DNA of 64,000 nt, taken from assembly GCA_964560005.1 (NCBI GenBank), contig CAZLKB010000002.1, forward strand, positions 381-64,380, given 5' to 3'. Source of the DNA: an uncultured Gammaproteobacteria bacterium (GTDB taxonomy: Bacteria; Patescibacteriota; Patescibacteriia; Patescibacteriales; GWC2-42-12). Below are positions 1 through 64,000 of the stretch, one piece after another. The position numbers and the translations under genes are program-made. The notes under the pieces were generated by a model. It was not told the origin of the DNA and searched no databases. It saw nothing but the letters and a program-made list of their open reading frames with translations. Position 1 is the stretch's first letter, and each line of letters opens with the position of its first letter.

Positions 1-47
1 TGAGTACGAAGAGGCCGTGGGCAGGTATGCTTGCCGATGAAGTAATA

Positions 48-85
48 GGGAGACGCGACATCTCGCGCCTCCCTTTCGCTTTTAA
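48..85 (+). terminator. hairpin plus T-rich tail upstream of first gene
   Basis: gggag-a-cgcga catc tcgcg-c-ctccc followed by tttcgctttt. Confidence 0.45.
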
Positions 86-122
86 AGTTTTACGGCTTTT
101 TATTTGAATAAAAAGACTCTTC

Positions 123-980
123 ATGCCCTCTAAGCTATATAAAATTCTACTCATTCTAGGAATAGCCGCTTGCCTAGCCGCTATTCCTTTATTTTGGTTA
201 ACCTATAATGCGCCGAAAAACCTGGAAGTGGATTTTTTGGAAGTGGGTCAAGGCGATGCGATTTTAATTAAAACGCCGGGCGGGCAGAATATTTTAATAG
301 ACGGCGGGCCGGATAAAACCGTGGTCAGGCGCTTGGGCGAAAACTTGCCCTGGTGGGATAAGCGGATTGACTTAATGGTTTTAACCCATCCGCACGACGA
401 TCATGTTACCGGTCTAATAGAAGTTTTAATAAGATACCAAGTCAAGAAAATATTATATACCGGCGCAACGCATAACGCGCCTAATTATTTAAGCTGGCTA
501 AAGACCGTTCGGGATAAAAAAGTACCCATGACGATTATTGATAGAGAGCAGACTATAAATTTGGGCCAGGGTGTTAATTTAGAAATATTATACCCGGATG
601 AAAGTTTTTTGAATAAAACCGTTGATGATCTAAACGACAGTTCAATGGTGGCCAAGTTAATTTACGGCCAAACTAAAATTTTACTGACCGGCGACGCCGG
701 ATTGGCGGTGGAAAAAATATTAGTAGATAAAGGCGTGGATTTAAGCGCCGGCGTTTTAAAAGTCGGCCATCACGGTTCGCAATACTCTTCGGGCGAAGAT
801 TTTTTAGAAAAAGTTAAGCCCGATTTTGCCGTCATCCAGGTTGGCGAAGGCAATCAATTCGGCCATCCTAATTTAAGAATTATAAAGCGGCTGGAGCGGG
901 CGGGCGCGCGGATTCATCGGACGGATTTAACCGGCACAGTTCGGTTAATCAGCGATGGAGAAAATATAAGCCTAAGATAA
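123..980 (+). CDS. MBL-fold metallo-hydrolase, ComEC C-terminal-domain type, with N-terminal TM helix
   Basis: 285-aa ORF; HPHDDH metal motif, DFLEVGQGDAILI and KVGHHGS motifs typical of the ComEC/Rec2 beta-lactamase-like domain. Confidence 0.75.
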   Translation: MPSKLYKILLILGIAACLAAIPLFWLTYNAPKNLEVDFLEVGQGDAILIKTPGGQNILIDGGPDKTVVRRLGENLPWWDKRIDLMVLTHPHDDHVTGLIEVLIRYQVKKILYTGATHNAPNYLSWLKTVRDKKVPMTIIDREQTINLGQGVNLEILYPDESFLNKTVDDLNDSSMVAKLIYGQTKILLTGDAGLAVEKILVDKGVDLSAGVLKVGHHGSQYSSGEDFLEKVKPDFAVIQVGEGNQFGHPNLRIIKRLERAGARIHRTDLTGTVRLISDGENISLR

Positions 981-1036
981 AATTTTAGGTTTCTAATAAA
1001 TTGGAAGTTTTATTTAGACTTTAGCTTAAATAGAAT

Positions 1037-1064
1037 TTGCACTTTTTTGAATTAATGCTATAAT
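1037..1064 (+). promoter_or_regulatory. candidate sigma-70 promoter (TTGCAC-N16-TGcTATAAT)
   Basis: ttgcac at 1037-1042, extended -10 tgctataat at 1056-1064. Confidence 0.4.
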
Positions 1065-1194
1065 TTATAATAAATCATAGGGTGAGAGGTAATTTATCCA
1101 GCACCTTCCGGAATACCTTGCGGTCTTTGCCGCAAGGATGAATCCAGCGCCAGTTTGGTGCTGGATGAATGGAACTTTTTATTTTCGCAGGGTC

Positions 1195-1222
1195 AATACC
1201 CTGTGGTGAAGGTGCTTGGATT
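1195..1222. repeat. left arm of 28-nt inverted repeat bracketing the response-regulator ORF
   Basis: reverse complement of 1629-1656 at 27/28 positions. Confidence 0.85.
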
Positions 1223-1242
1223 AATTTTTAAAAGAAAAATGT

Positions 1243-1629
1243 ATGGCAGAAATCAATAAAACAATTTTACTAGTGGAAGACGACGCCATGATTAGCTCCA
1301 TATATAAGGCGAAATTTGAAGCCGATGGTTTTAAAGTTTTAATCGCTCCGGACGGAGCTAGCGGGCTAGCCTCGGCTAAAAAAGACAAGCCGGATATTAT
1401 CATGCTGGATGTAATTTTACCCGGACTGGACGGCTTTTCGGTTCTAGAGGAAGTAAAGAAAGATAAAATCACTAAAGACATCCCGGTGGTGATGCTGACT
1501 AATTTGGGCACCGAAGAGGATAAAACCAAGGGGCAAAAAATGGGCGCCATGGATTATTTAATTAAAGCCAGCTTAACCCCGGCTCAGGTTAGCGATAGAA
1601 TCGAAGAAATTTTAAAGGCTAATAAATAA
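1243..1629 (+). CDS. single-domain response regulator (CheY-like receiver)
   Basis: 128-aa ORF; LLVEDD, IIMLDVILPGLDG, PVVMLTN and KASL motifs of the REC domain; no output domain. Confidence 0.85.
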   Translation: MAEINKTILLVEDDAMISSIYKAKFEADGFKVLIAPDGASGLASAKKDKPDIIMLDVILPGLDGFSVLEEVKKDKITKDIPVVMLTNLGTEEDKTKGQKMGAMDYLIKASLTPAQVSDRIEEILKANK

Positions 1630-1656
1630 ATCCAAGCACCTTCACCGCAGGGTATT
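1629..1656. repeat. right arm of 28-nt inverted repeat bracketing the response-regulator ORF
   Basis: aatccaagcaccttcaccgcagggtatt, starts at the stop codon. Confidence 0.85.
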
Positions 1657-1760
1657 CCGGAAGTTGCCGGATTAATCGCCGGATGCTCTTGCTTTGACTT
1701 AGTTACCGGCGGCAGGCCGGAGGTTTAGCGAATCATAATGAATAATATTTGAAAAATTAT

Positions 1761-2372
1761 ATGGATCACCCAAAAAAAGAAAGAACCCTGGTAATAATCA
1801 AGCCGGACGGAGTACAAAGATCTCTGATTGGAGAAATTATCAAACGCTACGAGAGGACCGGGCTTAAGCTGGTAGGCTTAAAAATGGTTATTCCGACCGA
1901 AGACGAAGCCGTTAAACATTATTATGGCGTGGGCGGCGACGCCTGGCTGGAGGAAGTCGGCCGGAAAGCCCGGGCGGCTTATGAAAAAAAAGGCTTAAAG
2001 TCTCCTTATAAGACTAATATGGACAACGGCAGAGCGGTGATGATGAGCAATGCTAAATATTTAAGCTCCGGGCCGGTCATTGCCATGATTTTAGAGGGGA
2101 ATGGAGCGGTTGGCCTGGTCAGAAAGATTACCGGAGGCACCGAACCGTTAACCTCGGACGTCGGCACCATCAGGGGAGATTTGACGCTTGACTCCTACGC
2201 CATTGCCGACCTCGACCAAAGAAGCGTAAGAAACTTAATCCATGCTTCCGGTTCCATTGAAGACGCGGAAAAGGAAATAAAATTTTGGTTTAAAAAAGGA
2301 GAGTTGCATAATTATCGGTTGATCCAAGAGCAGATATTGTATGATGTTAATTTGGATGGATTGAAAGAATAG
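1761..2372 (+). CDS. ndk: nucleoside-diphosphate kinase (long form)
   Basis: ERTLVIIKPDGVQRSLIGEIIKRYERTGLKLVGLKM and NLIHASGS motifs; ATG at 1761 preferred over TTG at 1749. Confidence 0.8.
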   Translation: MDHPKKERTLVIIKPDGVQRSLIGEIIKRYERTGLKLVGLKMVIPTEDEAVKHYYGVGGDAWLEEVGRKARAAYEKKGLKSPYKTNMDNGRAVMMSNAKYLSSGPVIAMILEGNGAVGLVRKITGGTEPLTSDVGTIRGDLTLDSYAIADLDQRSVRNLIHASGSIEDAEKEIKFWFKKGELHNYRLIQEQILYDVNLDGLKE

Positions 2373-2404
2373 ATAGAAAATCAGTTTTAATTTGACAAAA
2401 GATG

Positions 2405-2430
2405 AAAGGTTAGCTAACCTTTATTTATAT
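2405..2430 (+). terminator. perfect 18-nt palindrome after ndk
   Basis: aaaggttagctaaccttt followed by atttatat. Confidence 0.4.
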
Positions 2431-2542
2431 GTATAATACCGCTAGTAAAACCATTATCAGCCAAATCATTATTAAGGGCATTATTGCCCGTGGTTTTGGG
2501 GTGGCGGAGATCGGATAAATAAAAAATAAATTTACATAAGAG

Positions 2543-2569
2543 CCGCCCCAAGCACCGGGGCGGTTTTTT
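2543..2569 (+). terminator. rho-independent terminator / attenuator upstream of cimA
   Basis: ccgcccc aagcacc ggggcgg tttttt; upstream ggggtggcgg (2498-2507) can pair with the 5' arm instead. Confidence 0.55.
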
Positions 2570-2693
2570 GTTCTTTACAACGGTTTGATTATCGCAAACG
2601 GCCAAAGAAGACATCGTTAGCCGCTTTCGGTAATGAAATAAATTTAGTAAACAGAAAAACTCTGCCAACAGGCAAAAACAAAAAGAAAAACAT

Positions 2694-4283
2694 ATGGAAC
2701 ATTCAAAACCAGAAGTAGAAATATACGACACGACTCTGCGCGACGGATCGCAGGGCGAAGGGATTAGTTTTTCGGTGATGGATAAATTACGCATCGCCGA
2801 GCGGCTGGACGCCTTCGGGGTGGGCTATATTGAAGGCGGCTGGCCAGGTTCTAATCCAAAGGACATTGAGTTCTTCAAACAGGCGAAGGGCAGGACATTC
2901 AAGAACGCCCGTCTGGCCGCTTTCGGTTCAACGCGGCGCAAGCAGGTCGCGGTGGAGAACGACGAACAGGTACAGCGGCTCTTGGAGGCGGAAACACCGG
3001 TGGTAACGATCTTCGGCAAGAGCTGGTTATTACATGTGCGACAAGTTCTGGGCACCACGCCGACGGAGAATCTTAAAATGATCAGAGATACCGTGGATTA
3101 TCTAAAGGATTCAGGGAAGATCGTGGTTTATGACGCCGAGCATGCCTTTGATGGTTACAAAGATAATCCCGAATATGCCTTAGCTACCTGGACGGAGGCG
3201 GTAAACGCCGGGGTTCATGTGCTGACCTTGTGCGATACCAATGGAGGAACTTTGCCGAGCGAAATTGAGCGGATTGTTCTGGCCGCACGAGCATGCCTAC
3301 TTCCCGGCGGGAAGCTGGGGATTCACACGCACAACGATATCGGCATGGCTGATGCCAACGCCTTAATGGCGGTTGAAGCCGGAGCAGTTCATGTGCAGGG
3401 CACTTTCAACGGCTACGGCGAGCGGACCGGCAACTGCAACTTAACGACTGTTTTGCCCAACCTGGTCTTTAAGATGAAGCGAAATTGCATGCCAGATGGC
3501 TCGTTGGCGCAGTTGCGCGAGGTATCGCAATTCGTGGATCAGATCGCCAATCAGCGTCATGATCCGCGCCAACCCTGGGTAGGCTCAACGGCGTTCGCTC
3601 ATAAGGGCGGTATGCATGTTGACGCGGTGAAGAAGGTTGCCAGCAGTTTTGAACACATTGACCCGACGGTGGTGGGAGTCTCTAGGCGAGTGCTGGTCAG
3701 CGAACTGGCCGGACGGAGCAATATTTTGCTTAAAGCTCGAGAACTGGGTTTCACCCTAACCGAAGATATGCCGGAACTAAGATTAATATTGGTTCGGGTC
3801 AAACTCTTGGAAAACGAGGGCATTGAGTTCGAGGCGGCTGAAGCTTCGCTGGCGTTGCTGATTAGTAATATCCTTACGTCCGGGTCGCCGCCTTTTACCG
3901 TCGCCGGTTATCATGTCTCCATGCGCCGAGGCGACTCTGATTCAGTCTGCGAAGCTACCATTAAAGTGCGTGTCGGCGAACAAACTTCTCACAAAGTCGC
4001 GGAAGGCGACGGTCCGGTCAACGCGCTGGATTCGGCCTTGCGAGCGGCGCTGGTGGAGTTTTATCCGCAACTCCAGCATGTCGGGTTGACCGACTATAAG
4101 GTACGCATTCGGGACAGCGCCAGCGGTACAGCGGCGATTACTCGGGTTTTAATCGAGTCTTCGGACGGGCATGATGAATGGGGCACGGTCGGCGCCAGCG
4201 AGAATATCGTTGAGGCTAGCTTAATGGCGCTGGAAGACAGCTATGCCTACGCCTTATTAAAGAGCGTAAAAAAGGAGGAGTAA
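2694..4283 (+). CDS. cimA: citramalate synthase / 2-isopropylmalate synthase family (CimA-type, with C-terminal LeuA-dimer-like regulatory domain)
   Basis: 529-aa ORF; EIYDTTLRDGSQGEGISFS, HTHNDIGMADAN and GERTGNCNL motifs. Confidence 0.8.
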   Translation: MEHSKPEVEIYDTTLRDGSQGEGISFSVMDKLRIAERLDAFGVGYIEGGWPGSNPKDIEFFKQAKGRTFKNARLAAFGSTRRKQVAVENDEQVQRLLEAETPVVTIFGKSWLLHVRQVLGTTPTENLKMIRDTVDYLKDSGKIVVYDAEHAFDGYKDNPEYALATWTEAVNAGVHVLTLCDTNGGTLPSEIERIVLAARACLLPGGKLGIHTHNDIGMADANALMAVEAGAVHVQGTFNGYGERTGNCNLTTVLPNLVFKMKRNCMPDGSLAQLREVSQFVDQIANQRHDPRQPWVGSTAFAHKGGMHVDAVKKVASSFEHIDPTVVGVSRRVLVSELAGRSNILLKARELGFTLTEDMPELRLILVRVKLLENEGIEFEAAEASLALLISNILTSGSPPFTVAGYHVSMRRGDSDSVCEATIKVRVGEQTSHKVAEGDGPVNALDSALRAALVEFYPQLQHVGLTDYKVRIRDSASGTAAITRVLIESSDGHDEWGTVGASENIVEASLMALEDSYAYALLKSVKKEE

Positions 4284-4320
4284 AATAACATAACTGCCGC
4301 GACTAAAAAGGCAGCACATA

Positions 4321-4358
4321 GGGGTAAGAGGCTTTTTGCCAATTACCCCTCTTTTTTT
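4321..4358 (+). terminator. rho-independent terminator after cimA
   Basis: aggggtaa ... ttacccct followed by cttttttt. Confidence 0.55.
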
Positions 4359-4397
4359 CTAAAATTAGCTATTTTTCATGAAATTAACTATTAAAAC

Positions 4398-4425
4398 TTG
4401 ATTTTTGTGTTATTTCTGCTATAAT
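4398..4425 (+). promoter_or_regulatory. candidate promoter (TTGATT-N16-TGcTATAAT)
   Basis: ttgatt 4398-4403, tgctataat 4417-4425. Confidence 0.35.
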
Positions 4426-4537
4426 TATCCACAGGTAAGATTAGACTCGCATTCTACCCCGCAATATGCGGGGCCGATTATCCGAATGAGAGTTTAGATG
4501 CCCTCGCCAATGTTGAGTTGATGAAAATTTAAATATT

Positions 4538-4627
4538 ATGATTAAGACCATACAAAAAACTGTTTTCTCATTTAGTTTCTACTGGTATTTTACCCGGAGA
4601 GCAGTTTTTTGTGGTGTTTTAACGTAA
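4538..4627 (+). CDS. possible 29-aa aromatic-rich leader peptide (MIKTIQKTVFSFSFYWYFTRRAVFCGVLT)
   Basis: hand-translated ORF that overlaps segments 1 and 2 of a four-segment alternative-pairing region. Confidence 0.25.
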   Translation: MIKTIQKTVFSFSFYWYFTRRAVFCGVLT

Positions 4628-4661
4628 TTGATTAAGTTAAAACTCACTAGGGAAAACAAAA

Positions 4662-4691
4662 ACTGGCTCTCCGAAAGGCGAGCCAGTTTTG
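4662..4691 (+). terminator. terminator hairpin (segments 3:4 of the attenuator-like region)
   Basis: actggctc tccgaaaggc gagccagt tttg. Confidence 0.5.
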
Positions 4692-4854
4692 TATATTCCG
4701 GGACTCATCTCAAAGATAAAGATAGCTGTATATTATTTTTGAGATGAGCCCCCAAATGTTCTTTAAAACTTAAAGGAGGAGCCCATTATTTCCGCTGCCC
4801 AAGCTAGGGATCGGCGGATGTATTTAAACAACAACAAAAACCAAAACAACAAAT

Positions 4855-5121
4855 ATGGCTAAACAAGCAAAAAATGAAAATGGCAATCCTGTCGGTTTAA
4901 GGATGCTGACGATTAGAGACGCGAAGTGCTATCGGTTTTCCGGGCGTGGACGCGTTATTCTAGTGAAGATAATCTTGCCGATCGGCACTCCGGTCCTGCG
5001 CAAAGAAACCAGGTGGGGGAAAAATGGGCATCGGAAGATGCAGCTGGTAAAGACCGGTTTCATTGAATCAGCCGCGAAGAGGAGGCTGTGGGTTTGCTCG
5101 GAGGATCTGAGAAACATCTAA
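4855..5121 (+). CDS. hypothetical protein (88 aa)
   Basis: ORF in the GC-rich block; CAA-rich leader; start overlaps the stop of a 14-codon upstream ORF (ATGGCTAA). Confidence 0.35.
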   Translation: MAKQAKNENGNPVGLRMLTIRDAKCYRFSGRGRVILVKIILPIGTPVLRKETRWGKNGHRKMQLVKTGFIESAAKRRLWVCSEDLRNI

Positions 5122-5137
5122 TAAAAGAAAGCAGAAC

Positions 5138-5404
5138 ATGAATGGAACTATATTATATCGCAGGGAAAGGCTTCAATTTAAAGGCTCTTTCATTATTCCC
5201 TTAGAAGGGTCGCCTTGCGGCGGAGCTGCTCCGGCCGAGGTGTTGGAAGTACCGGCAGGCACTACGGTTGAGGTAGCCGAAGATTGCGCCTCGCATGTCC
5301 ACGACATCCCGTTCCACTTTACCGAGGCATCGCTTAGACGCCGCGGCAAGGGACTGCCGTTTTTCGCCAGCAGGAGCCAACTCGAGAGAGCGGCGATCGC
5401 ATAA
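5138..5404 (+). CDS. hypothetical protein (88 aa)
   Basis: ORF followed by a good terminator at 5451-5485. Confidence 0.4.
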   Translation: MNGTILYRRERLQFKGSFIIPLEGSPCGGAAPAEVLEVPAGTTVEVAEDCASHVHDIPFHFTEASLRRRGKGLPFFASRSQLERAAIA

Positions 5405-5450
5405 GCGATGGGAAAAACCCGAAGCGGTCGAAGTTCTTGACCAACCACAC

Positions 5451-5485
5451 ACCCGACGAAGCACTAAGCAACGTCGGGTTTTTTA
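5451..5485 (+). terminator. rho-independent terminator
   Basis: cccgacg aagcactaagcaa cgtcggg ttttttat. Confidence 0.7.
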
Positions 5486-5552
5486 TTTGCCAAAGTTGAA
5501 TCAAATAGTTTAATATTATGATATAATGGAATAAGCTGAAGGTTAGGCTCGG

Positions 5553-5623
5553 CGGGCTGTGGTATAACGGTATTACGCATGCATGGGGTGCATGTAACCC
5601 GGGTTCAATTCCCGGCAGCCCGA
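5553..5623 (+). tRNA. tRNA-Pro (anticodon GGG)
   Basis: hand-folded cloverleaf: acceptor CGGGCTG/CAGCCCG, anticodon stem CATGC/GCATG, loop ATGGGGT, T-arm CCGGG TTCAATT CCCGG; no encoded CCA. Confidence 0.85.
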
Positions 5624-5668
5624 CAAAAGCGAAGCGCAATGTATTATATTAAAAATTAACGCGATAAT

Positions 5669-6715
5669 ATGAACAATCAAAAACCGCAATTTTATTTTTT
5701 ATTGTTATTACTGGCCATGACTTTAGTGCTGTCGTATTTCATATTGAGGCCGTTCCTTGTCGCCTTTACCCTAGCCATCGTTTTCGCAGTTTTATTTCAG
5801 CCGCTCTACCGAAAAATTTTTAAGTATTCTTTTAAGCGCGAACCGCTGGCGGCGCTGGCGACGATTATGGTAATTTTATTTCTTATTTTCACGCCTTTGA
5901 TGATCATCGGCTTTCAGATATTTAAAGAGTCCAGAGATTTGTACTTTACCGTCGCCGCCGGAGGCGGGGGAGACAGCTTCTTGGTTTCCTTGAATTACTT
6001 GGCTGAGAGCCTTCATAAGAGTTTCCCGGCTATACCGGAATTTTCTTTAAATTTTGATTTATACCTTAAGCAGGGCTTAAGCTGGATGGTGGCCAATCTG
6101 GGCACGATATTCTCCAATGTCGCCAATCTGATGTTCACGGTTTTTTTATTTTTCATCTCTTTGTATTATTTGCTAAAAGACGGGCCCAGGCTAAGGAAAA
6201 AAATTATCGCCTTAAGCCCGCTGAATGACCGGGACGATGAAATTATCATAAAAAAGCTGGAAATGGCCATGAGCTCTGTGGTTAGGGGAAATTTTTTAAT
6301 CGCTATTATCCAGGGAACATTGACCGCCATCGGCTTCGCCATTTTCGGCGTGCCGAATTTCGTGCTCTGGGGCACGGCCGCGACCGTGGCCTCTCTGATT
6401 CCCAATGTCGGTACCTCGCTGGTTTTTATTCCGGCAATATTCTTATTATTGTTCGGCGGGCACTTTATCACCGCCATCGGGCTGACCATCTGGGGAATTT
6501 TGGCGGTCGGGCTGGTTGATAATCTGCTCGGTCCGAGGCTAATCGGCCGAGGCATGCAGCTTCACCCGCTTTTGATTCTCTTTTCGGTTTTGGGCGGACT
6601 GGGCTTTTTCGGGCCGATCGGCCTGCTCTTGGGCCCGATTATCTTAAGCCTGCTGTTTGTCTTATGGGACATTTTTTCCTTGTGCTATGAATGCAAAAAT
6701 GAGCGATTAGAATAA
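5669..6715 (+). CDS. AI-2E family transporter (PerM/UPF0118-like)
   Basis: 348-aa polytopic membrane ORF with the family-typical layout and the motif LLGPRLIG...LHPL. Confidence 0.75.
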   Translation: MNNQKPQFYFLLLLLAMTLVLSYFILRPFLVAFTLAIVFAVLFQPLYRKIFKYSFKREPLAALATIMVILFLIFTPLMIIGFQIFKESRDLYFTVAAGGGGDSFLVSLNYLAESLHKSFPAIPEFSLNFDLYLKQGLSWMVANLGTIFSNVANLMFTVFLFFISLYYLLKDGPRLRKKIIALSPLNDRDDEIIIKKLEMAMSSVVRGNFLIAIIQGTLTAIGFAIFGVPNFVLWGTAATVASLIPNVGTSLVFIPAIFLLLFGGHFITAIGLTIWGILAVGLVDNLLGPRLIGRGMQLHPLLILFSVLGGLGFFGPIGLLLGPIILSLLFVLWDIFSLCYECKNERLE

Positions 6716-6731
6716 TTTATTTATAACAATT

Positions 6732-8258
6732 ATGCCCAGTTTTAAAAAAATTGTTTTGCCGGGCGTGGTTTTTTTAACCGGCGGCTGCGTCTTAGTTTTA
6801 GAAGTGGTGGCAACCCGAGTTCTATCACCGTATTTCGGCAATACTATCTATACGGTTTCCAGCATTATCGGCGTGATTCTCATGGCTTTAAGCCTGGGCT
6901 ATTATTTCGGCGGCCGATTGGCGGATAGGCGGCCGTCTTCCAGCTGGTTTTTTAGCATAATTTTAATTAGCGGCTTGACCGTGATTTGCCTGGAATTAAT
7001 TATTATTTTTCTTTTGCCGATAATGGGCAATGCTCTTTCATTAATGTACGGCCCGTTAATCACGGCCTTTATCTTATTTTTTTTGCCGGCGCTTCTACTG
7101 GGCACGCTTTCTCCTTACGCTATCAAATTGCAGAATCAAAAATTTCCGGCCTTAGGCATCGGCGCCGTTAGCGGAACTATATTTTTTTGGTCAACCTTGG
7201 GCAGTATCGCCGGCAGCCTGCTCACCGGTTTTGTCTTTATCCCTTACTTCGGCGTTGACAAAATAATCATCGGCGTTGGCTTCTTACTGATCTTGATCGG
7301 ATTAATTCCACTAGCTAAAAACGGCGTTAAATTAAAGAGTTTTTTTCTAATTTTGGCCGTTTTATTTTTTGTCAGCGCTGAATTGCTTATTTTATTGCTC
7401 GTCTGGCGGATTCAACCTGATAATTTGGTCTACTCGCAAGACGGCGTTTATGAAAAACTATTAATTTTTGACGGCGAATATAACGGCCGTCCGGCCAGAT
7501 TTTTTCAGCAAGACCGGAGCCATTCGGCCGCCATGTTTCTCGGCAGCGACGATTTGGTCTATGACTATACGAAATATTACGCTCTATATAAAGTCATTAA
7601 TCCTGAAGCTAAGGCCGCTTTGGTAATCGGCGGCGGCGCGTACTCAATTCCAAAAGCCTTGCTTAAAGAACCGGAGTTGGAAACCGTGGATGTGGCCGAG
7701 ATTGAGCCGTCGCTTTACGGGTTAGGCAAAAAATATTTCCGTGTGCCAGAAGATAGCCGGCTCAAAAATCATGTTGTGGACGGGCGCCGATTTTTGTTTG
7801 AAGCCGATAAAAAATACGATTTAATTTTTAGCGATGTTTATTATTCTTTTTATTCCGTGCCCGTGCATTTTACCACCGAAGAATTCTTTAAATTAGCTAA
7901 AAGCAAATTGAGCGATAGAGGCATTTTTATGGCTAATTTAATCGGTAATCTGGATAGCCGGCCTCCCTCGCTTATTTTTTCGGAAATTAAAACCCTAAGA
8001 GCGGTTTTTCCAAACTGTTATTTTTTCGCGGTGAATTCGCCCGACCTAAAGCATTCACAAAATATTATTTTCGTGGGATTAAATAATAACAAAAAAATAG
8101 ATTTCGGCGATAAATTGATTAGCGATAATCCGGATAAAATTATCAGCCGGGCCGGCGGTAAATTAGTTGATTTGAGCAATATTGATTTTAGCCAATACAC
8201 CGAGTTAACCGATAACTACGCGCCGGTAGAATATTTAACCGCTAAAGTTTTAAATTAA
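6732..8258 (+). CDS. fused membrane domain / spermidine-synthase-like methyltransferase
   Basis: 508 aa; N-terminal ~7 TM helices, C-terminal VIGGGAYSIPK and DLIFSDVY SAM-fold motifs. Confidence 0.7.
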   Translation: MPSFKKIVLPGVVFLTGGCVLVLEVVATRVLSPYFGNTIYTVSSIIGVILMALSLGYYFGGRLADRRPSSSWFFSIILISGLTVICLELIIIFLLPIMGNALSLMYGPLITAFILFFLPALLLGTLSPYAIKLQNQKFPALGIGAVSGTIFFWSTLGSIAGSLLTGFVFIPYFGVDKIIIGVGFLLILIGLIPLAKNGVKLKSFFLILAVLFFVSAELLILLLVWRIQPDNLVYSQDGVYEKLLIFDGEYNGRPARFFQQDRSHSAAMFLGSDDLVYDYTKYYALYKVINPEAKAALVIGGGAYSIPKALLKEPELETVDVAEIEPSLYGLGKKYFRVPEDSRLKNHVVDGRRFLFEADKKYDLIFSDVYYSFYSVPVHFTTEEFFKLAKSKLSDRGIFMANLIGNLDSRPPSLIFSEIKTLRAVFPNCYFFAVNSPDLKHSQNIIFVGLNNNKKIDFGDKLISDNPDKIISRAGGKLVDLSNIDFSQYTELTDNYAPVEYLTAKVLN

Positions 8259-8276
8259 ACATACATTTAAAATTAT

Positions 8277-8357
8277 ATGAACAAAAAGAAGAAAGTGGCT
8301 TTTAAAAAGCACCGCAAAAAACAAGGCAGGAAGGTTTTCAGCCTAAGGCATAGATAA
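8277..8357 (+). CDS. possible 26-aa highly basic peptide (MNKKKKVAFKKHRKKQGRKVFSLRHR)
   Basis: hand-translated; ends 40 nt before a bidirectional terminator shared with rpmB. Confidence 0.2.
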   Translation: MNKKKKVAFKKHRKKQGRKVFSLRHR

Positions 8358-8391
8358 AGTTTTGTTTGACCAGTGGTAAGCTGGCAAAAAT

Positions 8392-8418
8392 AAAAAACCC
8401 CGCTCGAGGCGGGGTTTA
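8392..8418. terminator. bidirectional terminator hairpin
   Basis: aaaaa ccccgc tcgag gcgggg ttt between convergent ORFs. Confidence 0.6.
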
Positions 8419-8431
8419 TAAAGTTAGCAAT

Positions 8432-8608
8432 TTATTTTTTCTTTTTCGCCATGGTCTTAATGCACTTGGCGCAGACCGCTTGTTTTTTTCCGTTGACCCT
8501 TTTCACTTGAAGGTTTAAATATTGTCTTCTTAAAGTTTTAATATTAGAGTGTGATCTAGAGGCGTCTTTAGTTGAACCTCGTCCACAAACATCGCATTTT
8601 TTTGCCAT
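8432..8608 (-). CDS. rpmB: 50S ribosomal protein bL28
   Basis: hand-translated 58 aa, below the ORF-track cutoff: MAKKCDVCGRGSTKDASRSHSNIKTLRRQYLNLQVKRVNGKKQAVCAKCIKTMAKKKK. Confidence 0.85.
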   Translation of the reverse strand: MAKKCDVCGRGSTKDASRSHSNIKTLRRQYLNLQVKRVNGKKQAVCAKCIKTMAKKKK

Positions 8609-8686
8609 AAAGTATTTTGGTTATATTTTTTATATAATTCATACTAACAGCTTTTGATGTAAAAGGCAAGGCGTGGTAGAATATAA

Positions 8687-8796
8687 GTGCAAAATGTAAA
8701 TCTCAAAGTGCAAAATGACAATGTAAAATTAAAAATTTTTACTTTTAAAATTATTGCATTTTACACTTTAAATTGTCATTTTTCATTTTGATTTTT
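8687..8796. repeat. palindromic intergenic element, aaaatgtaaaat/gaaaatgacaat family (copy 1)
   Basis: left arm gtgcaaaatgtaaatctcaaagtgcaaaatgacaatgtaaaatt, right arm is its imperfect reverse complement. Confidence 0.85.
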
Positions 8797-8814
8797 TAAT
8801 TTTAAACTTTGATT

Positions 8815-9417
8815 ATGGACATACTATTTGCCTTAATAATTATATTATTTTCCGCCATTATCCACGAATATATGCACGGCTGGATGGCCGATAGATTGGG
8901 CGACCCGACGGCGCGCGACGCCGGCCGCCTAACCTTGAATCCGGTCGCCCATATTGACATTTGGGGCTCAATTTTAATGCCGGTTTTGATTTTTATCGGT
9001 ACCGGCGGCTCTCTGATTTTCGGTTACGCTAAACCAGTGCCGTTTAATCCATACAATTTAAGGGATCAAAAGTACGGTTCGGCCAAGGTAGCGGTCGCCG
9101 GCCCGCTGGCTAACTTAATCACCGCCCTGTTCTTCGGCTTATTTTTAAGATTCGTGCCGGGCTTAAGCTTGGTTTTAGTTTCGTTTTTAGCCGCCATTGT
9201 GCAGATAAATTTAGTTTTAATGATATTCAATCTCTTGCCCATACCGCCGTTAGACGGATCAAAAGTGATAATGCCGTTTTTGCCTTATAATCTGCAAATG
9301 AAATTATCGCAATTAGAGCCTTACGGTTTTATGTTGGTTCTATTTTTCGTCTTCTTCGGCTTTTCCCTAATCGTTCCGATTATCAATTTTTTATTTAGGC
9401 TGATAGTGGGAATTTAA
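8815..9417 (+). CDS. site-2 protease family (peptidase M50) membrane metalloprotease
   Basis: HEYMHG (HExxH) and NLLPIPPLDG motifs; the TTG at 8809 lies inside the repeat, so ATG 8815 is preferred. Confidence 0.8.
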   Translation: MDILFALIIILFSAIIHEYMHGWMADRLGDPTARDAGRLTLNPVAHIDIWGSILMPVLIFIGTGGSLIFGYAKPVPFNPYNLRDQKYGSAKVAVAGPLANLITALFFGLFLRFVPGLSLVLVSFLAAIVQINLVLMIFNLLPIPPLDGSKVIMPFLPYNLQMKLSQLEPYGFMLVLFFVFFGFSLIVPIINFLFRLIVGI

Positions 9418-9517
9418 AATTTTACATTTTTTTCATGCTATATTGTATTTATTGGTAATTGATTTTGATAGTAAAATATAATATTGAAATAATTTAATTA
9501 ATTTAATTTTTAAAACT

Positions 9518-9748
9518 ATGACAAAACAACCAGGTTTAAGCGAAGTCGGTCCAGTCGATAGATTAGCAGAGTCGCGGAAATCCGAATACTGGGATAAGCC
9601 TTTACCCGGAGTAGGCGGTTGGACAGTGGGGATGATGATAGAGAAGCTAGTTGATTTCGGACTATTCACAGACGGAGATACCCCAGAGAATTTATACAAT
9701 CGATTTCAAGAAGACGAGAAAAAAAGCAAAGAAGAAGGGGCAAACTAA
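9518..9748 (+). CDS. hypothetical protein (76 aa)
   Basis: ORF only, no recognisable motif. Confidence 0.3.
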   Translation: MTKQPGLSEVGPVDRLAESRKSEYWDKPLPGVGGWTVGMMIEKLVDFGLFTDGDTPENLYNRFQEDEKKSKEEGAN

Positions 9749-9777
9749 TAGATAAAAAAATTGAGCTTAAAGCGCTC

Positions 9778-9806
9778 TTGACCGTTTTTATTTCTTGTGT
9801 TAAATT
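9778..9806 (+). promoter_or_regulatory. candidate promoter upstream of rpsL (TTGACC-N17-TAAATT)
   Basis: ttgacc 9778-9783; tgt taaatt 9798-9806. Confidence 0.3.
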
Positions 9807-9845
9807 AAAATAAGTTATTAAGTGAGTTTATTACGCTTATAATAT

Positions 9846-9870
9846 CCCGCATATACGGGTTTGTTTTTTT
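9846..9870 (+). terminator. hairpin plus T-run in the rpsL leader
   Basis: cccg catata cggg tttgttttttt. Confidence 0.45.
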
Positions 9871-9927
9871 ACCGCACAAGTGAAATCACTTTTTATTAAA
9901 AATTATAAAGTTAAAAATTATTAAGAT

Positions 9928-10347
9928 ATGCCTACAATAAATCAGCTGGTCCGCAAAGGACGGCATTCCAGCAGAGATAAATCTAAATCTCCGGCCCTGC
10001 AATCAACTCTGGATACTTTGCATAGAAAAAGAACTGACCTGCCTAAAGGAGCGCCGTTTAAGCGCGGAGTTTGCGTTAAGGTAACTACCACTACGCCGAA
10101 GAAACCTAATTCAGCTTTAAGAAAAATCGCCCGCGTCAGATTATCCAACGGTATGGAAGTTACCGCCTATATTCCGGGCGAAGGCCATAACTTGCAAGAG
10201 CACTCCATCGTCTTAATTAAAGGCGGCAGAACCAAAGATCTTCCGGGCGTCAGATATAAAATAATCCGCGGCGTCTACGATACCCAGGGAGTGGAAGGCA
10301 GAAAGCAGAGCCGCTCCAGCTATGGCGCCAAGAGACCTAAAAAGTAA
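9928..10347 (+). CDS. rpsL: 30S ribosomal protein uS12
   Basis: [24 protein letters not shown] and [10 protein letters not shown] motifs. Confidence 0.97.
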
Positions 10348-10464
10348 ATCAAATTTTAAATTTGTAATTTTAAATTTTAAATAAATTATAAATTACCAAA
10401 TTTAAAATTAAAATATTTAAAATTGATTTAAAATTAAAAATTTATAATTTAAAATTACTGTATT

Positions 10465-10932
10465 ATGAGAGGAAAACCAGTCTCAAAAAGAAAAATACAA
10501 GCCGATTCAAAATTTAACGATTTGGATATCGCTAAGCTTATTAATTATGTAATGGAGCGGGGTAAAAAAACCGTGGCGCAAAATATCGTTTATGATTGTT
10601 TTGATGTGATTAAGGAAAATACCAAGCAGGATCCCAGGCATGTATTCAATAAAGCTTTGAAGCAAGTCAGTCCCTTATTAGAAATCCGCGGCCGGAGAGT
10701 CGGCGGCGCCAACTACCAGATACCTTTTCAGGTCAGAGGCGAAAGGAGATTTGCTTTGGGCTGCCATTGGATTATTGACGCGGCCAGAGGCCGAAAAGGA
10801 AAACCCATGGCGGAAAAGCTGGCGGCTGAAATTATGGACGCCTCTAGAGGCGAAGGCGCGGCGGTAAAAAAGCGCGCCGAAGTCCATCGCATGGCCGAAG
10901 CCAATAAAGCCTTCGCTCATTTTGCTCGCTAG
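10465..10932 (+). CDS. rpsG: 30S ribosomal protein uS7
   Basis: 155 aa; GKKTVAQNIVY, RRVGGANYQIP and EANKAFAHFR-like motifs. Confidence 0.97.
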   Translation: MRGKPVSKRKIQADSKFNDLDIAKLINYVMERGKKTVAQNIVYDCFDVIKENTKQDPRHVFNKALKQVSPLLEIRGRRVGGANYQIPFQVRGERRFALGCHWIIDAARGRKGKPMAEKLAAEIMDASRGEGAAVKKRAEVHRMAEANKAFAHFAR

Positions 10933-10943
10933 CGCTCGCTAAG

Positions 10944-11060
10944 TTGAAAATGTAAAAATCAAAATGGAAAATGACAGTTTAAAATGTAAAATTTCAATAT
11001 TATTAATTTTTAATTTTACATTGTCATTTTAAACTTTGAGATTTACATTTTACATTTTTT
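10944..11060. repeat. palindromic intergenic element, aaaatgtaaaat family (copy 2)
   Basis: gaaaatgtaaaaatcaaaatggaaaatgacagt is near-identical to copies at 13144, 18082 and 33131. Confidence 0.9.
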
Positions 11061-11063
11061 ATT

Positions 11064-13145
11064 ATGCCCAGAGAGTATAGCTTAGAAAAAACCAGAAATA
11101 TCGGCGTGATCGCCCATATTGACGCCGGAAAAACCACTGTCAGCGAGCGGATTCTTTTTTATACCGGCAAAAAGCATAAGATCGGCGAAGTGCACGAAGG
11201 TTCAACCGATTTGGACTGGATGGAGCAGGAGCGGGAGCGCGGCATAACCATTACTTCCGCGGCCACCACTTGCTTTTGGAAAGATTGCCGCATTAATTTA
11301 ATTGATACTCCGGGGCATGTGGATTTTACCGCCGAAGTTGAAAGGTCTTTGCGCGTCCTGGACGGCGGGGTGGTAGTCTTTGACGGCGTGGCCGGAGTGG
11401 AACCGCAATCCGAAACAGTCTGGCACCAAGCGGATAAATATAAAGTTCCCCGCTTAGCTTTTATAAATAAAATGGACCGCACCGGAGCCGATTTCTATAA
11501 GGATTTGGCGGCTATCCATAAGAGATTGACTAAGCATGCCTATCCGGTTCAGCTGCCGATCGGCGCCGAAGACCAATTTAAAGGCATGATAGATTTATTT
11601 GAAAGAAAGGCCAGATTTTTTCTGGACGAATTAGGCACTAAGTGGGAAGACAAGGAAGTGCCGGCCGATATGAAAGAAAAGGTGGAAGAGCATCGAGCCA
11701 AGCTGGTTGAGGCTATCGCGGAAAACGACGACGCTTTAATGAATAAGTATTTAGCCGGCGAAAATATTCCAACCGAAGATTTAAAAAAAGTTCTGCGCCG
11801 AGCCGTTATCGCGAATAAAATCGTGCCGGTATTCTGCGGAAGCGCCTTAAAGAATAAAGGCGTGCAGAGCGTTTTGGACGGAGTGGTGGATTATCTGCCT
11901 TCGCCTTTGGATGTACCGGCGATTACCGGTTTTGATCCCGATGATAAGGAAAAGATTATCGCGGTTAAGCCGTCTGACGCGGAGCCATTCGCCTCTCTAG
12001 CTTTTAAAATCGCCACCGACCCCTATGTGGGAAAGCTTTGTTTTATCAGAGTTTATAGCGGAATTTTAAAATCCGGTTCTTATGTTTTAAATACTTCCAC
12101 CGGCAAGCGGGAAAGAATCGGCCGAATCGTCCGAATGCATGCCAATCATCGTGAAGAGCTTCAAGAAGTTTACGCCGGCGAAATCGCGGCCGTAATCGGC
12201 TTAAAAGGCACCACTACGGGCAATACTTTGTGCGATGAGAATCGGCCGGTCATTCTGGAATCAATCACTTTTCCCGAACCGGTTATTCATATCGCCATTG
12301 AACCGAAAACCAAGGCCGATCAGGAAAAAATGGGCATGGCTTTGTCAAAGCTAGCTGAAGAAGATCCGACTTTTAGAGTCCGAAGCGACGAAGAAACCAT
12401 GCAAACGGTTATCGGCGGCATGGGCGAACTTCATTTGGATATTATCGTTGATCGGATGAGGCGCGAATTCAAGGTTGAAGCCAATGTGGGCAAACCGCAG
12501 GTAGCTTATCGCGAAACCATTAAAAAATCAGCCGAAGCCGAAGGCAAATATATAAAACAATCCGGCGGACACGGACAATACGGGCATTGCTGGGTCAGAG
12601 TTGAGCCCAACGAACCGGGCAAGGGATTTGAATTTATTGATGAAGTTAAGGGCGGTTCCATTCCTCGCGAGTTTATTCCGGCGGTTGAAAAAGGCATTAA
12701 AGAGTCCTTGGATAGAGGTATTTTAGCCGGCTACCCGATCGTGGATGTTAAAGCCGCGGTTTTTGAAGGTTCTTACCATGAAGTTGATTCGTCCGAAGCG
12801 GCTTTTAAGATCGCCGGCTCTTTAGCTTTCCGAGACGCCTGCAAACATGCCTCGCCGGTAATTTTAGAACCGATTATGAAAGTTGAAGCCGTTACCCCGG
12901 AAGATTTTATGGGAGAAGTTATCGGCGACTTAAATTCAAAAAGAGCGCAGATTGAAGAAATGGGCGACCGAGCTCTGGTTAAATTCATTAAAGCTAAAGT
13001 TCCGCTATCGGAGATGTTCGGTTATGCCACTCAGCTTAGGTCAATGACCCAGGGCCGAGCCAGTTACACCATGGAATTCGCCTATTACGCCGAGGTGCCG
13101 AGAAATGTAGCCGAAGAGATAATCGGGGAGAAAGCGAAAAAGTGA
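11064..13145 (+). CDS. fusA: elongation factor G
   Basis: 693 aa; [17 protein letters not shown] and NKMD GTPase motifs plus EF-G domains. Confidence 0.97.
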
Positions 13146-13268
13146 AAAATGTAAAAATCAAAATGAAAAATGACAATGTAAAATGCAAAATTTAATAATT
13201 ATTTAATTTAATCATTTTACATTTTAAATTGTCATTTTCAACTTTGAGATTTAAATTTTACATTTTGA
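13144..13268. repeat. palindromic intergenic element, aaaatgtaaaat family (copy 3)
   Basis: gaaaaatgtaaaaatcaaaatgaaaaatgacaatgtaaaatgcaaaatt plus complementary right arm. Confidence 0.9.
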
Positions 13269-13271
13269 TGT

Positions 13272-13301
13272 TTGACATCTGATTATGTTAGAATATATAA
13301 T
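13272..13301 (+). promoter_or_regulatory. candidate promoter (TTGACA-N18-TATAAT)
   Basis: ttgaca 13272-13277, tataat 13296-13301. Confidence 0.35.
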
Positions 13302-13334
13302 ATAGGTATTCTTATTTAATCTAAAAGAAAGCCT

Positions 13335-13739
13335 ATGCAGGATCAATTACAAAAAGCGATTAATTTGGCCAAAAAAACCGGCGATAAATTAATTATTTTT
13401 GACAGCGCGAAACCCGATAATGTTTATGTGGTTTTGTCTCTAAAAGATTATGAAAATTTGGTTTTAGGTAAGAGCGAGGTCAGGGGCTTGACAGAAGATG
13501 AGTTACTTGATAAAATAAATCGCGATATTGCAATTTGGAAGAGCGAACAGACTATGGAGGAAAATGTTGATTCCGGCCTGGATCACTTTTCCGGATTATC
13601 CGCCGGTGCAGAGCCGGAACCGGCTCACGAAAAAATCATTAAAAAAGCCAAGAGCTGGTCCATTCCTTTAAGAAGAAAAAAGAATGCCGAAGAAATAATA
13701 GAAGAAGACCGGCAATATTTGGAAGATCTGGCATTTTAG
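13335..13739 (+). CDS. hypothetical protein inserted between fusA and tuf (N-terminus weakly Phd/YefM-antitoxin-like)
   Basis: 134 aa; the KLIIFDSAKPDNVYVVLSLKDYENLV pattern resembles antitoxin N-domains; acidic C-terminus. Confidence 0.45.
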   Translation: MQDQLQKAINLAKKTGDKLIIFDSAKPDNVYVVLSLKDYENLVLGKSEVRGLTEDELLDKINRDIAIWKSEQTMEENVDSGLDHFSGLSAGAEPEPAHEKIIKKAKSWSIPLRRKKNAEEIIEEDRQYLEDLAF

Positions 13740-13834
13740 TCTACAAATCAACAAATCGGCTACGAATATTACAAATAAATGTAATAATAGATTGTGAATT
13801 TCGTTAAGGATATGTACTTTTAAACAATTGGCCG

Positions 13835-13911
13835 CTCGGGGTAGCTCAGTCTGGTAGAGCGTCGCTCTTTCAGGGCGAATGTCGAAGGTTCGAATCCTTC
13901 CCCCGGCTCCA
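13835..13911 (+). tRNA. tRNA with anticodon UUC (Glu) and aberrant acceptor stem, encoded CCA
   Basis: D-arm GCTC AGTCTGGTA GAGC, anticodon stem TCGCT/GGCGA, loop CTTTCAG, T-arm GAAGG TTCGAAT CCTTC, 3' CCCCGGC T CCA; the 5' strand reads CTCGGGG, giving C1.C72 and U2.G71. Confidence 0.65.
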
Positions 13912-14027
13912 ATCGTGATGGATAAATTATTCATCGCGCCTTCAACAAAATTCATAATTAAATTAATAATTATAGACGGCTGGGCGCCTATCAAATAATA
14001 AACATCAGGCAAAAACCTCAAAATTTT

Positions 14028-14055
14028 CTGGATTCCCGCTTTCGCGGGAATGACA
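14028..14055. repeat. GC-rich hairpin repeat (ctggattcccgc-loop-gcgggaatgaca family)
   Basis: ctggattcccgctttcgcgggaatgaca; related copies at 28669, 55497, 55612, 56777, 59702 and 59754. Confidence 0.85.
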
Positions 14056-14085
14056 AGGGATGTTGGGGGCCGTAGAACAATAAAT

Positions 14086-15273
14086 ATGGCAGAAAAATTT
14101 GAACGCACAAAACCCCATGTAAATGTGGGGACCATCGGCCATGTGGATCATGGCAAAACCACCTTGACCGCGGCAATGCTAAAGGTATTGCACAGCAAGG
14201 GTTTTAAAGCTACCGAAAGAAGCGTAGATCAGATTGATTCGGCTCCTGAAGAAAAGGCTCGCGGCATCACGATTGCCACCTGCCATGTTGAATATGAAAC
14301 CGAAAAAAGGCACTATGCTCATGTTGATTGTCCGGGACACGCCGATTATGTAAAGAACATGATCACCGGCGCCGCCCAAATGGACGGAGCTATTTTAGTG
14401 GTCTCCGCCTCGGACGGCCCCATGCCTCAAACCAGAGAACATATATTACTCGCCAGACAGGTCGGCGTACCTTATATTATTGTATTTTTGAATAAATGCG
14501 ATATGGTTGAAGACAAGGAATTAATTGACTTGGTTGAGGAAGAAATCCGCGATTTATTGAAGAAATACGAATTCCCCGGCGATACCACCCCGATTATCAG
14601 GGGTTCGGCTTTAAAAGCTTTAGAGAATCCCGAAGGTGAATACGGCAAAGCGATTTTAGACTTGGCCAAAGCTTTGGATGATTATATTCCCGAGCCGAAG
14701 CGCGAAACCGATAAGCCATTCTTAATGCCGGTTGAAGATATCTTTTCCATTGAAGGCCGCGGCACCGTGGTTACCGGCAGAATTGAAAGAGGCATGATAA
14801 AGACAAATGAAGAAGTGGAAATAGTCGGCTTACGCGAAACGCAAAAGACCGTTATTACCGGCATAGAAATGTTTAATAAGTCGTTAGACAGCGGCATGGC
14901 CGGAGATAACGCCGGACTCTTGCTTCGCGGCACTAAGAAAGATGAAGTTGAAAGAGGCCAGGTTTTAGCCAAGCCAGGATCAGTTCATCCTCATACCGAA
15001 TATGAAGGCGAAGTATTTATTTTGACTAAAGAAGAAGGCGGCAGGCACAAGCCATTTTTCAAAGGCTATAAGCCGCAATTTTATATCCGCACCACTGATG
15101 TTACCGGCGAAGTTGAATTGCCTGAAGGCACGGAAATGGTTATGCCCGGCGACACGGTTAATTTAAAAATTAAATTAATCGCTCCGGTTGCTTTGGAAGA
15201 AAAAATGAGATTCGCCATCCGCGAAGGCGGCAAGACCGTGGGCGCGGGAGTAGTTACTAAGATTATTAAGTAG
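14086..15273 (+). CDS. tuf: elongation factor Tu
   Basis: [34 protein letters not shown] and NKCD; ATG 14086 preferred because the track start at 14050 lies in the hairpin repeat. Confidence 0.97.
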
Positions 15274-15356
15274 ACATTTTATCCAGCTCCAGCTTTTTAA
15301 ACTGGGGCTGGATTATAATGCATATTTAAAGAAACAAAATTATGAGAGGACAAAAC

Positions 15357-15569
15357 ATGGAGAATCCATCTAAAAAAGAAACTGATATCGAAAGAAACGA
15401 AAGATTAAAAAAAATGGCAGCTAAAGCCGCTGAAGAAATTACGATGGATCCAAATAGGCCGATTGAGCAACAATTTGTAGCTTTTACTTACTTAAGAAAT
15501 ATGGAAATTGAAAGAAAGTTGGATGAAATGATAAAAAGATTAGAAAAAAGGGATAAACCCACATCCTAA
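15357..15569 (+). CDS. hypothetical charged protein (70 aa) between tuf and rpsJ
   Basis: ORF with GAGGA 6 nt upstream of ATG 15357. Confidence 0.4.
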   Translation: MENPSKKETDIERNERLKKMAAKAAEEITMDPNRPIEQQFVAFTYLRNMEIERKLDEMIKRLEKRDKPTS

Positions 15570-15700
15570 TCTCTCCACTTTATCAATACTTAGCCAGATT
15601 ATGTAGATATTTTCAGGCCAGAATATAGCATTATAAATAAAGGCAGAGTGTATTTAGAATAATTATTTGTAGTTTTAAATTTTAAAATAATTTAAGCAAC

Positions 15701-16078
15701 ATGACCGAAGCTAAAGAAAAAAAGTCTGTCAAAGATGACATGCCAAAATCCGAGACAAAAGCCAATGAAGATTCTAAACAAAGGATCAGAATTAAAATTA
15801 AGGCCTTTGACCACAAAATTATTGACCAGTCAACCAAGACGATAATTGATACGGCCGAACGAACCGGCGCCCAGATTTTCGGGCCGATTCCCTTGCCGAC
15901 CGAAAAGAAAAAGTATACGGTGAACAGTTCCACTTTTGTGCATAAGGATTCTAGAGACCAGTACGAGATCAGAATTCATAAAAGATTGGTGGATATTATT
16001 GAACCCACGGCTAAAACCATAGAATCGCTGACTAATCTAGGCTTACCGGCCGGGGTGGATATAGAGATAAAGATGTAA
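15701..16078 (+). CDS. rpsJ: 30S ribosomal protein uS10 (N-terminal extension)
   Basis: [24 protein letters not shown] and HKRLVDI motifs. Confidence 0.95.
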
Positions 16079-16178
16079 AAAGATTTAAGCCCTCCTTCTA
16101 AAGGAGGGGTAGGGGAGGTTAAAATGAAATTAATTTAACCCCCTTAATCCCCCTTTGCAAGGGGGACAAATATACGGG

Positions 16179-16207
16179 TTGACACAAATCACTTTATAAG
16201 TTAGAAT
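16179..16207 (+). promoter_or_regulatory. candidate promoter inside the rpsJ-rplC gap (TTGACA-N17-TAGAAT)
   Basis: ttgaca 16179-16184, tagaat 16202-16207. Confidence 0.4.
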
Positions 16208-16394
16208 GTATTTTATATAATATTAATGATTGTTTAGGTAACTCCCTTAGGGAAAGTACTTAAATAAGATTTGATATAAAAACGAGGTAAAAATCAATAA
16301 ACAGCTAAAAACTAATTAATCGCGAATTTTAGAAGCTAATTTACGCGAATAAAACTAATGAGTAGGCGAAAGCTTTCGCTGAAAATAGTTAGGG

Positions 16395-16420
16395 CTGGTT
16401 TGTTGAAGACCAGTTTTTTT
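16395..16420 (+). terminator. weak hairpin plus T7 run
   Basis: ctggt ttgttgaag accag ttttttt. Confidence 0.35.
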
Positions 16421-16547
16421 AATCTACGAATTACAAATTTGCTACAAATTTACAAATAAATATAACGCAAAGCCGGGAATATAAAAAGTAATATTTGTAA
16501 ATTTGTATAGGATTAGTAATTTGTAGGAGACGAATGAATCAAATTGT
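16420..16547. repeat. palindromic intergenic element, tacaaat/tacgaat family
   Basis: tctacgaattacaaatttgctacaaatttacaaata versus tatttgtaaatttgtataggattagtaatttgtagga. Confidence 0.8.
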
Positions 16548-17417
16548 ATGAAATTCATTATAGGAAAAAAAATTGAAATGACCCAGGTTTGGCAAGGCGA
16601 GAAAATAATTGCCGTGACCAAGGTTCTGGCCGGACCCTGCCCGGTGGTTCAGTTGAAAAACCAAGAGCCGGACGGCTATAGCGCGGTTCAGCTAGGCTTC
16701 GGCTTAAGGAAAGAGAAGAATATTAAAAAGCCGCAAATCGGCCATTTAAAAAAAGCCGGCTTGACCGCTATAGATGGAAATAAAAATTTAAGATATTTAA
16801 GAGAATTCAGAGTTATTCCGCTTCGCGGAAGCCGCGCTACAAATGCGGCACATGCGAATAAAATACCAGAAGGAATAAAAGATTTAAAAGTAGGCAATGT
16901 TATTGATGTAAGCACTTTCCAGGCGGGAGACACCGTGAAGGTGACCGGTACATCAAAGGGCAAGGGCTTTCAGGGCGGAGTTAAAAGACATCATTTTCAC
17001 GGCCATAATACCACTCACGGCACTAAAGATCAGGTTAGAACCTCGGGAGCGATCGGCGCCGGCGGACCCCAGCATGTTTTTAAAGGCAAGAGAATGCCCG
17101 GACGGATGGGCGACGCACGGATAACGACCAGTAATTTAATGATTGTGCAAGTTGATCAAGCTAACAATATTTTATATATTAGCGGTTCGGTTCCTGGAGC
17201 CAGAAACGGTTTAGTTATGATCTACGGAGACGGGGAGCTGAAAGTCGTTCAGCCGAATGTAGAAAAGGCGGAAGTGAAAGAAGCCAAGCCTGCGGTTGAG
17301 GTCGTTGCCGAAAAACCAGTTGAGGCGGTTAAAGCTGCAGAACCGGTTAAAGAAGAAAAGTCCGCCCAAGGCGAATCCGCCTCTGGCGGAAAAGAAGCAA
17401 ATAAAACAAGCAAGTAA
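16548..17417 (+). CDS. rplC: 50S ribosomal protein uL3 (internal insertion and Lys/Glu/Ala-rich C-terminal extension)
   Basis: 289 aa; GKKIEMTQVW, GTSKGKGFQGGVKRH and MPGRMG motifs. Confidence 0.95.
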   Translation: MKFIIGKKIEMTQVWQGEKIIAVTKVLAGPCPVVQLKNQEPDGYSAVQLGFGLRKEKNIKKPQIGHLKKAGLTAIDGNKNLRYLREFRVIPLRGSRATNAAHANKIPEGIKDLKVGNVIDVSTFQAGDTVKVTGTSKGKGFQGGVKRHHFHGHNTTHGTKDQVRTSGAIGAGGPQHVFKGKRMPGRMGDARITTSNLMIVQVDQANNILYISGSVPGARNGLVMIYGDGELKVVQPNVEKAEVKEAKPAVEVVAEKPVEAVKAAEPVKEEKSAQGESASGGKEANKTSK

Positions 17418-17467
17418 ATTAAAATACAAAACAACAAACAACAGAAACAAGAAAACGGAGGTTTGAA

Positions 17468-17704
17468 ATGAAAGTAGAATCGATTAAGATTAAAGCAAAA
17501 CGGAGCAAGATTGGTGGTAGGTTGGTAACGATTGTCGATAGGGCCGATTTGCTGAAAAGGCGCCGGGAACTTAAAAGGATTTTATCAAAGCCAAGGATTC
17601 CTACAGATGATCGTGGTCTCGCTAATCTTAACGAGACCGAAAGGGAAAAACATCAGGTCATGCTTAAGCTGATTGAGTTGTTGCTAGTTAGCGTCCGTGG
17701 TTAA
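17468..17704 (+). CDS. hypothetical small protein, tandem cassette unit 1 (78 aa)
   Basis: strong SD aacGGAGGtttgaaATG; conserved flanks shared with unit 2. Confidence 0.5.
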   Translation: MKVESIKIKAKRSKIGGRLVTIVDRADLLKRRRELKRILSKPRIPTDDRGLANLNETEREKHQVMLKLIELLLVSVRG

Positions 17705-17771
17705 TCCTCACGGGGGCAGAGGAAATAAATTCAAAACAAAAACAACAGAAACAAGAAAACGGAGGTCTGAA

Positions 17772-18011
17772 ATGAAAGTACAATCGTTGGTTATTATCGA
17801 AAGAGCAGAGCTTAATAGCAAGGCCTGGGAATTGTCCGTCCGCCACAATCAGTTGGTGAGAGAAATAGAAGCCCAGGGAGATCCCACTGGAAGCAAAATA
17901 CAAGAGTTGCACGAGACCGATGCCGTGATGGGGTTTATTCAACGAGAGTTGCTCAAGGAAGAGGAAGTGAAGCCCAAAGACTACGGCATTCGCACTGTTC
18001 ATATCGGTTAA
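17772..18011 (+). CDS. hypothetical small protein, tandem cassette unit 2 (79 aa)
   Basis: strong SD aacGGAGGtctgaaATG; MKVxS N-terminus and xG-stop C-terminus shared with unit 1. Confidence 0.5.
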   Translation: MKVQSLVIIERAELNSKAWELSVRHNQLVREIEAQGDPTGSKIQELHETDAVMGFIQRELLKEEEVKPKDYGIRTVHIG

Positions 18012-18081
18012 TCCTCGCGGGGGCGGAGGAAATAAAGCCCCATTTTTAAAGATTAGTGATTTAAATAATTTAAAATTTAAA

Positions 18082-18207
18082 AGTCAAAATGGAAAATGAC
18101 AGTGCAAAATGTAAAATTACTTGTCCCGCTTCGCCTAACGAAGGCGGGGAAAATTCATTTTAAATTTTAATTTGTCACTTTTCATTTTGAGATTTGCAGT
18201 TTACATT
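18082..18207. repeat. palindromic intergenic element, aaaatgtaaaat family (copy 4), with a GC hairpin nested at its centre
   Basis: agtcaaaatggaaaatgacagtgcaaaatgtaaaatt ... cccgcttcgcctaacgaaggcgggg ... complementary arm. Confidence 0.85.
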
Positions 18208-18213
18208 AAGGTT

Positions 18214-18945
18214 ATGCCAATTAAAGTAAGAGTCTACAACCAAAACGCGGAAGCAACCGGGGAAATGGAACTTAGCCCTAAAGTTTTCGGTATGAAAGCC
18301 AATTCGGCTCTAGTGCATCAGGCGGTTGTCACCCAGATGGCTAACATGAGAAAAGTTATCGCCCACACTAAGACCAGATGCGAAGTCAGAGGCGGCGGCA
18401 GAAAACCCTGGGCGCAAAAGGGCACGGGCCGAGCGCGCCACGGGTCGTCCCGGTCGCCGATTTGGAAAGGCGGAGGCGTTACTTTCGGACCGAGAAATGA
18501 TCGAAATTTTAAAATGAGAATTAATAAAAAGATGAGGCAGAATGCCATCTTGATGGTTTTATCCGATAAATTGGCCAGTAATCATTTTACGATTGTGGAT
18601 AAGCTGGAAATGGCCGAGTTTAAAACCAAACTGTTTAATCAAATAATCGCCGGATTTGAAAAGAAGCTTTTCACCACCTCGGTAGCAACGGCTCCGGTTG
18701 AAAAAAACATAGAAAAAAAAGCGGAAAACAAAACGGTAGCCGCTAAAACCAAAAAATCGGCAGGCAAGCGCAGTATCTTGATAATCGTGCAAAAAGCGGA
18801 GGAAAAGTTAAGCGGTTCGGCTAGAAATCTGCCCGGCATTGAGTTAATGAATCTGGATAATATTAATATAGTTGATTTATTGCAGTATAAAAATTTAATT
18901 TTAACCAAAGCGGTTATAGAGAAGCTGGAAGAGAGATACAAGTAG
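18214..18945 (+). CDS. rplD: 50S ribosomal protein uL4
   Basis: GGGRKPWAQKGTGRARHGS motif; ATG 18214 preferred because the track start at 18172 is inside the repeat. Confidence 0.93.
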   Translation: MPIKVRVYNQNAEATGEMELSPKVFGMKANSALVHQAVVTQMANMRKVIAHTKTRCEVRGGGRKPWAQKGTGRARHGSSRSPIWKGGGVTFGPRNDRNFKMRINKKMRQNAILMVLSDKLASNHFTIVDKLEMAEFKTKLFNQIIAGFEKKLFTTSVATAPVEKNIEKKAENKTVAAKTKKSAGKRSILIIVQKAEEKLSGSARNLPGIELMNLDNINIVDLLQYKNLILTKAVIEKLEERYK

Positions 18946-19083
18946 AATTTTTAATTTTATCCCCCTTCGCTAACGCTGCGGAGGATAAATAATTTTTAAT
19001 TTTTAAATAATGTCTAATCTTTAATATTTAAAAATTAGAGCATTAAAAATTATTTATAAAATTAAAAATTTAAAAATTATTTT

Positions 19084-19575
19084 ATGTCAATATTCGGTAA
19101 GAAAACTGAAGATAAGGCAAAAGCTGCGGCTAAACCGGAGCCGGTTAAGGGTGGAAAAGCGCCTGCCACGGAAGAAAAGAAAACCCAAAGCATGAAAGAT
19201 TTGTACAGTACTCCCGCAGTTGCATCTTCGGCGAAACTCGGAACCAGCAAATCTAAAGATGTAAAAAAAGGAGAAGTCAGGGCGTCTTACGGCAACGCTT
19301 ATCGGATTTTAGTTAAGCCATTAGTTACGGAAAAAGTCAGTAATTTGGGAGTTTTAAATAAATATGTTTTTGCCGTGGCGCCCGAAGCCAATAAAATAGA
19401 GATCGCCAAAGCCGTTAAAGAAGTTTATGGCATTAAACCTGTTGGCGTTAATATTATTAATCGGCTCGGCAAGAAAGCGCGCTACGGCCGAATCAGCGGT
19501 TGGCGGAAAGATTGGAAGAAAGCCATAGTTACCTTGCCGAAAGGCCAAACCATTAAGATTTATGAAGGCGTATAA
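19084..19575 (+). CDS. rplW: 50S ribosomal protein uL23 (about 65-aa Lys/Ala-rich N-terminal extension)
   Basis: core ILVKPLVTEKVSN...YVFAVAPEANKIEIAKAVKEVYG...KKAIVTL. Confidence 0.92.
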   Translation: MSIFGKKTEDKAKAAAKPEPVKGGKAPATEEKKTQSMKDLYSTPAVASSAKLGTSKSKDVKKGEVRASYGNAYRILVKPLVTEKVSNLGVLNKYVFAVAPEANKIEIAKAVKEVYGIKPVGVNIINRLGKKARYGRISGWRKDWKKAIVTLPKGQTIKIYEGV

Positions 19576-19678
19576 TATGAAGTAAGAAGTATGAAGTGAG
19601 AAGTAAAATTAAAATTTTTAAAAAGATTGTTCGGCCGTATTTTCTAACTTCTAACTTCTTACTTCTAAACTAATTAAT
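19576..19678. repeat. palindromic spacer, gaagtaagaagt family
   Basis: gaagtaagaagtatgaagtgagaagtaaaa versus ttttctaacttctaacttcttacttc. Confidence 0.8.
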
Positions 19679-20512
19679 ATGGGTATCAAGATTGTAAAAC
19701 CTACATCACCGGGCAGAAGGTCGGCGACATTCGACGATTTTTCTGATATCACTAAAACCGAACCGGAACCAAGCCTGATTACTATCCGCAAAGACCATGC
19801 CGGCAGAAATAACACCGGCAAGATCACTGTCCGCCATCAAGGCGGAGGCGTGAAAAGGTATTTGCGCCAGATTGATTTTTTTAGAGAAAAATTTGATATA
19901 CCAGGAAAGATTATGACCATTGAATATGATCCTAATCGCGGCGCCAGAATCGGTTTGGTGTATTATAAAGACGGAGCCAAGAGATATATCATTATGCCTA
20001 TCGGTTTAAAGGTGGGCGATGAAATATTAAGTTCAAAAAATCAAATTGAAGTTAAGGCCGGCAATGCCATGCCGATAAAGTTTATCCCTCCGGGCGTTCA
20101 GGTGTATAATATAGAATTAGAACCGGGTCGAGGCGCTAAAATCGCCAGAGCCGCCGGCAATACGGTCTTCGTTATGGGCGTGGAGGGAGATTACGCGCAA
20201 ATTAAGATGCCTTCAAGCGAAATCAGGCAGGTTAATAAGGAATGCCTTTGCACTATCGGCCAGGTTTCTAACCCGGATCGGAATCATATCGTGATCGGCC
20301 GGGCAGGCAGGCAAAGGCTGTTAGGCGTCCGGCCGACGGTTAGAGGAACGGCCATGAATCCGGTTGATCATCCGCACGGCGGCGGCGAAGGCAAACAATC
20401 AATCGGCTTAAAGCACCCGAAGACGAAGTGGGGCAAGCCGGCCTTGGGAGTAAAAACCAGAAATCATAAGAAGAGATCTAATAGACTAATAATCAATAGG
20501 AGAAAGAAATAA
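19679..20512 (+). CDS. rplB: 50S ribosomal protein uL2
   Basis: 277 aa; RNNTGKITVRHQGGG and MNPVDHPHGGGEG motifs. Confidence 0.97.
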   Translation: MGIKIVKPTSPGRRSATFDDFSDITKTEPEPSLITIRKDHAGRNNTGKITVRHQGGGVKRYLRQIDFFREKFDIPGKIMTIEYDPNRGARIGLVYYKDGAKRYIIMPIGLKVGDEILSSKNQIEVKAGNAMPIKFIPPGVQVYNIELEPGRGAKIARAAGNTVFVMGVEGDYAQIKMPSSEIRQVNKECLCTIGQVSNPDRNHIVIGRAGRQRLLGVRPTVRGTAMNPVDHPHGGGEGKQSIGLKHPKTKWGKPALGVKTRNHKKRSNRLIINRRKK

Positions 20513-20606
20513 ACAAGAAGTTGAAAGTTATAAAGTTTATAAAGTTATAAAGTAGATGAATTTAACTTTACAAACTATCAACTTTATAACTTTATAACTA
20601 ATTTAT
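20513..20606. repeat. palindromic spacer, ataaagtt family
   Basis: gttgaaagttataaagtttataaagttataaagt versus actttacaaactatcaactttataactttataac. Confidence 0.85.
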
Positions 20607-20939
20607 ATGACCAGAAGTTTAAAAAAAGGCCCATATGTGAACGAAAGGCTCATGAAGAAGCTAAGAGCCATGCGTCCCGGCGATAAGAATATAATAAAAG
20701 TCTGGGATAGAGCTTGTACGATTGCGCCGGAGATGGTAGGCTTTACCATCGGAGTGCATAATGGCAAACAGCATACCCCGGTTTTTATCGTAGAAAATAT
20801 GGTCGGCCATAAATTAGGAGAATTCGCGCCCACCAGAAAATTTGTCAGTCATGGCGGCAAGATGGCGAAAGATCAGGCCAAAGAATCGGCCGCGGCCGCT
20901 GCCCCGGCGCCAGCCGCAGCACCTAAGGCGGGAAAATAA
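20607..20939 (+). CDS. rpsS: 30S ribosomal protein uS19 (Ala/Pro-rich C-terminal tail)
   Basis: [18 protein letters not shown] and [11 protein letters not shown] motifs. Confidence 0.96.
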
Positions 20940-21059
20940 ATTACCCCACAAATCTACGAATCCGCTACGAATATCACGAATATAATTTGTAGTATTTGTA
21001 GCCGATTCGTTGATTTGTAGGTTAGGTACAAGCTATAAATAATTAACAATAAAGAATTC
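20940..21059. repeat. palindromic spacer, tacaaat/tacgaat family
   Basis: cacaaatctacgaatccgctacgaatatcacgaatat versus atttgtagtatttgtagccgattcgttgatttgtagg; the arm is near-identical to 13742-13777. Confidence 0.85.
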
Positions 21060-21635
21060 ATGGAAGTTAAAGCTAAAGTAAAATTTATCAGAATGTCGTC
21101 CACGAAGATACGTTTAGTGGCTAATCTGATTAAGGACATGCCGGTAGATAAGGCGCTGGACCAGCTTCAGTTTATTAATAAACTGGCTGCTCGTCCGGTG
21201 GCTAAGCTCGTTAAGTCCGCCATAGCTAACGCGGAACATAATTTTGAATTGGCTAAAGATAATTTATTTATAAAAGAATTAACCGTAGGCGAAGGTCCGA
21301 CTTTGAAACGCTGGCTGCCCAGGGCGCACGGACGAGCGACGCCGCTTAGAAAACGAACCAGCCATATTAATTTAATATTGGGAGAAATTAAAGCATCGGG
21401 TAAAACCGGGGCTAAAAAACAGAATCTAACCGCGCCGGTTAAGCTGGACGCCAGTCCGAAGAAAGAGCCGGCCGTTAAGATAAAAGAGGCGGCCAAACCG
21501 AAAAAAAATATTGAAACCAAGGAAGAAGGCAAGACTATAATTGATCCGAGAATGGAAGGCCGAGGCGGGCACGCTAAAATTGAAGGCGGCAGCAAGGGAT
21601 TTGTCGGTAAAATGTTTAGACGGAAAAGTGGTTAA
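21060..21635 (+). CDS. rplV: 50S ribosomal protein uL22 (long Lys-rich C-terminal extension)
   Basis: SSTKIRLVANLIKDMPV and RAHGRATPLRKRTSHI motifs. Confidence 0.95.
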   Translation: MEVKAKVKFIRMSSTKIRLVANLIKDMPVDKALDQLQFINKLAARPVAKLVKSAIANAEHNFELAKDNLFIKELTVGEGPTLKRWLPRAHGRATPLRKRTSHINLILGEIKASGKTGAKKQNLTAPVKLDASPKKEPAVKIKEAAKPKKNIETKEEGKTIIDPRMEGRGGHAKIEGGSKGFVGKMFRRKSG

Positions 21636-21735
21636 CAAGTAAAAAGTTATAAAGTTCATAAAGTTTGTAAAGTTATAAATTAAAAAATAGGCTACTTTCA
21701 ACTTTATAAACTTTCAAACTTTATAACTAATTTAT
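21636..21735. repeat. palindromic spacer, ataaagtt family
   Basis: aaagttataaagttcataaagtttgtaaagttataaa versus tactttcaactttataaactttcaaactttataac. Confidence 0.85.
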
Positions 21736-22425
21736 ATGGGACATAAAGTAAATCCAAAGGTTTTCAGACTGAATATTACCAGGACCTGGCCGTCCAGGTG
21801 GTTTGCTACTGGGCAAACCATGATCAGCAATTTAAAACAAGATGTTAATTTGAAAAAATATTTATTTACCGAATTGCGCGAGGCCGGGGTAGATAGGATT
21901 GAAATTGATAGAAGCGGCCACAAGGTTACTATCGGCATCTTTACGGCCAAGCCCGGAATACTAATCGGCCGCGGCGGCAGCGGCGCCGGTGATTTAAAAA
22001 AGAAATTGCATGATAAATTTTTAAAGAATTTTAAATTAGGCGATATAAATTTGAATATTACCGAATTTGACCGGCCCAATTTATCCAGCAACATTATCGC
22101 CGGCGCCATGGCGATTGATATTGAAAAGAGGATGCCTTTTAGAAGAGTAATGAAGCAGGCGATTAACCGCATTGAAAGAGCCGGCGCCTTAGGGGTAAAG
22201 GTGATTATCAGCGGCCGGCTGAATGGCGCGGAAATCGCCAGAACGGAAATGCTGACTTCGGGTAAAGTGCCGTTGCATACTTTAAGAGCCGATATAGATT
22301 TTGCCAAAGCCACGGCCAAAACCACCTATGGCACCATCGGAATAAAATTATGGATATATAAAGGCGATGTCTTTAAAAAAGAAAGCGAAACCGCCAAGGG
22401 GGAAGTAGTAGGAGAGAAGAAATAA
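21736..22425 (+). CDS. rpsC: 30S ribosomal protein uS3
   Basis: MGHKVNPKVFRL, KPGILIGRGG (KH domain) and ISGRLNGAEIAR motifs. Confidence 0.96.
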   Translation: MGHKVNPKVFRLNITRTWPSRWFATGQTMISNLKQDVNLKKYLFTELREAGVDRIEIDRSGHKVTIGIFTAKPGILIGRGGSGAGDLKKKLHDKFLKNFKLGDINLNITEFDRPNLSSNIIAGAMAIDIEKRMPFRRVMKQAINRIERAGALGVKVIISGRLNGAEIARTEMLTSGKVPLHTLRADIDFAKATAKTTYGTIGIKLWIYKGDVFKKESETAKGEVVGEKK

Positions 22426-22504
22426 GAGTTATAAAGTTCATAAAGTTATAAAGTTAAAAGTAAATTCTGATAACTTTATAAACTTTATAACTTTCAACTA
22501 ATAT
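22426..22504. repeat. palindromic spacer, ataaagtt family
   Basis: gagttataaagttcataaagttataaagtt versus aactttataaactttataactttcaac. Confidence 0.85.
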
Positions 22505-22909
22505 ATGTTGACGCCGAAGAAAACAAAATGGAGAAAGATGCATAAGCGCAAGCGGGGAGGCAAGGCTTCCCAGATGCTTAGCTTAAGCTTTGGCGACTAT
22601 GGTTTAAAAAGCTTGGAAGCTTGCTGGATTTCTTCAAGGCAGATTGAATCGGCTAGAAAAGTTTTAACCAGATATATCTCGAAGGGCGGCAAGGTGTGGA
22701 TCAGGATTTTTCCCGATAAGTCAGTCACGATCAAGGGCGGAGAAATTCCCATGGGCAAGGGCAAGGGTACGGTCGACCATTATGTAGCGATCGTCAAGCC
22801 GGGCATGATAATGTTTGAAATGGCCGGCATAGCCGAACCCGAGGCTAAAGAAGCCATGAAAATGGCCGGCTATAAGCTGCCGGTTAAATGCAAGTATATT
22901 AAGAAATAA
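22505..22909 (+). CDS. rplP: 50S ribosomal protein uL16
   Basis: MLTPKKTKWRK, WIRIFPDK and MGKGKG motifs. Confidence 0.96.
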   Translation: MLTPKKTKWRKMHKRKRGGKASQMLSLSFGDYGLKSLEACWISSRQIESARKVLTRYISKGGKVWIRIFPDKSVTIKGGEIPMGKGKGTVDHYVAIVKPGMIMFEMAGIAEPEAKEAMKMAGYKLPVKCKYIKK

Positions 22910-22993
22910 AAAACGAATCATCGCGAATAAATTTAAAATCAGATTAATAAAATTCGTGTTCATTCGCTATAATTCGCGATTAATTAGTTATAT
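22910..22993. repeat. palindromic spacer, cgcgaat family
   Basis: acgaatcatcgcgaataaattt versus aaattcgtgttcattcgctataattcgcgat. Confidence 0.8.
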
Positions 22994-23179
22994 ATGGAAT
23001 TAAAGGAATTAAAATTAAAAGCCGAGAAAGAACTTAAGCAACTTTTGAACGAATTCCGCGATAAATTGAGAGATTTGCGTTTTAAGGATGCCAATAAGCA
23101 ATTAAAAGATGTTAGAGAGATTCGGGAGATAAAGAAGACGATCGCTCGGATTTTAACATTGTTAAAGGTTAAGAAATAA
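22994..23179 (+). CDS. rpmC: 50S ribosomal protein uL29
   Basis: 61 aa; ELKELKLKAEKELKQLLNEFRDKLRDLRF coiled-coil pattern and operon position. Confidence 0.9.
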   Translation: MELKELKLKAEKELKQLLNEFRDKLRDLRFKDANKQLKDVREIREIKKTIARILTLLKVKK

Positions 23180-23200
23180 TTGAAAATTATTCAAAGAAAT

Positions 23201-23494
23201 ATGGAAAGTCAAATCAGCAAAAATAATCAACCAGTCAAACGCCAGGTCATTAGACGGAAGTTTAATGGCGTGGTTACGAGCGATAAAATGGACAAAACCA
23301 GGATAGTCGCGGTTACCTCGGCTAAAATATATCCGAAGTATTTGAAAAGATATAAGGTCAGCAAAAAATTTAAAGTCCATGATGAAAAAAATCAGTATAA
23401 AGTCGGCGACAAGGTAAGTTTTATTGAATGCCGCCCGATCAGCAAGGATAAAAGATGGCGGATGATATATCAAAGCGAATTGGGTACGAATTAA
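23201..23494 (+). CDS. rpsQ: 30S ribosomal protein uS17
   Basis: GVVTSDKMDKTRIVAV, HDEKNQYKVGDKV and ECRPISKDKRW; a TTG start at 23180 is also possible. Confidence 0.92.
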   Translation: MESQISKNNQPVKRQVIRRKFNGVVTSDKMDKTRIVAVTSAKIYPKYLKRYKVSKKFKVHDEKNQYKVGDKVSFIECRPISKDKRWRMIYQSELGTN

Positions 23495-23578
23495 AAGCAA
23501 ATTAGCGCGAATGAATGGATAATAAGGTTAATAAATTAGAGTTAATTCGCGTTAAATTTGAGATTAATTAGTTATTAT
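23495..23578. repeat. palindromic spacer, cgcgaat family
   Basis: aaattagcgcgaatgaatggataataa versus ttagagttaattcgcgttaaattt. Confidence 0.8.
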
Positions 23579-23950
23579 ATGATACAGGTACAATCAATTT
23601 TAAAAGTTGCCGATAACACAGGCGCCAAGAGAGTATTGTGCGTTAAGATTTTTGGCGGTTATAAAAAACGCTATGCCGGCGTAGGCGAGGTTATTACCGC
23701 GGTCGTTAAGGAAGCCGAACCGCATGCCGCCATAAAAAACGGAGATATCGTTCACGCCGTAGTCGTTAGAACCAGAAAAGAAGTCAGAAGGCCGGATGGC
23801 GTTTATGTGCGCTTTGATGAGAATGCTTGCGTTATTATTGATAAAGACAAGAAAGAGCCTAAGGGCACAAGAATTTTCGGTCCGGTGGCCAGGGAACTAA
23901 AACAGTTGGGCTTTATAAAGATTGCCTCGCTGGCGCCGGAAGTTTTGTAA
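23579..23950 (+). CDS. rplN: 50S ribosomal protein uL14
   Basis: [17 protein letters not shown]...[11 protein letters not shown]...GPVARELK; start placed at the internal ATG in the frame of the supplied ORF track. Confidence 0.95.
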
Positions 23951-24051
23951 AGCGAATTCTACGCGAATTAGAACGAATAGTCGCGAATGGATAATAAAAT
24001 TAATAAAATTTGAATTAATTCGCGCCTAATTAGAGATAAATTAGTTATTAT
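23951..24051. repeat. palindromic spacer, cgcgaat family
   Basis: agcgaattctacgcgaattagaacgaatagtcgcgaatgg versus tttgaattaattcgcgcctaattagag. Confidence 0.8.
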
Positions 24052-24384
24052 ATGAAGATTAAAAAGGGAGATAAAGTAAAAATATTAGCCGGTAAGGATA
24101 AGGGTAAAATCGGCAAGGTTTTGCAGATTTTTCCTTCTGCCAATCGGGCTTCAATTGAAGGCCTAAATCTTTTAATTAAGCACATGCGGCCGAGAAAACA
24201 AGGCGAAAAAGGCCAAAGAATAGAATTTCCGGCACCGATGGATTTATCTAATATCATTCTGATTTGCAAGTCTTGCGATAAGCCGACCAGAGTAGGTTAT
24301 AAATATATAGAAGTCATGAAAAATGAAGCTAAACATAAGAAGAAAGTCAGAGTATGTAAAAAATGCAAGCAAGTGATGGAATAG
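24052..24384 (+). CDS. rplX: 50S ribosomal protein uL24 (Cys-containing C-terminal extension)
   Basis: MKIKKGDKVKILAGKDKGKIGKVLQI KOW motif. Confidence 0.93.
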   Translation: MKIKKGDKVKILAGKDKGKIGKVLQIFPSANRASIEGLNLLIKHMRPRKQGEKGQRIEFPAPMDLSNIILICKSCDKPTRVGYKYIEVMKNEAKHKKKVRVCKKCKQVME

Positions 24385-24474
24385 CGAATAAAAAAAGAAT
24401 TGATACGCGAATTAATCGAATTAACACTTAAATTGGCGATGAATTCGCATTTAATTGGAGATTAATTAGTATAT
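24385..24474. repeat. palindromic spacer, cgcgaat family
   Basis: gatacgcgaattaatcgaattaacac versus ggcgatgaattcgcatttaattgg. Confidence 0.75.
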
Positions 24475-25062
24475 ATGGCTTTAAAAGAAAAATATCAAAA
24501 AGAAATAATGCCAAAGCTGGAAGCTAAATTCGGGTATAAGAACCCGATGGCTGTGCCGCGCTTAACCAAAGTGGTAATTAATTCCGGCGTCGGCAGGAAT
24601 GCTAAAGACAAGGCTTTTATTGATAGCGTATATTCCAGTTTAGAGAGAATCAGCGGTCAAAAGCCGGTGCTAACTAAAGCCAAGCAATCAATTTCCGCAT
24701 TCAAAACCAGAAAGGGCATGGTTGTGGGCGTGGCTGTTACCTTGCGCAACAAGAGAATGTATGATTTTGTGGAAAAATTAGTTGGCATAACTTTTCCGAG
24801 AATTAGAGATTTCAGAGGCATTAACCCCAAGCAAGTAGATGATAAGGGAAATTTAGCCGTAGGTTTTAAAGAACATATCGCTTTTCCGGAAATCAAAGCC
24901 GATGAAGCGGAGAATATCCATGGCCTGGGCGTTTGTTTAAACACCACTGCTAAAAACCACGAACAAGGCTTAGAACTGTTTAAATTAATGGGATTTCCTT
25001 TTAGAACGGATGATGAAATTGAATCAAAGAAAGCTAAAAAGAAGAATAAAAAAATTAATTAA
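24475..25062 (+). CDS. rplE: 50S ribosomal protein uL5
   Basis: [25 protein letters not shown] and FPRIRDFRG motifs. Confidence 0.96.
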
Positions 25063-25073
25063 TTATATTATAT

Positions 25074-25259
25074 ATGCCTAGAACAGCGTTATTGGTAAAA
25101 GCCAGAAGGAAACCTAAATTCTCCACCAGAATCGTCAGGCGTTGCTGGCGTTGCGGCCGCAATCACGGTTATATGAGAGATTTCGGCCTGTGCCGCATTT
25201 GTTTTAGGGAATTGGCGTCTAATACCGACATACCGGGAGTGACGAAGTCTAGTTGGTAG
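25074..25259 (+). CDS. rpsN: 30S ribosomal protein uS14, short zinc-binding type
   Basis: 61 aa; CWRCGR...CRICFRE Cys4 pattern. Confidence 0.95.
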
Positions 25260-25431
25260 TACAATGTAAAATATAAGTTTTAAAATTACCAGGTAAAATT
25301 TTCAATTTTCAATTCTCAATTTTCAAACAATTTTCAATGACTAAATTTTCAATGAAATACAAATAACTGTTTGAAAATTATAACATTAAATCATTGTTTA
25401 GAAATTGAAAATTAGAAATTATAAATTATCT
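25260..25431. repeat. palindromic spacer, ttttcaat family
   Basis: aaaattttcaattttcaattctcaattttcaaacaattttcaatgac is near-identical to 30020-30075; right arm ttgaaaattagaaatt. Confidence 0.85.
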
Positions 25432-25842
25432 ATGACAGACCCGATAGCAGACATGCTAACAAGAATTAGAAACGCTCAAGCCGTTAATAAAAAAACGGTT
25501 GTTTTGCCTATGAGCAAGATGAAATACGGAATCGCAAAAATTTTAGAGCAAAGCGGCTGGATTGAAAAAGTGGAAATTGAAAAAAGCGCGGTTAAAAAGA
25601 ATTCAAGCTCTGTCTTCAACGAAATAAAGATTGAATTAAAATATAAAAACGGCCAGCCGGCGATTTCTTTTTTAAGAAAAATCAGCACGCCGGGCAGAAG
25701 AATTTATGTCAATAAAAATGAGTTGCCAAAAGTTTTAAATAATTTAGGCATAGCGATTATTTCCACCTCTAAAGGCTTAATGACCAATAAAGAGGCTAAA
25801 AAGCAAGGCGTTGGCGGCGAAGTAATATGCGAAATATACTAA
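25432..25842 (+). CDS. rpsH: 30S ribosomal protein uS8
   Basis: MTDPIADMLTRIRNA and GIAIISTSKGLMT motifs. Confidence 0.95.
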   Translation: MTDPIADMLTRIRNAQAVNKKTVVLPMSKMKYGIAKILEQSGWIEKVEIEKSAVKKNSSSVFNEIKIELKYKNGQPAISFLRKISTPGRRIYVNKNELPKVLNNLGIAIISTSKGLMTNKEAKKQGVGGEVICEIY

Positions 25843-25846
25843 ACTT

Positions 25847-26395
25847 ATGTCAAGATTAGGAAAACTACCAATTGAAGTACCCCCGGGAACTCAAATAAAG
25901 CTTGAGCAGGGTTATATTATTGTAAAAGGCCCTAAGGGCGAACTTAAAACCAGGCTGAATGAATCAGTCAAGGTCTTAGTGACCGAGAAAGAAATTACTT
26001 TAAGCATAGAAGATCAAACCAATGGTAAAGAAAAGGCCCTTTGGGGATTATACAGAAGTTTAATTAAAAATATGGTCGTTGGAGTTAATCAGCACTATAT
26101 TGAGAAATTGGAAGTTAACGGCGTAGGTTTTAAGGCGTCGGTCAGCGGCAGCAAATTAACCTTAAATGTCGGTTTTTCCCATCCGGTAATTTATGAATTG
26201 CCTCAGGGTATCAAAGCCGAAGTCCAGGCTAACATTATTTCGATTAGCGGTTCTGATAAATATTTGGTCGGAGAAACGGCGGCTCAAATCAGAAGAGTTA
26301 GGAAGCCCGAACCGTACAAAGGCAAGGGTATAAAATATGTTGATGAGATTATCAGAAGAAAAGCCGGCAAGACTGCCGGCAAGACCGAGAAATAA
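25847..26395 (+). CDS. rplF: 50S ribosomal protein uL6
   Basis: MSRLGKLPIEVP, VKGPKGEL and EPYKGKGIKY motifs. Confidence 0.95.
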   Translation: MSRLGKLPIEVPPGTQIKLEQGYIIVKGPKGELKTRLNESVKVLVTEKEITLSIEDQTNGKEKALWGLYRSLIKNMVVGVNQHYIEKLEVNGVGFKASVSGSKLTLNVGFSHPVIYELPQGIKAEVQANIISISGSDKYLVGETAAQIRRVRKPEPYKGKGIKYVDEIIRRKAGKTAGKTEK

Positions 26396-26492
26396 GGCCT
26401 CGCAACTTGTAACTCGCAACTCATAACTCAAAATGCAATAATATAATTTGGGTTACGGGTTATGAGTTACGAGTTATGAGATGTAAGATTCT
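26396..26492. repeat. palindromic spacer, aactcgcaactcataac family
   Basis: cgcaacttgtaactcgcaactcataactc versus gggttacgggttatgagttacgagttatgag. Confidence 0.8.
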
Positions 26493-26846
26493 ATGGATAA
26501 AAATAAAATTAAACAAACCAAGAGGATCAGGCGCAAAGGCAGGGTCAGGGCTAAGGTTACGGGCATGGCCAGTTGCCCCAGATTAAGCGTGTTCAGATCC
26601 AATCGCGGCATTTATGCCCAAATAATAAACGACGAAAATGGCCGGACTCTGGTTAGCGCCAGTTCTAAGGAAGTAGCAATTACCGGAAAGAAAATTGACA
26701 TAAGCTTGGAATTGGGCAAATTAATCGCTAAAAAAGCGGCGGCCAAGGGTATCGGCCAGGTAGTCTTTGACCGCAACGGCTATAAATATCACGGCCGCGT
26801 CAAGGCTTTGGCCGAAGGCGCTCGCCAGGGCGGTTTAAAGTTTTAA
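26493..26846 (+). CDS. rplR: 50S ribosomal protein uL18
   Basis: [18 protein letters not shown] and [21 protein letters not shown] motifs. Confidence 0.95.
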
Positions 26847-27010
26847 ACTTCACAAATCTACAAATTAGCTCACGAATATTACAAATAAGATAAATTATAA
26901 TAAAATAATTTGTAAATTTGTGAATTAATTTGTTGATTTGTGAATAATTATAAGGGAAATAAGAAAGATAAAAAATTAAATATCATCCGATTAAATACAA
27001 TTACATAAAT
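26847..27010. repeat. palindromic spacer, tacaaat family
   Basis: cacaaatctacaaattagctcacgaatattacaaata versus atttgtaaatttgtgaattaatttgttgatttgtga. Confidence 0.8.
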
Positions 27011-27736
27011 ATGAGTGAAGAAATAAAGCAACAAGTCAATCAAGCAAATGTAACAGCACCGGCGGCGGAGGCTAAGGTTAACCCTGTTTCGGCTGCGCCG
27101 GCGACTGAAAAGAAAAATAATTTTGGTTCTGAAATCAGGCCGGGTTCTTCCGACAGGTTTGGAGAAAGAAAAAGAAATTTTAAAGGAAAAAGAGGCGCTC
27201 CGCGCGGCCGAGGCGGAGACGGTATACCGGAAGAGTTTGAACAGAAAATGATTGATATCGCCAGAGTTACCCGCGTTATGGCCGGAGGCAAGAGAATGCG
27301 CTTCAGGGCTTGCGTGGCTATCGGAAATAAAAAGGGCCGGGTGGCGATTGGCTTGGCCAAGGGCGCTGATGTTACCGGAGCTGTCACCAAGGCCGTTAAT
27401 AAAGCTAAAAAGGAGTTTATAGATATACCAATAATAAATGAAACCATACCCCATCAGATTTATCAAAAGTTGGGTGCCGCTAAAATTTTATTAAAACCGT
27501 CCAAAAAGGGGCGCGGTATTATCGCCGGCGGCGTGGTCAGGATTGTTCTGGAATTAAGCGGCGTAAAGAATGTAACCAGCAAGATTTTGGGTACCGGCAA
27601 TAAAGTAAATAATGCCAAATGCGTCATGGCGGCTTTAAAAAATTTAAAAAGGCCGGAACCGAAAAAGGCAAAAGCGGAAAAAGATAAAACCGTTCTGACG
27701 ACCATGACCGATCTTACCGGCCAGGACAAGAAGTAA
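27011..27736 (+). CDS. rpsE: 30S ribosomal protein uS5 (N- and C-terminal extensions)
   Basis: IDIARVTRVMAGGKRMRFRACVAIGNKKGRVAIGLAKG and GRGIIAGG motifs. Confidence 0.93.
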   Translation: MSEEIKQQVNQANVTAPAAEAKVNPVSAAPATEKKNNFGSEIRPGSSDRFGERKRNFKGKRGAPRGRGGDGIPEEFEQKMIDIARVTRVMAGGKRMRFRACVAIGNKKGRVAIGLAKGADVTGAVTKAVNKAKKEFIDIPIINETIPHQIYQKLGAAKILLKPSKKGRGIIAGGVVRIVLELSGVKNVTSKILGTGNKVNNAKCVMAALKNLKRPEPKKAKAEKDKTVLTTMTDLTGQDKK

Positions 27737-27903
27737 ATAATAGATTATAATAAATATAGAATTAATTTTTAATTTTCAATTACTAATTTTCAATGAATTT
27801 TCAATGATTAAATTTTCAAATTATTAAACAGCATTCCCGTTTGAAAATTAATTCATTAATTCATTGATCATTGTTTGAAAATTGAAAATTGAGAATTATT
27901 TTT
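27737..27903. repeat. palindromic spacer, ttttcaat family, at the position where rpmD (uL30) would normally sit
   Basis: aattttcaattactaattttcaatgaattttcaatgattaaattttcaa versus ttgaaaattgaaaattgagaatt; no ORF. Confidence 0.85.
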
Positions 27904-28347
27904 ATGTCTTTATCCTTGCATACAATCAAACCAGCCACAGGTTCTTCAAGACGAAAGAAACGAGTCGGGCGAGGCAATGCTTCCGGCCACGGTTCTTATA
28001 GTACTCGCGGAATCAAAGGCCAAAGATCAAGAACCGGAGGTAAAAATAAACTAAAAAGATTAGGCTTTAAAAAGATTTTAGCGCAGACGCCGAAGAACAG
28101 GGGTTTTAAGTCCGATAAACCGAGAAATCAGGTGGTTAATTTAGAAGATATTAATAAATTTTTCGCCGACGGCGCCGCGATTAATGCCATGACTTTGCTG
28201 AAAGCCGATTTAATCAATACTGTCAGCGAGCCGATAAAGATTTTGGGACAAGGGGAATTAAAGCTTAAAAATTTAGAATTTACCGGGGTTAAGTTAAGCG
28301 ACAGCGCTAAGGCGCAGGTGGAAAAGTTGGGTGGAAAGATAAGTTAG
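27904..28347 (+). CDS. rplO: 50S ribosomal protein uL15
   Basis: GRGNASGHG...RGIKGQRSRTGG motifs. Confidence 0.93.
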   Translation: MSLSLHTIKPATGSSRRKKRVGRGNASGHGSYSTRGIKGQRSRTGGKNKLKRLGFKKILAQTPKNRGFKSDKPRNQVVNLEDINKFFADGAAINAMTLLKADLINTVSEPIKILGQGELKLKNLEFTGVKLSDSAKAQVEKLGGKIS

Positions 28348-28401
28348 AATTTAGAAGTAAGAAGTAAGAAGCAACAAATTTATTAATTGATAATCAAATT
28401 T

Positions 28402-28665
28402 ATGGTTAATAAATTAGAAGAAATAAAAATAAGTATTGGAGAAGAATCTAGAAAAAATGAAAAAAGAGTTGATATGGCTAGAGTTACAGAAATTAATAAA
28501 GCTTCAGTAGAATTGTTTGATGCATTAAAACAGCATGTATCATCTTTAACTGAAGCTGAGGCCGATATTTTAACAAAAAGATTGACTCATGAATTTGAGG
28601 ATTATTTAGCGATTCTGTTAAGAATAAGAAAAGCGGCGTTTGAGAGAAGAAAAGAACATGAATAA
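28402..28665 (+). CDS. hypothetical helical protein (87 aa) between rplO and secY
   Basis: ORF only. Confidence 0.35.
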   Translation: MVNKLEEIKISIGEESRKNEKRVDMARVTEINKASVELFDALKQHVSSLTEAEADILTKRLTHEFEDYLAILLRIRKAAFERRKEHE

Positions 28666-28668
28666 ATT

Positions 28669-28736
28669 TCTGGATTGCACCTCAGTGCAGACCTCGGCGC
28701 AGAAAAAGAAAACGGGGTGCCTGCGCGGGAATGACA
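28669..28736. repeat. two degenerate GC-rich hairpin repeats
   Basis: ctggattgcacctcagtgcag ... gcctgcgcgggaatgaca. Confidence 0.6.
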
Positions 28737-28743
28737 AGAAAAT

Positions 28744-30015
28744 ATGATGGAAAAATTAATCCAAATTTGGAAAGCGCGCGATTTAAGGAATAGCATTCTG
28801 TTCGTTTTGGCTATGCTGGCGATTTTTCGCGTGGCCGCTCATATTCCCGTCCCCGGCGTTGACACGGTGGCCTTAAAAGATTTTTTCGCTTCAAATCAAA
28901 TTTTAGGATTAATGAATATTTTCGCTGGCGGGGGCATGGAAAATTTTTCCATAGTCATGATGGGCGTAGGCCCCTACATCACTTCTTCAATCATTTTTCA
29001 GCTCTTAGCCATGATTATTCCCAAGCTGGAAGAAATGAATAAAGAAGAAGCCGGCCGCCAAAAAGTCAATATGTGGACCCGCTGGCTGACCGTTCCTCTA
29101 GCCGCCCTGGAAGCTTACGGCATGATTACCCTGCTTAGGCGTTCATCCCATCTGATTTTAGGCGATATTGATGCCATGAGCTTAATTACCATGATTATTA
29201 CGATATCCGCCGGCACCATATTTTTAATGTGGCTGGGCGAGCTGATGACGGAAAAGAAAGTCGGCAACGGTATATCCTTATTGATTTTTGCCGGCATCGT
29301 CGCCGGTCTCTTACAGACCGTACAGCAAGTCGCGGTTACTTTTGACCCATCTAAGCTCTATATGATTTTAGGTTTTATAGCTATTGCCCTAATTACCATA
29401 GTCGGCGTAGTGGTAATAAACGAAGGCCAGCGCAATGTGCCGGTGCAATACGCCAGGCAAATCAGGGGCAACCGCATGTTCGGCGGCACCTCAACGCATT
29501 TGCCTTTAAGGGTGAATATGGCCGGAGTGATTCCGATTATTTTCGCTATTTCGGTAGTTATCTTTCCCCCCATGATTGCCCAGTTTTTTGTTAACGCGCG
29601 AACCGAATTTTTAGCCAAAGCGGCCGCTTGGACCATCGGCTTTTTCCAAAATCAACTAGTCTATGCAATCTTGTACTTCTTGCTGGTTTTTGCTTTTACT
29701 TATTTTTATACCGAAGTCATTTTCCACCCCACCCAGATCGCTGAAAATCTGCAAAAGCAGGGCGGTTTTATTCCCGGCATCAGGCCGGGCCGGCATACCA
29801 GCGAATATTTAGCCAATACCACGCATAAAATCATTTTCGTCGGCGCTTTATTTTTAGGCCTGATCGCCATTCTGCCTCTGATTTTAAGATATTTCACCGG
29901 CATGCAATTTTTAACCATCGGCGGAACTTCGCTGTTAATCGTGGTCTCGGTGGTAATTGAAACAGTTAAGCAGATTGAATCGCAGCTAACCATGCGGGAG
30001 TATGAGGGAATGTAA
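28744..30015 (+). CDS. secY: preprotein translocase subunit SecY
   Basis: 423-aa 10-TM ORF; LGLMNIFAGG, GVGPYITSSIIFQLL and FIPGIRPG motifs. Confidence 0.96.
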   Translation: MMEKLIQIWKARDLRNSILFVLAMLAIFRVAAHIPVPGVDTVALKDFFASNQILGLMNIFAGGGMENFSIVMMGVGPYITSSIIFQLLAMIIPKLEEMNKEEAGRQKVNMWTRWLTVPLAALEAYGMITLLRRSSHLILGDIDAMSLITMIITISAGTIFLMWLGELMTEKKVGNGISLLIFAGIVAGLLQTVQQVAVTFDPSKLYMILGFIAIALITIVGVVVINEGQRNVPVQYARQIRGNRMFGGTSTHLPLRVNMAGVIPIIFAISVVIFPPMIAQFFVNARTEFLAKAAAWTIGFFQNQLVYAILYFLLVFAFTYFYTEVIFHPTQIAENLQKQGGFIPGIRPGRHTSEYLANTTHKIIFVGALFLGLIAILPLILRYFTGMQFLTIGGTSLLIVVSVVIETVKQIESQLTMREYEGM

Positions 30016-30080
30016 GCTAAAAATTTTCAATTTCTAATTTTCAATTTTCAAACAATTTTCAATGACTTAATTTTCAAACA
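30016..30080. repeat. half element, ttttcaat family
   Basis: aaaattttcaatttctaattttcaattttcaaacaattttcaatgacttaattttcaa. Confidence 0.8.
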
Positions 30081-30083
30081 AAA

Positions 30084-30112
30084 ATCCCGTGAAGCGGGGT
30101 TTTTGTTTTTTT
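30084..30112 (+). terminator. rho-independent terminator after secY
   Basis: atcccg tgaa gcgggg tttttgttttttt. Confidence 0.75.
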
Positions 30113-30170
30113 ATCCCCTTTCATTTTCTTTATTTTATGATACAATATAGTCATAATTCATAATAAACAT

Positions 30171-31106
30171 ATGGACTTATTTTCCATTATTTTAATCGTC
30201 GCCGGCCTGTGTTTATTCGAGGTGGTTTCCAGCATTGATAACGCCATTATTAACGCCGAAGTTCTTTCTACTATGCAGGCTAAGGCCAGGCGCTGGTTTT
30301 TGCTCTATGGCATATTGATTGCGGTCTTTTTAATCAGGGGACTCTTGCCCTGGCTGATCGTCTGGCTGGCCACGCCCGGCTTAGGTCCGATCGAAGCTTT
30401 AACCGCCACTTTTTCTTCGGATCCTAAAGTTCTGGAAGCGGTGGAAAAATCAGCGCCCATGCTCTTAATTGGCGGCGGCGTGTTTTTAATTTTTTTATTT
30501 TTTCATTGGCTGTTTTTGGAATCAAAAAACTTCGGACTCTGGGGAGAAAGATTTTTTTACCGGAACGGCGTTTGGTTTTATTCGGTTGTCTCCGTATTGC
30601 TGGCTGTTATTGTCTGGGTGGCCTTGGATAAGAACCCTTTAATGGCTTTCGGCGCGGTGGTAGGATCAACGGCTTTTTTCATCACCCACGGCTTTAAGCA
30701 AAATGCCGAGCACCGAGAAAAGGATTTAGCCGATAACAAGAGCTTGTCCGATATAAGCAAGATATTTTACTTGGAGGTGATCGACGCGACTTTTTCCGTG
30801 GATGGAGTTTTGGGCGCTTTCGCTTTCACCCTGTCCGTGCCCTTGATTTTGTTCGGCAACGGCATCGGCGCCTTTGTCGTTCGCCAGCTTACCTTAGGCA
30901 ATATTGATAATATTAAAAAATACTGCTATCTTAAAAACGGCGCCATGTATTCAATTTTCTTTTTGGGCATAATCATGCTTTTGGACAGCTTCGGCTTTCA
31001 TATACCCAGCTGGCTGTCGCCGGTGGTGACTTTCGGCGTAGTGGGTTATTTTTTTTATAAATCTAAATTGGAAAATAAAAATAATTTAGTAAGTAATAAA
31101 ATATGA
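30171..31106 (+). CDS. DUF475 / TerC-like integral membrane protein
   Basis: 311 aa, polytopic; FEVVSSIDNAIINAEVL motif. Confidence 0.6.
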   Translation: MDLFSIILIVAGLCLFEVVSSIDNAIINAEVLSTMQAKARRWFLLYGILIAVFLIRGLLPWLIVWLATPGLGPIEALTATFSSDPKVLEAVEKSAPMLLIGGGVFLIFLFFHWLFLESKNFGLWGERFFYRNGVWFYSVVSVLLAVIVWVALDKNPLMAFGAVVGSTAFFITHGFKQNAEHREKDLADNKSLSDISKIFYLEVIDATFSVDGVLGAFAFTLSVPLILFGNGIGAFVVRQLTLGNIDNIKKYCYLKNGAMYSIFFLGIIMLLDSFGFHIPSWLSPVVTFGVVGYFFYKSKLENKNNLVSNKI

Positions 31107-31468
31107 GCATAAACGATTTACCTAACGGCGGAAAAAACGGTAAGATTATTTTAGTGGGTGGAATAAAAAAATATTTTACCAATGAGCAAATTAAAAAAAA
31201 TGCCAGAAGAACCATGGATCGAGACGAGTCCGCGCTGGAAGAGAATCGTCGTCGTGCTAATATTAGCGTTTTAGGCAAGGTCGGAGGCGGGGTAAAAGGA
31301 ACTGCCGCGACGCGTTTCGGCCTAGGTAAATCTCCATTGACCACTGGTTTTGCTAAAGATGATCAAACGGCGTCGGCCGGTTTCGCTCAAAATAATAACG
31401 ATACCAAGCTAACTGGTAATTCGGCGCGATATAGATCGCTTAAGGGTCAGAAGCCAATCGGGTTATGA
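31103..31468 (+). CDS. hypothetical protein (121 aa)
   Basis: ATGA start/stop overlap with the upstream gene. Confidence 0.4.
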   Translation: MSINDLPNGGKNGKIILVGGIKKYFTNEQIKKNARRTMDRDESALEENRRRANISVLGKVGGGVKGTAATRFGLGKSPLTTGFAKDDQTASAGFAQNNNDTKLTGNSARYRSLKGQKPIGL

Positions 31469-31595
31469 AAATTATAACTTTTTACAAATTTTTCTACGGC
31501 AGACAGGAGAGTTTTGTAATATTGGATAAATAATGTTTTTTTCAAAAAACCGAATAAATAAAAAATATATTGCATCAAGTATAAATTAATTAATT

Positions 31596-32258
31596 ATGCC
31601 AAAAAAAATTATTATTATTTTCGGCCCTCCCGGGTCGGGCAAGGGAACCCAAGCCGAGCTACTAAGCAAAATAACCGGCTGGAAAAAGATTTCTACCGGT
31701 GATTTACTGCGCGCCGAAGTCGCGGCCGGAACTAAACTGGGTAAATTAGCGGAAAAATATTTAAAAAACGGCAAATTGGTGCCGGACAAGCTTTTAATTG
31801 ATTTAGTAGATAAGGGCTTAAAGAAAAAAATGCCCGGTTTTATTTTTGACGGCTACCCGAGAAATTCGGCGCAATTAAAAGATTTATTGATGATGTTTAA
31901 ACGAAGAATTAGAAAAAGCGACTTGGTTTACGCGATATTAGTGGCGGTGAGCGATCAAGAAGTGAAGAAGCGCTTAGGGCAGAGGCGGATGTGCGCTTGC
32001 GGCAAAGTTTATCATCTATTATATAATTCGCCGATCAATGACGGTGTTTGCGATATTTGCGGCGGAAAGTTGTTTATTAGAAATGACGACAGGCCAAAAG
32101 TGATTGAACATCGTCTAAAAATATATCATCATGACATAAAGAGCGTGCTTGACTATTGGCAAAAGCAGGAAAAGCTGATAAAAATAAACGGCGAACAGCC
32201 GATAAAGAAAATCCATGAGGAGATTATTGTCAAATTGAGAGAATTGAAAGTAATTTAG
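31596..32258 (+). CDS. adk: adenylate kinase (zinc-lid type)
   Basis: IIIFGPPGSGKGTQ P-loop; CACGKVYH...CDICGG lid. Confidence 0.95.
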   Translation: MPKKIIIIFGPPGSGKGTQAELLSKITGWKKISTGDLLRAEVAAGTKLGKLAEKYLKNGKLVPDKLLIDLVDKGLKKKMPGFIFDGYPRNSAQLKDLLMMFKRRIRKSDLVYAILVAVSDQEVKKRLGQRRMCACGKVYHLLYNSPINDGVCDICGGKLFIRNDDRPKVIEHRLKIYHHDIKSVLDYWQKQEKLIKINGEQPIKKIHEEIIVKLRELKVI

Positions 32259-32296
32259 TTGGTTTATGGGTTGCTCGGTGAAAAATTTATTTAGGT

Positions 32297-33115
32297 ATGA
32301 TTTCTATAAAAAATAAAAGTGAAATAGAATTATTGCGCCGAGGCGGGAAGATTCTTGGGCAAATAATGAAACAATTGCTTCGGGAAGCGATACCCGGCGC
32401 TACTACCGGCCATTTGGAAGAAATGGCCAATTTTTTAATTGAACAGGCCGGCGGCCGGCCGTCTTTTAAAAATTTTAAGCAAGCCGAAAGCGATAAGCCC
32501 TTCCCCACGGCTTTATGCGCTTGTATAAATAATGAAGTGGTGCACGCGCCCTCCCTGCCTTCGCGGGAATTAAAATTCGGCGATATTTTAACTATAGATG
32601 TGGGCATGGAATACCCGGCAGAAGCTAGGGCTCAAGCGGGTAGGCCGGCCGTAAGAAGAGGCTTTTATACGGATATGGCGGCAACGGTAGCTATCGGCAA
32701 GGTTAGCCGCCAGGCGCAAAAATTAATAAGACTGGCCAAGCAGGCGCTGGTCTTAGGCATTGAGCAGGTTCGGCCGGGAAATAGTTTGAATAATATCGGC
32801 AAAGCGATTGAGCAATATATCAAGAAGTTTAACGGTTTTTCCGTGGTCAGGGACTTGGTCGGCCACGGCGTCGGTTACGACCTGCACGAAGACCCGCAGA
32901 TTCCCAATTACGAATTATCTTATAATAAAAAAATAATTTTAAAGCCCGGTATGGTGCTGGCGATTGAACCCATGGTTAACGCGGGCGATTGGCAGGTAAA
33001 AACCGGAGCTGATGGCTTAACTATTTTAACCGTTGACGGATCATTAAGCGCGCAATTTGAACACACGGTGGTAGTGACGGAACAGGGGCATGAAGTGTTG
33101 ACCAGGTATGAGTGA
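32297..33115 (+). CDS. map: type I methionine aminopeptidase
   Basis: VVHAPS, DVG, GHGVG and EPM motifs; about 15-aa insertion PAEARAQAGRPAVRR. Confidence 0.94.
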   Translation: MISIKNKSEIELLRRGGKILGQIMKQLLREAIPGATTGHLEEMANFLIEQAGGRPSFKNFKQAESDKPFPTALCACINNEVVHAPSLPSRELKFGDILTIDVGMEYPAEARAQAGRPAVRRGFYTDMAATVAIGKVSRQAQKLIRLAKQALVLGIEQVRPGNSLNNIGKAIEQYIKKFNGFSVVRDLVGHGVGYDLHEDPQIPNYELSYNKKIILKPGMVLAIEPMVNAGDWQVKTGADGLTILTVDGSLSAQFEHTVVVTEQGHEVLTRYE

Positions 33116-33130
33116 TAGATAAAGTTAATT

Positions 33131-33235
33131 TAAAATGTAAAAATCAAAATGGAAAATGACAGTTGAAAATGTAAAATTAATAATTTTAAATTTTACATTG
33201 TCATTTTGCATTTTGAGATTTAAACTTTACATTTT
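33131..33235. repeat. palindromic intergenic element, aaaatgtaaaat family (copy 5)
   Basis: taaaatgtaaaaatcaaaatggaaaatgacagttgaaaatgtaaaatt plus complementary arm. Confidence 0.9.
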
Positions 33236-33236
33236 T

Positions 33237-33647
33237 ATGAATTATCTCGGCATAGATTGGGGAGAAAAAAGAATTGGCCTGGCCTTGGCTGACGGCGAAA
33301 CTAAAATCGCCACGCCTTTTAAAGTGGCGGCAAATGTGGCAGAAGTGCTGAAAGCGGCGGCAGAGGAAGAAATAGACGTGGTGGTGCTAGGCAAGCCGTC
33401 TTCAATTACGAATAATCAATTACAAATTACGAATGAAAAATACAATAAATTTATTGACGAATTGATGAGTAAGGTGAAAGTACCCGTTGAATTGGTTGAT
33501 GAGCGTTTGTCTAGCAAGGCGGCCGATGCTTTAATCGGCACTAAAAAAATTTACCCGCCGAAGCCTAGGCGAAGGCGGGCCAAGGCTTCTCGCGACGAAA
33601 TCGCGGCTATGCTGATTTTACAAAGTTATTTGGATAGAAAAATATAA
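33237..33647 (+). CDS. ruvX: Holliday junction resolvase-like RuvX/YqgF
   Basis: MNYLGIDWGEKRIGLALAD, DERLSS and AAMLILQSYLD motifs; the track start at 33156 lies in the repeat. Confidence 0.85.
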   Translation: MNYLGIDWGEKRIGLALADGETKIATPFKVAANVAEVLKAAAEEEIDVVVLGKPSSITNNQLQITNEKYNKFIDELMSKVKVPVELVDERLSSKAADALIGTKKIYPPKPRRRRAKASRDEIAAMLILQSYLDRKI

Positions 33648-33770
33648 TTCAAATACTACAAATGCAAGGCAAATACTACAAACATGTTTTAACGGGGGCG
33701 AAGAATATCGGCAAAACAGTTAATTTTGTAGTATTTGGATATTATTCGTAGTATTTGAATTATATCTATT
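33648..33770. repeat. palindromic spacer, tactacaaat family
   Basis: ttcaaatactacaaatgcaaggcaaatactacaaa versus tttgtagtatttggatattattcgtagtatttgaa. Confidence 0.8.
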
Positions 33771-34502
33771 ATGGAAGAAACCTATAATGTAAAAGCCATA
33801 ATTTTAAACCGTCGGCCGGTTGGCGAAAGCGATAGCCGGATAACGGCTTACTCGCACGAGAAAGGCAAGCTGGAGTTAACCGCCCGCGGCACGAAAAAGA
33901 TAAAATCCAAGCTAGCCGGTCATCTGGAGCCGTTTAATTTAGCAGATATTATGGTGGCGCGCGGTCAAAAGTATGATTATGTAGGCACGGCGGTCAGTGA
34001 AAAATGTTTCAGCGGCGTTAAAAATAATTTGGAAAAATTGACAGCCGCCGGGCAAGCGGTGAAGATTGTGGACCGGCTCATAAAGCCGGGCGTGGCGGAT
34101 AAGGGAATTTTTGAATTGCTAAAAGATTATTTAGAGATTTTAAATAAAACCAAGGCTGACCCTGAGATTTTGACTTCATTATTTATTTTTAAACTTTTAG
34201 CTAACCTCGGACATCAACCCGAGCTATCGCGATGTTTAAACTGCGGCGGTAAAATCCAGCCCGGAAAGAACCGTTTTGATTTTTCTCTAGGCGGTTTGGT
34301 TTGCGAAAAGTGCGCCGACCCGAAAGATGCCAACCAACCTGCCTCGCAGGAAGACAGGTTGGTCGTATCCGATGACGCGATTAAACTTCTGCGGCTGGCG
34401 CTGAAATCTGATTTTAAACAATTAGGGAAAGTGAAAGTTGGTAAAAAATTAGGAGAAGATGTCGCGGGGGTTATTGAAAAGTTTTTTAGGTATAGTTTTT
34501 AA
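33771..34502 (+). CDS. recO: DNA repair protein RecO
   Basis: 243 aa; OB-fold N-terminus plus CLNCGG...CEKC zinc motif. Confidence 0.85.
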   Translation: MEETYNVKAIILNRRPVGESDSRITAYSHEKGKLELTARGTKKIKSKLAGHLEPFNLADIMVARGQKYDYVGTAVSEKCFSGVKNNLEKLTAAGQAVKIVDRLIKPGVADKGIFELLKDYLEILNKTKADPEILTSLFIFKLLANLGHQPELSRCLNCGGKIQPGKNRFDFSLGGLVCEKCADPKDANQPASQEDRLVVSDDAIKLLRLALKSDFKQLGKVKVGKKLGEDVAGVIEKFFRYSF

Positions 34503-34523
34503 TTAAACATTAAAAAGAAAAAT

Positions 34524-34901
34524 ATGGGTAGCTTCATCGAAATGAATGACACCTTGCAAATAACTATAGAGCAGGGTTTTCCGAAAGAGCTGGATTATGA
34601 AAAACATAAAATCAAGCCGTATAAGGCCGATGACTTTAAGGGTGCAATTTTTGAATTTAAAAATAAATTGGGAGTGAGGATATATCACTTGCCGCCGGTG
34701 CGTAATTTGTTAGTGCAAAATATTGACAACAAATGGCTTTATTGGGGATTGGTGCATATCACTGAAGTTAAACATGATAATTTAAAAAAGACTACTTCGG
34801 GAAAATTTAAAATAATTTATATTTATACACCGGAGGAAATGAAACAAGCACATAAATTGATTGATAGAAATAAAAAAACCGACTATTTTAAAGTGGTTTA
34901 A
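34524..34901 (+). CDS. hypothetical protein (125 aa)
   Basis: ORF only. Confidence 0.45.
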   Translation: MGSFIEMNDTLQITIEQGFPKELDYEKHKIKPYKADDFKGAIFEFKNKLGVRIYHLPPVRNLLVQNIDNKWLYWGLVHITEVKHDNLKKTTSGKFKIIYIYTPEEMKQAHKLIDRNKKTDYFKVV

Positions 34902-35029
34902 ATTCTTGCCTAACTTAGTAAAATAAGCTAAAATATAAGCACAAATTAAATATAAATTATAATGAATTTTAGCGAATCTGCTGTTTTAAATTATTCGTGT
35001 TAATTCGCTATAATTAGCCTAAATTAGTT

Positions 35030-36814
35030 ATGTTAAGAACTCATACCTGCGGCGAGCTGACTAAAAAAGATGTTAAAAAAACCGTTGAGCTTTGCGGCTG
35101 GGTGCAGAGCCGGAGAGATCACGGCGGCTTGATTTTTATTGACTTGCGCGATCGGTATGGTTTAACTCAACTGACTTTTGACCCGAAAATCAGTAAAGAG
35201 GCTCTGGCGGAAGCCGATAAGTTGCGTAACGAATGGGTGATCAAAGTAACAGGCGAGGTCGCGCCCAGGCCGGAGGCAATGATCAATAAAAAAATGCCAA
35301 CCGGCGAAATAGAAGTTGACTGCGGTATAATAGAAATTTTGTCGCGATCAAAAACCCCGCCGTTTGAATTAAATGAAGAAAAAAGCGGAGAAGCCAACGA
35401 AGCTTTAAGGCTGAAATACCGCTTTGTTGATTTAAGAAGGCCTAAACTGCAGGAGATGCTTAAAGTCAAAGATCGGTTTTTTCAGTATATCAGAAAGTAT
35501 TTTCACGAGCACGATTTCGTGGAAGTGCAAACTCCGATCTTAGCCAATTCCTCGCCCGAAGGCGCGCGCGATTTTTTAGTGCCGTCGCGGCTTTATCCGG
35601 GAAAATTTTACGCCCTGCCCCAGGCGCCCCAGCAGTTTAAACAGCTCTTGATGGTGGGCGGGCTGGATCGATATTTTCAAATCGCTCCCTGTTTCCGCGA
35701 CGAAGATCCGAGAATGGACCGCCATTACGGCGAGTTTTATCAATTGGACATGGAAATGAGCTTTGTTGAGCAGGAAGATATCTTTAAAATTATGGAGCCG
35801 TTAATGAAAGAATTGACGGAAAAATTCAGCGTGAAAAAATTAGTCGGCTTGGAGAAAGACGGCCGTTTTAGAAAAATTTCCTGGCGAGAGGCGATGGAAA
35901 AATATGGTACGGATAAGCCGGATTTGCGCTTTGCCATGCCGATTACGCCGATTACCGGTTTAGTTAAAGACTGCGGTTTTTCCGTATTTGCCGAGGCTGT
36001 AAAAAATGGCGGCGTAGTTCATGCCCTGAAAGTGGAAAATGGCGCAAAATTCAGCCGTAAAGAGATCGATGAGATGACGGAAATCGCCAAAGCTAAGGGC
36101 GCGAAAGGCTTGGCTTATATCGTTATCAAAGATAAGGGCGAATTACAATCGCCGATTATTAAATTTTTAGGCGATAAATTGTCAAAAGAAATTATTAAGC
36201 AGCTGGATGCTAAGCCCAGCGACATAATATTTTTCGGAGCGGATATTTGGAAAACCGCTTGTTTAAGCCTGGGCGCGGTCAGGAGCGAATGCGCGGCGCG
36301 GCTGGGTTTGAAAGATAATAAAAAAGCCGCCTGGTGCTGGGTAGTTGATTTTCCCATGTATGATTATTCTGAAATTGAAGAGGGCCGCGTGGATTTCGCC
36401 CATAATCCGTTTTCTATGCCCCAGGGCGGTTTAAAAGCTTTAGAGACTAAAGATCCGTTTGAAGTTTTAGCTTATCAGTATGATTTGGTGATCAACGGCT
36501 TTGAAGCTTCTTCGGGCGCCATCAGGAATCATGAGCCGGAGATTATGTATAAGGCTTTCGCCATTGCCGGCTATACCAAAGAAGAAGTGGACAGTAAATT
36601 CGGCGCCATGATCAGAGCGTTTGAATTCGGCGCTCCGCCTCACGGCGGCAACGCGCCGGGCGTAGATCGGATTTTAATGGTACTTTTGGATCTGGACTCT
36701 ATCCGCGATATTTACGCCTTTCCTAAGGACGGCCAGGGCAAAGATCTAATGACCGATAGCCCGAGCGAAGTGTATGACAAACAGTTAAGAGAGTTGGGGA
36801 TAAAGATTGCGTAG
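35030..36814 (+). CDS. aspS: aspartate--tRNA ligase (bacterial type)
   Basis: 594 aa; [29 protein letters not shown] and GGNAPGVDR class II motifs. Confidence 0.96.
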
Positions 36815-36843
36815 TCGAAGTCCGGAGTATTTCTGAAAATAAT

Positions 36844-38280
36844 ATGCAAAATGTTTCTGTTAAACAAATTTTTGATAAACCGGAAAATTTTTTATCAGGG
36901 GCTGGTTCTTCTGCTGTCGAAAAAATCTCCGTTTCCGGCTGGATTAGAACGGTTCGTTCTTCGGCCAATGTCGGCTTTATTGAATTAAATGACGGAACTT
37001 TTTTAAAGAATTTACAAATTGTTTTTCAAAATAATTTGGCTAACTTTGAAGCTCTAACGAAATTGAGCATTGGATCATCAATAAGGGTGGAGGGTGAATT
37101 GATAAAATCTCCGGCCGCCGGCCAGGCCTTTGAAGTAAGGGCGGAAAGTATTGAAATTATCAGTTTAACCCCGGAGGACTATCCTTTGCAGAAAAAAAAG
37201 CATTCTTTTGAGTTTTTACGCACTATTCCGCATCTTAGGTCCAGAACCAATACATTTTCTGCCGTATTTCGCTTGCGCTCGGTTCTGGCCTATGCCATCC
37301 ATAAATTTTTTCAGGAAAAAGGATTTATTTACCTGCAATCGCCGATTATCACCTCTAGCGATTGCGAGGGCGCCGGAGAGATGTTTCAGGTGACAACCCT
37401 GAATTTAAATAAACTGCCAAAAGACGAGAAAGGGGGAATAAATTTTAATGAGGATTTTTTCGGTAAGAAAACCGGTCTAACGGTAAGCGGACAATTAAAC
37501 GGCGAAGCTTTTGCCCTGGCCTTTAATAAAATTTATACTTTTGGCCCGACTTTCAGGGCGGAAAATTCCAACACCGCCCGTCACGCGGCCGAGTTTTGGA
37601 TGATTGAGCCGGAAATCGCTTTCGCGGAATTAGCCGATAATATGAATCTGGCCGAGGAGATGATAAAATATTTGATAAATTATGCCAGGCAGAATTGTCC
37701 GGCAGAAATGGAATTTTTTAACAAGTTTATTGACAAAGAGCTGGAACGGCGGTTGGACTTAGTGGTAAAATCCAATTTTGAACGCCTGACTTATACCAAG
37801 GCGGTTGATATTTTAAAAAACTCCAAAGAAAAATTCAACTATCCGGTTGAATGGGGGATTGATTTACAGACAGAACATGAGCGTTATTTAACCGAGAAAG
37901 TTTTTAATAAACCGATCTTCGTGACTGATTATCCGGCGAAAATAAAAGCTTTTTACATGCGTTTAAATGAAGATGACCCCTCGGCACAGTCCGGCGCAGG
38001 CAAAACCGTGGCGGCCATGGATTTATTAGTCCCCGGCGTAGGGGAAATAATCGGCGGCAGCCAGAGAGAAGAGCGGCCGGAGGTATTGGAAAAAAGAATG
38101 AAAGATTCCGGCTTAAAACTGGAAGATTACCGGTGGTATTTGGATTTAAGGAGATTCGGCGGAGTGAAGCACGCCGGCTTCGGGTTGGGCTTTGAGCGGG
38201 CGATAATGTATTTAACCGGCATGACCAATATCCGCGATGTTATTCCGTTTCCGCGCACGCCGAAGAATGCGGAATTCTAG
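36844..38280 (+). CDS. asnS: asparagine--tRNA ligase
   Basis: 478 aa; [29 protein letters not shown] and GFGLGFER motifs. Confidence 0.95.
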
Positions 38281-38339
38281 AGTAATATTTAAGGCTATTG
38301 GTATGTGGCAGGAGAAAAAAGGGGAAGAGTAAAAAATAT

Positions 38340-38630
38340 ATGCGGTTATCCAAACTGCAAAAATATATTCTGGAAAAGTGCTATAATGATAAGAGTTACC
38401 TGCCGGCTGATTTTTATGATTTTTATAAAGGAAAAACCAAGAGCAGGAAATTAACGCAAAACATAATCCATCAGAGCCTGGACTCGCTGGTAAGCAAAGA
38501 TCTGCTTGTTGCCATTGGCAAAAAAACTTCGCAAAAGTGGTTCATTTATAGGGTAAAATTGACTAATATTGGCAAAAATAATGCTATTAAATTAATTAAA
38601 AATAAGCAAAGAAAATTGCCGATTAAATAA
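38340..38630 (+). CDS. hypothetical small basic protein, possibly winged-helix
   Basis: ORF only; ATG 38340 preferred. Confidence 0.35.
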   Translation: MRLSKLQKYILEKCYNDKSYLPADFYDFYKGKTKSRKLTQNIIHQSLDSLVSKDLLVAIGKKTSQKWFIYRVKLTNIGKNNAIKLIKNKQRKLPIK

Positions 38631-38770
38631 CTAATATCTACAAATTACAAATCTTATACAAATTTACAAATAAATACAATGTAATTCCGCGCCCGCATAA
38701 TATAGTAATTTATTTGGAGGTTAAGAATATGTAAATTTGTACAAAATTTGTAATTTGTAGACCTAAAATT
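38631..38770. repeat. palindromic spacer, tacaaat family (arms about 33 nt, near perfect)
   Basis: tctacaaattacaaatcttatacaaatttacaaat versus atgtaaatttgtacaaaatttgtaatttgtagac. Confidence 0.9.
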
Positions 38771-39715
38771 ATGGAAAAACAAAATGCGAAATTCGCCTTC
38801 TTTTATATGCTGTCCTTGGTGGCGCTAATATTTACCGCGCTGGCCACCGGTATGGTAATTTTTCAAATTATCAACAAAAAAATTATTGATGTGCTGGCTT
38901 TGGCGCCGGGCGGCTTTGACCAAGGCGTCCTGAAGTTCGCGATTTCCGCGATTATCATCGCCGGTCCGATTTATTTTGTTATGATGTGGCTGATAAATAA
39001 AGACATCTTAACCGGCAAACTAGAGAAGGATTCGGGCATAAGAAAATGGCTGACTTATTTTATCTTATTGATTTCCGCGGTAGTGATGATCGGCTGGTTG
39101 ATCGGCACGATTAACAGTTTTTTAAATGGAGAATTGTCGCTTAAATTTATTTTAAAGTCGCTGACTTCAATTTTGATTTCCGCCGCGGTTTTCAGCTATT
39201 ATCTTTATGATATCAGGCGCAAAGATGTCACTAAAAATAATAACATTATCAGAACATATTTTTACGGTTCCGTCGCCGTCGTCTCCATCGCCTTAATTGC
39301 CAGCTTTTTCTTTATTGATTCACCGCTCCAGGTAAGGCTGCAAAAGTATGATCAGAATATTATCAATAAATTCAGCCAAATTGATTATGCCATTAATGCC
39401 TACTACGGCGAAAACAATAAACTGCCCGCTGATTTAAATGTTATTCTGGAGGGTGGACCATCGGCGGTCTACAGTCTGATTGACAGCGACATTTCTGATC
39501 CGGCCACGGGTAAGGCGTTTGAATATAAAATTAGCGCCAAGGACACCTACGAACTTTGCGCCACTTTTAAGACGGAGAATAAGACCAAGGCTGAAGATAA
39601 ATCCATTTATGTTGATACGCGCTGGCTGCACGATGCCGGCTATCAATGCTTAAAACAGAGAGTCGCGACTATAGACAAGAATAAGCAAGTGCCAATCTCG
39701 GTGCCGGTTAGATAA
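38771..39715 (+). CDS. membrane protein (DUF5671-like 4-5 TM N-terminus, extracytoplasmic C-terminal domain)
   Basis: 314 aa; topology and AFFYMLSLVALIF start; family assignment from memory only. Confidence 0.5.
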   Translation: MEKQNAKFAFFYMLSLVALIFTALATGMVIFQIINKKIIDVLALAPGGFDQGVLKFAISAIIIAGPIYFVMMWLINKDILTGKLEKDSGIRKWLTYFILLISAVVMIGWLIGTINSFLNGELSLKFILKSLTSILISAAVFSYYLYDIRRKDVTKNNNIIRTYFYGSVAVVSIALIASFFFIDSPLQVRLQKYDQNIINKFSQIDYAINAYYGENNKLPADLNVILEGGPSAVYSLIDSDISDPATGKAFEYKISAKDTYELCATFKTENKTKAEDKSIYVDTRWLHDAGYQCLKQRVATIDKNKQVPISVPVR

Positions 39716-39757
39716 AACTTCAGCCCGCTTTCGATGCTAATTATTAATTTAAATAAT

Positions 39758-40279
39758 ATGTTTAAGATTGCTAAATTTCCTCAAAAATTAGCTAAATATT
39801 TAGAAAAAAATAAAATTAAACATAGGATTCTAGAGCATAAAACCGTTTATACGGCCTACGATACCGCGGCTACTCTGGGTAAGAAGCTAAATGAAATTGC
39901 CAAGTCTCTCCTGGTGTCGGCGGATAAAAATTATTATCTGGCCATACTTCCGGCCGATCATAATCTGGATTTTAAAAAACTTGCCGAACTATTAGCTAAG
40001 GCAACCGGGCAAAAAATTAAAACCGTAAAAATTCCGGGCGAAGATGCCATGAAGAAATTATTAAAAGTTAAGGCCGGAGCTATGAGCGCTTTCGGCGGGC
40101 TGCATAAATTACCCGTGGTAATGGAGAAAAGATTAGCCAAGGCGAAAAAATCAATTTTTGCTTCAGGCGGGTTTAACCATTCGGTGGAAATGGGGGTTAA
40201 AGATTTTATTAAGATGGAAAAGGCCATCCTCGGTAATTTTGGAATTAAAAAGAAAGCAATTTTAATTAAGAAAAAATAA
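39758..40279 (+). CDS. YbaK/EbsC-type aminoacyl-tRNA editing domain protein
   Basis: TAATLGKKLNEIAKSLLV and ILPADHNLDFKKLAELL patterns. Confidence 0.65.
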   Translation: MFKIAKFPQKLAKYLEKNKIKHRILEHKTVYTAYDTAATLGKKLNEIAKSLLVSADKNYYLAILPADHNLDFKKLAELLAKATGQKIKTVKIPGEDAMKKLLKVKAGAMSAFGGLHKLPVVMEKRLAKAKKSIFASGGFNHSVEMGVKDFIKMEKAILGNFGIKKKAILIKKK

Positions 40280-40289
40280 GTAGCCCGCA

Positions 40290-40442
40290 CCAGCCTGATA
40301 GAGCTTTTATCTTTCTCGCTTAAGACAAAATTTGGGCATTTTTTTAAAAAATATTTTTATTATTATTTAATTAAGTAATATTTTTTTAAAAAATAGCTAC
40401 AATTTTGTATGCGCTCAAAAGAAAAAAACTCTATCAGGCTGG
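40290..40442. repeat. conserved-core / variable-stem hairpin element, copy A
   Basis: outer stem ccagcctgatagag / ctctatcaggctgg; core ...tctcgcttaagacaaaatttgggcattttttt ... agctacaattttgtatgcgctcaaaag. Confidence 0.85.
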
Positions 40443-40468
40443 GCTGGTAAGGTTTTATAAGGCGCATT

Positions 40469-41179
40469 ATGCTTAATTTTAAAATAGATAAATTTGAAGG
40501 CCCTTTGGGCCTCTTGGTTGAGCTGATTGAAAAAGAGGAAATGGATATTACGGAAATTTGCTTAGCTAAAATCGCCGATCAATATATTAACTTTATTAGG
40601 AGTTCCAAAGCGCTGGAGCCGGAAGGCCTGGCGGATTTCTTGGTTGTGGCCGCCAAGCTTCTTCTGATTAAATCAAAAGCGTTATTGCCCTTTTTGCAAA
40701 CCGAAGCCGAAGAGGAAATTAAGGAGTTTGAAGATCAGTTGAGAATGTATAAGGAGTTTTTAGAGGCAGCCGGTAAGATTGAAGCAATTATCGGCAAAAA
40801 GCGGTTCGGCTATCAGCGTGAGTTTAACCGCCAAGCGATTTTAGCAAACGCCAATATTTTTTCTCCGCCCAAGAAATTAAAGGCTAAAGATTTATTCAGC
40901 CTGTTCAGTGACATCATCAAGAATATCAAGCTGCCGGAATCTTTGGAAGAAAAAAAACTAGAAGTAAAAATAAATATTGAAGATAAAATTTTGGCGATTC
41001 AGCAAATTTTAATTAATCAGATAAAATTCAGTTTTGACCGCATTTTATCCGGCGCGCAAAGCAAAACTGAAGTGATCGTAAGCTTCCTGGCGCTCTTAGA
41101 ATTAATTAAGCAAAAAGATATAGTGGTAGCGCAGGGCGACTTGTTCGGGGAGATAGAAGTTAATAAAATAGTTTTATAA
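40469..41179 (+). CDS. scpA: segregation and condensation protein A
   Basis: FEGPLGLLVELIEKEEMDITEI motif. Confidence 0.9.
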   Translation: MLNFKIDKFEGPLGLLVELIEKEEMDITEICLAKIADQYINFIRSSKALEPEGLADFLVVAAKLLLIKSKALLPFLQTEAEEEIKEFEDQLRMYKEFLEAAGKIEAIIGKKRFGYQREFNRQAILANANIFSPPKKLKAKDLFSLFSDIIKNIKLPESLEEKKLEVKINIEDKILAIQQILINQIKFSFDRILSGAQSKTEVIVSFLALLELIKQKDIVVAQGDLFGEIEVNKIVL

Positions 41180-41182
41180 ATT

Positions 41183-41734
41183 ATGAGTTCCATAAAAAGT
41201 AAAATAGAATCGCTTTTGTTTATTTCCGCCAAACCCATGACCGCCGGCCAGCTGGCCGGGTTGCTTAAGGCGGAAAAAAAGGAAATAATCAAATCGGCCG
41301 ATGAGCTTTTAACCGATTATAAAAAAAATCAGACCGGCATTCAAATTATCAAAGATGGCCTGAAATACCAAATGGTTAGTACGCCGGAAAACGCCAAGGT
41401 GATTCAGGAATTTATCAAAGATGAAACCACGGGCGAATTATCAAAACCCAGTTTAGAGGCCCTAACTATTATCGCCTATCGCGGACCGGTGGCTAAAATC
41501 GACCTGGACAGGATTAGGGGGGTAAATTGTGCCTTAATTTTAAGAAATTTACTGATCCGCGGCTTGATTGAGGGCAAATTTGATAAAAATAAACACGAAA
41601 CATATTATACCGTAACCTTTGATTTTATCCGTTTTTTAGGTTTGAATGAGATTACAGACCTGCCTGATTACGGAAGGTTGCACCAAGACGATACTATAGA
41701 CAGGATGCTTAAAGAAGCCGGCGAGGTTAATTAG
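41183..41734 (+). CDS. scpB: segregation and condensation protein B
   Basis: IESLLFISAKPMT, ALTIIAYRGPV and RGV motifs. Confidence 0.9.
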   Translation: MSSIKSKIESLLFISAKPMTAGQLAGLLKAEKKEIIKSADELLTDYKKNQTGIQIIKDGLKYQMVSTPENAKVIQEFIKDETTGELSKPSLEALTIIAYRGPVAKIDLDRIRGVNCALILRNLLIRGLIEGKFDKNKHETYYTVTFDFIRFLGLNEITDLPDYGRLHQDDTIDRMLKEAGEVN

Positions 41735-41781
41735 CGATAATTATTTGTTTAAACGCCGGAAAATATAAATTAATAAGATTT

Positions 41782-42858
41782 ATGTTAATACCAATCGCTA
41801 TCGGTCTCGTTGTATCAACAATTTTTTTAAATTTAAATTTTTTTATTCAAGGCGATTTTATAACCTCCGGCCAAAATAAGCGGATTAAGACCGGCCAAGT
41901 TTTAGGAGCCGCCGAGTATAACGGCCAGGGAGAAATTTCAGTTGAGCAAGACAACTATTTAAATCAAGCTTTGGCACAGGTGATAGAGGAAGTTAAGACT
42001 CTACCCCTGCCTCAGCTTTTTCAATTACCGCAGCTGGATCAGCCAATAGAGCGGCTTCCATTAAGCCAGGATGATCCGCCGGCTGGCGAACAAGAGCCGG
42101 CTATTATTAATTTTGATTTTCCGGCCGAGGTCGGCTTAATTTCTGATAGCAACGGCGATAAGCTGTTTTTCGCCAAACGGCCCGACCGGACTTGGCCGAT
42201 CGCCAGCATAACTAAATTATTCACGGCTTTAACCTTTTTAGATTATAATCCGGGCTTTGAGACGAGCTATGTGATTAAGCCGTCCGACAAGCGCGAAGGC
42301 GGTAAAATCTACCTGTTTACCGGCGATCAGGTTACGGTACAAGATTTATTTTATTTTAGCTTGGTTGGCTCCGATAACACGGCTACCGCGGCCTTAGTGC
42401 AAACTACCGGCTTAAGCGAAGGCGAGTTTATTGAAAAAATTAATGACAAAATTAAAGCTCTGGGTTTAAAGCATACCAGGATAGTTGACCCGGTTGGGTT
42501 AAACGACGGGAATATTTCAACCGCGCGAGAAATCGCGGAATTTTCTAGAATCGCCCTAGCCAACCCGGAGATTAACCGCGCCTCTTTAACAAAAAAATAT
42601 GAATTTACGACTAAGCAAGGCAGAAAGAAGTCTATTATTAACACTAACGAACTGTTGGCCAGTTTTCCGGATAAAAATATCAGCATTTTGGGCGGTAAAA
42701 CCGGATATATTAACGCTTCCGGCTATTGTCTGGTTAGCCAATTTAAAAATGATCAAGGCAAGACAATCGTTACCGTCGTTCTGGGCGCGGACACGGATGC
42801 CGGCCGTTTTAGCATAACTGAACGATTAGTTGACTTATATTATAAGAATGGGCTTTAG
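41782..42858 (+). CDS. D-alanyl-D-alanine carboxypeptidase (peptidase S11, PBP5-like) with N-terminal TM anchor
   Basis: SITK (SxxK), SDN and KTG active-site triads in the correct order. Confidence 0.8.
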   Translation: MLIPIAIGLVVSTIFLNLNFFIQGDFITSGQNKRIKTGQVLGAAEYNGQGEISVEQDNYLNQALAQVIEEVKTLPLPQLFQLPQLDQPIERLPLSQDDPPAGEQEPAIINFDFPAEVGLISDSNGDKLFFAKRPDRTWPIASITKLFTALTFLDYNPGFETSYVIKPSDKREGGKIYLFTGDQVTVQDLFYFSLVGSDNTATAALVQTTGLSEGEFIEKINDKIKALGLKHTRIVDPVGLNDGNISTAREIAEFSRIALANPEINRASLTKKYEFTTKQGRKKSIINTNELLASFPDKNISILGGKTGYINASGYCLVSQFKNDQGKTIVTVVLGADTDAGRFSITERLVDLYYKNGL

Positions 42859-42929
42859 ATTGATTGGATAAGATAATAGATTATGATATAATAAACTATA
42901 CGAGAAGATTAAAAAGCATAACAAACAAT

Positions 42930-43697
42930 ATGAACAGTAAAAAAATTATCATCGCCAATTGGAAAATGAATTTAAGCTTGGCCGAAACCATGAATTTGGC
43001 AAAAAAATTTAAAAAGAAATTTGCCCGGCCGATAGAGGGCGAAGTAGTCGTTTGTCCGACGACTTTGGCTCTGAGCCATGTCGCTAAAATATTAGAAAGC
43101 AGTTGGCTAAAATTGGGGGCGCAAAATGTTTTTTGGGAGGAAAAAGGGTCGTATACAGGCGAAACATCCGCCGGTTCTCTAGCTGAGATTGGCTGTCAAT
43201 ATGTAATTTTAGGCCACAGCGAAAGAAGAGCCTATTTATTGGAAAATTACGAGATGATACATAAAAAATTAGTAAATACAATTAAAACCGAGGGATTGAC
43301 TCCGGTAGTTTGTATCGGCGAAAGCTGGAAGGAAAGGCAAACAGACAGAAGAGATTTTGTTTTAGTGGAACAGCTTTGGCAGGCTTTATCCAATATTGAT
43401 GTTTTCGGTGATCAGCAGATAATTATCGCTTACGAGCCGATATGGGCGATTGGTACGGGTACGGCCATTAAGCCCGACGAAGCCGAATATGCCCACAAGA
43501 TTATTAAATTAGCCTTAAATGACATGTTCGGCATGCAGATGGTTAGTAAAAATTTTAGGATTATTTACGGAGGCAGTATCAATTCCAAAAATGTTAAGGC
43601 TTTTAATGATTTGGAAAATATTGACGGTTTATTGGTTGGCGGCGCCAGTCTTAAAGTAGACGAATTTTTTAAAGTAGTTAAAGAAATCATCAGGTAG
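42930..43697 (+). CDS. tpiA: triosephosphate isomerase
   Basis: IIANWKMN, LGHSERR, AYEPIWAIGTG and GGASL motifs. Confidence 0.93.
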   Translation: MNSKKIIIANWKMNLSLAETMNLAKKFKKKFARPIEGEVVVCPTTLALSHVAKILESSWLKLGAQNVFWEEKGSYTGETSAGSLAEIGCQYVILGHSERRAYLLENYEMIHKKLVNTIKTEGLTPVVCIGESWKERQTDRRDFVLVEQLWQALSNIDVFGDQQIIIAYEPIWAIGTGTAIKPDEAEYAHKIIKLALNDMFGMQMVSKNFRIIYGGSINSKNVKAFNDLENIDGLLVGGASLKVDEFFKVVKEIIR

Positions 43698-43798
43698 AGT
43701 AATTTTAAGCGATTTATTAAATTATAGAATAATTTATGATTTGTGCTGGTTGATGATTTTAGTTTTGGCTGTAACCAATATAATTCATATTAATTTAT

Positions 43799-44674
43799 AT
43801 GCTAGTCCATATTAAAGATATAGTAAAACAAGCAAAACAGGGCGGTTATGCCTTAGGGGCATTTAATATTACCAATCTGGAGTCAGTCTTGGGCGTTGCT
43901 CAAGCCGCGGTGAAAGCCAATTCTCCGGCGATTATCCAGGTGTCCGAAAGCGCGATTCAATATATGGGCCTTAAGCCGATTACCCATATTGTATCAACGG
44001 TAGCGAAAAATGTGGCGGCTCATGTACCGATTGCCTTGCATCTTGATCATGGCACCAGTTTTGATTCGGTTTTTGAGTGTATTAGCTCGGGCTTCACCTC
44101 GGTTCATATTGATGCTTCATCTTTGCCTTTAGATGAAAACATTAATTTGACCAAACAAGTGGTAAAAGTGGCGCATGCTAAGCATGTCTGGGTTCAGGGA
44201 GAGGTCGGCGCTATGATAGGCGGGCACGGGGATATTAGGGGGAAATTAAAAAAGATTCCTTTAGCCAACTTGGATGATGTGATAAAATTTGTACGAGAGA
44301 CTAAGGTGGACACCATTGCCGCGGCTATTGGTACGGCTCACGGTATTTATAGCAACGAGGATATTGTCTTTAGTTTGCTTAGAGATATAAAAAAAGCGGT
44401 CGCTCTTCCTTTTGTTTTGCACGGCGGCTCGGGTGTTTTAAGCAGTAAGATCAAGAAGGCGATTAGGGAAGGGGTTAATATTATTAATATCGGCACTGAT
44501 TTAAAAGTTGCTTTTTGCCAAGCCTTAATTAAAGCTTGTTTAGAAAATAAGCAGGAAACCGATCCCAGAAATTTATTAAAACCTACTATAAAAGCGATTG
44601 AAAAAGTGGTTTTGGACAAAATGAAATTATTTGATAGCGCCGGCCGTTTTATCGTTGGCGGGATAGAAACCTAA
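43799..44674 (+). CDS. fba: class II fructose-bisphosphate aldolase
   Basis: GAFNITNLE, HLDHG and LHGGSG motifs. Confidence 0.9.
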   Translation: MLVHIKDIVKQAKQGGYALGAFNITNLESVLGVAQAAVKANSPAIIQVSESAIQYMGLKPITHIVSTVAKNVAAHVPIALHLDHGTSFDSVFECISSGFTSVHIDASSLPLDENINLTKQVVKVAHAKHVWVQGEVGAMIGGHGDIRGKLKKIPLANLDDVIKFVRETKVDTIAAAIGTAHGIYSNEDIVFSLLRDIKKAVALPFVLHGGSGVLSSKIKKAIREGVNIINIGTDLKVAFCQALIKACLENKQETDPRNLLKPTIKAIEKVVLDKMKLFDSAGRFIVGGIET

Positions 44675-44700
44675 ATCGCGAATTAAAAACTAATTGATAT

Positions 44701-45573
44701 ATGTATAATATTATTCCTTTATTGTTAATATTGGTTAGTTTAAGCGTCATTATTGTGATTGTGGCGAGGAAATTTTCTGTTTTAGCCAGTTTGGATGTAG
44801 TCAATATTCCGGCTGAAAAGGAAGCTAAATTCAAAGAAAGAATTATCAGCAACCGCCTCAAAAGGAATATTATTAAATGGCTGTCTAAGTTTAGCCGGTT
44901 TATACGGCCAATCGCTTGGGGAGTTGGTAATTTTTTTAAATTCAGCTTGCATAAACTCTATCAGTTGAAAAAAAATTATTTGATTAAAGAAGCTGTTCAG
45001 GGCGTTGGAGCGGAACAAACAACCGAACAATTATTTTTACAAGCCGAAGAGTTCAGGAAACGGGACGATTTAGCCGCCGCGGAAAATAAATATATTGAAA
45101 TTATCGGTTTAGATAGTAAAAACTTCAAGGCTTTTAAGGAGCTGGGCCGAGTCTACTTTGAGAAGAAACAATTCGAAGAGGCTAAGCAAACCTTTGAGCA
45201 TGTTTTAAAGTTAAAACAAGACGATGAAGATGTTTACGGGAATTTAGCGCAAATAGCCGCGGAAAGAGGAGATTTTAATGAAGCGCGCGACGAATATTTA
45301 AAATCAATCAATCTTAACAAGCAGAATGCCCAAACACACTATAACTTAGCTTGCGTTTATAAGGCAGTGGGCAAGTGGCCGGAAGCGATACGCAGCTTAA
45401 GGAAAGCGCTGAAGATTGAACCGGCTAACCCCAGATATCTTGACACTATGCTGGAAATCAGTATAATAATGAAAGATAAAGCTTTAGCCCTGGACGCTTA
45501 TCAGAAATTATTTAAAACCAATCCGGATAACAATAAAATAGTTGAATTCAAAAAGCAGATTGATGCTTTATAA
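44701..45573 (+). CDS. membrane-anchored TPR-repeat protein
   Basis: N-terminal TM helix; at least 4 TPR-like 34-aa repeats. Confidence 0.7.
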   Translation: MYNIIPLLLILVSLSVIIVIVARKFSVLASLDVVNIPAEKEAKFKERIISNRLKRNIIKWLSKFSRFIRPIAWGVGNFFKFSLHKLYQLKKNYLIKEAVQGVGAEQTTEQLFLQAEEFRKRDDLAAAENKYIEIIGLDSKNFKAFKELGRVYFEKKQFEEAKQTFEHVLKLKQDDEDVYGNLAQIAAERGDFNEARDEYLKSINLNKQNAQTHYNLACVYKAVGKWPEAIRSLRKALKIEPANPRYLDTMLEISIIMKDKALALDAYQKLFKTNPDNNKIVEFKKQIDAL

Positions 45574-45667
45574 TAATTTTCAATCTTCGGTTTACAATTT
45601 TCAAAATTATGCTACTGGATGAGTTTTCATTGAAAATTGAAAATTGAAAATTGAAAATTTTTTATTT
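45574..45667. repeat. palindromic spacer, ttttcaat family
   Basis: tacaattttcaaaatt ... ttttcattgaaaattgaaaattgaaaattgaaaatt. Confidence 0.75.
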
Positions 45668-45740
45668 GCCGTTGTAGCTCAGCTGGTAGAGCAACTCCAT
45701 GGTAAGGAGTAGGTCCGCGGTTCAATTCCGCGCAACGGCT
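45668..45740 (+). tRNA. tRNA-Thr (anticodon GGU)
   Basis: acceptor GCCGTTG/CAACGGC, D-arm GCTC AGCTGGTA GAGC, anticodon loop ATGGTAA, T-arm CGCGG TTCAATT CCGCG. Confidence 0.9.
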
Positions 45741-45754
45741 CATGGGTCGTATTT

Positions 45755-45836
45755 AAATACTTAGCTGGTACCCCGCATCTGCGGGGCATGGTAAGGAGTA
45801 GGTCCGCCCCGCAAGGTGCGGGGCGCAACGGCTCAA
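45755..45836 (+). pseudogene. degenerate tRNA-Thr copy with arms replaced by ccccgc-loop-gcgggg hairpins
   Basis: catggtaaggagtaggtccgc (45787-45807) and cgcaacggctca (45824-45835) are identical to the 3' half of the adjacent tRNA-Thr; the T-arm is replaced by cccgcaaggtgcgggg. Confidence 0.55.
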
Positions 45837-45840
45837 TTTT

Positions 45841-45923
45841 GGATGGGTACCAAAGCGGTCAACTGGGACAGACTGTAAATCTGTTGGCTCACGCCTTCGA
45901 AGGTTCGAGTCCTTCCCCATCCA
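45841..45923 (+). tRNA. tRNA-Tyr (anticodon GUA), long variable arm
   Basis: acceptor GGATGGG/CCCATCC, anticodon stem ACAGA/TCTGT, loop CTGTAAA, T-arm GAAGG TTCGAGT CCTTC. Confidence 0.9.
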
Positions 45924-45947
45924 CATAATAAAATTTAATGAAAATTT

Positions 45948-46478
45948 ATGACTTTAGGCCCAAAAACTAAAAAAAATTTAGAAGAAGCTTTTGCCGGCGA
46001 ATCAATGGCGCGGAATAAATATACCTATTACGCCTCTGTGGCCAAAAAGGCCGGCCTGATTCAAATCGCCAATCTGTTTGAAGAAACCGCCAACAATGAA
46101 AAAGAGCATGCTAAATTATGGGCTAAGCAATTGGGTTTAATCGGCGAAACAAAAGAAAATCTGAAAGCCGCTATCGCCGGCGAGCATTATGAAAATACGG
46201 AAATGTATGTCAGGATGGAAAAAGAAGCCGAAGCCGAAGGCCATAGCGATTTAGCCAAATCATTTAAAGAAGTGGGCGAAGCCGAACTGGCCCATGAAAC
46301 CAGGTATAAAAAATTATTGGAAAATGTCGAGACCGATAAAGTTTATAAAAAAGATAAGGTTGTCAGATGGAAATGCAATAATTGCGGACATATCCACGAA
46401 GGCTTAGAGCCGCCGGAAGTTTGCCCGGCCTGCAAGCATCCTAAAGGATATTTCGAAGTTTTCGTTGAGACCTATTAA
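45948..46478 (+). CDS. rbr: rubrerythrin
   Basis: ExxH di-iron motifs (EKEHAKLW, ELAHETRY) plus C-terminal CNNCGH...CPACKH rubredoxin-like domain. Confidence 0.9.
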   Translation: MTLGPKTKKNLEEAFAGESMARNKYTYYASVAKKAGLIQIANLFEETANNEKEHAKLWAKQLGLIGETKENLKAAIAGEHYENTEMYVRMEKEAEAEGHSDLAKSFKEVGEAELAHETRYKKLLENVETDKVYKKDKVVRWKCNNCGHIHEGLEPPEVCPACKHPKGYFEVFVETY

Positions 46479-46495
46479 TTATTAATCAAAAAAAT

Positions 46496-46879
46496 ATGAC
46501 TAAGCTAAATCAAATATACAAATGCAATATTTGCGGCAATATAGTTGAAATGGTGCATGCCGGCGAAGGCACTTTAGTTTGCTGCGGCCAGCCAATGGTT
46601 TTACAGGTTGAAAACACGGTTGATGCCTCGCTGGAGAAGCATGTTCCGGTTAAAAAGGCTGTAGGCGATAAAATAACGGTTCAGATCGGTTCAACTGAAC
46701 ATCCGATGGAAGCGGCTCATTATATTGAGTGGATTGAAGTTATTACCACTACCAGAGTTTATAGAAAATATTTGAATCCGGGATTAGAACACAAGGCGCA
46801 AGCCGATTTTACCGTTTCCGGGGAAGTTATTGAAGTTCGCGCCTATTGCAACTTGCACGGTTTATGGAAGAGTAAATAA
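46496..46879 (+). CDS. dfx: desulfoferrodoxin (2Fe superoxide reductase)
   Basis: N-terminal CNICGN...CCGQPM desulforedoxin motif; C-terminal HVP...EHPM...H...CNLHGLW SOR centre. Confidence 0.88.
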   Translation: MTKLNQIYKCNICGNIVEMVHAGEGTLVCCGQPMVLQVENTVDASLEKHVPVKKAVGDKITVQIGSTEHPMEAAHYIEWIEVITTTRVYRKYLNPGLEHKAQADFTVSGEVIEVRAYCNLHGLWKSK

Positions 46880-46904
46880 ATTAACATTAACATAACATAA
46901 TATT

Positions 46905-47060
46905 ATGTCACAAGACAATTTGATTAAATTAGAGTGCACCGCCTGCAAGCGGGTTAATTATTTTTCAAAGAAGAATAAAAAGATTCTTAAAAATAGGCTG
47001 GAACTAAAAAAGTTCTGCGTGCATTGCAAAAAGCATACCGCGCATAAGGAAACCAAGTAG
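46905..47060 (+). CDS. rpmG: 50S ribosomal protein bL33
   Basis: hand-translated 51 aa, below the track cutoff: [51 protein letters not shown]. Confidence 0.88.
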
Positions 47061-47088
47061 TGGTTTCGTTGCGTTTAAAATATTTCGG

Positions 47089-47226
47089 CAGTCGGAGAGA
47101 AGTTGATTTTTCGCTTAGACGAAATTTCGGTATTTTTTACTAAAATTATAATAAGTTGAGCCTGGATAATTTTAGTAAAAAATAATACAATTTCGCATGC
47201 GCTCAAAATTAACTTCCCTCCGACTG
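47089..47226. repeat. conserved-core / variable-stem hairpin element, copy B
   Basis: outer stem cagtcggagagaagtt / aacttccctccgactg; core tttttcgcttagacgaaatttcggtatttttt ... aataatacaatttcgcatgcgctcaaaatt. Confidence 0.85.
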
Positions 47227-47240
47227 ACCGGCGCTCTTAT

Positions 47241-47311
47241 GGGGGAATAGTTCAGTGGTAGAATGCTGGTCTCCAAAACCAGTGATGAGGGTTCGATTCC
47301 TTCTTCCCCTG
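47241..47311 (+). tRNA. tRNA-Trp (anticodon CCA)
   Basis: acceptor GGGGGAA/TTCCCCT (G1.U72), anticodon stem CTGGT/ACCAG, loop CTCCAAA, T-loop TTCGATT. Confidence 0.88.
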
Positions 47312-47430
47312 CGAAAGTCTTGTGTTTATTGGCTTTTTTAAAGATATGGTGTATAATATCTAATAGATATGGGTTTTATTAACAATTTATAATAAATTCT
47401 TCCGCCTTTGGCGGAGGATAAAGTAAAATT

Positions 47431-47712
47431 ATGCCAAAATTGACCAAGTCTCAATTGTTAGATGCCATGGCAGGAGAAGTCGCCATGAGCAAGAAGGATG
47501 TAGCTAGCTTTTTAGAAAAGTTAGCTAATTTAGCTCTTCGCGAGGTTAAAAAGAACGGTGAATTCGTGCTCCCAGGTTTGGGTAAATTAGTCAAAATTAA
47601 CCGAGCCGCCAGAATGGGCAGAAATCCCGCTACCGGAGAGTCCATCCAGATTAAAGCCAAAACGGTGGTTAAATTTAAAGTCGCTAAAGCGGCCAAAGAA
47701 GCAGTTTTATAA
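47431..47712 (+). CDS. hup: HU/IHF-family DNA-binding protein
   Basis: 93 aa; GFGKL-like LPGLGKLVKINRAARMGRNPATGESIQIKAKTVVKFK arm motif. Confidence 0.92.
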   Translation: MPKLTKSQLLDAMAGEVAMSKKDVASFLEKLANLALREVKKNGEFVLPGLGKLVKINRAARMGRNPATGESIQIKAKTVVKFKVAKAAKEAVL

Positions 47713-47730
47713 ATTTCTGTTTTAACCATA

Positions 47731-47765
47731 AAAAATACCCCGGCTTTACGCCGGGGTATTTTTTA
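47731..47765. terminator. bidirectional rho-independent terminator
   Basis: aaaa ataccccgg ctttacg ccggggtat ttttt between convergent genes. Confidence 0.75.
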
Positions 47766-47779
47766 TTTGTATTGTTTTA

Positions 47780-48241
47780 TTATCTCTTAGCTCCGCTATA
47801 GGCAATAGCGCGTACGATGTCCCAAGCTAAGGCCGAAACCGGTGCATGGCCGTAGATGGCTTTAAAGCTCTTGATGGCGGCTTTTTCGCTATTAAGATTT
47901 CGGTTCGTTGGCCTTAAGCCGTAGGAAATTACGGTAACCGCGGCATTGTCATTTGCTTGTAGCATGTTCGCGCTTCTTTTATAGACTTTTTTCAATTCTA
48001 CTTTGGCTTTTGCTTCAGCGGTCGCGCTTCTGGCGGTTGGCAGGCGGCCGTTGGCGATTTTAATGGCGTCGCTCCACTCGGCTTCGGTGGCAGGTACTTT
48101 ACCGAAAGCGGCTTTATAGGAGTTGATTACGCCCGCCCTTTCACCCGCGCCTAAAATTTTAGTGGTGGGCGTGCCGTAATTTACGAAATTTGATATAACA
48201 GTTTTTATTTTATCCGTTACATTTTCCAGGTCGTCTACCAA
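47780..48241 (-). CDS. hypothetical protein with two copies of a G-x-P-x-[ST]-x-x-x-W-[DS]-x-[IV] repeat; possibly N-terminally truncated
   Basis: 153 aa from a TTG start; FGKVPATEAEWSDAIKIA and YGHAPVSALAWDIVRAIAYSGAKR repeats; the frame stays open about 110 nt further upstream without a start codon. Confidence 0.5.
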   Translation of the reverse strand: MVDDLENVTDKIKTVISNFVNYGTPTTKILGAGERAGVINSYKAAFGKVPATEAEWSDAIKIANGRLPTARSATAEAKAKVELKKVYKRSANMLQANDNAAVTVISYGLRPTNRNLNSEKAAIKSFKAIYGHAPVSALAWDIVRAIAYSGAKR

Positions 48242-48409
48242 AGGAGTAGTGTACTTAGATGTAGTGCTGGCTTGGGTTTGGCTGTTTCTTACATCTTTGA
48301 CGACGGCGATTATTTGTTTAATATTAAAATTATGTGTTTGTTTGATATCATATCAAATAAAAAGCACCCCTTAGAGGGTGCTATATTTTATGTTATTGAC
48401 AACAGCGAT

Positions 48410-48712
48410 TTATTTCCACTTATCCACATACTGGCCAAGTCCGTATTGATTTAGTTTATTTAAAAGTTTAGTTTTTGTATGTAAATAGGCGATTAAGGTA
48501 GGGAAGTCTATTAAATAGCGGTTACTAATTATTTTATATTTAATGTAGTTAAACTGGATAGCCCGGCGGATCGTTTTAGTTTGCACACCGCCTAGTTTAG
48601 CGGCTTCGGATACAGAAACCCAGATAGGATTAATAATTTGGCTATTTATACCATTTTCCTGTTTATTTTCTAATTTTTGGTTGTTTTTAAGATTAAATTG
48701 GTTTTGTACCAT
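48410..48712 (-). CDS. helix-turn-helix DNA-binding protein (MerR/excisionase-like HTH)
   Basis: WVSVSEAAKLGGVQTKTIRRAI motif; palindromic sites immediately upstream. Confidence 0.65.
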   Translation of the reverse strand: MVQNQFNLKNNQKLENKQENGINSQIINPIWVSVSEAAKLGGVQTKTIRRAIQFNYIKYKIISNRYLIDFPTLIAYLHTKTKLLNKLNQYGLGQYVDKWK

Positions 48713-48721
48713 CTTAGAGTT

Positions 48722-48747
48722 TAAGTCTACATTATCGTAGACTTAAG
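48722..48747. promoter_or_regulatory. candidate operator palindrome 1 (GTCTAC-N6-GTAGAC core)
   Basis: ttaagtctac attatc gtagacttaa, perfect 10-bp arms. Confidence 0.5.
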
Positions 48748-48757
48748 TTTAAGGGTA

Positions 48758-48799
48758 ATATGACTTTAGTCTACGGATATGTAGACTAAAGTCATATTT
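48758..48799. promoter_or_regulatory. candidate operator palindrome 2
   Basis: aatatgactttagtctac ggatat gtagactaaagtcatatt, perfect 18-bp arms. Confidence 0.5.
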
Positions 48800-48827
48800 A
48801 TCACTTTTTATATTAAAGTCCACAATA

Positions 48828-48837
48828 GTCTAGACTT
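48828..48837. promoter_or_regulatory. candidate operator half-size palindrome 3
   Basis: agtctagact. Confidence 0.3.
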
Positions 48838-48879
48838 AAATTACATATTAATTTTTACATATTATTATAAAGAAATCAA

Positions 48880-48975
48880 GGGGCAAAACTCATAATTTGT
48901 AACTCATAACCCATAGCTCATAACTCACAACTCAAAGATTCAATCAATAACGAGTTAATGAGTTGCGAGACTTTC
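48880..48975. repeat. palindromic element, aactcataac family
   Basis: aactcataatttgtaactcataacccatagctcataactcacaactc versus aacgagttaatgagttgcgag. Confidence 0.75.
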
Positions 48976-49171
48976 ATCTATATGTTATTATATTAAATGC
49001 AAATATTCTCTAGCTGGACGGAATCCCGCAATGAGAAAAAAATAGCTAATATTAAATAATAATTTCGTTTTCTCACGACTATTTTTTTATTTATCAATAA
49101 AATTTAATTCATATTACTTAAATGATTGTGTATTTTAGTGTAACAATATCTAACATTTATCGTATAATTAA

Positions 49172-49753
49172 ATGAAAATAGGCAGAATAGAAGAAAAATT
49201 GTTATTATATAAAATCAGCAAAAATGATAAAAACGCCTTTATAAAGGCCTATGATTTATATGTTGATCAGTTGTACAGGTTTATTTATTTTAAGGTAGGA
49301 AATCGGGAAGAGGCCGAAGATTTATGTTCATGGGTTTTTTTAAAAACATGGAATTATATATTAAAGAATAGCTTGAAGGATTGCAAAACTCTGAAAGCCT
49401 TGCTCTATAAAATTTCCAGAAATTTAATAATTGATCATTATCGGAAAACCAAGGGACGAGAAACTGTGAGCTTGGATGATGAGGGTGGAATTAAAATTAC
49501 CGACGAAAAACAAAACCTTAATGACAGTTTGGAGCTTAAAGCCGACTTATTAGTTTTAGAAACTAAATTGCCGGAGTTGAAAGACGAGTATAGAGAAATA
49601 ATAATTTTACGCTTTATCAATGAGCTTTCAATTACAGAAATCTCCGAAATTCTAGATAAGCCTAAAGGCAATATAAGAGTTTTAATTTATCGGTCGCTTA
49701 ATGCCTTAAAAGAACTTTTAAGTCATAATGAAAAAATTAATTTGAATACTTAA
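49172..49753 (+). CDS. sigma-70 family (ECF-like) RNA polymerase sigma factor
   Basis: 193 aa; region 2 (YDLYVDQLYRFIYFKVGNREEAEDL, LIIDHYR) and region 4 HTH (LSITEISEILDKPKGNIRVLIYRSL). Confidence 0.85.
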   Translation: MKIGRIEEKLLLYKISKNDKNAFIKAYDLYVDQLYRFIYFKVGNREEAEDLCSWVFLKTWNYILKNSLKDCKTLKALLYKISRNLIIDHYRKTKGRETVSLDDEGGIKITDEKQNLNDSLELKADLLVLETKLPELKDEYREIIILRFINELSITEISEILDKPKGNIRVLIYRSLNALKELLSHNEKINLNT

Positions 49754-49787
49754 TATTTTGACCACCTTGTTAAAGAGGGCGAACATT

Positions 49788-50708
49788 ATGAACGATCAAG
49801 AGCTTCTAAAAAAATTAAATAATTTAAAGGAAATTAAACCTGATAATAATTGGAAAAGAAATTATCGGGATGTTTTGTATAGCCAAATTTCCGCCGGTCA
49901 GCCTGAAGTTGAGCCAAAATCAAATATAAGAATAATTTGGGAGAGCATTATGCCGCGCCAAATTTTAATAAATTTGGCTAAGCCGATCCGGTTGGCGTCA
50001 GCGGTCAGTGTTTTAGTTTTAGTGATTGGCATCGGCGGCGTCTATGCCTCAAAAAATTCCAAGCCGGGCGATTCTTTATATATTGCAAAGATTATTAGCG
50101 AGAAAGCGCAATTCGCCATAACTTTCGACGAAAAAGATAAAGCTAAATTAGGTATAGAGTTTGCAGCCAATCGCGCTAAAGAAATGATTCAGGTTTTAAA
50201 GGATACCGGGCAAGATGTTACGGTTAATAGTGATAAATTAGAAAAATTATCACAAAGTTTTAAAAAAGAAATCAGTCAAGCGAAAAATAGATTATCTACG
50301 ATTAAAGCGGCTATTAAAGTAACCGAAGATCAGGTCGAAGCTCTTGATTCCGAACTTGAAGTTTTTGGCGCTAACTTAGGCAAGGACAATAATAGAATGG
50401 AAATTTCCGAACCGGTTAAACCGGAGCCAGAACTTAATCAAATCATCGCCCCGAAGCCGGATAAACCAAGTCCTGAAGCTAACGCGGCTACTACTACGGG
50501 ACCAGTTTTAGAAAGTCAAGCCGTGACCGGCGCCACTTCAACGGCAGGAATGGTTAATCAGACTGATAAAATGCTTGAGCAAGTGGAAAAATTGTTTGAT
50601 GAAAAAAATTTAGACGGAACCATAGGCGCGCTGGAAGAAGTAAGTAAAGTTATAGAAGACGCGGGAGAAGTTAAAGGCGCGAGCGAAACGGCTACGAGTA
50701 CTAAATAA
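49788..50708 (+). CDS. anti-sigma-like membrane protein (single TM, DUF5667-like extracytoplasmic domain)
   Basis: adjacent to the sigma gene; TM AVSVLVLVIGIGGVYA; PGDSLYIAKIISEKAQFAITF pattern; function inferred from context. Confidence 0.5.
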   Translation: MNDQELLKKLNNLKEIKPDNNWKRNYRDVLYSQISAGQPEVEPKSNIRIIWESIMPRQILINLAKPIRLASAVSVLVLVIGIGGVYASKNSKPGDSLYIAKIISEKAQFAITFDEKDKAKLGIEFAANRAKEMIQVLKDTGQDVTVNSDKLEKLSQSFKKEISQAKNRLSTIKAAIKVTEDQVEALDSELEVFGANLGKDNNRMEISEPVKPEPELNQIIAPKPDKPSPEANAATTTGPVLESQAVTGATSTAGMVNQTDKMLEQVEKLFDEKNLDGTIGALEEVSKVIEDAGEVKGASETATSTK

Positions 50709-50927
50709 AATTTTTAATTTTGTAATTTAGAATTTAGAATGAATGATTAATTTTTAATTTAAAAATTAATTCATTAAAAATTCAATCAAAATTTAAAATT
50801 AAATTATTAATACGGAATAGACTGTTTGTCTTAATGGCGAGTAGTCTAATCCGCATTAAGCGGGTTACGGTAAAGTTATAAAGGGTCGATCCATTTCGAT
50901 GGAGATTTTACCAAATTAATTAATCAA

Positions 50928-51259
50928 CTCGTTTTTTTAAATTCTATGTTCCGGGTTCGTCCCGGAATTATGTCTCGCGATTGATCGTTGCGGGATACCA
51001 AGCAAATCAGCAAGCTAACCCCCCACACTTGTGAAAACAAGCAGGGGAGGAGAATTTCCCATGCTCACGGCAAAGTCCGTGTAATAAATTTTCCCCCGAT
51101 TAATAATTCAGAATTACGAATTACGAATTAAATTCGAAAATCGAAATTCTAAATTCGAAATTGTTTCCACGGGTGTGGGGGAGGCGGGATTCCGGTTGAT
51201 TTGCTTGCCTCGTCGTAGCTTTTAGCGAAGGCGGGCTTAAACATAATTTAAAAAACGAG
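50928..51259 (+). promoter_or_regulatory. GC-rich nested-helix structured region upstream of the surface-protein gene (candidate long 5' leader or ncRNA)
   Basis: ctcgttttttt/aaaaaacgag closing pair; ttccggg-ttcg-tcccggaa hairpin; caagcaaatca+ccccccacac pairing with gtgtggggg+tgatttgcttg. Confidence 0.4.
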
Positions 51260-51306
51260 ACAAGGACCCCGATTGAATAATATTTAACGGGGTAAATAAA
51301 TAACCT

Positions 51307-54300
51307 ATGGAAAGATTCAAGAAAATCTTTGCCGTTGGCGTAATTTTCGTCACTGTCTTATCAATGAGCGTAGTTGTGGCCCCCGAGGCCTCTGCGACCG
51401 CTTCAGCCGGTGACTTAATCAAGATGAGCGGACTTTCATCCGTTTATTACTTGGCCGCCGATGGCAGGAGATATGTTTTCCCTAATGAGTCAACTTATTT
51501 TTCCTGGTACAGTGATTTCTCCGGAGTTGTGACTATTCCTCAAAGCGAGTTAGAGTCATATCCTCTAGGAGCTAACGTTACTGTTAGACCGGGTACTAAA
51601 TTAGTTAAAATAACTACTAATCCCAAAGTTTATGCTGTTACTTCCGGCGGCGTTTTAGTTGCCATTCCCGATGAAGCTACAGCCGCGACTTTATATGGAG
51701 CCAATTGGAATAAGAGGATTATTGACGTGTCCGATGCATTTTTTACTAATTACACGATCAGTTCAAGCGTAGTCAGCGCATCCGCTTATCCACAGGGCAG
51801 TTTAGTGAAGTATGGAACGTCACCCGATGTTTTCTTTACCAATTCCGACGGTACAGCTTCAAAAATTGCTACCGAAGCGGCTTTCTTAGCCAACAGATTT
51901 AAATGGGCTGATGTTATTACCGCCACGATTGCCAAGCCGACCGAAGGCGCTGGCATTTCAGGCGCGGTTGCCACTTTGCTTGACACCTCGTCAGGCGCGG
52001 GCGGCACTATCGGCGCAGGCACTGGTTTGACTGTGGCTTTGGCTTCAGACACACCGGCTGCCGGCAATATTCCTGCCGGTTCACCGACCCAATTCTTAAA
52101 GATTAATTTAACCGCTTCCAACGATGGCGCGGTTAGCGTTAATGCTATTAAGCTAAAGGCTTTCGGGTTAAGCACCGCTACTAACATTGACAGCGTTACT
52201 TTCTATGATAACGGCGTCAAAGTTGGCACGACCAAGAATATAAATTCCGACAAAGAAGCGGTCTTTAATTTCTCCACACCGATCGTAGTCGCGGCCGGAA
52301 CCACTAAATCATTAGTGGTTAAAGCCACGATTTTAGCGGGTCAAACAGGCAGCTATGCCTTAGGTATTGCCGCCGCCACTGATATTACCACCAATGGAGC
52401 GGCCGTCAGCGGCAGCTTCGCTTTGGTAGGTAATACTCAAGCGATTGTTTCCAGCACTTCTATCGGCACGGTTACCATGTCAAACGTCGGTGCTTCCGAC
52501 ACTACCAACGATTTCGGCGAAGACAATGTCTTATTAGCCAAATTTGACTTAACGGCGGCTAATGAACCGGTTATCTTCTCATCCTTCGCCATGAAGAATG
52601 GAGGAACCAATACTGCCGGCATTGTTGGCAACATGAGAGTGGTAATTGACGGCACTGAAGTCGTTAAGGGCGTTGAATTAGTTGATAAATTCGCTACTTT
52701 CAGCCTAAACACTGTTATTGCCAAAAACGACACTATTACCGTTGAAGTTTACGGCGATATAGGTATTGCCACCGCGGCTGATACCATTAAGATGTATTTT
52801 GACGATATCGGTGATTTAATTTTCACCGGCCAGGATTACGGCTATGGTATAGAACTTACCTCTACAGCATCTGGCTTCCAGTCCTTAGACACGGTTACTA
52901 CCGATGGTATTATAGTAACTTTAGCGGCTGGCAACGTTACTCTTGATATGGATAAAACAGCCACTCCGTCTAAAGACGTTAGACCGGGTGATAACGGTGT
53001 AATTCTAGCCACCATTAAGATCGCTTCATTAGGTGAGAACGCCACTATTACCGCTATTCAAGAAAATGGCAGTGATGAATTTGTCATCACCGGCACAGGC
53101 TTAGATTGCGGAGAAATTGATAATGTGGTTTTAAGAGATACCGGTACCGGAGCGACTTATGATGTGACCGTAGCCTCTTCAACCGACACGACCAAGTGCG
53201 GTTTAACGATTTCTGACGAAATCGCTTTAGTTAAAGGCTTTACCAAGACTTATCAGCTTAAGGCGGATTTAGGCGGATCAAACGATACTAAAGCGGTTGA
53301 CTCTACTGATACTTTGCAGGTTGTCTTAGAAGACGGCGCTTTCACTATTACCGGTGATGTTTCAGACGCTGATTTATCCGATGATATCACCCCGACGTCA
53401 GTTTCAAGCGGTATCGCTACGGTTAAGAGTTCTTCTCTAAACTGGACCACCACCGCCTTGACTAATAAGACGATTGTACCAAGCGCGAAGGATGTGATTA
53501 TTTACCAGGCCAGTGCTGAAGCGGGCGCGTCTTCCGCGGTTACTTTAACTACGGTTAGATTGACCTCCACTTCTACTAACGCTTCGGCGTTTAACGACAA
53601 CAATGTATCCCAGTTAAAGCTTTATGTTGATGGCAAGCTGGTTAAGACGGCTGCCGGAACCATTGTTGAGGGCGACGGCACAACCGCAGGCTATATCAAC
53701 TTTACTTCTCTTGACACTACCAACAGGGTAATTCCTGCCGGCAAGATCGTTACAGTAGAAGTTAAAGCTGATTTCGCTTCAACCTTCAGTCCGGCCGGTT
53801 ATATTACGCTGGCTGTAACTGATTCAGCCTCCAGCATTGTGGCTCAAGACATTGACAGCAATGCCGTGGTAGAAAGCATTAAGAATGAAGACACTCTGTC
53901 CAGGAACGTTATCTTAGCTTCAGCCGGTACGCTGAAAGTTGAGTTAACCAAGACTGACCTAAAGTCTAATGCCAATACTCTCCTCTTAGCAGGCAGTAAG
54001 ATTACTTCCGGAGATAAATATCTCGGCAAGCTGACTTTCACTACCGCTAATGAACCGATAAAGATTAAGACTTTAGTCTTGGGCCAACAGGGTACGGCTA
54101 AAGCCGATGATATTGCGTCTGTTGAGTTATATGACAAGAACGAAGTTCTGGTAGCTTCAAAAGCTGTCTCTACTCTCGGTGATGTCAATTTCAGCGATTT
54201 AAATTTAATTTTATCCGCTGATAACGCGCATGAATATTTCATCGGTGTAACCGCTAAAGGCATTAACGTAGAGAATGATCCTACCGCTACGGCCGATGAC

Positions 54301-54999
54301 TCGGAAACCATAATCTTCACCTTGGCTTCTTCTACCCAGCTAACCCAACTCGGTATTACCGGAGGAAATAACGCGGTTACCGCCGTGGGTGTGGACTTGG
54401 GCGATGATATTGACTGCGTAGAAGATACGGATGGTACTGTATCTGTCGGCGGCTATGCGTCATGGGGCGTTGCTACTTCTACTACCGCGACTATACACGG
54501 TGCAATATTGACCTCTATTACCAATCCGATGTCCAACACAACTTTATCCAATGGTCAAAATCAGATCATTGGTAAGTATAAGCTTGTGTTCCAGAACGGC
54601 AGTAATAGAAACAGCGATAATACCGAGCTAAAAGCGCGGTTGGTATCGTTCGGTTTAACCGTTGCCACCTCAAGTGGAATGAGCTTGTCCAATTTCCAAG
54701 CCTATATTGAGGGCGATGCCGCCAATAAGACCGACGTAGTTGAAGATCTCACCGGAGTAGCTACTCCTCTTTTCGTTGATTTAGACGGGACTACGGAGGA
54801 TGTAGACGGCGAAGTTACCATCGTCATTGAAGCCGATATTGAAGGCACCGATGGCACCGCCGACTACGTACAGACCAGTCTCGCTGATTTGTCTTCTTCC
54901 GCCGTCGTCTATAATGGCAATAATGGCACTTCAGGCAGTAACGTAACCAATACCTTATTGAACATTTCTGAAGTATTGGGCGCGAAGTTATCTAACTAA
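51307..54999 (+). CDS. very large secreted surface protein (S-layer/adhesin-like, Thr/Ser/Ala/Val-rich beta-repeat architecture)
   Basis: 1230 aa; signal peptide ending ASATASA; no Cys-rich or enzymatic motifs; strong terminator at 55039. Confidence 0.8.
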   Translation: MERFKKIFAVGVIFVTVLSMSVVVAPEASATASAGDLIKMSGLSSVYYLAADGRRYVFPNESTYFSWYSDFSGVVTIPQSELESYPLGANVTVRPGTKLVKITTNPKVYAVTSGGVLVAIPDEATAATLYGANWNKRIIDVSDAFFTNYTISSSVVSASAYPQGSLVKYGTSPDVFFTNSDGTASKIATEAAFLANRFKWADVITATIAKPTEGAGISGAVATLLDTSSGAGGTIGAGTGLTVALASDTPAAGNIPAGSPTQFLKINLTASNDGAVSVNAIKLKAFGLSTATNIDSVTFYDNGVKVGTTKNINSDKEAVFNFSTPIVVAAGTTKSLVVKATILAGQTGSYALGIAAATDITTNGAAVSGSFALVGNTQAIVSSTSIGTVTMSNVGASDTTNDFGEDNVLLAKFDLTAANEPVIFSSFAMKNGGTNTAGIVGNMRVVIDGTEVVKGVELVDKFATFSLNTVIAKNDTITVEVYGDIGIATAADTIKMYFDDIGDLIFTGQDYGYGIELTSTASGFQSLDTVTTDGIIVTLAAGNVTLDMDKTATPSKDVRPGDNGVILATIKIASLGENATITAIQENGSDEFVITGTGLDCGEIDNVVLRDTGTGATYDVTVASSTDTTKCGLTISDEIALVKGFTKTYQLKADLGGSNDTKAVDSTDTLQVVLEDGAFTITGDVSDADLSDDITPTSVSSGIATVKSSSLNWTTTALTNKTIVPSAKDVIIYQASAEAGASSAVTLTTVRLTSTSTNASAFNDNNVSQLKLYVDGKLVKTAAGTIVEGDGTTAGYINFTSLDTTNRVIPAGKIVTVEVKADFASTFSPAGYITLAVTDSASSIVAQDIDSNAVVESIKNEDTLSRNVILASAGTLKVELTKTDLKSNANTLLLAGSKITSGDKYLGKLTFTTANEPIKIKTLVLGQQGTAKADDIASVELYDKNEVLVASKAVSTLGDVNFSDLNLILSADNAHEYFIGVTAKGINVENDPTATADDSETIIFTLASSTQLTQLGITGGNNAVTAVGVDLGDDIDCVEDTDGTVSVGGYASWGVATSTTATIHGAILTSITNPMSNTTLSNGQNQIIGKYKLVFQNGSNRNSDNTELKARLVSFGLTVATSSGMSLSNFQAYIEGDAANKTDVVEDLTGVATPLFVDLDGTTEDVDGEVTIVIEADIEGTDGTADYVQTSLADLSSSAVVYNGNNGTSGSNVTNTLLNISEVLGAKLSN

Positions 55000-55038
55000 T
55001 TTAAACTTTAAAAGGTTTAATTAGACCTAGATTAAGAA

Positions 55039-55075
55039 GCCCCCCGCCACAATGTGGCGGGGGGCTTTGAGTTTT
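55039..55075 (+). terminator. rho-independent terminator after the surface-protein gene
   Basis: gccccccgcca caatg tggcggggggc tttgagttttt. Confidence 0.7.
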
Positions 55076-55102
55076 TGACACGGTTTTTATTTATGATATA
55101 AT
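55075..55102 (+). promoter_or_regulatory. candidate promoter (TTGACA-N16-TGaTATAAT) embedded in a 50-bp palindrome
   Basis: ttgacacggtttttatttat gatataatat ataaataaaaatcgtgtcaa. Confidence 0.4.
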
Positions 55103-55164
55103 ATATAAATAAAAATCGTGTCAAAAAGTATCTGGCAAATAATAAAATTAAATAATAATAAATT

Positions 55165-55431
55165 ATGCCGCTCACTCCAAAACAATTTAGTATTTTAGTG
55201 ACGAAAGATGATTTAAAAGAAGCGATTACGGCATCAGAAGAGAGAATAACAAAAAAAATTGATAATGTTCTTACGGCTATTGACGGGATTGCCCATAAGC
55301 ATCAAGATTTTGAAACTGAAATGGCGGCTAATGTAGGTGCTCATGATCGCTTTGAAAAGAAATTTACTGAAACCAACGGCCGGGTGGAAGTTTTAGAAAA
55401 AAAGCTTGGCGCGAGCCGGGCTACGGTTTAA
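55165..55431 (+). CDS. hypothetical coiled-coil protein (88 aa)
   Basis: ORF flanked by candidate promoter and terminator. Confidence 0.45.
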   Translation: MPLTPKQFSILVTKDDLKEAITASEERITKKIDNVLTAIDGIAHKHQDFETEMAANVGAHDRFEKKFTETNGRVEVLEKKLGASRATV

Positions 55432-55459
55432 AATATTTTTAAAATAGTTTTTAAAAAAG

Positions 55460-55497
55460 CCCCTTCGGTTTTACCGGAGGGGATTTTGTTTTTTTTG
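55460..55497 (+). terminator. rho-independent terminator
   Basis: ccccttcgg ttttac ccggagggg attttgtttttttt. Confidence 0.65.
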
Positions 55498-55548
55498 TCA
55501 TCCCGGGCTTCCTGCCTGCCGGTAGGCATGGGACCCGGGATCCAGAGG
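55497..55548. repeat. GC-rich hairpin repeat, long variant
   Basis: tgtcatcccgggcttcctgcctgccggtaggcatgggacccgggatccagag. Confidence 0.8.
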
Positions 55549-55611
55549 TAAAAGGCACGAATATAGTTTTCTAATAAGGTTTTTTTAAAATATTGTTCTT
55601 CCTGATTAAAT

Positions 55612-55641
55612 CTGGATTCCGGCTCGTGGGCCGGAATGACA
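55612..55641. repeat. GC-rich hairpin repeat
   Basis: ctggattccggctcgtgggccggaatgaca. Confidence 0.85.
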
Positions 55642-55731
55642 AAATAAATTTACCGGAGGGGTTTCTGTTTGCGCTAATTGATTTTTATGGTATGATATTG
55701 GTATAAATTACTTTATAATCAATACAAAAAT

Positions 55732-56757
55732 ATGAGAAAACTATCATTATTATTTTTATTGTTCTTGCTCCTGCCTTTTAATTTAGCGCTGGCGGAGGAT
55801 AATCTAGCCTCAAAGTTAGCGGGCAGAATATTACTTCAGGTTGAAGCCCACGGCGAGGCCTGGTACGTTAACCCAGCCAGCGAAAAAAGGTTTTATTTAG
55901 GCCGCCCGGCCGACGCTTTTAAGATTATGCGAGAGCAGGGGCTGGGAATAAATAATAAAGATTTTAATTCATTTAATGATTTGGCTCCGGTGAGATTGGC
56001 CGGTAAAATTTTACTTAAGGTAGAGGATCTGGGCAAAGCCTATTATGTCAATCCGGTTGATTTGAAAATGCATTATCTAGGCCGGCCGGCCGACGCTTTT
56101 AACTTAATGAGAAACCTGGGGCTGGGTGTAACTAATAGTAATTTAGCCTTGATTTCCATAGATGAAAAATCCAGTCCGGTTATCACCGGAGAAACTACAA
56201 ATCAAAATAATTCCGAAAGCCAAACATCCGGTGAAACCGCAGCACCGGAAACCGGAACGACGACTACTACAGAAGAAAGCACTGTTGCTACCAGCACTCC
56301 AGACAGTACGGCGGGGGGCACGGCCACCACCAGTCCGGTGGTTATTGAAGATACGACCGAGAACGCTACTTCATCGGCATGTGTTTGGCTGGTAGAATAC
56401 TATGATAACAGGGTATTATTCGGAGAGCCGATCGCGACCGGCACTAGCCAAACCATAGATTTTGACTGGGGAACCGGGGGGCCGAGTCAAATATATAAAG
56501 TTGATAATTTTTCTATACGTTTTACCGCTAATTGTGATTTTCTAGACGGCAATTATGAGTTTAGAACTATTTTTGACGATGGCATCAAAGTTTATCTGGA
56601 CGGGGAAAATTTTATGCAATCATGGGCTGATAATAATAGAGAGATGATATTTAACAGAGAAAGAAATATAACCGCAGGCAGCCATGAAGTAAAAGTTGAG
56701 TATTATGAGAATACCAGAAACGCTAAAATTAAGGTGTCTTGGGAAAAAATAAATTAG
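55732..56757 (+). CDS. secreted protein with two N-terminal GRILLQVE...WYVNP...YLGRPADAF repeats, Thr-rich linker and C-terminal PA14 domain
   Basis: signal peptide; duplicated about 50-aa motif; C-terminus WLVEYYDN...FSIRFT...DDGIKVYLDG...VKVEYYE typical of PA14. Confidence 0.8.
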   Translation: MRKLSLLFLLFLLLPFNLALAEDNLASKLAGRILLQVEAHGEAWYVNPASEKRFYLGRPADAFKIMREQGLGINNKDFNSFNDLAPVRLAGKILLKVEDLGKAYYVNPVDLKMHYLGRPADAFNLMRNLGLGVTNSNLALISIDEKSSPVITGETTNQNNSESQTSGETAAPETGTTTTTEESTVATSTPDSTAGGTATTSPVVIEDTTENATSSACVWLVEYYDNRVLFGEPIATGTSQTIDFDWGTGGPSQIYKVDNFSIRFTANCDFLDGNYEFRTIFDDGIKVYLDGENFMQSWADNNREMIFNRERNITAGSHEVKVEYYENTRNAKIKVSWEKIN

Positions 56758-56776
56758 TTATTCTATATTTTTTTAT

Positions 56777-56808
56777 CATCCCCGCAGGCAGGCCTTCGCG
56801 GGGATGAC
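56777..56808. repeat. GC-rich hairpin repeat
   Basis: tcatccccgcaggcaggccttcgcggggatga. Confidence 0.8.
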
Positions 56809-56818
56809 TGTAAATAAT

Positions 56819-59044
56819 ATGTCTCTAAAAAATTATATAATTGTTCTGCAAGTTGGCGTATATCTTTCCTTTATTTCGGTTTTTTTGGTATTTCAAAATC
56901 TGCTCTTCCCTTATATCACCTCAAAGCAGATCTATTTTAATATCTTAATTGAGATATTGATGATTATTTGGCTGTCGCTGGTTATAAAGTATCCGGAAAT
57001 CAGGCCGAAAAAATCCTGGATCAGTTATGGCTTATTGGCTTTTTTCGCCGCCCTGCTTATCTCTTCAATTTTTGGCGTTGATTTTAATTTAAGTTTTTGG
57101 GGCGATATAGAAAGGATGCTGGGCTGGTTCCACATTTTTCACTTTTTTCTATTCTATTTGATAATCATTACGGTTTTTCGCCGCTGGCGGGATTGGCGGA
57201 ATTTATTTATCGTTTCCTTGATTGCTTCCACTTTAGTTTGCCTTTACAGTTTATTTAAAATTCCTTATAGCACTATCGGCAACACTGCTTACGTCTCCGG
57301 CTACGCGATTTTTAATTTATATTTCGCCCTGATTCTGTTTTTTAAGCGCCGCTCCGAAGGCAAGGTCCGGGGCGAAGATTGGCTTATAAACTCGGTTTAT
57401 TTGGTCGTGGCTTTTATAATGCTCTTAGTCATGAAGCAAACCAATACCAGGGGCGCCTACGTCGGCTTAGGCGTTAGTTTTCTCCTGTTTTTTATTTTAT
57501 TCGCTTTTTACAGCCCGAGCAAAAGAGTGAAACGGTATAGTTTAATCGCCGGGGCGCTTGCGATAGCTTCGGTGGTTCTGGTATTTTCGTTTTCTCAAAG
57601 CAGTTTTGTAAAAAGTACTCCAATCATAAGTACCTTAGTGCAAATTTCTTCAAAACAGGTAACTTTTCAAACCCGATTGATTGCCTGGAAGGCGGCGGCT
57701 AAAGATTTTAAGAGCCATATTTTATTAGGCGCCGGCTACGGCAATTTCGCCATTTCCTTTGATAAATATTTTGATCCTAAATTTTATAGTTATACGCCGA
57801 CGGAAACTTATTTTGACCGGGCGCATAATAATTTAGTCGATCTGGCGTCTACCGCCGGTCTGGCCGGGTTGCTGACCTACCTTTTTGTATTAATTGCGGT
57901 TTTTTATTATTTATATCAAGGTAAGAAACAGGGGAAAATTACACCTAATGAGTTCATTCTATTAATTTGTCTGTTTGTCGCTTATTTTATTCAGAACTTG
58001 GCGGTTTTTGATTCATTGGTGACTTATATTTCGCTCATGTTGGCTTTGGGGTATGTCTATTGGCTGATCAACGGAAATGAAGCGGAAGAGTTGAGTTCTA
58101 AAAGCGGCTTAACTAATAAAGATTTGGCGGTTCTGGCTACGGCCGGCTTGGTATTTCTGGCCATAGTTTATCAATACAATGTTAAGCCCTTGATGATGCT
58201 AGATGATACTATCAGCGGTCAAATTAAGTTCGCCCAGGGAGATTTAGCGGCCGGAGTAGAGGAGTATAAAAAAGCCCTAAGCTACCGGACCGGTTTAGAC
58301 CGGGACAGCCGCGCCAGTCTAATCAATGCCGTTAACGGGATGCAAAATAAATTGCTTTCAATAGATAAAGAGCAGGCCAAGATTATCGCGGATTATGTCG
58401 TAGATATGGCCGAGGCAAATGTAAAATTAAACCCTCAAGATAGCATGATGCAGATGCAACTGGCGCAAATCTTAAGTACAGCCTCTCTGGTTAATCAGGA
58501 TAATCCCAGTAAATTCTATTTTTATTCCGACCGCGCCCTTAAAGCCATGGACGAATCCATTAAGGCCAGTCCAGGACGCATAACAAATTATTTCGGCAAA
58601 GCTCAAATCTATTTAATTAGAAACGACAAAGATAATGCGATCGCTACTTTAAAATACGCCGCTAGTTTGAATGAAGATTATGCCGAATCCCATTGTTATC
58701 TGGCCAGGGTAGGCATATATTTTAAAGACGAGGCTACGGGCTACGAAGCTATGGATAAATGCCTTGATATCGGCGGCGCCAGCTATATAGGCCAGCTTGA
58801 TATAATTAAAGTTGCCTTACAGTATTATACCGAAAAAAAAGATCAGCCGCGCATATTGATGCTATATGAGAGATGGTCGGTGTTAGAACCGGACAATACC
58901 CAAATTTGGGTTAACCTATCCCTGCTCTATGAGCAGGCGGGGGAGAAAGATAAGGCGATTGCAGCGGCTAAAAAAGTCATGGAATTAGACCCGTCCTTAA
59001 AGAGCGCAGTGGATGAGTTTATTTTAAAGTTGGGAGGGGAGTAG
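56819..59044 (+). CDS. O-antigen ligase (Wzy_C)-like polytopic membrane protein fused to a C-terminal TPR domain
   Basis: about 12 TM helices with the loop TNTRGAYVGLG...LLGAGYGNF; TPR-like repeats in the last about 300 aa; ATG 56819 preferred because 56804 is inside the hairpin repeat. Confidence 0.72.
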   Translation: MSLKNYIIVLQVGVYLSFISVFLVFQNLLFPYITSKQIYFNILIEILMIIWLSLVIKYPEIRPKKSWISYGLLAFFAALLISSIFGVDFNLSFWGDIERMLGWFHIFHFFLFYLIIITVFRRWRDWRNLFIVSLIASTLVCLYSLFKIPYSTIGNTAYVSGYAIFNLYFALILFFKRRSEGKVRGEDWLINSVYLVVAFIMLLVMKQTNTRGAYVGLGVSFLLFFILFAFYSPSKRVKRYSLIAGALAIASVVLVFSFSQSSFVKSTPIISTLVQISSKQVTFQTRLIAWKAAAKDFKSHILLGAGYGNFAISFDKYFDPKFYSYTPTETYFDRAHNNLVDLASTAGLAGLLTYLFVLIAVFYYLYQGKKQGKITPNEFILLICLFVAYFIQNLAVFDSLVTYISLMLALGYVYWLINGNEAEELSSKSGLTNKDLAVLATAGLVFLAIVYQYNVKPLMMLDDTISGQIKFAQGDLAAGVEEYKKALSYRTGLDRDSRASLINAVNGMQNKLLSIDKEQAKIIADYVVDMAEANVKLNPQDSMMQMQLAQILSTASLVNQDNPSKFYFYSDRALKAMDESIKASPGRITNYFGKAQIYLIRNDKDNAIATLKYAASLNEDYAESHCYLARVGIYFKDEATGYEAMDKCLDIGGASYIGQLDIIKVALQYYTEKKDQPRILMLYERWSVLEPDNTQIWVNLSLLYEQAGEKDKAIAAAKKVMELDPSLKSAVDEFILKLGGE

Positions 59045-59130
59045 GGCCGCGTAACCTATAACTCATAATTCATAGCTCATAACTCATATCTAAAACACAC
59101 TCATCAGCTGTAGTTGTTTTAATAAAAAAA

Positions 59131-59155
59131 GGTCATCACTTTCTCGTGACGACCT
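59131..59155 (-). terminator. hairpin with T-run on the minus strand after the GT4 gene
   Basis: ggtcatcac tttctc gtgacgacc preceded on the + strand by aaaaaaa. Confidence 0.5.
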
Positions 59156-59167
59156 ATTAGATTACAT

Positions 59168-60400
59168 TCACGCGAGATAGATTATTTTAGTTTCTTCAAT
59201 CATTTTTTCCAAACCGAATTCTACTGAGGCTTTAACTTGAGCGCGCTGGCCAAGTTCTTCGCCTAGGGTTTTATTAATAAGAAGAGTATTAATTTTTTCC
59301 GCTAAATCGTTCGGGTCAGCCGGCTTAACTAAGAGGCCGGTTTTATTATTTTCAATCATCTCCGGGATGCCGCCGACACTAGTAGAAATAATCGGCAGTC
59401 CGGCTTGCATAGCCTCTAGGACAGAATAGGGGGAGCCTTCTTTAACCGAAGAGCAGGCGTAAAGATCAAAGGCCTGCAAGAGCCTGGCGGCTTGGTCAAT
59501 CCGGCCGGTTAAAATAAAATTATTTTCAAGATTATATTTTTTAATTAAAGCTTCCAGAGTTTTTCTTTCCGAGCCTTCACCGATTATAATAAAAGTTGCC
59601 GGTATATGGTATTGATAAACTAATATCCCAGCCGCCTGAATAAAATATTCATAACCCTTGGTTTTATATAAATTGCCGATGCTGCCGATTAATAAGTTAT
59701 TTGTCATTGCGGGCCTGACCCGCAATCCAGAAACTTGTTCGAGGAGCTCAACTCTGGATTTCGGGTCAAACCCTGGATGACAGACACGTGAGTAAACAGT
59801 GGTTAGAATTTTTTTTGCCTCTTCTTTGGAATAAAATTTTATAGGCTCTAAACCGTTGTGGATAGTGACTAACTTATTTTCAGGAATGATCTTATATTGC
59901 ATCGCAATTTTTTTATCATATTCGGAAACGCAAATAATTCTGTTTTTAAATCCGGCTGTTAATTTTTCTGCCCAGAGGTAGAATGATTTTTGCCAATTCG
60001 GCATAGGCTCGTTAAAGACCCAGCCGTGAACCGTGTAAATAACTCGCAACTCGCAACTCGCAACTCGCAACCTAACAATAAATGCCGCGATTGATCCAAG
60101 GATGGAGATTTTTGAACTATTGAGGTGGATTATGTCGGGTTGATAATTCTTAATTAGTTTTATGATTTTAAATATAGCTAAAAAATCATAAATCGGTGAA
60201 ATATTGCGTTTAAGATGGGGGATGATAAATGTTTTGATATTATTTTCTGCTAAAATTTTAGCTAATTTTCCATTATTTCCCTGTTCTCCTAAGGCTACGG
60301 CCGTATCGTAAGCACCCTTTAAATTATTAGCTAAATCAAAAACATAGCGCTGGGCGCCGCCAAATTCCGATTGGGTTATAAAATATAGAATTTTTGTCAT
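59168..60400 (-). CDS. GT4-family glycosyltransferase carrying three in-frame repeat-derived insertions
   Basis: GGAQRY, HLNSSK, YTVHGW, EGSPYSVLEAMQAGLPIISTSVGGIPE (E-x7-E region); ATG at 60400. Confidence 0.85.
   Translation of the reverse strand: MTKILYFITQSEFGGAQRYVFDLANNLKGAYDTAVALGEQGNNGKLAKILAENNIKTFIIPHLKRNISPIYDFLAIFKIIKLIKNYQPDIIHLNSSKISILGSIAAFIVRLRVASCELRVIYTVHGWVFNEPMPNWQKSFYLWAEKLTAGFKNRIICVSEYDKKIAMQYKIIPENKLVTIHNGLEPIKFYSKEEAKKILTTVYSRVCHPGFDPKSRVELLEQVSGLRVRPAMTNNLLIGSIGNLYKTKGYEYFIQAAGILVYQYHIPATFIIIGEGSERKTLEALIKKYNLENNFILTGRIDQAARLLQAFDLYACSSVKEGSPYSVLEAMQAGLPIISTSVGGIPEMIENNKTGLLVKPADPNDLAEKINTLLINKTLGEELGQRAQVKASVEFGLEKMIEETKIIYLA
59702..59730. repeat. GC-rich hairpin repeat inside the GT4 CDS
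   Basis: tgtcattgcgggcctgacccgcaatccag, encodes ...SGLRVRPAMT... Confidence 0.8.
59754..59782. repeat. GC-rich hairpin repeat inside the GT4 CDS (opposite orientation)
   Basis: ctggatttcgggtcaaaccctggatgaca, encodes ...VCHPGFDPKSR... Confidence 0.8.
60041..60066. repeat. aactcgc tandem motif inside the GT4 CDS
   Basis: aactcgcaactcgcaactcgcaacc, encodes RLRVASCELRV; the same motif builds the palindromes at 26396 and 48880. Confidence 0.8.
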
Positions 60401-60413
60401 TATATTATGGTTG

Positions 60414-60467
60414 ATCCCGTTAAATAAATTTGCCAGCAAATTTTCGCGAAAGCGAATTTAACGGGAT
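60414..60467. promoter_or_regulatory. compound palindrome in the divergent promoter region (12-bp outer stem enclosing two small hairpins)
   Basis: atcccgttaaat aaatttgccagcaaattt tcgcgaaagcga atttaacgggat. Confidence 0.4.
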
Positions 60468-60524
60468 TGACTTTTGGTCCGGTTTATTTAATAATAACTT
60501 ATAGTTACGTATAAATCAACCCTT

Positions 60525-60552
60525 GTAGAAACGCGCAGTGGCGCGTTTCTAC
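60525..60552. promoter_or_regulatory. perfect 12-bp-stem hairpin in the divergent intergenic region
   Basis: gtagaaacgcgc agtg gcgcgtttctac. Confidence 0.4.
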
Positions 60553-60585
60553 TTAGTGTTTTAATTTTTAATTATAAATTTTTTT

Positions 60586-61443
60586 ATGGGCAAACTTATA
60601 GGATTTATCGGCCAAGGCTGGATCGGTAAAAATTACGCCAATGATTTTGAAACGCGAGGCTATAATATTGTCAGGTACGCTAAAGAAGAGCCTTACGCTT
60701 CAAATAAGGAAAAGATCGGCGATTGTGATATTGTTTTTATCGCCGTACCGACCCCGACTACGCCTCAAGGTTTTGACAACAGTATTTTAAAGCAAGTTAT
60801 TAAATTGGTTGGCAAAAAAAAGATTGCCGTAATTAAGTCAACCATCACTCCCGGCACTACCGAATTAATGCAAAAAGACAATCCCGGCATATATGTTGTC
60901 CATTCGCCGGAATTTTTAACCGAAGCTTCGGCGGCACACGATGCGGCCAATCCGAATCGCAATATTATCGGTATTCCGCTGGATAACGACGAATACAGGC
61001 AGAAAGCCAAAGAAGTAATGGAGGTTTTACCGTTTGCTTCTTATCAGCTGATTTGCCACGCCAAAGAGGCGGAATTAACCAAGTACGGCGGCAACTGCTG
61101 GTTTTATTTTAAGGTAATTTTTATAAACTTGCTTTATGACCTGGCTAATAAGCTGGGCGTTGATTATCAAGTGGTTAAAGAGGCGATGGCGGCCGATCCC
61201 AGGATTGGCCCCACTCATATTGATCCGATACACAAAACCGGACGCGGCGCCGGCGGACATTGCTTTATTAAGGATTTTGCGGTTTTTTCCCAAATATACA
61301 ACGAACTGGTAGGCGATGAGCCGGGAGCAAAAGTTTTAGCCAGCTTAAAAGAAAAAAATATTGATTTACTGGTTAAAAGCCATAAGGATTTGGATCTGCT
61401 TAAAGGCGTTTATGGCGATGATGTGGTGGATATGAAAAAATAA
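60586..61443 (+). CDS. short nucleotide-sugar dehydrogenase-like protein (UDP-glucose/GDP-mannose dehydrogenase N-terminal and central domains only)
   Basis: GFIGQGWIG Rossmann motif, FIAVPTP, SPEFL, GGHCFIKD catalytic-Cys motif; only 285 aa, no C-terminal UDP-binding domain. Confidence 0.65.
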   Translation: MGKLIGFIGQGWIGKNYANDFETRGYNIVRYAKEEPYASNKEKIGDCDIVFIAVPTPTTPQGFDNSILKQVIKLVGKKKIAVIKSTITPGTTELMQKDNPGIYVVHSPEFLTEASAAHDAANPNRNIIGIPLDNDEYRQKAKEVMEVLPFASYQLICHAKEAELTKYGGNCWFYFKVIFINLLYDLANKLGVDYQVVKEAMAADPRIGPTHIDPIHKTGRGAGGHCFIKDFAVFSQIYNELVGDEPGAKVLASLKEKNIDLLVKSHKDLDLLKGVYGDDVVDMKK

Positions 61444-61457
61444 CCCAATTTAAATGA

Positions 61458-61578
61458 GTCTAGCGGGGTTGTAGATTCTTCGCTCCGGACGAAATTTGGG
61501 CATTTTTTAAAATTAATAAGATAATTTTAAAAAATGCTACAATTTCGTAGTCGCTTAAAATCTACAACCCCGCTAGAC
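61458..61578. repeat. conserved-core / variable-stem hairpin element, copy C
   Basis: perfect 19-bp outer stem gtctagcggggttgtagat / atctacaaccccgctagac; core tcttcgctccggacgaaatttgggcatttttt ... gctacaatttcgtagtcgcttaaa. Confidence 0.9.
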
Positions 61579-61639
61579 AGTCCAATCTAGGGTGGTTATT
61601 AAATTTATATAAATTTTAAACTTAAAATTATAAAATTTT

Positions 61640-62545
61640 ATGTCAAAATGCCTAGTCACCGGTGGAGCCGGATTTATCGGCTCTAATTTAGTCGATGAAT
61701 TGATAATACAGGGCGATGAGGTTGTTATTATTGATAATTTAACGACCGGTAAAAAAGAATATATAAACCCTAAAGCCAAATTTCATAAAGCCGATATCAG
61801 AGATTTAGAAAAAATTAAGCCCTTATTTAAGGGAGTAGATTATGTTTTTCATCTAGCCGCCTTTCCCCGAGTTCAACCGTCGATTGAAGACCCGGCCACG
61901 GCTAACGATATTAATTTGAACGGGACCCTAAATGTTTTATTGGCGGCGCGCGACGCTAAGGTTAAAAAAGTAATTTACAGCGCTTCCTCTTCGGCCTATG
62001 GCGACCAAACCAAGATGCCTTTAACCGAAGATATGCCGGCTCACGCTTTAAGCCCTTATGGCCTGCAAAAATATGTCGGTGAATTGTATTGCCGGCTGTT
62101 TTCCGATATTTACGGCTTAGCCACGGTTAGTTTAAGATATTTTAATATTTATGGGAAACGCCAGGCCTTAGAAGGAGCTTACTGCCTGGTCATGGGATTA
62201 TTCGTCAATCAAAGATTAAAAAATCAGCCCATGACTATAACCGGCGACGGCACCAACCGCCGTGATTATACCTCGGTGATTGACGCTGTTAGAGCCAATG
62301 TTTTGGCCGCTAAAAGCGATAAAGTCGGGAAAGGGGAGGTAATAAATATCGGCCGCGGCAGTAACTATAGTGTCAATGAGTTGGCTGAAATGATCGGCGG
62401 TTCGACTGTTTATATTGAGCCGAGGATTGAGCCTAAAGAAACTTTAGCGGATCATGCTTTAGCTAAAAAACTTTTGGGCTGGGAACCAACGATTAATTTA
62501 CCCGAATGGCTGGAGGGCTATAAAAAGGAAATGGGGCTTAAATGA
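61640..62545 (+). CDS. NAD-dependent epimerase/dehydratase (UDP-sugar 4-epimerase-like SDR)
   Basis: [18 protein letters not shown] and YGLQK (YxxxK) motifs. Confidence 0.85.
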   Translation: MSKCLVTGGAGFIGSNLVDELIIQGDEVVIIDNLTTGKKEYINPKAKFHKADIRDLEKIKPLFKGVDYVFHLAAFPRVQPSIEDPATANDINLNGTLNVLLAARDAKVKKVIYSASSSAYGDQTKMPLTEDMPAHALSPYGLQKYVGELYCRLFSDIYGLATVSLRYFNIYGKRQALEGAYCLVMGLFVNQRLKNQPMTITGDGTNRRDYTSVIDAVRANVLAAKSDKVGKGEVINIGRGSNYSVNELAEMIGGSTVYIEPRIEPKETLADHALAKKLLGWEPTINLPEWLEGYKKEMGLK

Positions 62546-62588
62546 ATTACGAATTAAGAATTATGAATTAAGAATAAATATCAAATTT

Positions 62589-62810
62589 ATGATTAAGAAA
62601 AATATTAAAGTAATTTTTGAAAATGGCGATAACAAGAGAACCGAAGAAATGATTGGCGGTATACCTTTATCAAAGGGTGAAATTCTACATATTCACGAGG
62701 GCAATAAAGTGGTTCAATATGAAGTTGTCGATAAAATGGTTGATATTTTTCTTAATAATGATGACGAAATTGTTAATATCACTTACATAATTAAGAAAAA
62801 ATCTCTTTAA
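62589..62810 (+). CDS. hypothetical protein (73 aa)
   Basis: ORF only. Confidence 0.35.
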
Positions 62811-62851
62811 CTTTCGTCTTGGACATGTTCCAAGGCGGTAAGCGTAAAATC

Positions 62852-63787
62852 ATGAAAACAATCTTAGTGACCGGCGGTGCAGGCTTTATCGGTTCTCACC
62901 TATGCGCGAGGCTGCTTCAGTCTAAAAATAAAGTAATTTGTCTGGATAATTTTTTCACCGGCAATAAAAAAAATATTGAGCATCTGCTGAAAAACAAGGG
63001 TTTTTGTTTAGTTGAACACGATATAATCGAGCCGTATTTTATTGAAGAAAAGATTGATCAAATATTTAATTTAGCCTGCCCGGCTTCGCCGGTGCATTAT
63101 CAGTTTGATGCCATCAGAACGGTTAAAGCCAATACCATCGGCGTTATTAATATACTGGGATTAGCCAAAAAGCATCAAGCCACGATTTTACAAGCTTCCA
63201 CCTCCGAGGTTTACGGCGACCCTCTAGTGCATCCGCAGACCGAAGATTATTGGGGCAATGTCAATTGCATCGGCCGAAGATCATGCTATGACGAGGGCAA
63301 GAGATGCGCTGAAACTTTATTTTTTGATTACCAGAGACAAAATAATCTTGATATTAAAGTGGTCAGGATTTTTAATACTTATGGCCCGAATATGGCGGTG
63401 AACGACGGCCGGGTAGTGTCTAATTTTATCGTTCAGGCGCTTAAAGGCGAAGACGTTACCATCAGCGGCGACGGGAGGCAAACCAGAAGTTTTTGTTATG
63501 TTGATGATTTAGTCAAAGGCTTAATCGCCATGATGGAAAAAGAAAAGTTTAACGGTCCGGTAAATTTAGGCAACCCCGGAGAATTTACCATTAAGCAGTT
63601 GGCGGAAAAAGTTATAGAAATGACCGGAAGCCTAAGCAAAATTATTTATATAAAATTGCCGTCAGATGATCCGGTTAAAAGGAAACCCGACATAACCATA
63701 GCTAAAGAAAAGTTAGGCTGGCAGCCGAAAGTTGAGTTGGAAGAAGGCCTTAAGAAAACTATAGAGTATTTTAAACAAGTTATTTAA
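62852..63787 (+). CDS. UDP-glucuronate decarboxylase (UDP-xylose synthase)
   Basis: [38 protein letters not shown] and RIFNTYGP motifs. Confidence 0.87.
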
Positions 63788-63816
63788 AAGAGTTTTTTTG
63801 ATATTTCTAAAGGTGA

Positions 63817-63963
63817 AATTTCTTGTGCAGAGTATTTATTTTTCACTCAAGATGAAATTTGGGTATTTTTTCTTAAAATTGTGATAAATTGGGCATGGAT
63901 AATTTTAAGAAAAAATAATACAATTTCATATTCGCTCAAAATAAATACCCTGCACAAGAAATT
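63817..63963. repeat. conserved-core / variable-stem hairpin element, copy D
   Basis: outer stem aatttcttgtgcagagtatttatt / aataaataccctgcacaagaaatt; core tttttcactcaagatgaaatttgggtatttttt ... aataatacaatttcatattcgctcaaaat. Confidence 0.85.
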
Positions 63964-64000
63964 AAACCAGGCATAAAATTATCTAAAAAGTTGCGGGTTG

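Follow-up and report, generated by a model that had tools for sequence, protein, structure and literature searches.

A structured RNA, probably a leader, linked to one surface-protein gene family in Patescibacteria, and a candidate small RNA complementary to it

What kind of element lies between the gene for an anti-sigma-like protein and the gene for a 1230-aa surface protein in the 64,000-nt stretch of patescibacterial contig CAZLKB010000002.1 analysed here (termed the window)? An earlier note, made from the letters of the DNA, described a GC-rich, multiply nested helical region at this place and read it as a long stabilising 5' UTR or, alternatively, as an independent noncoding RNA. Patescibacteria (the CPR) have tiny genomes with few recognisable regulators, and searches of the literature turned up no account of a regulatory RNA in this group. 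The downstream gene (51307-54999; here and below, coordinates are those of the window and features lie on its + strand) is an open reading frame whose product has a hydrophobic, signal-peptide-like N-terminal start; the protein has no Pfam, NCBIfam or PDB match and no S-layer annotation, and is probably the dominant protein of the cell surface.

The region harbors a folded RNA of ~480 nt, undescribed before, which occupies positions 50807-51292 and is recognised by its fold statistics, by covariation and by its recurrence in relatives. That it is a real, conserved cis-acting RNA element is held with high confidence. Taken as a whole, it is best explained, with somewhat more confidence than doubt, as a modular cis-acting structured leader that would carry the docking site for a partner RNA.

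Fold, distribution and modules of the leader

The minimum free energy (MFE) of the leader is -179 kcal/mol (z = -8.9), and none of 100 shuffled sequences folded equally well; the complementary strand reaches -146.9 kcal/mol (z = -5.9 against shuffles). This better fold, together with the frequency of G.U pairs in the conserved helices (one pair of the basal helix, for instance, shows UG:20), identifies the + strand as the RNA-bearing strand. The earlier description of the region as GC-rich holds relative to the AT-rich spacers of the window (9-18% GC), but not relative to the window as a whole (41%), as the local GC content of the leader is 33-53%. A search of the whole window against Rfam 15 at the gathering threshold returned five tRNAs and nothing more, and a search of 50600-51500 at E <= 10 gave chance-level matches far under gathering; the leader thus matches no Rfam family, and ARAGORN found no tmRNA in the region.

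In ~140 Falkowbacteria-type loci, comprising ~100 distinct sequences, the leader immediately precedes an orthologue of the gene for the 1230-aa protein. Relatives of the gene were confirmed in GTDB genomes in 107 cases, of which 80 were kept; an nhmmer profile of the leader matches 51 of these 80 loci, at the same position. Covariance model R1 gave no convincing copy away from the surface gene in 671 kb. In metagenomes the core motif was matched 120 times: in 69 cases the orthologous gene starts 59-229 nt downstream, and 8 more end at a contig edge; the ~43 left over have neither the partner strand nor H3 (described below) and are in line with chance, for which a rough estimate is ~60. Every verified copy lies upstream of orthologues of this gene; that is, the leader is strictly linked to one gene family.

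The architecture is modular. A 5' domain consists of hairpin H1, a competing hairpin H2, and H3, which carries a near-invariant bulge, AAAGGUCGA; a core, closed by helix P1, contains a basal helix that flanks an invariant bulge, GCGGGAUUCC; and at the 3' end a hairpin separates an SD-like AAGGA from the AUG. Every pairing listed in the earlier note was found where it had been placed, and comparison with relatives showed the structure to be conserved with compensatory changes, which back H1, H3, P1 and the core helix. The P2 ('UUCG') hairpin, the 3' hairpin P5 and an apical palindrome rich in AT are filler that relatives can lack. The idea of a conserved upstream ORF was rejected; the short ORFs of the window sit inside optional hairpins.

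H1 (50807-50859) opens the element by pairing UUAAUAC... with ...GCAUUAA beneath a variable apical half. It contains an 11-bp hairpin proposed earlier at 50813-50853, which exists but is longer than supposed: it has 17 pairs in the MFE fold and is extended by comparison to the full interval. In alignment A3, H1 comprises 24 pairs with 9 double-sided changes, and in a wider set UUAGCGC/GCGUUAA takes the place of UUAGUGC/GCAUUAA. H2 (50850-50864) is a small alternative hairpin, UCCGC-AUUAA-GCGGG, predicted by RNAalifold on alignment A1; because the CCGC at the base of H1 is common to both, H1 and H2 are mutually exclusive. In relatives CCAC/GUGG or CCGU/ACGG replaces the CCGC/GCGG of H2, and both hairpins accept the same substitutions in the strand that they share.

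H3 (50869-50912) consists of a 9-bp stem, an 11-12-nt 5' bulge (AUAAAGGGUCGA, 50878-50889; consensus NNAAAGGUCGA) and a 5-bp hairpin. Its helices are 97-98% paired in alignment A3, with double-sided changes in 3/9 and 4/5 of their pairs. The 500 nt ahead of the gene contain AAGGTCG in 58/80 loci, against 1/80 for the reverse-complement control, and the AAGGTCG/H3 module is also found in Uhrbacteria-type loci; four loci (L049, L072, L080 and L058) have two to three copies of AAAGGUCG-plus-hairpin modules. For the three helices of the 5' domain together, 92.3% of cells in alignment A3 are paired, as opposed to 33-46% in slid controls; 16 pairs show double-sided changes, none of 500 shuffles did as well, and covariance model R1 detects the domain on the + strand in ~55/80 loci. 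A conserved AU-rich linker, AAAUUAAUUAAUCAA (50913-50927), leads from this domain to P1; its TTAATTAAT is invariant in 14 close relatives and less conserved in distant ones.

Several further features of the 5' domain were considered and rejected. A k-turn in H3 is contradicted by the candidate GA of the 3' strand, which covaries with the 5' strand as Watson-Crick pairs (UU/GA, CC/GG, CU/AG; pairs 77-109 and 78-108), and by the length of the bulge, which is 11-12 nt rather than 3. A pseudoknot of AAUCCGC (H1 3' arm) with GCGGGAUU fails in that loci with AAUCCAC leave GCGGGAUU unchanged, and kissing of the H3 bulge (CGAUC) with the P3 loop (GAUCG) fails in that the H3 part varies and distant members have no P3. 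TTAGTG does not qualify as a -10 box: it lacks the T at position six and covaries with GCAUUAA.

P1, which closes the core, is formed by CUCGUUUUUUUAAAUU (50928-50943) and AAUUUAAAAAACGAG (51245-51259), as given by the MFE fold and by covariation in alignment A1, where pair types include CG/AU/UG, UA/UG/CG and UA/CG/UG. Within it, the long-range pair of the earlier note (50928-50938 with 51250-51259) covaries, with CUCG/CGAG versus CUUG/CAAG, and U-A versus C-G versus U.G. In sub-family B a P1 of wholly different sequence was seen by eye, and RNAalifold does not recover it there. P2 (50949-50967) had been called a UUCG-tetraloop hairpin; the hairpin is present, but its loop is a G-C-closed 5-nt UUCGU and not the canonical C(UUCG)G. 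It occurs with compensatory changes in the window, L012, L002, L005 and L011, and many relatives do without it (L001, L028, L007, L013, L006, L034). P3 (50973-50995) has a conserved loop, GAUUGAUCG; GCGATTGATC is kept in close relatives, where the stem covaries (CG/UA), and the hairpin is unrecognisable in distant sub-families.

The basal helix P4 pairs AAGCAAAUCAGCA (51000-51012) with GGUUGAUUUGCUU (51194-51206). In a set of 50 distinct sequences 90% of its cells are paired, as against 21-45% in slid controls, a percentage that is inflated by the 5' strand having been located partly by complementarity; the compensatory changes are unaffected by this, and comprise double-sided changes in 9/13 pairs (101 cells), a P4 result reached by 0/500 shuffles. 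The two-segment helix proposed earlier (50999-51009 with 51197-51207, and 51019-51028 with 51173-51181) is real, and the figures for P4 are those of its basal segment. On the 5' side of the internal loop lies AAGCUAA (51012-51018; AAGCUUUU in sub-family B), whose AAGCU is kept in nearly all of ~100 distinct cores and whose GCU is able to pair with the RGC before the bulge; in L046 and L061 both sides are changed (AUU/AAU).

Beyond the internal loop, helix 2 (51019-51028 with 51173-51181), whose pairs are seen in the analysis of alignment A1, carries a variable apical domain (51019-51181 in all), which contains a hairpin at 51029-51042 and, at ~51095-51160, generic AT-rich palindromic filler. 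In relatives the apical part measures ~20-45 nt, and the core anchors stand 43-68 nt apart (L098, L127, L198, L034, L048). The filler matches other spacers of the window and is absent from the close relatives L011, L028, L007 and L013; the earlier statement that the region is unlike the AT-rich spacers therefore does not extend to this apical part. As to two small hairpins proposed earlier, cttgt-gaaa-acaag covaries (CUUAU/AUAAG in relatives) and cacgg-caaagt-ccgtg, also present, is restricted to this window.

The invariant 3' bulge GCGGGAUUCC occupies 51184-51193, with GGGAUUCC at 51186-51193. GGGATTCC occurs upstream of the gene in 62/80 genome loci and its reverse complement in 0/80; the sole variant seen is GGAAUUCC, in 3 loci. 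The centre of the bulge, GAUU, is predicted to be unpaired (P = 0.93-1.0). A scan for a conserved intramolecular complement of AAGGUCG or GGGAUUCC gave scattered, chance-like sites; in Uhrbacteria-type loci GGGAUUC pairs in cis with GGAUCCC. P5 (51208-51236) is present in some relatives and missing from L002, L001, L007 and L034. L008 has no core, but retains the 5' domain and a collapsed P1 hairpin; sub-family B, of largely different sequence, retains a predicted H3, core basal helix and pre-AUG hairpin, its predicted structure having 69 pairs, 32 of them with double-sided changes.

At the 3' end, the SD-like AAGGA (51262-51266) lies 2 nt past P1 and is predicted to be unpaired in the window. 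Between it and the start codon lies a hairpin (51267-51292), noted earlier as ccccg...cgggg, which recurs in a subset of relatives with compensatory changes seen by eye (L012, L028, L006, L004, L014, L034, L002, L001) and is missing from L011, L007, L013, L005 and L040. Short variants (L011, L007, L013, L005) simply have AAAGGA, 8-10 nt and ATG. In hairpin-bearing variants the SD-like motif is at least 40 nt from the AUG, and sub-family B has at this position a different, longer hairpin and no obvious SD; these two facts make a step of translation control less certain. Neither a scan of the leader nor its pairing probabilities revealed a conserved alternative pairing in which the SD-like motif or the AUG would be hidden. 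The arm GUUCCGAC of the sub-family B hairpin was considered as a mimic of core AUUCCGAC and rejected: the arms covary and the resemblance is not conserved.

Operon context and a complementary candidate RNA upstream

Upstream of the leader lie an ECF sigma factor gene (49172-49753) and a gene for a DUF5667 anti-sigma-like protein (49758-50708), both identified by Pfam and NCBIfam. An ECF-type promoter, GTAAC-N16-CGTA, stands before the sigma gene (49140-49164); the pattern recurs in 67/117 loci, a count that includes a few mis-anchored rows, typically ~25-60 nt before the sigma start. Neither a terminator nor a promoter ahead of the ATG was found on the + strand of 50400-51600, and neither an ECF nor a sigma-70 consensus was found before H1 or within the leader, in the window and relatives. 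In six relatives the beginning of the leader coincides with the anti-sigma stop codon or lies no more than 10 nt from it, and in L061, a seventh, the match to the model begins 7 nt ahead of that codon; the order sigma, anti-sigma, RNA and surface gene is retained in metagenome contigs.

Because P1 adjoins the SD, no terminator intervenes and all copies are gene-linked, the leader most likely forms part of the surface-gene mRNA; and because it adjoins the anti-sigma stop without a promoter of its own, the ECF promoter standing before the sigma gene, it is probably intercistronic. Hence the earlier reading as an mRNA 5' UTR most likely holds as regards the mRNA, but probably not as regards a primary 5' UTR. 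Sequence context thus makes it fairly likely that the element is a co-transcribed intercistronic leader of an ECF-sigma/anti-sigma/surface-protein operon. Intercistronic stabilising or processing structures occur in the Rhodobacter puf operon and in Bacillus subtilis cggR-gapA, where they are simple hairpins or cleavage sites without a conserved multi-domain architecture. Like these, the leader is structured and stands between cistrons whose required levels of expression differ greatly, regulators being followed by an abundant structural protein.

Ahead of the sigma gene lies a candidate small RNA (sRNA) of ~100 nt (48998-49096, ends approximate), preceded by a predicted sigma-70-type promoter (TTGCGA, 17 nt, TATTAT, with a TG extension; 48963-48991) whose pattern, TTGCYW-N17-TGnTAWWAT, is kept in an alignment of 27 relatives. 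Its predicted hairpin at 49006-49037 carries in the loop the sequence GGAAUCCCGC (49020-49029), and a second hairpin is followed by a weak, terminator-like hairpin plus U7 (49065-49088). An nhmmer search recovers the candidate in 28 loci; in each it is on the + strand and precedes the start of sigma by 173-376 nt.

GGAAUCCCGC is the exact complement of the leader bulge GCGGGAUUCC at 51184-51193, and within the candidate sRNA GGAAUCCC is the counterpart of leader GGGAUUCC. The 10-mer is invariant in 20 distinct aligned sRNA sequences (27 listed), the flanks of which have diverged. In ~30/117 loci GGAATCCC is present on the + strand of the 400 nt that precede sigma, for a chance expectation of 0.6% per locus, and in the 64-kb window the 8-mer has no site other than those in the leader and the candidate sRNA. 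The 11-mer duplex (49019-49029 with 51184-51194) has a predicted energy of -20.8 kcal/mol, and cofolding of candidate sRNA and leader pairs exactly these 11 nt. By prediction, each of the two complementary motifs is presented in a loop or bulge with helices on either side; most of the sRNA sequences folded place their motif within a hairpin, with a mean unpaired probability of 0.59. In L004 and L168 an insertion lengthens the complementarity into helix 2. The unpaired motifs AAAGGUCGA and GCGGGAUUCC, and the complementary candidate sRNA 2.1 kb upstream, had been overlooked by the earlier note.

The region of the candidate sRNA matches no Rfam family, giving chance-level matches far under gathering, the fold is no better than that of shuffles (z = -0.6), and the terminator hairpin is weak (4 bp) and was not called as a terminator by the scan tool. 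Both motifs being invariant, there is no inter-molecular covariation; the one variant sRNA, that of L085 (CCAAUCCAGC), faces a leader without a compensating change, and no local partner was found for the three GGAAUUCC leaders. Within the sRNA hairpin a column-wise count of pairs was impossible, as loop lengths shift the register. Moreover, in 53 of 55 loci scanned (4-10 kb per locus), including all of sub-family B, the invariant bulge is kept and no complementary element was found, so the bulge must have a function that is independent of a locally encoded partner. Functional pairing of the leader with the upstream candidate RNA is put forward tentatively, at somewhat less than even confidence.

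Three further comparisons were set aside: RNAduplex on the full-length sRNA and leader was uninformative, giving long, unrealistic duplexes no better than those of shuffles; an extra complementarity in the window, GCAAAU/AUUUGC, is not kept in relatives; and the second sRNA hairpin (AGCUAA/UUAGCU), which might have paired with leader AAGCUAA, covaries as a plain hairpin. The bulge may possibly also mediate self-dimerisation through the quasi-palindrome GGGAUUCC, of which the variant GGAAUUCC is a perfect palindrome; the predicted self-duplex (-9.2 kcal/mol) is weaker than the duplex with the upstream RNA (8-mer, -12.6 kcal/mol).

A proposed mechanism and its alternatives

In the mechanism proposed here, the ECF promoter that precedes the sigma gene would drive transcription of the whole operon, leader included, and the leader would then act on the surface-protein cistron at the post-transcriptional level. 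Once the RNA is processed, H1 would shield its 5' end, and the P1-closed core beside the SD-like AAGGA would set translation initiation. The exposed invariant bulge GCGGGAUUCC would be the docking site for a trans-acting partner, which in the lineage of the window would be the ~100-nt candidate sRNA with its loop GGAAUCCCGC; loop-bulge pairing over 8-11 bp would then remodel the core and turn surface-protein synthesis up or down, serving, for example, as a threshold against leaky operon expression. The complete scheme, in which docking of an sRNA on a bulge of an intercistronic RNA gates the main surface protein, AAAGGUCGA and the H1/H2 pair sense a further input and the whole constitutes a new CPR class of RNA, is offered as a speculative but plausible conjecture.

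Loop-loop ('kissing') antisense control is established for CopA-CopT of plasmid R1 and for OxyS-fhlA. The present arrangement resembles these in having a short perfect complement in an sRNA loop and at an exposed site of an mRNA leader, with the regulator in the same locus. It differs in that the partner is encoded on the same strand, 2.1 kb away, and is not a true antisense transcript; in that the target is a bulge in a long helix ~120 nt from the AUG rather than the ribosome-binding site; and in that the pairing is predicted. If the docking reading holds, it yields a concrete, testable hypothesis for the control of the cell surface in host-dependent bacteria. The leader itself would be a large, deeply conserved CPR RNA (~100 distinct sequences, with H3 reaching Uhrbacteria-type loci) and a new family for Rfam-type annotation. 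The compact natural loop-bulge pair might also provide a genetic tool for organisms without inducible systems, for which a need has been noted (PMC11665869).

An unlikely alternative, though one of appreciable weight, is that the leader is passive: its structures, above all H1, would slow 5'-dependent decay, the conserved motifs would be nuclease or ribosome contacts, and the upstream complementarity would have no function. There is precedent in S-layer mRNAs, such as that of Lactobacillus acidophilus slpA, in which a long structured 5' UTR prolongs the half-life (PMC3666127); as in slpA, a structured RNA that begins with a stable hairpin precedes a secreted surface-protein gene, and the state of L008 argues that there, at least, the core is dispensable. 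Against this, the leader is ~2-3 times longer than the slpA 5' UTR, is multi-domain with invariant unpaired motifs, has no homology to it in sequence or structure, and probably lies between cistrons behind an ECF sigma/anti-sigma pair, ahead of a protein without S-layer annotation. Passive stabilisation needs neither invariant unpaired 8-11-mers across ~100 diverged sequences nor a P1-closed multi-helix core, and an exact complement in 27 diverged upstream elements is very unlikely to arise by chance.

Rather improbable, too, is a riboswitch-like or protein-binding leader, in which the core loop (AAGCU/GCGGGAUUCC), AAAGGUCGA or both would bind a ligand or protein (which, in a feedback loop, might be the surface protein itself), the alternative pairing of H1 and H2 or the stability of P1 would signal to translation, and the complementary upstream RNA would be an add-on of one lineage. 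The leader does combine what such elements show, namely a conserved fold with covariation and invariant junction and loop nucleotides, here in a multi-helix junction closed by P1 beside the ribosome-binding site; H1 and H2 are mutually exclusive and tolerate the same substitutions, the repeated AAAGGUCG-plus-hairpin modules resemble a repeated protein site, and the bulge stays unchanged in the 53 loci in which a search for a local complementary RNA found none. The SLH motif RNA, a riboswitch candidate that precedes S-layer-homology genes (Stav et al. 2019, PMC6429828), is likewise an orphan structured RNA upstream of surface genes that was found by comparative analysis; it occurs, however, in Synergistaceae and Firmicutes, that is, in different phyla, and is far smaller than the leader, which for its part matches no Rfam family and has a complementary candidate partner RNA in the same locus. 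What tells against a riboswitch is that no Rfam aptamer matches (6S RNA, T-boxes and other known riboswitch classes were rejected for the same reason), that the leader is tied to a single, non-metabolic gene family, as metabolite riboswitches seldom are, that no conserved SD- or AUG-sequestering pairing was found, and that L008 does without the core.

The docking reading takes the complementarity to act between RNAs. At the DNA level, the same letters form a perfect 11-bp inverted repeat, CGGAATCCCGC (49019-49029) and GCGGGATTCCG (51184-51194), whose copies lie ~2.16 kb apart and enclose the ECF promoter, sigma and anti-sigma directly upstream of a surface-protein gene. They might bound an invertible 2.2-kb segment, a phase-variation switch carrying the ECF promoter, or be paired operators for a DNA-binding regulator; phase variation classically targets surface proteins, and GGGATTCC is nearly palindromic. 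This is nevertheless very unlikely: no recombinase was found in the seven neighbouring ORFs scanned, sigma has a uniform orientation relative to the surface gene in every contig where it was detected, GGGATTCC is kept in 53 loci where no left repeat was found, and both motifs are flanked by helices with RNA-level covariation, G.U pairs included, which a DNA site would not need.

The alternative of the earlier note, an independent noncoding RNA gene, is scarcely credible, whether taken as a divergent RNase P, 6S, tmRNA or other housekeeping RNA that lies upstream of the surface gene by chance, as its size (~300-480 nt), complexity and conserved loops, which are like those of large noncoding RNAs, are outweighed by the absence of any Rfam match at E <= 10, of a tmRNA call by ARAGORN and of a promoter or terminator of its own in the searches above, by strict linkage to one gene with the core motif 59-229 nt away, by the P1 3' strand adjoining the SD-like motif, and by whole modules being optional. 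For RNase P in particular, AAAGUCCG and GGCGGGCUUA resemble the strands of P4, but the topology does not fit and Rfam gives no match. OLE, ROOL, GOLLD and raiA RNAs are similar to the leader in size, number of helices and conserved loops; they are stand-alone and present in Rfam, whereas the leader matches none of their models, is gene-linked, adjoins a ribosome-binding site and can dispense with large apical parts.

Conservation of the probable leader and its linkage to the surface-protein gene

The host genome is of the Falkowbacteria type within the Patescibacteria, and the closest relatives of its 1230-aa surface protein come from MAGs labelled Parcubacteria GW2011_GWC2_42_12 (86% amino acid identity) and from several Candidatus Falkowbacteria. 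On the + strand an ECF sigma gene (49172-49753) precedes a DUF5667 anti-sigma-like gene (49758-50708), which lies 5' of the structured interval at 50810-51306; 3' of this interval lies the 1230-aa ORF (51307-54999), which has a hydrophobic, signal-peptide-like N-terminus and no match in Pfam, NCBIfam or PDB sequences. A PA14-domain protein encoded downstream (55732-56757, +) carries N-terminal repeats (…AWYVNP…RFYLGRPADAF…) resembling the conserved N-terminal module of the 1230-aa protein, which suggests, at the sequence level, a common cell-envelope-anchoring domain that lacks a Pfam model.

The + strand of 50810-51306 folds with a minimum free energy of -179 kcal/mol, as compared with a mean of -123 +/- 6 for shuffled sequences (z = -8.9; none of 100 as good); the complementary strand reaches -146.9 kcal/mol (z = -5.9), a gap of the kind expected from G.U-containing RNA helices on the + strand. 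All of the helices listed in an earlier note occur in the sequence where it placed them. Its description of the interval as GC-rich does not hold in absolute terms, inasmuch as the GC content (33-53%, versus 41% for the whole window) stands out only against the preceding spacer (9-18%). The core sequence occurs once in the window, and only its AT-rich apical stretch (~51111-51162) resembles other spacers. Rfam 15 contains no match for the region, with gathering thresholds and with a cut-off of E <= 10 alike, so that membership in a known RNA family cannot be claimed; ARAGORN finds no tmRNA, and searches of the literature brought up no relevant work on structured or regulatory RNAs of Patescibacteria.

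Relatives were collected from GTDB representative genomes, in which residues 1-298 of the 1230-aa protein, used as query, picked out 80 loci. The 300-700 nt upstream of the gene are conserved at the nucleotide level, as detected in ~28 loci by a single-sequence nhmmer search and in 51 by a profile search. JGI metagenomes were scanned for GCGGGATTCCGRYTGATYT, the block with the highest conservation, which produced 120 matches: in 69 the orthologous gene starts 59-229 nt downstream of the motif; in seven more sigma and anti-sigma genes lie upstream and the contig stops before the gene; and one more (L198) is a truncated but genuine core. The other ~43, which have neither the pairing partner nor the H3 motif, fit a rough estimate of ~60 chance matches for this pattern. 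Overall, ~100 distinct core sequences were obtained. R1, a covariance model built from the 5' domain, matches exclusively on the + strand and at a distance of 100-600 nt ahead of the gene, with no other convincing copy in 671 kb. Because the JGI matches adjoin the orthologous gene and R1 finds no convincing copy elsewhere, the element is strictly gene-linked; it is very probably a conserved, cis-acting structured RNA specific to the surface-protein gene, and is a new RNA family.

Architecture of the probable leader

The 5' domain (+ strand) consists of three hairpins. The outer part of the long hairpin H1 (50807-50859), UUAGYGC/GCRYUAA, covaries. H2 (CCGC-AUUAA-GCGG, 50850-50864) reuses the CCGC of the H1 base, so that the two compete; where relatives have CCAC or CCGU instead, the partner strands of both hairpins change accordingly. 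H3 (50869-50912) is a 9-bp stem with an 11-12-nt bulge on its 5' side, NNAAAGGUCGA, and a 5-bp hairpin cap. For H1 and H3 together (14 sequences), 92.3% of cells are paired and 16 pairs show double-sided changes; none of 500 shuffles matches this, and slid controls reach 33-46%. In 58 of 80 loci the 500 nt before the gene contain the motif AAGGTCG, as against one locus for its reverse complement; the motif is also found in Uhrbacteria-type loci, and a few loci have two or three copies of it. In the leaders of L049, L058, L072 and L080, a 'AAAGGUCG + hairpin' module is repeated in tandem two or three times; from their sequence, these modules look like repeated binding sites for one factor. A conserved AU-rich linker (50913-50927, +) follows the 5' domain. 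The motif GCAATGACAAT, which the window lacks, lies 15-35 nt upstream of H1 in L001, L002, L007, L013, L024, L028 and L034, in the stretch that separates the anti-sigma stop from the leader. It often takes the form ATTGC...GCAAT, the two halves flanking a hairpin, and the L034 copy overlaps the stop codon; a role as a signal for processing or termination is possible.

The core (+ strand) is closed by P1 (50928-50943 with 51245-51259), which shows compensatory and G.U changes. Inside P1 are the optional P2, previously noted as a 'UUCG' hairpin, and the hairpin P3, which has a conserved loop; a further optional helix, P5, lies in the 3' part of the core. The P4 basal helix (51000-51012 with 51194-51206) covaries: across 50 distinct sequences it is 90% paired, with double-sided changes at 9 of 13 pairs. 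Next to it is an internal loop whose 5' strand reads AAGCUAA and whose 3' strand is GCGGGAUUCC (51184-51193), within which GGGAUUCC is invariant apart from three loci that have GGAAUUCC. Beyond this loop lie helix 2 and a variable apical domain, which is ~20-45 nt long in some relatives and which in the window holds generic AT-rich palindromic filler that close relatives lack. Such repeats (gaattacgaatt / aaattcgaaa type) occur in several spacers (at 51095-51160, 50724-50770, 33418 and 62544) and sit in the apical loop of the leader in the window's genome only; the material behaves like small mobile or expandable filler.

An SD-like AAGGA (51262-51266, +) lies 2 nt past P1 and is followed by a pre-AUG hairpin (51267-51292, +), 14 nt and the AUG; short variants lack this hairpin and have AAAGGA 8-10 nt from the ATG. 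Sub-family B, whose leader sequence is largely different, is predicted by RNAalifold (69 pairs, 32 with double-sided changes) to retain H3, the basal helix of the core together with sub-structure at its apex, and a pre-AUG hairpin; a P1-like pairing is seen by eye and is absent from the prediction. L008 (3950-4001) retains the 5' domain together with a P1 hairpin in collapsed form, the whole core being missing, and is therefore a natural deletion variant; in L003 (around 1480) the core stretch is a run of N, so that its apparent loss, being an assembly gap, is uninformative.

A candidate partner RNA and the proposed role of the invariant bulge

The exact reverse complement of the invariant bulge, GGAATCCCGC, occurs at 49020-49029, upstream of the sigma gene. 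The complementary 8-mer, which has just two sites in the 64-kb window, is by itself not significant. Among relatives, ~30 of 117 loci have GGAATCCC on the + strand in the 400 nt before sigma (chance 0.6% per locus), where the opposite orientation is practically absent. An nhmmer search finds a conserved element around the motif in 28 loci, always on the + strand and 173-376 nt before the sigma start. In the window this corresponds to a candidate sRNA of ~100 nt which, together with its promoter, spans 48963-49096 (+): a predicted sigma-70-type promoter (TTGCGA, 17 nt, TATTAT, with a TG extension; 48963-48991) that is conserved in the alignment; a first hairpin (49006-49037) whose loop displays the 10-mer (GGAAUCCCGC); another, covarying hairpin; and, at 49065-49088, a weak hairpin with U7 behind it. 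All 20 distinct aligned sequences (27 listed) share the 10-mer unchanged between diverged flanks, and the stem around it varies (UUCUC/GAGAA, CUCUUGC/GCAAGAG, CUUUUGC/GCAAAAG), its U.G pairs being in keeping with the + strand. In prediction the sRNA folds no better than shuffles do, and its terminator is weak.

An 11-mer duplex between sRNA and leader has a predicted energy of -20.8 kcal/mol, and cofolding pairs exactly these nucleotides. Uhrbacteria-type loci have GGGAUUC hairpins in cis with GGAUCCC, of which L079 has a covarying version (GAGAUUC/GAAUCUU), and the upstream RNAs of L004 and L168 have an insertion that prolongs the complementarity into leader helix 2; both observations agree with a role in pairing. 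There is no covariation between the two molecules, as both motifs are invariant. In L085 the sRNA loop is degenerate, uncompensated in the leader; no local partner accompanies the three GGAAUUCC leaders; and 53 of 55 scanned loci, including all of sub-family B, keep the invariant bulge with no complementary element in the 4-10 kb covered. For such loci there are two readings: a partner gene at another place in the genome, or an older function of the bulge (protein, ligand or self-pairing) that the local sRNA exploits.

RNA-RNA control is a plausible mechanism, and the bulge may be a docking site that, in the window's lineage, serves the upstream small RNA, an assignment that is tentative and somewhat short of even odds. 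H1 could form a protective 5' end after processing, and the P1-closed core adjoining the SD-like motif could tune initiation. Among the rivals, a riboswitch-like or protein-binding leader draws support from the bulge being invariant also in loci that show no partner RNA. Passive stabilisation alone, of the kind described for Lactobacillus slpA mRNAs (PMC3666127), leaves the invariant unpaired motifs and their conserved complement unexplained.

Predicted transcription signals and probable operon context

In L011, L020, L063, L052, L065 and L034 only 2-10 nt separate the anti-sigma stop codon from the element, and in L061 the model match begins 7 nt before this stop, leaving no room for an intergenic promoter. 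No sigma-70-like promoter was found in front of the element in the window, nor any ECF or sigma-70 consensus before H1 in relatives, nor a + strand terminator between element and ATG in the window. A textbook ECF promoter (GTAAC-N16-CGTA; 49140-49164, +) lies 8 nt before the sigma start codon, and by pattern count 67 of 117 loci (a few of them mis-anchored) have a matching motif in front of sigma, usually ~25-60 nt before its start; this implies autoregulation of the sigma/anti-sigma operon. The simplest reading of these signals is an operon of sigma, anti-sigma, structured RNA and surface protein, which would make the RNA an intercistronic leader; that it is such a leader, acting post-transcriptionally, is the somewhat favoured interpretation.

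Of the two possibilities raised in the earlier note, a leader of the surface-protein mRNA is the probable one and agrees with the gene linkage and with the lack of a terminator before the ATG; an independent ncRNA is disfavoured by that strict linkage and by the absence of promoter and terminator signals of its own. A DNA-level inverted repeat (inverton or operator) is likewise disfavoured, given that no recombinase was found among the scanned neighbours, that sigma has the same orientation in every contig with a detected sigma gene, and that both motifs are embedded in RNA helices.

Functionally, the element is comparable to the long structured leaders of S-layer mRNAs and to the SLH motif, an orphan RNA upstream of S-layer-homology genes (PMC6429828); the loop-bulge pairing, as proposed, is akin to antisense control of the kissing type. 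The element is set apart by its size and modularity, by its probable intercistronic place behind an ECF sigma/anti-sigma pair and by a candidate partner that is trans-encoded on the same strand, 2.1 kb upstream.

Further upstream, two strong inverted repeats built on GTCTAC...GTAGAC (TTAAGTCTAC-ATTATC-GTAGACTTAA and ATATGACTTTAGTCTAC-GGATAT-GTAGACTAAAGTCATAT; 48718-48800) adjoin the upstream side of a divergent small HTH_17-like ORF (48410-48712, - strand) and may be operators of its product.
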